Part shown: in pieces, positions 1 to 32,000 of the stretch
Layout: the number at the start of each line of letters is the position of its first letter
How positions within the stretch are numbered: the first letter of the stretch is position 1
NCBI GenBank assembly: GCA_009909085.1
Contig: JAAANX010000099.1
Span: 25,920-57,919 of the forward strand
DNA from: Cyanobacteria bacterium GSL.Bin1
GTDB lineage: Bacteria > Cyanobacteriota > Cyanobacteriia > Cyanobacteriales > Rubidibacteraceae
Reading direction: 5' to 3'
DNA: 32,000 nt
The notes under the pieces: model-generated
The model's input: only the letters and a program-made list of their open reading frames with translations
Databases searched by the model: none
What the model was told of the DNA's origin: nothing
Program-made: the position numbers and the translations under genes

Positions 1-1359
1 AACTGCTGGAATTCGATCCGACCAAGGGACAGCGGGTAAGTTACTAAAAGCTTGGGGTAACCGGCCAAAAAAGACACGGTTAATCATGAGTAGGAAGTAA
101 ACAGCAGTTAATCCCGTTCCCACTAAACAAAATAAAGTTGCAATGGGAAACATTGAGAAGGTGGCGCGAAAGACTAAAAATTCGGAGATAAAGCCGACCA
201 TTCCTGGAATCCCAGCACTTGCCATGACCCCTAAAATCATTAAACTGCCAATAATGGGTAAACCTCGTTCTGGGTTGAGTAATCCTCTTAATGTTTCCAC
301 ATCCCGCGTTCCGGTTTTCTTACCTACGGTTCCCACTAAGAGGAATAATAACGCTGAAATCAGACCATGACTGATCATTTGTGCCACAGCAGCGACCAAA
401 CTTAACGGGGTCGCCGCAGCAGCGGCGAGTAAAATATACGCCATATGTGCAATGGAAGAATAGGCAACGACGCGTTTCATGTCCTTTTGCGAAATGGCAG
501 CTAACGCACCAAATAACGCACTAATTGCTGCCCAGATTGCTAAATAAGGGGCGAGAACTGACCAGGCATCAGGAAATAAGCCAATGCCAAAACGTAAAAT
601 GCCATAGGTTCCCAGTTTAAGGAGGACACCGGCTAATAAGACAGAAATTGGGGTTGAGGCTTCGACGTGAGCATCCGGAAGCCAAGTGTGGAAGGGAAAA
701 ATCGGAATTTTGATGCCAAATCCCGCCAGAAGAATCAGCAACAGGATAATTTGACTGCCTAAGGGCAGAACCTGTGCTTGTAAAGGTTCATAATCGAAAC
801 TAGAAGCATCGGTGAGCCAAACGATACCCAGGAAAGAGGCTAAGACTAATGCGCCGGAAATGGCAGTGTAGAGTAAGAATTTTGTTGCTGCATAACCTCG
901 GTTTTCTCCCCCCCAAATGGCAATGAGGAAATAAAGGGGAATGAGTTCAATTTCGTAGAACAGGAAGAAGAGAAGGACATTTTGCGCTAAAAACGCGCCG
1001 GCTGTTCCTGCACTGAGGAGGAGTAAGAGAGCATAGTAAAAGCGCGATCGCGCAATTTTGGGAGGACTGGTATAAATGGCAATTAAGGTGAGAAAGCTAT
1101 TAATAAAAATCAGCGGTAAGGCTAAGCCATCAACGCCCAGATAATAATTGAGTCCCAGTTGTTCCAGCCAAGGCAAGGATTCTGATATAAAGAGCCCTTC
1201 TTGGGTGGGATCAAATTGCAAGCCAATGGCAAAAGTTATAGCCAGTAAGAGACTACCAATTATTAAAGCGAAAGGGCGTGACTTTTCTGCTTGTTGATCC
1301 GGTAAAAAACCGATGATGATACCACCGATCACAGGAATCCAAATTAAAGTACTCAGCAT
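1..1359 (-). CDS. ndhD3: NAD(P)H-quinone oxidoreductase chain 4, CO2-uptake type (NdhD3); C-terminus lies beyond the window edge
   Basis: The minus-strand frame is open from ATG at 1359 to position 1. It starts MLSTLIWIPVIGGIIIGFLP and continues as polytopic NdhD-like sequence (FLFYEIELIPLYFLIAIWGG, HTWLPDAHVEA). It lies directly downstream of ndhF3, as in ndhF3-ndhD3-cupA operons. It is missing from the ORF track only because no stop codon lies in the window. Confidence 0.8.
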   Translation of the reverse strand, partial: MLSTLIWIPVIGGIIIGFLPDQQAEKSRPFALIIGSLLLAITFAIGLQFDPTQEGLFISESLPWLEQLGLNYYLGVDGLALPLIFINSFLTLIAIYTSPPKIARSRFYYALLLLLSAGTAGAFLAQNVLLFFLFYEIELIPLYFLIAIWGGENRGYAATKFLLYTAISGALVLASFLGIVWLTDASSFDYEPLQAQVLPLGSQIILLLILLAGFGIKIPIFPFHTWLPDAHVEASTPISVLLAGVLLKLGTYGILRFGIGLFPDAWSVLAPYLAIWAAISALFGALAAISQKDMKRVVAYSSIAHMAYILLAAAAATPLSLVAAVAQMISHGLISALLFLLVGTVGKKTGTRDVETLRGLLNPERGLPIIGSLMILGVMASAGIPGMVGFISEFLVFRATFSMFPIATLFCLVGTGLTAVYFLLMINRVFFGRLPQAFSNLPAVPWSDRIPAV

Positions 1360-1446
1360 TTTTTCGTTATTTATTATTTGTTATGTTTTGCCATTGCCAA
1401 TCACGGGTGACGAATGTACAGACATTCCATGGAACGTCTCTCATGA

Positions 1447-3306
1447 CTAAAACGGCCACTTAATCAAAAGCGTCAACAATAAAGCACCACTAATCAAAAT
1501 GGTCAGTAAGTAAAATTGGGATTGTCCAGATGCACTATATTTCAAGCTTTGACCACTGAAGAGGGTACCAAAGCCAATTAAGTTCACCACACCATCAATG
1601 ATGTATCGATCGAGCCAAGCACTAAATTTAGACGCCAGTTCCACAGCTAAGACCACAGTCCAACGATACACCCGCTCTAGATAAAAGTCGTAAGCCAGAA
1701 AATCTTGGAGAAACCGAGAACTGCTGCGAACCGGTCGCATCCAGGTGCGAGGAAGCGCGATTGTTGCCCCTAAAATTACACCGACGGCACCCGATAAGAC
1801 GAGTAGTAACATCTCCGGTTGATTCAGTACGGTGGCAGTGCTAGCAATTGAACCGGTTTGGGCAAACCACAGTTGCCAACGCTGGGGAATTAAGGGGGCA
1901 AGCAGCGCGATCACCATGACACTGACCATCGGAAACGCCATTGGCCAGTTGACTTCTGGGGCGCGTCGCGTTTTCGCTTGCGGTTTTCCAAGAAAGACGA
2001 GACGAAACACTCGAGTTAAGTTGATCGCACTGAGGCTATTAATCAGCATAATGAAGGGTAATAGCCATTCCGGAAGCGTTTTAAAACTCTCAATCCATTG
2101 TCCCATCACCCAAAAGTTACCGAGAGGCAATAAAACAACTAAACCGGAGGCACCCACCAAAAAAGAAAGGGTCGTTACGGGCATTCTTGACCATAATCCC
2201 CCCATCTGCGTAATATTTTGGTCATTGGTGGTGAGAATGATCGAGCCGACAGTCATAAACATCAGGGTTTTCGCGATCGCGTGGATCAACAATAACAATA
2301 AGGCAATATCTAAGCGCCCAAAGCCAACGGCAACAAACACTAACCCTAAATAGACACTCGTCGAGTGAGAGAGCGTCCGTTTTAAATCAATTTGCGCGAT
2401 CGCGACAAAAGAAGCCCCCACAGCAGTCACTAGCCCCACCGCAATTAACACTTCTCCCACTAGCGGTGAGAGTTCAAAAATCGGATGCAACTTAATCAAT
2501 ACATAAGCCCCAGCGGTAACTACAATCGAATTCCGCATTAAAGACGCCGGACTCGGCGCTTCCATGGCTTCATCTAACCACAAATTTAGAGGAAATTGGG
2601 CACATTTTCCAACCGGTCCCGCAATTAGGGCTAAACCAAGTAACGTTGCGCTGAAAGGGGCTAAATTGGCATTGGTACTCCAAGCACCAATTTCAGTAAA
2701 TGTCAAGCCAACCCCATAACTAGAAAGCGCGACCACCCCCATCAGCAGAATAATATCGCCGACACGCTTGGTTAAAAAGGCATCCCGGGCAGCAGTCACC
2801 ACTAAAGGTTGAGCGTACCAAAATCCCACTAACAAGTAGGTAGAGAGGGTTAAAAGCTCTAGCAAACCATAACTTAACAGTAAAGAATCACTAAGGGCAA
2901 TTCCACATAAAGCGGCTTCAAAAAAGCCCATTAAACCGTAAAATCGCGCCAGTGACCAATCTTTTTCCATATAACCTAAGCCATAGATCAGAGTAACAAC
3001 AGTAATGCCTGTAACTAACTCTAAGGCCCCGATACTAATCGGAGAAATTTCAATGGCTAAAGTCAGGTCTAAGTCAGCTACTTTCAACCAATGAAAGATC
3101 AATTCTTGGGGGGGTTTTTCCCAAATTAGAATAAATGCTGCTGACCCGTGAACAAACGCGATCAAGCTCATCAATAAATTAATATAAGCGGCTGGTCGCG
3201 GTCCGGTTCGACGAATTAATCTCATTGACCAAGGAAGGGTCAATACCGCCCCTATTAGTCCATAGAAGGGGATTAAGACGGTTCCTTGTACTAACAAATC
3301 GCCCAT
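1447..3306 (-). CDS. ndhF3: NAD(P)H-quinone oxidoreductase chain 5, CO2-uptake type (NdhF3)
   Basis: 619-aa polytopic protein with NdhF/NuoL signatures (LLTLSTYLLVGFWYAQPLVVTAARDAFLTKRVGD). It is followed by ndhD and is divergent from the ccm operon. Confidence 0.85.
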   Translation of the reverse strand: MGDLLVQGTVLIPFYGLIGAVLTLPWSMRLIRRTGPRPAAYINLLMSLIAFVHGSAAFILIWEKPPQELIFHWLKVADLDLTLAIEISPISIGALELVTGITVVTLIYGLGYMEKDWSLARFYGLMGFFEAALCGIALSDSLLLSYGLLELLTLSTYLLVGFWYAQPLVVTAARDAFLTKRVGDIILLMGVVALSSYGVGLTFTEIGAWSTNANLAPFSATLLGLALIAGPVGKCAQFPLNLWLDEAMEAPSPASLMRNSIVVTAGAYVLIKLHPIFELSPLVGEVLIAVGLVTAVGASFVAIAQIDLKRTLSHSTSVYLGLVFVAVGFGRLDIALLLLLIHAIAKTLMFMTVGSIILTTNDQNITQMGGLWSRMPVTTLSFLVGASGLVVLLPLGNFWVMGQWIESFKTLPEWLLPFIMLINSLSAINLTRVFRLVFLGKPQAKTRRAPEVNWPMAFPMVSVMVIALLAPLIPQRWQLWFAQTGSIASTATVLNQPEMLLLVLSGAVGVILGATIALPRTWMRPVRSSSRFLQDFLAYDFYLERVYRWTVVLAVELASKFSAWLDRYIIDGVVNLIGFGTLFSGQSLKYSASGQSQFYLLTILISGALLLTLLIKWPF

Positions 3307-3617
3307 ACAAAAAATTTTCCTTAACTAACAATATTAATTTTAAATTAAATCGGTTGCTATCTTCTACTAAGACCACCTCTTTTCCTGAAAAAGCGCCTAA
3401 ATTTGACTAACTAAGTGCAAGAATATTCCGTTAATTATTCTGATCGGTTTTACTTAGTAAAGTGCTTTATTTGTGACTGTGTTTGTATTAAATAAACTCG
3501 AATGCTGATAATGCTTATGGTAAAGATTAGAAAATATTATCGTTATAAATAAGGACAATTACCTAGAGAAAAAAAGACTGTTGTGGTGCGTGATCATCCG
3601 ACAATAAAAAGCATTTC

Positions 3618-3664
3618 ATCAATAGCGATCAGGCGTGACCTGTCAATCAAGTTTCAGAGATTGA
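3618..3664. promoter_or_regulatory. Candidate operator: ATCAAT half-site plus perfect dyad TCAATC-N10-GATTGA in the ndhF3/ccmK divergent region
   Basis: ATCAAT at 3618-3623, TCAATC at 3643-3648, and its exact reverse complement GATTGA at 3659-3664. The function is inferred only. Confidence 0.3.
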
Positions 3665-3724
3665 TTTTTTCTTGACGCCATTATCAGAATTTTTAAACGG
3701 TCCTATCCAATTCTCCTTATAGAG

Positions 3725-3742
3725 TTGTCCCGCCCCAGACAA
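3725..3742. promoter_or_regulatory. Candidate operator dyad TTGTC-N8-GACAA, flanked by TATA-rich arms
   Basis: TTGTC at 3725-3729 and GACAA at 3738-3742. The extended imperfect palindrome TATAGAGTTGTC...GACAATTATAA spans about 3717-3748. Confidence 0.2.
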
Positions 3743-3862
3743 TTATAAAACAGTCTTCTCATTCTCGATAGAGAGAAGCATCTCCTCGTCTCGGAATCAT
3801 AACCAATCATCAATATTAAAAAATATTAAACAGAGTAATTTGAAAATATTATGATATTTTAT

Positions 3863-3880
3863 ATTGTCAAAAGCGACAAT
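3863..3880. promoter_or_regulatory. Candidate operator dyad ATTGTC-N6-GACAAT
   Basis: ATTGTC at 3863-3868 and GACAAT at 3875-3880. It shares the TTGTC/GACAA core with the dyad at 3725-3742. Confidence 0.2.
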
Positions 3881-4070
3881 GTCATTTATGCTTTTTTTTG
3901 GTAGGGAAAATAACCCACCCCGTCAAAAATGAGCACCTTCAAATTTTTGTCTAGGGAAAAGCTCATCCGTTGCCGAAATGGGAACTGAAGAGCCAACTTG
4001 CCCTGAAGCGTGCCAAATTTGACACTTTTATATAGACAAATCTCTAGCTTGACAATCGAGGAAAACACAT

Positions 4071-4376
4071 ATGCCAATTGCGGTTGGAATGATAGAAACG
4101 CTAGGCTTTCCCGCCGTCGTGGAAGCAGCCGATGCGATGGTTAAAGCAGCCCGTGTTACCTTAGTGGGCTATGAAAAAATCGGAACCGGTCGTGTCACCG
4201 TCATTGTTCGTGGCGATGTTTCCGAAGTGCAAGCCTCAGTCAGTGCTGGGGTCGAATCTGCCAACCGAGTTAATGGCGGGGAAGTGTTATCAACACACAT
4301 TATTGCTCGTCCCCACGAAAACCTGGAATACGTCCTACCGATTCGCTACACCGAAGCAGTAGAACAGTTCCGATAA
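4071..4376 (+). CDS. ccmK2: Carboxysome shell hexamer protein CcmK (short form)
   Basis: 101-aa BMC-domain protein ([38 protein letters not shown]). It is the first gene of the ccmK-K-L-M-N order. The K2 assignment follows the Synechocystis gene order and the short C-terminus. Confidence 0.9.
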
Positions 4377-4501
4377 TTTTAATGGGGGCATTTCAAGCAT
4401 CCCACCTAATCCCGTGATTTGGCATCAGTCTCGATTGAGATGTCCCCGCCGTTCCATGTCGTGAATTAACAACGCTCAACTCCGAGGAGGAAACCAAACA
4501 A

Positions 4502-4843
4502 ATGGCAGTCGCAGTAGGAATGATAGAAACGCTAGGCTTTCCCGCCGTTGTGGAAGCCGCCGATGCAATGGTCAAAGCAGCCCGTGTCACCTTAGTGGGC
4601 TATGAAAAAATTGGAACCGGTCGTGTAACCGTCATTGTGCGCGGTGATGTTTCCGAAGTTCAGGCTTCAGTGAGCGCTGGTACTGAGTCTGTGAAACGAG
4701 TCAATGGGGGACAAGTCTTATCCACCCATATTATTGCTCGTCCTCACGAAAACTTAGAATACGTCTTACCGATTCGTTATACCGAAGAAGTAGAACAATT
4801 CCGCGAAGGCGTTGGTACCCCTCGCAACATCACTCGCCAGTAA
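4502..4843 (+). CDS. ccmK1: Carboxysome shell hexamer protein CcmK (form with C-terminal extension)
   Basis: 113-aa BMC-domain paralog, nearly identical to the upstream copy over the domain, with an extra C-terminal tail ([12 protein letters not shown]). Confidence 0.9.
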
Positions 4844-4851
4844 TCTAGATT

Positions 4852-5139
4852 ATGCAGATGGCAAAAGTTTGCGGAACAGTGGTTGGCACACAAAAATTGC
4901 CGAGTATGACCGGTGTCAAATTACTCTTGTTGCAGTTTATTGATGCTAGCGGTGAACTGCTTCCGGAATACGAAGTCGCTGCCGATCCGGTTGGTGCTGG
5001 ACTAGGGGAATGGGTCTTGGTTAACCGCGGTAGCGCTGCTCGCCAAACAGAAAATCATCAAAACCGTCCCCTTGATGCCATGGTTGTTGCCATTATTGAT
5101 ACTGTTACTGTGAATAATCGCCGACTATACGGTGAATAA
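4852..5139 (+). CDS. ccmL: Carboxysome shell vertex (pentamer) protein CcmL
   Basis: 95-aa EutN/CcmL-type sequence (MAKVCGTVVGTQK...AADPVGAG.GEWVLV..GSAAR) in the conserved position after ccmK. Confidence 0.9.
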   Translation: MQMAKVCGTVVGTQKLPSMTGVKLLLLQFIDASGELLPEYEVAADPVGAGLGEWVLVNRGSAARQTENHQNRPLDAMVVAIIDTVTVNNRRLYGE

Positions 5140-5401
5140 AATAAAAACTAATTTTAGTCCCGCCGCAGGGGTGAGAAATGAAAAGGCCTGTCTCGTCAAA
5201 CGGTTTAGCGTGAATTAACGCTCTGTTCAACCAATGACGAACTTTCTCTAGAAAATCAGCCCGAAGATCTCACCCCAAAGGGAGTCAACTCGGGCAGCAA
5301 GCTTGAGAGAAAGGGCGAGAAAATGTCAAGACAGTCAAAATTGACGTTTATACCGCTCTTTTGCCTAAAACAAAAGCGTTTACATTTAGGAGGAACAAAC
5401 A

Positions 5402-7450
5402 ATGGCAGTCCGCAGTGAAGCGGCTCCACCCACTCCTTGGTCAAAAGCCCTCGCCGAACCCCAAATAGACGAAAGTGCTTATGTCCATTCCTTTTCCAAC
5501 ATTATTGGTGATGTTTGGGTCGGAGCGAATGTCCTGGTTGCACCCGGAACTTCAATTCGCGCTGATGAAGGCTCACCTTTTGCCATTGGAGAAGGAACGA
5601 ATATCCAAGATGGAGTCGTCATTCATGGTTTAGAAGAAGGGCGTGTAGTTGGGGAAGATCGGAAGCATTATTCGGTCTGGATTGGAGAGGATACTTGTAT
5701 TACCCACATGGCCCTAATCCATGGCCCTTGTTATATCGGTAATAATTGCTTTATTGGGTTCCGTTCCACCGTGTTTAATGCGCGTGTTGGCGATGATTGC
5801 ATTGTGATGATGCATGCCCTCATTCAAGATGTGGAAATCCCGCCCGGAAAATATATCCCTTCGGGCGCGATTATCACCAATCAACAACAAGCTGACCGCT
5901 TACCGGATGTTCAAGAGTCAGACCGCAAATTTGCTCACCATGTTGTGGAAGTGAATGAAGCACTCAGAGCAGGATATCACTGTGCTCGGGATGCGAGTTG
6001 TATTATCCAAGTCAGAAATGAAGGGGCTCGACCAGAGCAACCGGGTAATGGCAATGGGGCAAAAACCAGTTATCAAAAAGTGGTGAATAAACCCAGTCCA
6101 AATGGAAGCAAGCAATCACAGGGGGGAACAAACTTGAAACCAGAAGCAATCGAACAAGTGCGATCGCTGCTGCGACAAGGCTATCAAATTGGTACCGAAC
6201 ACGCAGACAAACGACGCTTTAGTCGCAATTCCTGGCAGAATTGCGCACCGATTCAAGAAATGCAAGAACGCAGTGTTATTCAAGCGTTAGAAGCTTGTTT
6301 AGCCGAACACGCAGGAGAATATGTTCGCTTGTTTGGGATTGATCCCAAGGCGAAACGACGGGTTTCGGAGGTGGTGATTCAAACACCGAGCGATCAACCC
6401 AGTGCGAATACCAGTTACAGTAGCACCAATGGCGGATATCAGCCCAGTTATCGTCGTCAAAGCTACCAGGGAGCCAGTCAAAGCAGCGGCGGTTTAGACC
6501 AAGATACGACAGAACAAGTGCGATCGCTGCTCAATCAAGGCTATCAAATTGGTGTGGAACACGCCGATAAACGACGCTTTAGTCGCAATTCTTGGCAAAA
6601 TGGCGCACCGATCCAAAGCCGTCAAGTTGCAGGCGCGATCGCGGAATTAGAAGCCTGTTTATCAGAATACAACGGTGAATATGTCCGCTTGATTGGCATT
6701 GATCCGAAAGCAAAACGGCGGGTTGTAGAACAGCTCATTCAAGAGCCTGGACAACAAAATGGCACTGCTGGCAAACACGGAACTTCTCAAGCTAGTCAAG
6801 CGAGTCGTGGCGGAAGCGAAGCAGTGGGCGGTGAGATTGCTGAACAAGTGCGCTCCCTGGTCAGCCAAGGGTATAACATCGGCTTAGAATATGCCGATCA
6901 ACGCCGCTTCCGTCGCAATTCCTGGCAAAATGCTGGACAATTGGAAGGGAATGTGAATCAAGTCCTTTCAGAATTGAATGCCTGCTTAGCCCAACATCCG
7001 AAAGACTATGTGCGCCTCGTCGGCATTGATCCCAAAGCCAAGCGCCGAGTCTTAGAGACTTTGATTCAGCAGCCTGGAAAACAGAGTGCTTCTACTCAGC
7101 AAGGGGCTCAAGCTTCACCAGCAGCCAGTCGTAGCAGTAATGGTCGTCAAAGCTATAGCCAATATAACGGCAATGGTGCCAAAAGTAGCTTAGATCGAGA
7201 AACCGTTGAACAAGTGCGAAACCTGCTGCACCAAGGCTATCAAATTGGAACGGAACACGCGGATAAACGACGCTTTAGTCGCAACTCTTGGCAAAGTTGC
7301 GCGCCCATTGAAAGTACCCGTGAAGCCGAAGTCCTATCAGCCCTCGAAGGTTGCTTAGCGGATCATCAAGGAGAATATGTGCGTTTAGTGGGCATTGATC
7401 CCAAAGCCAAACGACGGGTCCTGGAAACAACCATTCAGCAACCCGCTTAG
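5402..7450 (+). CDS. ccmM: Carboxysome assembly protein CcmM: N-terminal gamma-carbonic-anhydrase-like domain plus four RbcS-like (SSUL) modules
   Basis: 682 aa. The N-terminal roughly 200 aa form a left-handed beta-helix gamma-CA fold sequence. Four repeats of [23 protein letters not shown]...[14 protein letters not shown] follow. Confidence 0.95.
6134..7438 (+). repeat. Four tandem SSUL (RbcS-like) coding repeats inside ccmM
   Basis: The units are at about 6134-6382, 6494-6742, 6833-7069 and 7190-7438. Each unit begins with a GAACAAGTGCG core. Units 1 and 2 carry a HIP1 octamer at the same place (6160-6167, 6520-6527). Confidence 0.9.
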
Positions 7451-7545
7451 GTTGATTCATGATCAGGAGTTGCCTTTAAACACTCCTGATTCCTGAATCG
7501 AATTTTTTGTAAACCTTATTGCAAGCCATTTAGTGGCTGTAGTCC

Positions 7546-8268
7546 ATGTCTGTGCTTTCCCTGCCGACAATCAGTCACAGCCAAATTTATGTCAGTGGTG
7601 ATGTGGTCATTGATGACACCGCAGCGATTGCGCCCGGCGTGATTCTGCAAGCAACCGCCAACGGGCGGATCATCATTAAAGCAGGGGCTTGCATTGGAAT
7701 GGGAACCGTTTTAACGGCAAATCAGGGAACGATCGAAATTGGTGAAGGAGCGGTTTTAGGGGCAGGGGTTTTAGTCGTTGGTTCTGGCAAAATTGGCGAT
7801 CACGCCTGTATTGGCGCAGCAACCACCCTCATTGACTCCTCCGTTGCAGTCCGGGAAGAGATTGCCCCAGGCACCCTCAAGGGAGATACCTCCCGTCAGG
7901 AGAATCTTTCCCCGAGTGATTCCGATAGCAAATCGGAAACGAATCATGCCGAACCCACCAGTAATGGTAGCCATCCTCCACCTCAGCCAGATTGGACACC
8001 GCCAGTATCAAGCACGAACAAAGCCAACAATAATGGTAGTCCGGTCAATGGTCAACCCGTAGATTCGACTCAACCCACTGCGGAGACAAATAAAAAAGAC
8101 CAGCAATCTCCCCCTGATTCCTCTTCTCAGCAGCAGTCCCCGACCAATACCAATACCACGATCTATGGTCAAACCCATATTGAACGTTTGATGGTGACTT
8201 TATTTCCTCACAAGGAGAACTTTAAACAAGAAAAAAAAGACGAATCGGGTAATGTAGGGCCGGAATAG
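7546..8268 (+). CDS. ccmN: Carboxysome assembly protein CcmN
   Basis: 240 aa with an N-terminal hexapeptide-repeat beta-helix region and a long S/P/Q/N/D-rich linker. The C-terminal amphipathic peptide (IYGQTHIERLMVTLF) fits a shell-binding encapsulation peptide. The gene sits directly after ccmM. Confidence 0.85.
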   Translation: MSVLSLPTISHSQIYVSGDVVIDDTAAIAPGVILQATANGRIIIKAGACIGMGTVLTANQGTIEIGEGAVLGAGVLVVGSGKIGDHACIGAATTLIDSSVAVREEIAPGTLKGDTSRQENLSPSDSDSKSETNHAEPTSNGSHPPPQPDWTPPVSSTNKANNNGSPVNGQPVDSTQPTAETNKKDQQSPPDSSSQQQSPTNTNTTIYGQTHIERLMVTLFPHKENFKQEKKDESGNVGPE

Positions 8269-8715
8269 CGATTAGTTATTAGTAATGTCAAAGAACTAAC
8301 TAATAATCAATCAGTATGGTCAAAAATGTTCTCACAAACCCTTTAAAACAAAAAGAAAATTTGTAAAGAAAAGTAAATTGATCAACAGCGGTAAAACCCT
8401 TCCCCTGGTTAGTCTGAGTGTGCTTCTGAAAACTAGGGGAAAAGCGGGTCAATTGCTGTTATTATTAATATGATGCTCGAAATTTGTAATCATCGAGTAA
8501 GGAGATTTAGATTGAAAAACAAATAAGTAAAAACTATTTTGCTAAAAATTAATATTAATAGGTAAAATGTAACCAACTCATGTTACAGTAAAAAACTAAG
8601 TGAGGCTAATAAATAGCAAAAACCGAAAAGAATCACTCTGAAATAAAGAAACAGAACTTTTCGGGATAACATCTGAAACTGGTGATCTCAAGACCTCAAA
8701 ACTCAGGAGAAAGAA

Positions 8716-10137
8716 ATGGTACAAGCACAACAATCATCTAGTGGATTTAAGGCTGGGGTACAAGATTACGCCCTGACCTACTATACTCCCGACTACACGC
8801 CGAAAGACACTGATCTTTTAGCAGCATTCCGAGTAACTCCGCAGCCTGGGGTTCCTCCTGAAGAAGCAGGGGCTGCGGTAGCTGCTGAGTCCTCCACAGG
8901 AACTTGGACAACGGTATGGACAGACAACCTGACTGACTTAGATCGGTACAAAGGACGTTGCTACGAAATTGAAGCGGTTCCCGGTGAAGATAACCAATAC
9001 TTTATGTTCGTGGCTTACCCCATCGACTTATTTGAAGAAGGGTCCGTCACGAATATGCTCACTTCAATTGTGGGGAACGTTTTTGGATTTAAAGCCTTAC
9101 GGGCGCTGCGTTTAGAAGACCTTCGGATTCCTTTTGCTTACCTCAAAACTTTCCAAGGACCTCCTCATGGGATTACTGTAGAGCGTGACCTCCTCAACAA
9201 ATACGGTCGTCCTTTACTCGGTTGCACCATTAAGCCCAAACTCGGTTTATCCGCGAAAAACTACGGTCGGGCAGTGTATGAGTGTCTCCGGGGTGGTTTA
9301 GACTTCACCAAAGACGACGAAAATATTAACTCTCAGCCTTTTATGCGCTGGCGCGATCGCTACCTCTTTGTTGCGGAAGCGGTTCACAAAGCACAAGCCG
9401 AAACCAACGAAATTAAAGGGCACTATCTCAACGTGACTGCGCCGACCTGTGAGCAAATGCTAGAACGGGCAGAGTTCGTGAAAGAATTGGATATGCCCAT
9501 TCTCATGCACGACTACCTCACCGGCGGTTTCACGGCGAACACCACTTTAGCAAAATGGTGTCGCGCGAATGGCGTTCTCATGCACATTCACCGGGCAATG
9601 CACGCGGTCATTGACCGTCAGAAAAACCACGGGATCCACTTCCGTGTTCTCGCGAAATGCTTACGGATGTCGGGTGGCGACCACCTCCACTCAGGAACCG
9701 TTGTCGGTAAATTAGAAGGGGAACGTGCAATTACCCTTGGTTTTGTGGATCAAATGCGCGAAGACCACGTGGAAGAAGATCGCTCTCGCGGTAACTTCTT
9801 TACCCAAGATTGGGCTTCTCTAGGAGGTGTCTTCCCTGTTGCATCTGGTGGGATTCACATCTGGCATATGCCAGCACTGGTTGATATCTTTGGTGATGAT
9901 TCCTGCTTACAGTTTGGTGGCGGTACCCTCGGACACCCTTGGGGAAATGCGCCGGGTGCAACAGCGAACCGGGTTGCCCTTGAAGCGTGTGTTCAAGCAC
10001 GGAACGAAGGTCGTAACTTAGCTCGTGAAGGCAACGACATCATTAAAGAAGCAGCTCGCTGGTCTCCTGAACTGAAAGTAGCCTCTGAACTCTGGAAAGA
10101 AATTAAGTTCGAGTACGAAGCAGTCGATACCCTCTAA
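8716..10137 (+). CDS. rbcL: RuBisCO large subunit, form IB
   Basis: 473 aa with canonical RbcL sequence ([45 protein letters not shown]). Confidence 0.98.
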
Positions 10138-10184
10138 TTGCTACTGCCAAGAATTGTGATTTGGGTCGGGAAAGGTTAACTATT

Positions 10185-10595
10185 ATGAACTCAAAACGAG
10201 TGGCTCAAGAAACAGCGAAAGTGCTGCAAGACTACCTCACTTATCAAGCAGTGCGCACGATTCTTGACCAGTTATCGGAAACCAATCCCACCCAAGCCAT
10301 CTGGCTACGACAGTTTTCTCAACAGCATAATTTGCAAAATAGCGAAGCTTACCTAGAAGCCTTAATGGCAGAACGGAAAGATTTAGTGATGCGAATTATG
10401 ACGGTTCGAGAAGACCTTGCTGAGCGAGTCTTAGATTTTTTACCGGAGATGGTTCGCTCAGGTGTTGAGGAGTCGAATTTACGATACCGTTGCCAGATTT
10501 TAGAACGGCTCACCCAAACCCAATCGGAAAACTCGGACAATCCAGACTCAGATGATTCGTCCTCTTTTCCCGATGATTCTCATTCTACTGAATAA
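10185..10595 (+). CDS. rbcX: RuBisCO assembly chaperone RbcX
   Basis: MNSKRVAQETAKVLQDYLTYQAVRTILDQLSETNP...DFLPEMV matches the RbcX pattern, and the gene lies between rbcL and rbcS. I start at the ATG at 10185 rather than the non-ATG start at 10161 used by the track. Confidence 0.9.
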   Translation: MNSKRVAQETAKVLQDYLTYQAVRTILDQLSETNPTQAIWLRQFSQQHNLQNSEAYLEALMAERKDLVMRIMTVREDLAERVLDFLPEMVRSGVEESNLRYRCQILERLTQTQSENSDNPDSDDSSSFPDDSHSTE

Positions 10596-10623
10596 TCTCG
10601 TTGTATTGATCTGATTAAAAACC

Positions 10624-10959
10624 ATGAAAACAACACCGAAACAGCCTCATTACGAAACTCTATCTTATTTACCTCCCCTCACTGACCAACAGATTGCTAA
10701 GCAAATCCAATATATGTTGGATCAAGACTTCATTCCTGCAATTGAGTTTGAAGAATCTCCGAGCCCGGAAGATCACCACTGGACCCTCTGGAAACTCCCT
10801 TTATTTGATGCCAGTTCTCCTCAGGATGTGCTCAATGAAGTCCGGGAATGTCGCTCTGAATATTCCAACTGCTATATTCGTGTCGTAGGCTTTGATAATA
10901 TTCGTCAGTGCCAAATGGTTAGCTTTATCGTTTATAAACCCGATGGGATCCGTTACTAA
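10624..10959 (+). CDS. rbcS: RuBisCO small subunit
   Basis: 111 aa with [31 protein letters not shown] and [14 protein letters not shown]. Confidence 0.97.
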
Positions 10960-10980
10960 TTTTCTCTGCGGGTGAATTTT

Positions 10981-11008
10981 GCCTCCACTGTTGTCGTGGA
11001 GGCTTTTT
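10981..11008 (+). terminator. Rho-independent terminator after rbcS
   Basis: The stem pairs GCCTCCAC (10981-10988) with GTGGAGGC (10996-11003) around a 7-nt loop. A TTTTT run follows. Confidence 0.7.
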
Positions 11009-11261
11009 GTATTGGTTCAAAGGGCTTGTCGTTCATCAGGCTAATAGTTTGATTGGGAAGGTTCAAAGTTCCCAGATTCGCTCGGTTTGTGCTATTTCTC
11101 GCTTGTTTTTCCTTTTCGCTGTAACGACCTTTTATGTTACTGCTCAAGGCGTTGAGGTAGTCTCCTGGTTTTTCCTTATGGTGGGGGCGCGATCTAGCGC
11201 GATCGCGCAGATTTAACCGCATTAAGACTCTAATCGCGGAAGATTATGAAAATCAAGGTTA

Positions 11262-11420
11262 ATGATCAAGGTGGTTCTAGATACATCGGTGTTTGTTTCC
11301 GCGCTGTTGAGCCGAAACCCTAAAACAGCTCCCAATCAAATTTTGGAGGGGTGGCAACAAGGCGCTTTTTCCCTCGTCATTTATTATTTCTCAAGTTTTA
11401 TCACGGGACGCAAGTTTTAA
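11262..11420 (+). pseudogene. Truncated PIN-domain toxin gene (N-terminal roughly 40 aa retained)
   Basis: MIKVVLDTSVFVSALLSRNPKTAPNQILEGWQQGAFSLVI matches the N-terminus of PIN-family TA toxins, which are about 140 aa when intact. The frame then runs into unrelated sequence and stops after 52 codons. Confidence 0.6.
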
Positions 11421-11445
11421 CCCCTAATCTGTTTCTCAAGAGATT

Positions 11446-11775
11446 CCGTAACGATTGAAAAGCAAGCAAAGCGCGTAGGTCTCCAGACCGAGCCGTAGGC
11501 ATCGCGCTCAGTAGAAAAAGGATTAACGGGACTTAGACAAAAAAACAACAAGAAAACAGCCTCAAACACAGTCATGGCAATGAATTTACACCAACCCCCT
11601 AAAAATCGCTGAAACCCAGCTATATCCAGAAAACTGCTCAATCGAAGTAAAATAACTACTGTGTAAGGGTTTGAGACTGTTTTTGCCTCACGATTGTTTA
11701 AGTCCCGTTAACTATTGAAAAGCCTGTCAGTTAAGAATCCTAGACTTGCTCAGTAGGGATTACTTAAAATTCATG
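11446..11775. repeat. Patch of nested direct and inverted short repeats (MITE-like element)
   Basis: Inverted arms TTAACGGGACTTAGAC / AAAACAGCCTCAAACACAGT (11523-11572) pair with ACTGTGTAAGGGTTTGAGACTGTTTTT / GTTTAAGTCCCGTTAA (11658-11711). Direct repeats are CCGTAACGATTGAAAAGC (11446) vs CCGTTAACTATTGAAAAGC (11705), and GCTCAGTAG..GGATTA at 11506 and 11748. Confidence 0.45.
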
Positions 11776-11812
11776 TTACCTTAAGGGAATTCATCTAAAA
11801 TAGCCTGCAGAA

Positions 11813-12451
11813 ATGAAAGTTTTGATAACAGGCTTTGAGCCCAATGATGAAGGGTTAAATGCCTCAGAGTTAACGGTAGTGTCGTTACGTGACAACTCCC
11901 CTCAAGAGCTTACTCCGTACATAGACAAGATTGCTTTCAAGATTCTACCTGGCAATACCAATACCCTTGGGGAAATCGTTGATGAAACTCTCAAAGCGTT
12001 GTCGCCCAATCTTGTTATTGGCATCGGGCAAGCCAAAGGTTATAATAAAATTGCTCTGGAACGGATGGCAAAGAATTTGAGATATTTTGTCACTCTAGAC
12101 CGAGCGGGCAATGCGCCCAAAGGAGAAAAGGTGGTTCCAGAGGGTCCTGTTGCCTATTGGAGTACTCTACGCGATCAAGAAGGTTTAGTCTCCCAACTGG
12201 AACATCATCAGATTCCTGCTAGAATTTCCAATGATTGCGGCACTCATCTGTGTAATCAAGTCTTCTATCATTTCCTTGATTGGCAAATGCTTCATCATTC
12301 TGAGATGACAGTTGGTTTTATCCACATTCCAGTTTTACCGGAACAAGTGATTAAATATTGGGCAGACTCTCCATTTATGCCGATGGAGATGACTCGTCAG
12401 GCTTTGTCACTCATCATTAGCAGACAGATTCAACTTCTTAATTCAGTCTGA
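11813..12451 (+). CDS. pcp: Pyroglutamyl-peptidase I (peptidase C15)
   Basis: 212 aa with MKVLITGFEP at the N-terminus, a catalytic Cys context GTHLCNQVFY and a His context GFIHIP. Confidence 0.8.
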   Translation: MKVLITGFEPNDEGLNASELTVVSLRDNSPQELTPYIDKIAFKILPGNTNTLGEIVDETLKALSPNLVIGIGQAKGYNKIALERMAKNLRYFVTLDRAGNAPKGEKVVPEGPVAYWSTLRDQEGLVSQLEHHQIPARISNDCGTHLCNQVFYHFLDWQMLHHSEMTVGFIHIPVLPEQVIKYWADSPFMPMEMTRQALSLIISRQIQLLNSV

Positions 12452-12630
12452 TACGCGCTCTTGTGTCAACCTTGAATAATATGAGTTCGGGATCAGTAAA
12501 GGAGAGGTAGTAAGCTGAAAATAGCTACTTTCGTCACTTCATCTCGCTCGAAACCCTTAAGCAGTATATAATAATCCGGCTCTACCGAACCTGTTGTGTA
12601 AAACTGTTAGAGATTTACCCTTAATTGAAC

Positions 12631-12662
12631 AAAAAGTAGGGATGAACTCTCTTCATCCCTAC
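12631..12662 (-). terminator. Rho-independent terminator after rplI
   Basis: Perfect 11-bp stem GTAGGGATGAA / TTCATCCCTAC (12636-12662) with a 5-nt loop. On the minus strand a U-run follows (complement of AAAAA at 12631-12635). Confidence 0.65.
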
Positions 12663-12736
12663 CCAATTAAACCGCTCGGTTTCCTTTTCCTCAACATGAA
12701 AAAAGACAAAAGCTCTCGAATCAAGTGAAGATCACG

Positions 12737-13198
12737 TTAGAGAGAAGCCACTTGAATTTCAATATTAGCCGTTACTTCAGGATGAAGTCGGACTTCAGCA
12801 GGATAGAAACCAATGCGACTAATATCATCCGGTAAAACCACACCTCGGCGATCAATATCTTGTCCAGTGGTTTCCTTAACCACATCAACCACATCTTGAG
12901 GAGTGACCGTCCCAAAAATGGCTTCTCCTTCACCCACTTGCTTACGAATCATAAAACGACCAATGGTTTCCAAGGCAGTTTTCCGATCTTGTGCTTCTTT
13001 GAGAATTGCTAATTGACGCTGACGTTCTTTTTCTTGTCGCTGTTCAACTTGTTTCAAAATTCCAGGCGTTGCGACACTCGCCAAGTTCTGCGGAATTAAA
13101 TAATTACGGGCATATCCAGGAGCCACTTCGACCAAATCGTCTGCTTGACCGAGCTTTTTCACATCTTTGCGTAAAACAACTTGTACTCGTTTTGCCAT
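12737..13198 (-). CDS. rplI: 50S ribosomal protein L9
   Basis: 153 aa with [37 protein letters not shown], typical of L9. Confidence 0.95.
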
Positions 13199-13345
13199 GA
13201 CTTTTACTATATTTTTCTAGAATTAACCGAAACAATCACCACCGGCGTTGGAAAAAGGTGGCACAAACTTTTATTTTACCAACAAAATTAGTAACTGGAG
13301 AAGCTCTATGAATGAAAGCCGGGATAAGGCTTATTTTTTATCGCG

Positions 13346-13625
13346 TCACCCATAGCCATCGGTCACAGTGATTTGCACCTCAATCGCTGCATTAGTTTTA
13401 ACACGAGTGATGAAATCAATGCCTTGAGCAATTAACTTCTGCCAAAACTGAAAATGATAAAAACCTCGGTCGAGCCGGAGCAGAGTTTGAGGGGAAACTA
13501 AATCTAGTAAATCTTCTTCAAAACGAGTTAATGCAAGCACGAGGATTTTCGGCAAACCCAATTTTCACAGGCAACCGAGTGACTAAATCCATCACTACAC
13601 CTATAAAGTCAAATATCATGCTGAC
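13346..13625 (-). pseudogene. IS4-family transposase remnant, frameshifted and truncated
   Basis: The ORF fragment contains LLRLDRGFYHFQFWQKLIAQGIDFITRVKTNA (DDE region). The upstream homologous part (DLVTRLPVKIGFAENPRA) sits in a different frame. No full-length transposase ORF or terminal repeats are visible. Confidence 0.6.
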
Positions 13626-13706
13626 GAAATTATCAATGATTGAGTCAGTTTAATCGAAAACCCTGAGCAGAATTTTTTAAAACAGAGAAAACATTCAAGA
13701 GCTTTG

Positions 13707-13739
13707 AAAAAAAAATAAGCCCCACCATCTAGGGTGAGG
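13707..13739 (-). terminator. Rho-independent terminator after desC
   Basis: On the minus strand, stem CCTCACC / GGTGGGG (one G-U pair) with a 6-nt loop is followed by a long U-run (complement of the A-run at 13707-13715). Confidence 0.6.
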
Positions 13740-13760
13740 TAAACCTTGATCTAGATTGAG

Positions 13761-14573
13761 CTAGTGTTTAACGAGCTTGACATTTTTGGCTAAACCAATA
13801 AGCTCTAAAAAGCGGATCATCATCCAAGTCATATCAAATTCCCACCATTGCAAACCATGCCGTGCTGAATATTGGTAAGCATGATGATTATTATGCCAAC
13901 CTTCACCATAGGTTAATAATGCAACCCACCAGCAATTACGGGATTGGTCTTTCGATTCATGAGTTTGATAACCAAATTTATGGGTGGCGCTATTAACAAA
14001 CCAAGTACAGTGAAAGACCACTGCTAAACGGACAAAGACTCCCCAAATCACAAATGGCCATCCACCGAGTGCATAGAGGAAAAGTCCAAAGGCAACTTGA
14101 ATGAGAATAAAATATTTTGATAAAAATTGATAGAACGGGTCGGAATTAATATCTTGTGTGTATTTAGGAATATCTTTTTTTAAGGGAATTTCATGAAGCA
14201 TCCAGCCCATATGACTCCACCAAAATCCTTGATTAGAATCATGGGGATCAGCCTGATGATCAGAATATTTATGATGCATGCGATGCAAACCAACCCAGTC
14301 AATCACACTGCCCTGGGCAGATAAAGCGCCGCAAAAAACTAAGAAATACTCTAGCCACTTGGGTACTTCTAAGCTGCGGTGACTCAAAAGGCGGTGAAAC
14401 CCTAAAGTAACACCTAATCCACCTGTAACCCAATGCATAAGCAAGGCAACTCCCACCGCTGACCAACTAAAAAAGTTGGGCAAAAAAGCAAGAAGTGCCA
14501 CTAAATGAATCGATGTAATGTAGGCAAAAGTTACCCAATCGAAAGGTAGTTTTTTCTCGGTTGCAACAGTCAT
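13761..14573 (-). CDS. desC: Acyl-lipid delta-9 fatty-acid desaturase
   Basis: 270-aa membrane desaturase with three His boxes (HRLLSHRS, HRMHHKYSD, HNNHHAY). Confidence 0.9.
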   Translation of the reverse strand: MTVATEKKLPFDWVTFAYITSIHLVALLAFLPNFFSWSAVGVALLMHWVTGGLGVTLGFHRLLSHRSLEVPKWLEYFLVFCGALSAQGSVIDWVGLHRMHHKYSDHQADPHDSNQGFWWSHMGWMLHEIPLKKDIPKYTQDINSDPFYQFLSKYFILIQVAFGLFLYALGGWPFVIWGVFVRLAVVFHCTWFVNSATHKFGYQTHESKDQSRNCWWVALLTYGEGWHNNHHAYQYSARHGLQWWEFDMTWMMIRFLELIGLAKNVKLVKH

Positions 14574-14697
14574 GAACTAAATTACGTTTCCTTATGAGCA
14601 GTTTAATGGTATTGTGCTGGTTCTAGCGGTTCTAATGCAAGACAAAAATTGAAATCAATTCTTAAATTTCTCAAAATTTTTGCACAAACTAGAGAAT

Positions 14698-15945
14698 ATG
14701 AACAGCCAACTCTTGTTAGAAAAAGCGCAAACAGCACTCTTTCCAATTTTTTCGAGAATTGACACCAAGGTCAAGCATAACGCAAAAAAAGTTCTGGAAG
14801 CATTTCGACAAGAACGGGTAGGCGTACATCATTTTGCTAGCGTTAGCGGTTATGGACATGATGATTTAGGGCGGGATACCCTTGATCGGGCTTTTGCTAG
14901 GGTGATGGGGGCTCAAGCAGCAGCAGTACGGGTACAGTTGGTTTCGGGAACTCACGCGATCGCGTGTGGTTTATTTGGCGTCCTGCGTCCCGGAGATGAA
15001 ATGCTGGCAGTAGCGGGAAAACCTTATGATACTCTTGAGGAAGTCATTGGTTTACGGGAATCCGCACCCGGATCGCTGAAAGATTTCGGAATTTCTTATC
15101 GAGAACTGGCTCTTACCTCTCAAGGCAGTCTTGATTGGGACGCCTTAGCAACAGCCATCAGACCGAAGACTCGTTTAGTGTTTATTCAACGCTCTTGTGG
15201 CTATACCTGGCGCGAGAGTTTATCCATTGCTGAAATTCAAAAAATTGTGGAAGTGGTCAAGGGGCAAAACCCCAATACCATCTGCTTTGTCGATAACTGT
15301 TACGGGGAGTTTGTGGATACCATCGAACCGCCAGTGGTTGGGGCAGATTTAATTGCCGGTTCTTTAATCAAAAATCCGGGTGGCACGATTGTTACGGCAG
15401 GCGGATATATCGCGGGACGAAAAGACTTAGTAGAAGCCGCTTGTTGCCGTCTCACTGCACCGGGAATTGGTAGTGAGGGGGGAGCGACGTTTGACCAGAA
15501 TCGGCTCTTATTTCAAGGACTTTTCTTGGCGCCGCAAATGGTAGGAGAAGCGATTAAAGGGACTCATTTGGTTGCTCATGTCTTCCAACAACTGGGTTAT
15601 CCGGTGAACCCACTTCCTGAAACCCCTCGTCGCGATGTGATTCAAGCCATTAAATTAGGTAGTAAAGAAAAATTGCTGACCTTTTGTCGCGCGCTGCAGC
15701 AACAATCGCCAGTGGGGTCATATCTTGATCCTGTTCCCGCCCAAATGCCCGGTTATGAAAGTCAGTTGGTGATGGCGGGGGGAACCTTTATTGATGGCAG
15801 CACTTCCGAGTTATCTGCCGATGGACCCCTAAGAGAACCGTATTTGGTTTTTGTGCAGGGGGGAACCCATTGGACTCATTGCGCGATCGCGCTAGAAGCA
15901 ATTATTGATGCCTTTACTCAGCAAGAGAAAGCAGAAGAATCATAA
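14698..15945 (+). CDS. PLP-dependent methionine-gamma-lyase-family protein (YnbB / aluminium-resistance-like)
   Basis: ASVSGYGHDDLGRDTLDRAF..VMGA..A.VR.QLVSGTHAI is characteristic of the YnbB-like family. I prefer the ATG at 14698 to the TTG at 14680. Confidence 0.75.
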   Translation: MNSQLLLEKAQTALFPIFSRIDTKVKHNAKKVLEAFRQERVGVHHFASVSGYGHDDLGRDTLDRAFARVMGAQAAAVRVQLVSGTHAIACGLFGVLRPGDEMLAVAGKPYDTLEEVIGLRESAPGSLKDFGISYRELALTSQGSLDWDALATAIRPKTRLVFIQRSCGYTWRESLSIAEIQKIVEVVKGQNPNTICFVDNCYGEFVDTIEPPVVGADLIAGSLIKNPGGTIVTAGGYIAGRKDLVEAACCRLTAPGIGSEGGATFDQNRLLFQGLFLAPQMVGEAIKGTHLVAHVFQQLGYPVNPLPETPRRDVIQAIKLGSKEKLLTFCRALQQQSPVGSYLDPVPAQMPGYESQLVMAGGTFIDGSTSELSADGPLREPYLVFVQGGTHWTHCAIALEAIIDAFTQQEKAEES

Positions 15946-17238
15946 TTTTTTACGTCTCATCCTTGGGGCAATGGTATGAGAATTAACCCCATAAAATTGA
16001 GCAGCTTTTGACATTTCTAAGTTCAATAATTCAGTATTTCCTAAATGAAACGTTTGCTCTAATCGTAATGGTTCAACATTTAAAGCTTGTCTAACTTGTT
16101 CTGCCACTGCTTTAGCCAGTAAGGGCGGAACCGAATTTCCAATTTGTCGAAACCCATGCCATTTTGTGACATGAAATCGAAACCAATCGGGATAAGAATG
16201 AAGTCGAGCCGCTTCTCGGACTGTAATACATCTTGGAAGATAAGGATGAATGGGGCGGGGCGAAGTAAAAGCACCTCGATTACTGGGCGTTCCCGCCCTT
16301 AACGTATTACAAATTCCCTCAGAATCAAGTTTATAAAAACGGCTAATCGGTTCAGTTTTTCCAGGTGGAGTTGCAGCGAATCTCGCCATTGATTTTTCTG
16401 TATGTTTTGTTCTCAAGCTAGCAGTTAAGAGACTCGAATCATAGTAACGGTAATAACTATAATCATCTTTAACCTCTCCAGTTTTTCGTAATTGATGACT
16501 ATAGTAACTGGGAGTTCCAAATTCCGCTTTTACCGTATCTTGTGTCAAAAGTTCTGGATAGTTTTCAATAGTCGGTAAATCGGTAATTGCATCCCCAACA
16601 GTCGGACTTTCCAGTAAATCATGTTTTAATAATGTCACTTTGCTTTTTGCTGGTCTCGTCAAGTCTAAAGGATACTCAGGTAGAACTTGATCATGACGAC
16701 ATCCCAGTAAAAAAAGACGTTTGCGATTTTGAGGAACGCCAAAATTAGCAGCATTTAAAACTTGATACGGGTGTTGGACATGATAGTGATTCTCCTGAAA
16801 CGCACCGATTAATTCTTCTAGTAATTGCTGTGACTTTCCGATTGCCATGCCAGCAACATTTTCCATGACAAAATATCGGGGTTGGAGTTCGAGGACTAAC
16901 CGTAAAAAGTGAAAGACTAAGGCATTGCGATCATCGGTTAAAACGCGTTTGCCAATTAAAGAAAACCCCTGACAAGGCGGTCCACCAAAAACGACATCAA
17001 TCTCTTGAGTTTGAATCGCAGAAGATTGTCGAATTTCATTTCCTGTTAATTGCGCCGCATCTTTACAAAGCACTGACCAAAACGGAAAATTAAATTCATG
17101 AGCTGCTGCATGGATGGGGTCAATTTCTACAGAAGCTAAAACATCAAACCCTGCTTGTTCAAACCCTAAGGTCATACCTCCTACACCAGCGAATAGATCA
17201 ACCGCAATGGGACGTTTAGCTTGAAACTTGTTGCCCAT
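15940..17238 (-). CDS. DNA (cytosine-5) methyltransferase, orphan (no adjacent endonuclease)
   Basis: All the conserved C5-MTase motifs I looked for (I, IV, VI, VIII, IX-like, X) are present: DLFAGVGG (I), GGPPCQGFS (IV), ENV (VI), QNRKRLF (VIII), ITVREAARLHSYPD (IX-like), GNSVPPLLA (X). Confidence 0.9.
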   Translation of the reverse strand: MGNKFQAKRPIAVDLFAGVGGMTLGFEQAGFDVLASVEIDPIHAAAHEFNFPFWSVLCKDAAQLTGNEIRQSSAIQTQEIDVVFGGPPCQGFSLIGKRVLTDDRNALVFHFLRLVLELQPRYFVMENVAGMAIGKSQQLLEELIGAFQENHYHVQHPYQVLNAANFGVPQNRKRLFLLGCRHDQVLPEYPLDLTRPAKSKVTLLKHDLLESPTVGDAITDLPTIENYPELLTQDTVKAEFGTPSYYSHQLRKTGEVKDDYSYYRYYDSSLLTASLRTKHTEKSMARFAATPPGKTEPISRFYKLDSEGICNTLRAGTPSNRGAFTSPRPIHPYLPRCITVREAARLHSYPDWFRFHVTKWHGFRQIGNSVPPLLAKAVAEQVRQALNVEPLRLEQTFHLGNTELLNLEMSKAAQFYGVNSHTIAPRMRRKKL

Positions 17239-17311
17239 TTCCTCAAGTTATTCTCCCCATTACTTTTTGGTAATGAAAACCGTCAACCAACTGCGATCTT
17301 ATAAATTTAAA

Positions 17312-18433
17312 TTAGGTTTTTCCTAGAAGATAACGCTCAATAATGTTGACAATTCGCTGAGACGCTTGACCATCCCCAAACGGATTAATTGCCATTGCCA
17401 TGCGTTGATACATATCAGGATTGCTGAGTAACTCACTGGCTGCTTGCAAAATTTGGTGCGGCTTTGTTCCTACTAAGCGAGCAGTGCCAGCAGTTACCGC
17501 TTCAGTGCGTTCTGTATTGTCTCGCAACACTAAAACAGGCTTACCTAAACTAGGGGCTTCCTCTTGTAAGCCGCCCGAATCAGTTAATAATAAATAACAA
17601 CGTTGCATTGCCCCCACCAGTTGGGAATAGTCTAAGGGTTCGGTTAAAAAGACACGAGGATGATTGCCTAATGCTGCTTGAATCGGCTGACGAACGGTTG
17701 GGTTGCGATGGAGGGGCAGTAAGAGCGCTGTATCCGGAAATTTTTCTAAAATCAGGTGCAAGCCCTCAAGGATTTGAGTGAGTGGTTGACCCCAATTTTC
17801 CCGGCGATGAACGGTTGTGAGTAAAACGCGGTATTGATTCCAATTTAAACTGGGGATATTGCAAGGCGGGTGGCGACGTGCCATGGTGAGCAAGGCATCA
17901 ATCACCGTATTCCCAGTGAGATGAATTTCTCCGATCACCCCTGAATTTTCTAGATTTTTAACTGCTGCTTCTGTTGGGGCAAAATTAAGTTGAGCCAGTT
18001 GACCAATGAGGCGACGATTGGCTTCTTCCGGATAAGGGTTATACAAATTGTGAGAGCGGAGTCCGGCTTCAACGTGAGCCGTGGGAATTTGCTGATAAAA
18101 TGCTGCCAGTGTTGCCGCAAAAGCAGTGGTGGTATCTCCTTGCACAATGACCAAATTGGGCTGAATTTCAGTAAAAAGGTTTTCCAGCCCTTTTAAGCTG
18201 CGACAGGTAATGTCACTGAGGGTTTGTTCCGCTTGCATGATCTGCAAGTCTTGATCCGCTTCGAGATGAAAGAGGTGCATCACCTGAGCAACCATTTCTC
18301 GATGTTGTCCCGTCAGAATAACAGAGGTTTTCAGTTGGGAGGAACGTTGACATTGCTGAATGACCGGAGCCAGTTTAATGGCTTCCGGACGCGTTCCTAG
18401 GGTGATGCAGACCGTACAGGAGTCAACGTTCAT
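17312..18433 (-). CDS. wecB: UDP-N-acetylglucosamine 2-epimerase (non-hydrolysing)
   Basis: 373 aa with LGTRPEAIKLAPV, QHREM, VQGDTTT and HVEAGLRS motifs. Confidence 0.9.
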   Translation of the reverse strand: MNVDSCTVCITLGTRPEAIKLAPVIQQCQRSSQLKTSVILTGQHREMVAQVMHLFHLEADQDLQIMQAEQTLSDITCRSLKGLENLFTEIQPNLVIVQGDTTTAFAATLAAFYQQIPTAHVEAGLRSHNLYNPYPEEANRRLIGQLAQLNFAPTEAAVKNLENSGVIGEIHLTGNTVIDALLTMARRHPPCNIPSLNWNQYRVLLTTVHRRENWGQPLTQILEGLHLILEKFPDTALLLPLHRNPTVRQPIQAALGNHPRVFLTEPLDYSQLVGAMQRCYLLLTDSGGLQEEAPSLGKPVLVLRDNTERTEAVTAGTARLVGTKPHQILQAASELLSNPDMYQRMAMAINPFGDGQASQRIVNIIERYLLGKT

Positions 18434-18487
18434 GCCAATCCCCCAATGACATTTGACAGCAGAGAATACTCATGAAATTGTCTGACC

Positions 18488-18595
18488 GCGGAAGGCGGTG
18501 ACAGGCAAGCCTGCCGACCCAGCTGGAATCGAATTTCAGCTGGAAAGCGGCTGTGCCTTCCGCACCCGGAATTCGATTCCGGGGAACCTGTCACC
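18488..18595. other. Highly structured intergenic element (multi-hairpin; candidate cis-regulatory RNA or palindromic repeat unit)
   Basis: Long-range complementary pairs are GCGGAAGGC (18488-18496) with GCCTTCCGC (18555-18563), and GGTGACAGG (18497-18505) with CCTGTCACC (18587-18595). Local hairpins lie at 18502-18513, 18519-18543 (10 bp) and 18565-18583 (7 bp). Confidence 0.4.
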
Positions 18596-18646
18596 TGGAA
18601 AGAGGTATAAGGGGAGTTTAACATAAGTCGCTTGCTCTCCCAATTT

Positions 18647-19402
18647 TTACTTGTGGATTTTACCGAATCGTCGATCGCGCTGTTGATAAGCCAGGAGCGC
18701 TTGATGAAAGGCACTGCGGTCAAAATCAGGCCAGAGCGTATCGGTAACATAAATTTCGGCATAAGCCAGTTGCCACAGCAAGAAATTACTCAACCGCATT
18801 TCACCACTGGTGCGAATCAATAAATCGGGATCGGGCAAATTGGCAGTATAGAGATGTTGGGCAAATAGCTCCTCATCGAGCTGTTCTACAGTGATTTTTC
18901 CTTGTTGCACTTGCTGCGCGATCGCGCGACAAGCAGCAATAATTTCTTGTCTTCCCCCATAATTGGTCGCCACCGTAAATTCAATCCCTGTATTCTTCGC
19001 GGTTTGTTCCATTGCTTGCGCGATCACCGTTTGCAACGACTCTGGAAGCACGGTTAAATTCCCCACAAATCGAATCCGCACCTGTTTTTTCATCATTTCG
19101 GCGAGTTCTCGCTGTAAGACACGCTCAAACAAGGTCATCAAGAAATCCACTTCTTCTGAGGGGCGCCCCCAATTTTCCGTGGAAAAGGCATAAGCCATTA
19201 AGCCAGGAATTCCCCAATCTTGACAACAACGCAGCAAATCTTTGAGCGCATCAACGCCTTTCCGATGTCCCATCACTCGCGGAAATCCTCGTTTTCCTGC
19301 CCAACGACCATTACCATCCATGATCACCGCCACTTGTCGAGGAAGACGATTCGCATCTAAATCTGGGGGAAGCTGTTCTAATAGAGTGGGCTTAGTAGTC
19401 AT
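18647..19402 (-). CDS. uppS: Undecaprenyl diphosphate synthase (cis-isoprenyl transferase)
   Basis: 251 aa with the IMDGNGRWA motif and a typical UPPS C-terminus (RFGK). Confidence 0.93.
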
Positions 19403-20334
19403 TTTTTACGATGAGACTTTGATGACAAAAGACGAAAACTTCGCTTTAAAAGCACTTTTCCCTGTGAGCCAATTTCACGGGTGAGGCGACCCAAATCGGG
19501 AGCCACAGTTTCCCGTTCTACAGTCGGCGAAAACCTTAATTCTAACAACTCTCGAAGTCGGCTTCGCGTCAGAGGTCGTTGCAAGGTTCCTTGTTCGGCA
19601 AGGGAAATTGAACCGGTTTCTTCTGAAACCACAATACACAAGCAATCTGAGATTCGTTCGGTAATCCCGATCGCTGCCCGATGGCGGGTTCCCAACTGTC
19701 GAGATAAACTTTTTTCGGTCAACGGTAAAATAACCGCTGCTGCAGCAATGCGCGATCCTCGTAAGAGCACCGCCCCATCATGTAAAGCGGTTGTTGTTTG
19801 AAACAAGGTTTGAATCAACTCACTGGAAATTTCTGCATTTAAGGTTACCCCTGGGCTTCTAAACTGACTCGGATCAATCGGATCGTTCGTTTCTAACAAT
19901 AACAACGCTCCAATCCGTTTTTGCGATAATTCTCGTACCGCATCTAAAATCTGATCCAAGACATTATCAGGTTGGAGCTTATCATTAGTTGACGACGGAA
20001 ACAACTGCCGTAATTGACCGCGCCCGAGTTGTTCGAGAAAGCGACGAAACTCAGATTGCAAAATCACAACAATCCCAACCGCCGAGCCAATCAACATTTT
20101 TTCTAACACAAATTGCAACAACCGCAATTGAAACAATTGGCTGAGATAAATGGCGACTAGCAACACCACAACCAAAATGATAAATCCCTGAATGATCCAA
20201 CGGGTTCGGCTCTGTGGTTCTCCAAGTAAACGGATGACCACATAAACTAAGATAACAACGAAAACAACATCAAAAGCAGAAATTAACCAACTGGGAAGCG
20301 AAGAAAGAAAATCGGATAAGCCTGGGGAGGGCAT
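19399..20334 (-). CDS. cdaA: Membrane-anchored diadenylate cyclase CdaA
   Basis: 311 aa with N-terminal TM helices and a DAC domain carrying HDGAVLL and [12 protein letters not shown] motifs. The stop overlaps the uppS start by 4 nt. Confidence 0.9.
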
Positions 20335-20457
20335 TGTTGTGTAGAACAGACAAAAAACAATGGACAGTTAACAACAACAGACAATGAACAATTGTTAGTT
20401 GTTATTCATAACTGGTTAAAGGTGACAAAAAAAGAAACAACAACTGAATCTGAATGA

Positions 20458-21843
20458 TCAATGATCAATTGTATTGAGTCTTGGCGGTAAATTATCTTGA
20501 CTAATTAAATCTTGATAGGTTTCACGATTAATAATAATATCGGCTTGTCCTTCATGCACTAAAACCATCGCCGGACGCAGTAAGCGATTATAGTTGGATG
20601 CCATGCTATAGCCATAAGCCCCTGTGCTCATCACGACCAGCGTATCCCCTGCGGTTGTTTCTGGCAGTTTTGCTTCTTTAATGACCACATCTCCCGATTC
20701 ACAATGTTTTCCCGCAACAGTGACGGTTTCCGTTGTCGGTTGGGACATTTTATTCGCCAACAGTGATCGATAAACAGATTTATAAGTGATCGGACGTGCA
20801 TTATCGGACATTCCCCCATCGACAGCAATATAAGTTCTGATTTCAGGAACTTGCTTGCGAGAACCCACGGTATAGGCAGTGATGCCAGTTGTGCCCACTA
20901 ATGAGCGACCGGGTTCACAAATTAATTTCGGTAGCGGGACTTCTGCTTCATGACAAGCAGCTTCAACCGCTTTGGCCACGGTTGCTGTCCATTCGCCAAT
21001 ACTCGGAGGATCATCCGCTTCAGTGTAGCGAATTCCTAAGCCACCGCCAACATTTAATTCTCGCGCCGGTAAGCCTAACGCTTGTGCCATTTTCAGCCAC
21101 TTCACCAACACCCCGGCTAAATCCTGATGGGGTTGACGTTCAAAAATTTGCGACCCAATGTGGGCATGAACACCAACGAAATCTAACGCTGATGTTTTCA
21201 CTAAGAAATCAAAAACTTCTGTGACCTGATTGGGATCAAAGCCAAATTTACTATCAAGATGTCCGGTCCGAATATACTCATGTGTATGACATTCAATGCC
21301 TGGTGTAATCCGCAACATGACTCGGGGGGAAGTTTCTGTTGCCAGTTGGGCTAAAGTTTTTAATTCTAACCAGTTATCCGCAACAATCGTGCAATTAGAA
21401 GCAATGGCTTCTTCTAATTCAGCGCGAGATTTGTTATTGCCATGAAAATAAATGTTTTGCGGATCGACCCCGGCTTGCAGTGCGGTATAAAGTTCTCCAC
21501 CAGAAGCAACATCGATGCCTAAGCCTTCACTTGCCACTAAGGTACAAATGGCGAGACAGTTGAGGGCTTTCGATGCATAAATTACTAATGACTCTCCAGA
21601 ATAGTTATTGCTGAAGCCATCTCGATATTGGCGACAAGCCGTGCGAAGACTATATTCATCCATGATGTAGAGGGGAGAACCAAATTGCTTAACCAATTCA
21701 ATAACATCACAACCGCCAATTTCTAAATGATCTTGAGCGTTAATTTTTGCTGTCAGGGGGAGGAGGGATTGATTGGGAGAATCAGCAATTTCTTGCAGAA
21801 AATGGCTTCCTGTCGGTTGTTGCGTCGTTTCTGTTAAAACCAT
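20458..21843 (-). CDS. lysA: Diaminopimelate decarboxylase
   Basis: Orn/DAP/Arg decarboxylase family sequence (YASKA, HIGSQ, EPGRSLV, CESGD). I start at the internal ATG (MVLTETTQQ, 21843). The 39-codon upstream extension to 21960 has no LysA-like sequence. Confidence 0.88.
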   Translation of the reverse strand: MVLTETTQQPTGSHFLQEIADSPNQSLLPLTAKINAQDHLEIGGCDVIELVKQFGSPLYIMDEYSLRTACRQYRDGFSNNYSGESLVIYASKALNCLAICTLVASEGLGIDVASGGELYTALQAGVDPQNIYFHGNNKSRAELEEAIASNCTIVADNWLELKTLAQLATETSPRVMLRITPGIECHTHEYIRTGHLDSKFGFDPNQVTEVFDFLVKTSALDFVGVHAHIGSQIFERQPHQDLAGVLVKWLKMAQALGLPARELNVGGGLGIRYTEADDPPSIGEWTATVAKAVEAACHEAEVPLPKLICEPGRSLVGTTGITAYTVGSRKQVPEIRTYIAVDGGMSDNARPITYKSVYRSLLANKMSQPTTETVTVAGKHCESGDVVIKEAKLPETTAGDTLVVMSTGAYGYSMASNYNRLLRPAMVLVHEGQADIIINRETYQDLISQDNLPPRLNTIDH

Positions 21844-22029
21844 ACTTAAATCTTTTGTCTTGGAAACGTTTGATAAAGCAGTCACCTTCCTATTATCTCG
21901 ATTGATTGGCCAAAGAGCAAAAGAGTCACCGTTTAACAAGATAACTTGCCGGAAGAGCAAATCACCCTGCTAAGCAGTGACCCTTTCTTTTCCCCTGTAG
22001 AGATGAAATTAAATTAGTCTGTTTTGAAT

Positions 22030-22794
22030 TTAGCTAACCTTACGATAAGGAACTTTCCTGTCGTAGTCAATATTCATGGCAGAGACTTTGGGTAAAGGAT
22101 TCCCTTTCGCGCTGTTAAGGTTACGCGCAATATTCAAGTAGGCGCTGGGATCCCCTGCTTTGGGTTGCTTTTCTTGGGGAATAAAGCGACGAACCTGATT
22201 TTGCCAAACAATTTGGGGGAAGCCCAATTGTTGACGGTGGTAAGGACCATAGCGAGGGGTTTTGAGATTGAAGGGCGTTTCCCCTTCATCTTTTTGAGGA
22301 AGCACCCGACGCCGTTGATAAGGAACCGTATCTTCGCCAAAGTTGTTAAGATACTCTTCACTATTCAGTAAGTCTTCAACGAAACCGTTGATCCCTTTCG
22401 TTGCGACCACAATTGACCACGCAATTTTTTCTTGTTCATTGTAGACATCCCGTCCGAGAGCCCGCTGAACACAGAGTTCTACAAAGCGATAGTTGCTATT
22501 GGGTTCGTAGTTCAGACGACGGAAGGAATCAGAGGTGAGTAAGCCAAAGATAAAGTCTTTGACACTAATTTGACCGTAACGGAGTTGGGATTCCAGGAAA
22601 CGTTGACGGTTACTGGCAATCATTTGGTGTTCGCTAAAAATTTGGCGGTAAGCCGCCCAAATAATCGCTTCCGCATCTTCCTCAGAATTCATCATTCCGG
22701 GAGTGGGTTTAATTTGTTCTTCACCAGGGACTTCATATCCTTCTACGCGCTGATTTTGGCTAGAAGGGACATAGTTCAACAAAGGTAAGGACAC
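22030..22794 (-). CDS. cpcG: Phycobilisome rod-core linker polypeptide
   Basis: 254 aa with a PBS-linker domain ([11 protein letters not shown]...SVKDFI.GLL.S..FR...[11 protein letters not shown]...GR) and a CpcG-like C-terminal part. Confidence 0.88.
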
Positions 22795-23130
22795 CGTTGA
22801 ACCTCCTTTACTAAATTTTTCAAAAGTTTATCCTTCATCATACGTGACTGTGGCGGCAAAATCTCAGAAATCTTATAACTTCTTACCAATTTGTTACGAG
22901 GAATTGGGAAATTCTCAACTGAGATGGCTAGAGGTTTCAGGGCTTAATCCGACTCAGTCTCGCCCCAAAAAATACAAAAATCTTAAACAAACTATCGGGG
23001 TAACATCAATAATGCAATTACCTCATGCCCCTTACAAAGAGTACAAATCGCCTTGATCGCCTTCACCATTACCCCCATCGTATATATAATTCAGATAGCC
23101 TTGAGTACTATCTAACCGTAGTTCCCCAAA

Positions 23131-25554
23131 ATGAAATTACCGCAGTTATCCTTCACCACGAGGATCGCCAACTACTTTTTACTATTGGCACTAATAACTG
23201 TAGCTATTGTTGGTGGAGTCGCTTATTTCCGTGCCAGGGAAGCCTTGGAACAGGCAGCATTCGATCGCCTAAACGTAGCTGCCACTTTGAAGGAAAATGA
23301 AATTAGGCGGTGGTTTGAAGATCGGCAAAGGGATTTTTTACAAACTACCCAGATGCCAGACGTGCAGGATAATTTGGCTATCTTACTTAATTCTCAGTCT
23401 GAAGCAGAAAAGCAACAGGCATACAAAGTATTAGAGAGATATTTAGTTCGAGTCAATGAGATTAAGCCCAGTCTCTCGGAAATATTTATCTTAGATCGCA
23501 GTAATAAAATTGTGTTTTCGACGAATAAAGAGCGAGAAGGAGATTATGAAATCTTAGCCAATATTACCTATGTTGAAGAGGTGGAAGAGGGGGCTAGTTT
23601 TGCACCGATATTTTATGTATCTCCCATTACTAGAAAACCCGCAATTACTTTGGCAAAGCCTTTAGAAAATCGTCAAGGAATGATTTTAGTAGATCTGAAT
23701 CTCGAACGTATAGATAGCATTGTCAGAGAGAGAACAGGCTTGGGAGAGAGTAGTGAAAGTTATTTGGTAGGCTCATTAATTAGTAAGAATAGCTTTATTG
23801 CAGGAAAATCTAGATCGGTCAAAGATTTACCAAATGATATTGATAGCCCAGGCATTAATGCAGCTATGAGTGGCTTGAGTGGTTATGGACTTTATCGCAA
23901 CTATGCAAACAATTCAGTATTAGGAGTTTACAGTTGGCTCAACGAACAGGATATTGCTTTGCTAGTCGAAGTCACCCAGGATGAGGCTTTCGCTCCTGCC
24001 CGTGAATTAGCTAGTGCGATCGTTTTAGTAGGCTTGATTTCTGTAGGAGGATTATTAATTGGGGTGAATTGGTTGGCATTACAACTATCTACTTCCCGCC
24101 AACAGTTAGAAAAATCCAGTCAACAGTTACAGCTAAAGGCTCAAGAAGCGGAAGCTGCCAACCTAGCTAAAAGCTCATTCTTAGCTAATATCAGCCACGA
24201 GTTACGCACGCCTTTGAATGCAATCTTGGGTTTCTCCCAGCTAATGTCGCGGGATGACACTATTACAAATAGTCAAAAAGAGTCATTAGATATTATTAAT
24301 CGCAGTGGCGAACATTTGCTGAATCTGATTAACGATGTGCTGGAGATGTCAAAGATTGAAGCAGGGAAGATCGCCCTAAATAATGAAGCTTTCGATCTGC
24401 ATCGATTGTTGCAAACAATTCAAGAAATGTTCCAAATTAAAGCCGAATCTAAAGGGTTGTGGTTTAAATTCGTACTGGCAGATAATTTACCGCAGGATAT
24501 TATCAGCGATCCTCGCAAGCTGCGTCAGTTGTTAATTAATCTGTTAAGTAATGCGGTCAAGTTTACTCAGACTGGAGGTGTAACTCTAAAGTCATTTACT
24601 GGAAAAAGCGATCGCTTGTTGAAAGACAAAGTTAAGCTGTGCTTTGAAGTAGCCGACACGGGACAAGGTATTGCCTTAGAAGAATTAGACAAGTTATTCG
24701 ATCCTTTTGTTCAAACTAAAAGTGGAATTCAATCCGAAGGTGGTACGGGATTGGGATTGGCTATTAGTCGTCAGTTTGCCGAATTGATGGGTGGTTCAAT
24801 TCAAGCCTATAGTGTTTTAGGAGAGGGTTCGACTTTTGCTTTTAATATCCAGGTAGAATTAACAGAGTCTTCTCAGAGCAAAGTTTTACCTGCACCTCAA
24901 GTAATCAGACACCTTGCACCAGGACAACCTAAATATCGTCTTGCCATAGTAGACGATCGCGACACAAATCGTTTGGCTTTACTGAAATTACTACAGTCAG
25001 TTGGTTTTGAACCTCGCACTGCTAATAATGGAGTAGAAGCGATCGCTTTGTGGCATGAGTGGCAACCTGACTTAATTTGGATGGATATGAGAATGCCCGT
25101 CATGAATGGCTATGAAGCAACCCGAACCATTAAAAGTCATCCTCAAGGCAAAAAAACAGTTATTATCGCTTTAACTGCCTCCGCATTTGAAGAACAAAGA
25201 GAACAAGCTGTTCGGGCTAGTTGTGATGATTTTGTGCCTAAGCCTTTTTCCGAACAAACTATTTTTGATAAGTTAAGCCAATATCTAGGGGTAACTTTTA
25301 TCTACGAATCAGAAGTTAAACATCCTGCTAATAAAGCTGCTAAAGCTTCCAATACTCTTACTTTTTGCGATTTAAAATCTTTGCCTCCAGAATTAGTCGC
25401 CGAACTAAATCAAGCTGCGATCGCAGTAGATGGCGAAAAAATACGGCAGTTGATCGCTCGAGTTCCTATGTCTCAACAGCATATTATTCGAGCAATTGAG
25501 GAAATGCTAAATAACTATGATTTTGACGGCATTATCAATTCAACAGAAAAATAG
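23131..25554 (+). CDS. Hybrid sensor histidine kinase (TM - periplasmic Cache-like domain - TM - coiled coil - HisKA - HATPase - REC - C-terminal helical extension)
   Basis: 807 aa with two hydrophobic segments flanking a roughly 260-aa extracytoplasmic region. It has an H-box SHELRTPLNAI, N and G boxes (NLLSNAVKFT, DTGQGI, GGTGLGLAIS) and a receiver domain (IVDD...DLIWMDMRMPVMNGYE...KPF). Confidence 0.9.
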   Translation: MKLPQLSFTTRIANYFLLLALITVAIVGGVAYFRAREALEQAAFDRLNVAATLKENEIRRWFEDRQRDFLQTTQMPDVQDNLAILLNSQSEAEKQQAYKVLERYLVRVNEIKPSLSEIFILDRSNKIVFSTNKEREGDYEILANITYVEEVEEGASFAPIFYVSPITRKPAITLAKPLENRQGMILVDLNLERIDSIVRERTGLGESSESYLVGSLISKNSFIAGKSRSVKDLPNDIDSPGINAAMSGLSGYGLYRNYANNSVLGVYSWLNEQDIALLVEVTQDEAFAPARELASAIVLVGLISVGGLLIGVNWLALQLSTSRQQLEKSSQQLQLKAQEAEAANLAKSSFLANISHELRTPLNAILGFSQLMSRDDTITNSQKESLDIINRSGEHLLNLINDVLEMSKIEAGKIALNNEAFDLHRLLQTIQEMFQIKAESKGLWFKFVLADNLPQDIISDPRKLRQLLINLLSNAVKFTQTGGVTLKSFTGKSDRLLKDKVKLCFEVADTGQGIALEELDKLFDPFVQTKSGIQSEGGTGLGLAISRQFAELMGGSIQAYSVLGEGSTFAFNIQVELTESSQSKVLPAPQVIRHLAPGQPKYRLAIVDDRDTNRLALLKLLQSVGFEPRTANNGVEAIALWHEWQPDLIWMDMRMPVMNGYEATRTIKSHPQGKKTVIIALTASAFEEQREQAVRASCDDFVPKPFSEQTIFDKLSQYLGVTFIYESEVKHPANKAAKASNTLTFCDLKSLPPELVAELNQAAIAVDGEKIRQLIARVPMSQQHIIRAIEEMLNNYDFDGIINSTEK

Positions 25555-25611
25555 AACTTTTAAAGAAAAAACAAACAAAAGCATTAGAAATGACAGGAAA
25601 ACTTTAAATAG

Positions 25612-25782
25612 AAATTATTGAATCTGTTGAAACATTATCGCTCATTACTTAAACAAGAAAAAAATCCTCAGAAGAAAGACAGAATTCAAGCACTTTATTG
25701 GATAAAAACCAACTTAGCTGAAAGTATATCCCGCTTTTGTCACTTTCCGATTTCTCTGATTAGGAAAAATCAAGTAGAATGA
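25612..25782 (+). pseudogene. Probable IS630-type transposase N-terminal (HTH) remnant
   Basis: The short open frame LLNLLKHYRSLLKQEKNPQKKDRIQALYWIKTNLAESI resembles the N-terminal helix-turn-helix part of cyanobacterial IS630-family ORFs (..ERLQALYWLKTG..). The similarity ends near 25730. This was recognised from memory only. Confidence 0.35.
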
Positions 25783-26230
25783 GGATGTTCTGTACAATCT
25801 GGACTTTGACAAATCTTTAATAGACAAGAAGTTCAGTATGGTTGTCACCCCGTGAGCTTTGTGACACGAACCCTATATTTAGGCCGATTAACCGCTTAAG
25901 CTGCTCCTAGACAACCTCGATAGCAGGAAACTTTTTGACTCGTATGTCTCATTATTTGTCAAGTACAATTTATACCAAATTAGATGCGATCACCCTGGAA
26001 GTTATTCAACAATTTTGGTTAATAAAATTTGTCTATTAAGATTTCTTTTCCATAACATAACATGTTGTAAGTTCTAATAGAACCATAATTGAGATCGAGA
26101 TTAATCATCTAATCCGACAGTGCATAAGCTGACACGCATTTAAATTGGGATTTTTGAAGCCCAGACTCCTTACAGCAAGGCTGATCAGCGATCAAAATAA
26201 ATGCATAGGAGCTTATAAATTCGAGAAGTC

Positions 26231-32000: not shown

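Follow-up and report, generated by a model that had tools for sequence, protein, structure and literature searches.

The hairpin-rich block between a cyanobacterial uppS and wecB gene is probably a nested pair of small dispersed DNA repeats

Introduction

The spacer between the uppS-like and wecB-like genes of the cyanobacterium GSL.Bin1 holds a dense block of hairpins with competing long-range pairings. The block raises the question whether it regulates the cell-envelope sugar gene that lies downstream of it or is a repeat that inserted there as DNA. A first-pass annotation, made from the sequence alone, offered three readings: a switch-like leader of wecB, an antisense small RNA, and a palindromic dispersed repeat. 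We analysed the block in its window, the whole stretch of 32,000 nt under study, which comes from assembly G000 (4.8 Mb), and compared it with the rest of that assembly and with related genomes. Positions are window coordinates unless a contig is named.

Results

Open-reading-frame and Pfam calls confirmed that the spacer (18434-18646, 213 nt) separates two minus-strand genes. Upstream lies the gene of a uppS-like undecaprenyl-diphosphate synthase (18647-19402; Prenyltransf, E=1.2e-89), on the same strand as the gene of a wecB-like UDP-GlcNAc 2-epimerase (17312-18433; Epimerase_2, E=2.4e-110). The gene string is co-directional and, on the minus strand, the insertion point described below precedes the wecB start codon by 52 nt. 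Directly downstream of wecB, on the same strand, is a gene for a C-5 cytosine DNA methyltransferase (15940-17238, minus). A 110-codon minus-strand open reading frame (ORF; 18430-18762) runs from inside uppS across the spacer and the element to the wecB start; it had no Pfam match and is probably spurious, the stop-poor repeat keeping the frame open.

All the repeats and hairpins listed in the first-pass annotation were found where it had placed them. Two abutting 9-nt segments, a (GCGGAAGGC, 18488-18496) and b (GGTGACAGG, 18497-18505), are 100% complementary to a' (GCCTTCCGC, 18555-18563; repeat I6) and b' (CCTGTCACC, 18587-18595; repeat I5), respectively, and the four follow each other in the order a-b-a'-b'. 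A CAGG/CCTG mini-hairpin occupies 18502-18513. Of the two longer hairpins, that at 18519-18543 has 11-nt arms that are 91% complementary and include one G-T pair (repeat I3), and that at 18565-18583 is perfect (repeat I12); they have the core GGAATCGAATT in common, in opposite orientations (repeat I1). On either strand, none of 200 dinucleotide shuffles folded as well as the 141-nt stretch around the block (plus strand, z = -3.4; minus or mRNA strand, z = -3.5 at -56 kcal/mol).

So dense a structure, with pairings that compete, in front of a cell-envelope sugar gene speaks for a dedicated riboswitch- or switch-like 5' leader of wecB, in which the a/a' and b/b' helices would alternate on a ligand or signal. 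However, a search of both strands of 18000-19100 against Rfam (cmscan, E<=10) gave no family, the only match being a chance one to a lncRNA elsewhere in the stretch, and nine other copies of the element had no Rfam match at E<=0.1. ARAGORN found no tRNA or tmRNA, and a scan for terminators found no terminator-like site at the element and no U tract of that kind after it.

We therefore looked at the spacer in other genomes, searching 901 nt around it in 40 relatives. The closest relative, G001 (96% identical), is colinear with the window across the spacer. In G002, G003 and G005, which belong to the same genus, just 2-3 nt separate the left flank (query 1-388) from the right one (query 499/500-900): their alignment (A1) reads ...GAAATTGYCTG|ACCCA... 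with nothing between, where G000 and G001 carry exactly 108 additional bases. These bases (18487-18594, plus strand) make up the whole composite, a module B that carries a module A. With ACC at either end (18485-18487 and 18593-18595), the junction may slide by up to 3 nt, and the limits of the insertion agree to within 3 nt with those first given for the block. In the more distant genus members G004, G009 and G010 the corresponding interval is much shorter, and a covariance model of module A (R1) did not find the module in it. Since the spacers of relatives are empty, parsimony favours a single insertion on the branch of G000 and G001. Judged from the aligned genomes, the composite was inserted as DNA between uppS and wecB, directly behind an AC dinucleotide (CTGAC^C), in the common ancestor of G000 and G001 and after the split from G002, G003 and G005.

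Parts of the block match about 40 places in the G000 assembly. Coverage by these matches is modular, with about 17 over 18511-18552, about 12 over 18565-18587 and few over 18483-18497; the remainder of the spacer has 0 matches elsewhere in G000. According to the first-pass annotation, copies in unrelated places and a lack of conservation in orthologous spacers would speak against a dedicated regulator. We found both, and its third reading, a dispersed palindromic repeat, was the correct one.

The boundary between the two modules is given by a B-only copy in G001 (contig C21), whose arms are 100% identical to those of the window copy and in which CAAGC is directly joined to CCCGG. Compared with this twin, the window has 54 additional bases (18511-18564) exactly between CAAGC and CCCGG. 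These bases are module A, which lies nested in B in opposite orientation (minus strand), as indicated by the twin, by the other A copies and by covariation; A-only copies occur in many unrelated contexts. In the window, module B begins with a leader mini-hairpin, ACCGC-GGAAG-GCGGT (18485-18499, plus strand), which includes segment a, is paired in the plus-strand minimum-free-energy fold and overlaps with its 3' arm the start of the B outer stem. The 5' half of B (18497-18510, plus strand) consists of the outer-stem arm b (repeat I5) and the internal-loop bases CAAGC. Module A follows, with an outer stem (18511-18516 with 18548-18553), the inner hairpin at 18519-18543 and a small hairpin, TGC-CTTCC-GCA (18554-18564), which includes a'. 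The 3' half of B (18565-18595, plus strand; repeats I12 and I5) completes the composite with the inner hairpin CCCGGAAT-TCG-ATTCCGGG (18565-18583), G-AA and the arm b'.

Other copies have the same layouts. Module B (54 nt, about 12-16 copies) consists of a leader (ACCGC-GGAAK-GCGGT or ACC-AAC-GGT; ACCGC-GGAAT-GCGGT or the short form precedes other B copies), an outer stem, CAAG, an inner hairpin that is usually CCCCGGAAT-N3-ATTCCGGGG, AA and a closing arm. The outer stem, of 8-9 bp, varies in sequence among copies and is self-complementary in all of them. A strict structural scan gave 9 intact B-only copies, besides which there are 2 composites and several variants. Module A (54 nt, about 21 copies in G000 by nhmmer and covariance model) consists of a 6-bp outer stem, CTGCCG/CGGCAG with covarying variants, AC, an 11-bp inner hairpin with the apex GAAT-N3-ATTC, AAAG, a closing arm and a small hairpin, (G)TGC-ATTCC-GCA(C). 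On its opposite strand A reads like B, with a small GGAAT-loop hairpin ahead of a long one whose internal loop is asymmetric. Both modules thus have a small leader hairpin with a GGAAK loop and a long hairpin with a covarying outer stem and the apex GAAT-N3-ATTC, and in both the asymmetric internal loop is conserved (CAAG/AA in B, AC/AAAG in A). Genome-wide, GGAAT-loop mini-hairpins are about 1.5-2-fold commoner than control loops, a signal too weak to use alone. Two further inverted repeats of the window (5168-5276 and 11340-11800) proved unrelated to the family.

Nesting goes further in a second composite of B and A, at G000 C171, where A is interrupted, between GGAAAGCGGC and the small hairpin, by a third small module (net +30 nt, CTGGAGCGAGGAGCGAAGCGACGC...TGAAGA), which makes three nesting levels. 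Copies of A that carry the third module lie at C171:29051-29176 (L002) and on C104, C165, C79 and C209 of G000, and on C16 and C31 of G001 (L204, L205). Hairpin repeats with the leader TGACCGCGGAATGCGGTCA and different cores (CAGGYA-hairpin-GTAC, or a TCCGCC...GGCGGG inner hairpin) were seen at G000 C186:~13659, on C155 (minus strand) and at C168:65000-65039, which suggests that they are part of a wider superfamily. A 172-nt repeat, 97-98% identical in four places of G000 (C58:3266-3440, C130, C159 and C197), was considered as a long parent element and rejected: it is not an insertion sequence (IS) but a mosaic of small modules, one of them an interrupted module A. Each module of this mosaic also occurs singly elsewhere. 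On metagenome contigs (L244, L243), some A copies occupy the middle of a palindrome of the host (CGATACAA...TTTTGTATCG) or are embedded in tandem repeats that resemble TTGAACA, a setting that recalls reports on the small dispersed repeats (SDRs) of Nostoc.

The modular structure explains the competing pairings. The 9-mers a and a' are parts of the small hairpins of B and A, in opposite orientation, and b and b' form the outer stem of B; the a/a' and b/b' helices compete because two related modules are juxtaposed in opposite orientation. The B-only twin in G001 has no a', and the a/a' helix cannot form there; in the C171 composite a and a' match at only 6 of 9 positions (read by eye). Of the mutually exclusive pairings that had been described, both 9-mer pairs are thus real and fully complementary, but they are not a conserved switch. 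A switch-like leader of wecB also sits badly with the spacers of G002, G003 and G005, which are without the block, with the occurrence of the same modules in unrelated intergenic regions and in genes, in both orientations, and with the fact that a' belongs to a separately inserted module. As far as these sequences tell, the empty orthologous sites and the dispersed copies have already refuted such a leader, and we consider it extremely improbable.

The stems of the family covary. In 13 A copies from six sources, 8 out of 20 pairs showed double-sided compensatory changes and 98.5% of the cells were paired; slid controls all collapsed to 18-36%. The sole G-U among these 13 copies is that of the window. 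Similarly, 198 of the 200 stem cells in ten full-length A copies of G000 are Watson-Crick, and both exceptions (G18526-T18536 and T18512-T18552) fall in the window copy, which is more degenerate than any other full-length copy in G000. In 18 distinct copies from metagenomes, Watson-Crick pairs fill 357 of 360 cells, and neither G-T nor A-C is seen. G-U pairs are normally tolerated where selection acts on the RNA fold of a single strand. Strictly Watson-Crick stems, use of both orientations and copies inside genes therefore fit a DNA hairpin or palindrome better than a one-strand RNA fold, and on this comparison of copies the structure is apparently kept at the DNA level. Conserved unpaired bases together with covarying stems would also fit a function of the family at the RNA level, the only arguments against which are that G-U pairs are absent, that both orientations are used and that copies lie in-frame in genes.

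These results also bear on the proposal of a small antisense RNA, transcribed from the plus strand from a TTGACA box and folding into the hairpins. The box is present (18453-18458) and conserved in relatives, and only in a plus-strand RNA would the G-T pair be a valid wobble. However, a promoter scan found no plus-strand promoter at the spacer, and TTGACA is conserved also in genomes without the element, and is hence not part of it. The G-T pair, which had been taken as a hint that the fold is slightly better on the plus strand or as DNA, is a private point mutation of the window copy away from the family consensus and carries no strand information. There is, in our estimate, next to no chance that such an RNA accounts for the block.

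A repeat that arrived as mobile DNA may still have been exapted, and would now affect the transcript of uppS and wecB in cis: it could stabilise the mRNA, serve as a processing site or an attenuator, or modulate wecB translation. REP and MITE elements act in cis on transcripts in other bacteria. The composite is kept in both G000 and G001, it stands close upstream of wecB in a co-directional gene string, where strong structure could influence expression, and its minus-strand fold is very stable. Effects of MITEs or REPs near genes on mRNA stability are reported (PMC3733652; PMC10969869). On the other hand, relatives manage without the element, no terminator-like U tract follows it, and its window copy is, as noted, unusually degenerate. 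Moreover, the elements of G000 and G001 differ at 4 of 108 positions, and 3 of these differences break stem pairs while none is compensatory; the window copy is therefore drifting, and we infer that it is decaying rather than maintained. Since it is decaying and is absent from close relatives, we regard it as a passenger, and think its exaptation improbable. Presumably the intercistronic RNA of uppS and wecB includes the element, whose effect on wecB expression, if any, would be incidental; that there is such an incidental effect also seems unlikely to us.

Many copies lie inside genes. A crude ORF call put 11 of the 23 A copies and 4 of the 12 B copies in ORFs of at least 100 codons, and Pfam identified nine genuine host genes: one for a GH38 alpha-mannosidase, one for a histidine kinase with PAS, GAF and receiver domains, three tnpB (OrfB_IS605) genes and four for DDE transposases. 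In the GH38 gene a 54-nt module B is inserted in-frame in G000 only (C139:18629-18684; L217:1109-1164), where it adds 18 residues (TAECGRAQAPELDSGERS); G001, G003, G005 and G009 have the empty site, GTTATCCTC^ACAGAAAAAG. The hybrid histidine kinase has a 48-nt short-leader module B in-frame between PAS and GAF (G000 C12:34827-34874; L216 ~1831-1878), and this insert (+48 nt) is found in G000 and G001 and not in G005. In tnpB, one lineage carries module A in-frame (+54 nt), as opposed to three paralogs (about 70% identity) without an insert. The domains on either side of these inserts are intact. The A copies in tnpB lie at C113:47079-47133, C201:491-545, C11:4563-4619 and C104:4699-4799 in G000 and at C1:1410272-1410326 (L190) in G003. 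A 102-nt composite in G005 corresponds to an empty site on contig C48 of G000. All the verified insert sizes (48, 54, 54, 102, 108 and, for the third module, +30) are multiples of three. That the six frames are stop-free as an adaptation to coding DNA was an idea we dropped: composition-matched shuffles do no worse. The copies on C121 and C75 sit in rearranged, repeat-rich islands.

To see how far the family extends, we used R1 and a looser pattern. R1 found about 21 distinct A copies in G000 (24 matches including reverse-strand duplicates in one run, 21 in another). Within the genus, Dactylococcopsis, the matches numbered 13 in G001, 9 in G005, 7 in G006, 4 in G004, 2 each in G002 and G009 and one each in G003, G007 and G008; G010-G012 had 0. 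Four other genera of the family gave 0 A copies, and among 24 other genomes of the order one had a match. R1 gave no A copy in 148 genomes from 78 further cyanobacterial genera, so module A is not widespread in the phylum as sampled. The loose-pattern scan of named genomes gave at least 120 matches, mostly chance ones in GC-rich genomes; among the matches listed, seven, all cyanobacterial, were real. These A copies, which have covarying stems, come from two uncultured Dactylococcopsis metagenome-assembled genomes (MAGs), Crocosphaera watsonii WH 8501 and C. chwakensis CCY0110, and from a Lyngbya, a Chroococcidiopsidaceae and a Chroococcales MAG. Viral contigs had no module A. High sequence conservation, patchy spread and widely varying copy number are together a signature of mobile DNA.

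At the four B-type junctions (the spacer, GH38, the histidine kinase and the 102-nt composite), AC stands on both sides, and the 5' flanks of B copies read TYTGAC; the tnpB junction of module A does not have AC on both sides. The B-type junctions fit equally a 2-bp duplication of AC and insertion 3' of NNAC by an element that ends in NNAC. A trans-acting enzyme would move members of the family by recognising their folded DNA together with the unpaired bases that are conserved, and would insert them 3' of NNAC, either without duplication or with one of 2 bp. A single-strand transposase of the HUH/Y1 type is a candidate for this enzyme, though a doubtful one. G000 does have Y1_Tnp (PF01797) genes, and the flanks of four of them contain no A or B. 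The ends of Y1_Tnp/TnpB insertion sequences were rejected as the source of A and B, which they do not resemble in G000 and with whose copy numbers theirs do not co-vary. Nor does the number of Y1_Tnp genes track that of A copies: G001 has 13 A copies and only Y1_Tnp fragments, and G003 has one A copy and nine Y1_Tnp matches. We found no cognate TnpA among the Y1_Tnp genes, no parent IS in G000, and no transposase or other enzyme linked to the family. A host tnpB gene with module A adjoins a Y1 tnpA gene on C104 of G000 and in G003, so that an IS605-type element could carry A between genomes; such ferrying is speculation.

Discussion

The above results suggest, with a probability that we put at about 0.9, that the block between uppS and wecB is a selfish, non-autonomous DNA repeat, a module B carrying a module A in opposite orientation, and not a dedicated regulator. 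A dispersed repeat mistaken for a possible riboregulator is an ordinary outcome, and the immediate gain is that a false candidate is removed from the annotation and its mutually exclusive helices are traced to two related repeats that nest head to tail in opposite orientation. Beyond this locus, exact filled and empty sites document a family of hairpin elements of about 50 nt, active at the species level in halophilic cyanobacteria, that nest mutually and lengthen ordinary enzymes and transposases by 16-18 in-frame residues. Elements of this sort give rise to protein insertions peculiar to a lineage and inflate the structure signals of intergenic DNA.

It is possible, and we propose it tentatively, that A, B and the sister types with a CGCGGAATGCG-type leader form an undescribed superfamily of self-nesting hairpin mini-elements. 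Features that suggest it are insert sizes in multiples of three, insertion after AC in intergenic DNA as well as in-frame in genes, strictly Watson-Crick stems that enclose unpaired, conserved bases, and patchy occurrence in distant cyanobacteria (Dactylococcopsis, Crocosphaera, and Lyngbya-, Chroococcidiopsis- and Chroococcales-like MAGs). Members may travel between genomes as passengers inside tnpB genes of the IS605 type. The sizes in multiples of three, the self-nesting in opposite orientation, the conserved unpaired bases and the patchy spread across orders make the elements worth following up. Together with the Nostoc SDRs, A and B pose the question of how DNA so small is mobilised, and their conserved unpaired bases and GGAAT motifs are concrete handles for the responsible protein.

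Among known systems, IS200/IS605 elements (by the mechanism of IS608 and ISDra2) have hairpin ends and insert after a short specific sequence with no obvious target duplication. A and B resemble palindromes derived from such elements in their hairpin ends, in a putative insertion after NNAC, in a 3' end that resembles the target and in a 5' flank able to pair with an inner part of the element. By their junctions and this possible flank pairing they recall IS200/IS605 chemistry, as a resemblance only: unlike such derivatives, A and B have no parent IS with matching ends and are far smaller, and a 2-bp duplication of AC fits their junctions equally. REPs and REPINs are short imperfect palindromes in many copies, often in inverted pairs, and are proposed to be moved in trans by the single-strand HUH transposase RAYT (Y1) (PMC3116915; PMC3733652). 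A and B are likewise short imperfect palindromes in many copies, but they have no consistent GTAG/CGTC tag (just two B copies, on C75 and C174, have GTAG upstream), they are not restricted to extragenic DNA, and neither the flanks nor the number of Y1_Tnp genes connects them with a RAYT-like system. The cyanobacterial MITEs Nezha and MaeMITE measure 100-400 bp and have terminal inverted repeats that match an IS and clear target duplications (PMC3184786). A and B share with MITEs that they are non-autonomous and structured, vary in copy number between strains and leave filled and empty sites between relatives; unlike MITEs, they lack terminal inverted repeats matching an IS, and at most the dinucleotide AC is repeated at their junctions. 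Membership in REP/REPIN-RAYT systems or among classical MITEs thus fails on defining features.

By analogy, the closest known systems are the SDRs of Nostoc and the Rickettsia palindromic elements (RPEs). SDR1-8 of Nostoc punctiforme and relatives, reportedly described by Elhai et al. in 2008 (Genome Res 18:1484, by way of PMC3116915 and PMC3733652), are 21-27 nt long, and are said to show compensatory stem changes, filled and empty sites, and nesting in other copies, repeats and palindromes; we know of no enzyme that moves them. A and B are set apart from SDRs, as these are described, by their size of 48-54 nt and their two-hairpin architecture, but like them are very small cyanobacterial hairpins with compensatory changes, mobility seen in filled and empty sites, nesting, and no known mobilising enzyme. 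RPEs are summarised as palindromic non-coding repeats of about 100-150 bp, confined to Rickettsia, that lie in-frame in unrelated protein genes and are read through as peptide segments (PMC10969869). Although A and B are two to three times smaller, nest in one another, belong to another phylum and have unrelated sequences, they too lie in-frame in conserved protein genes and are absent from the orthologs or paralogs of these, as in GH38 (+54), the histidine kinase (+48) and tnpB (+54).
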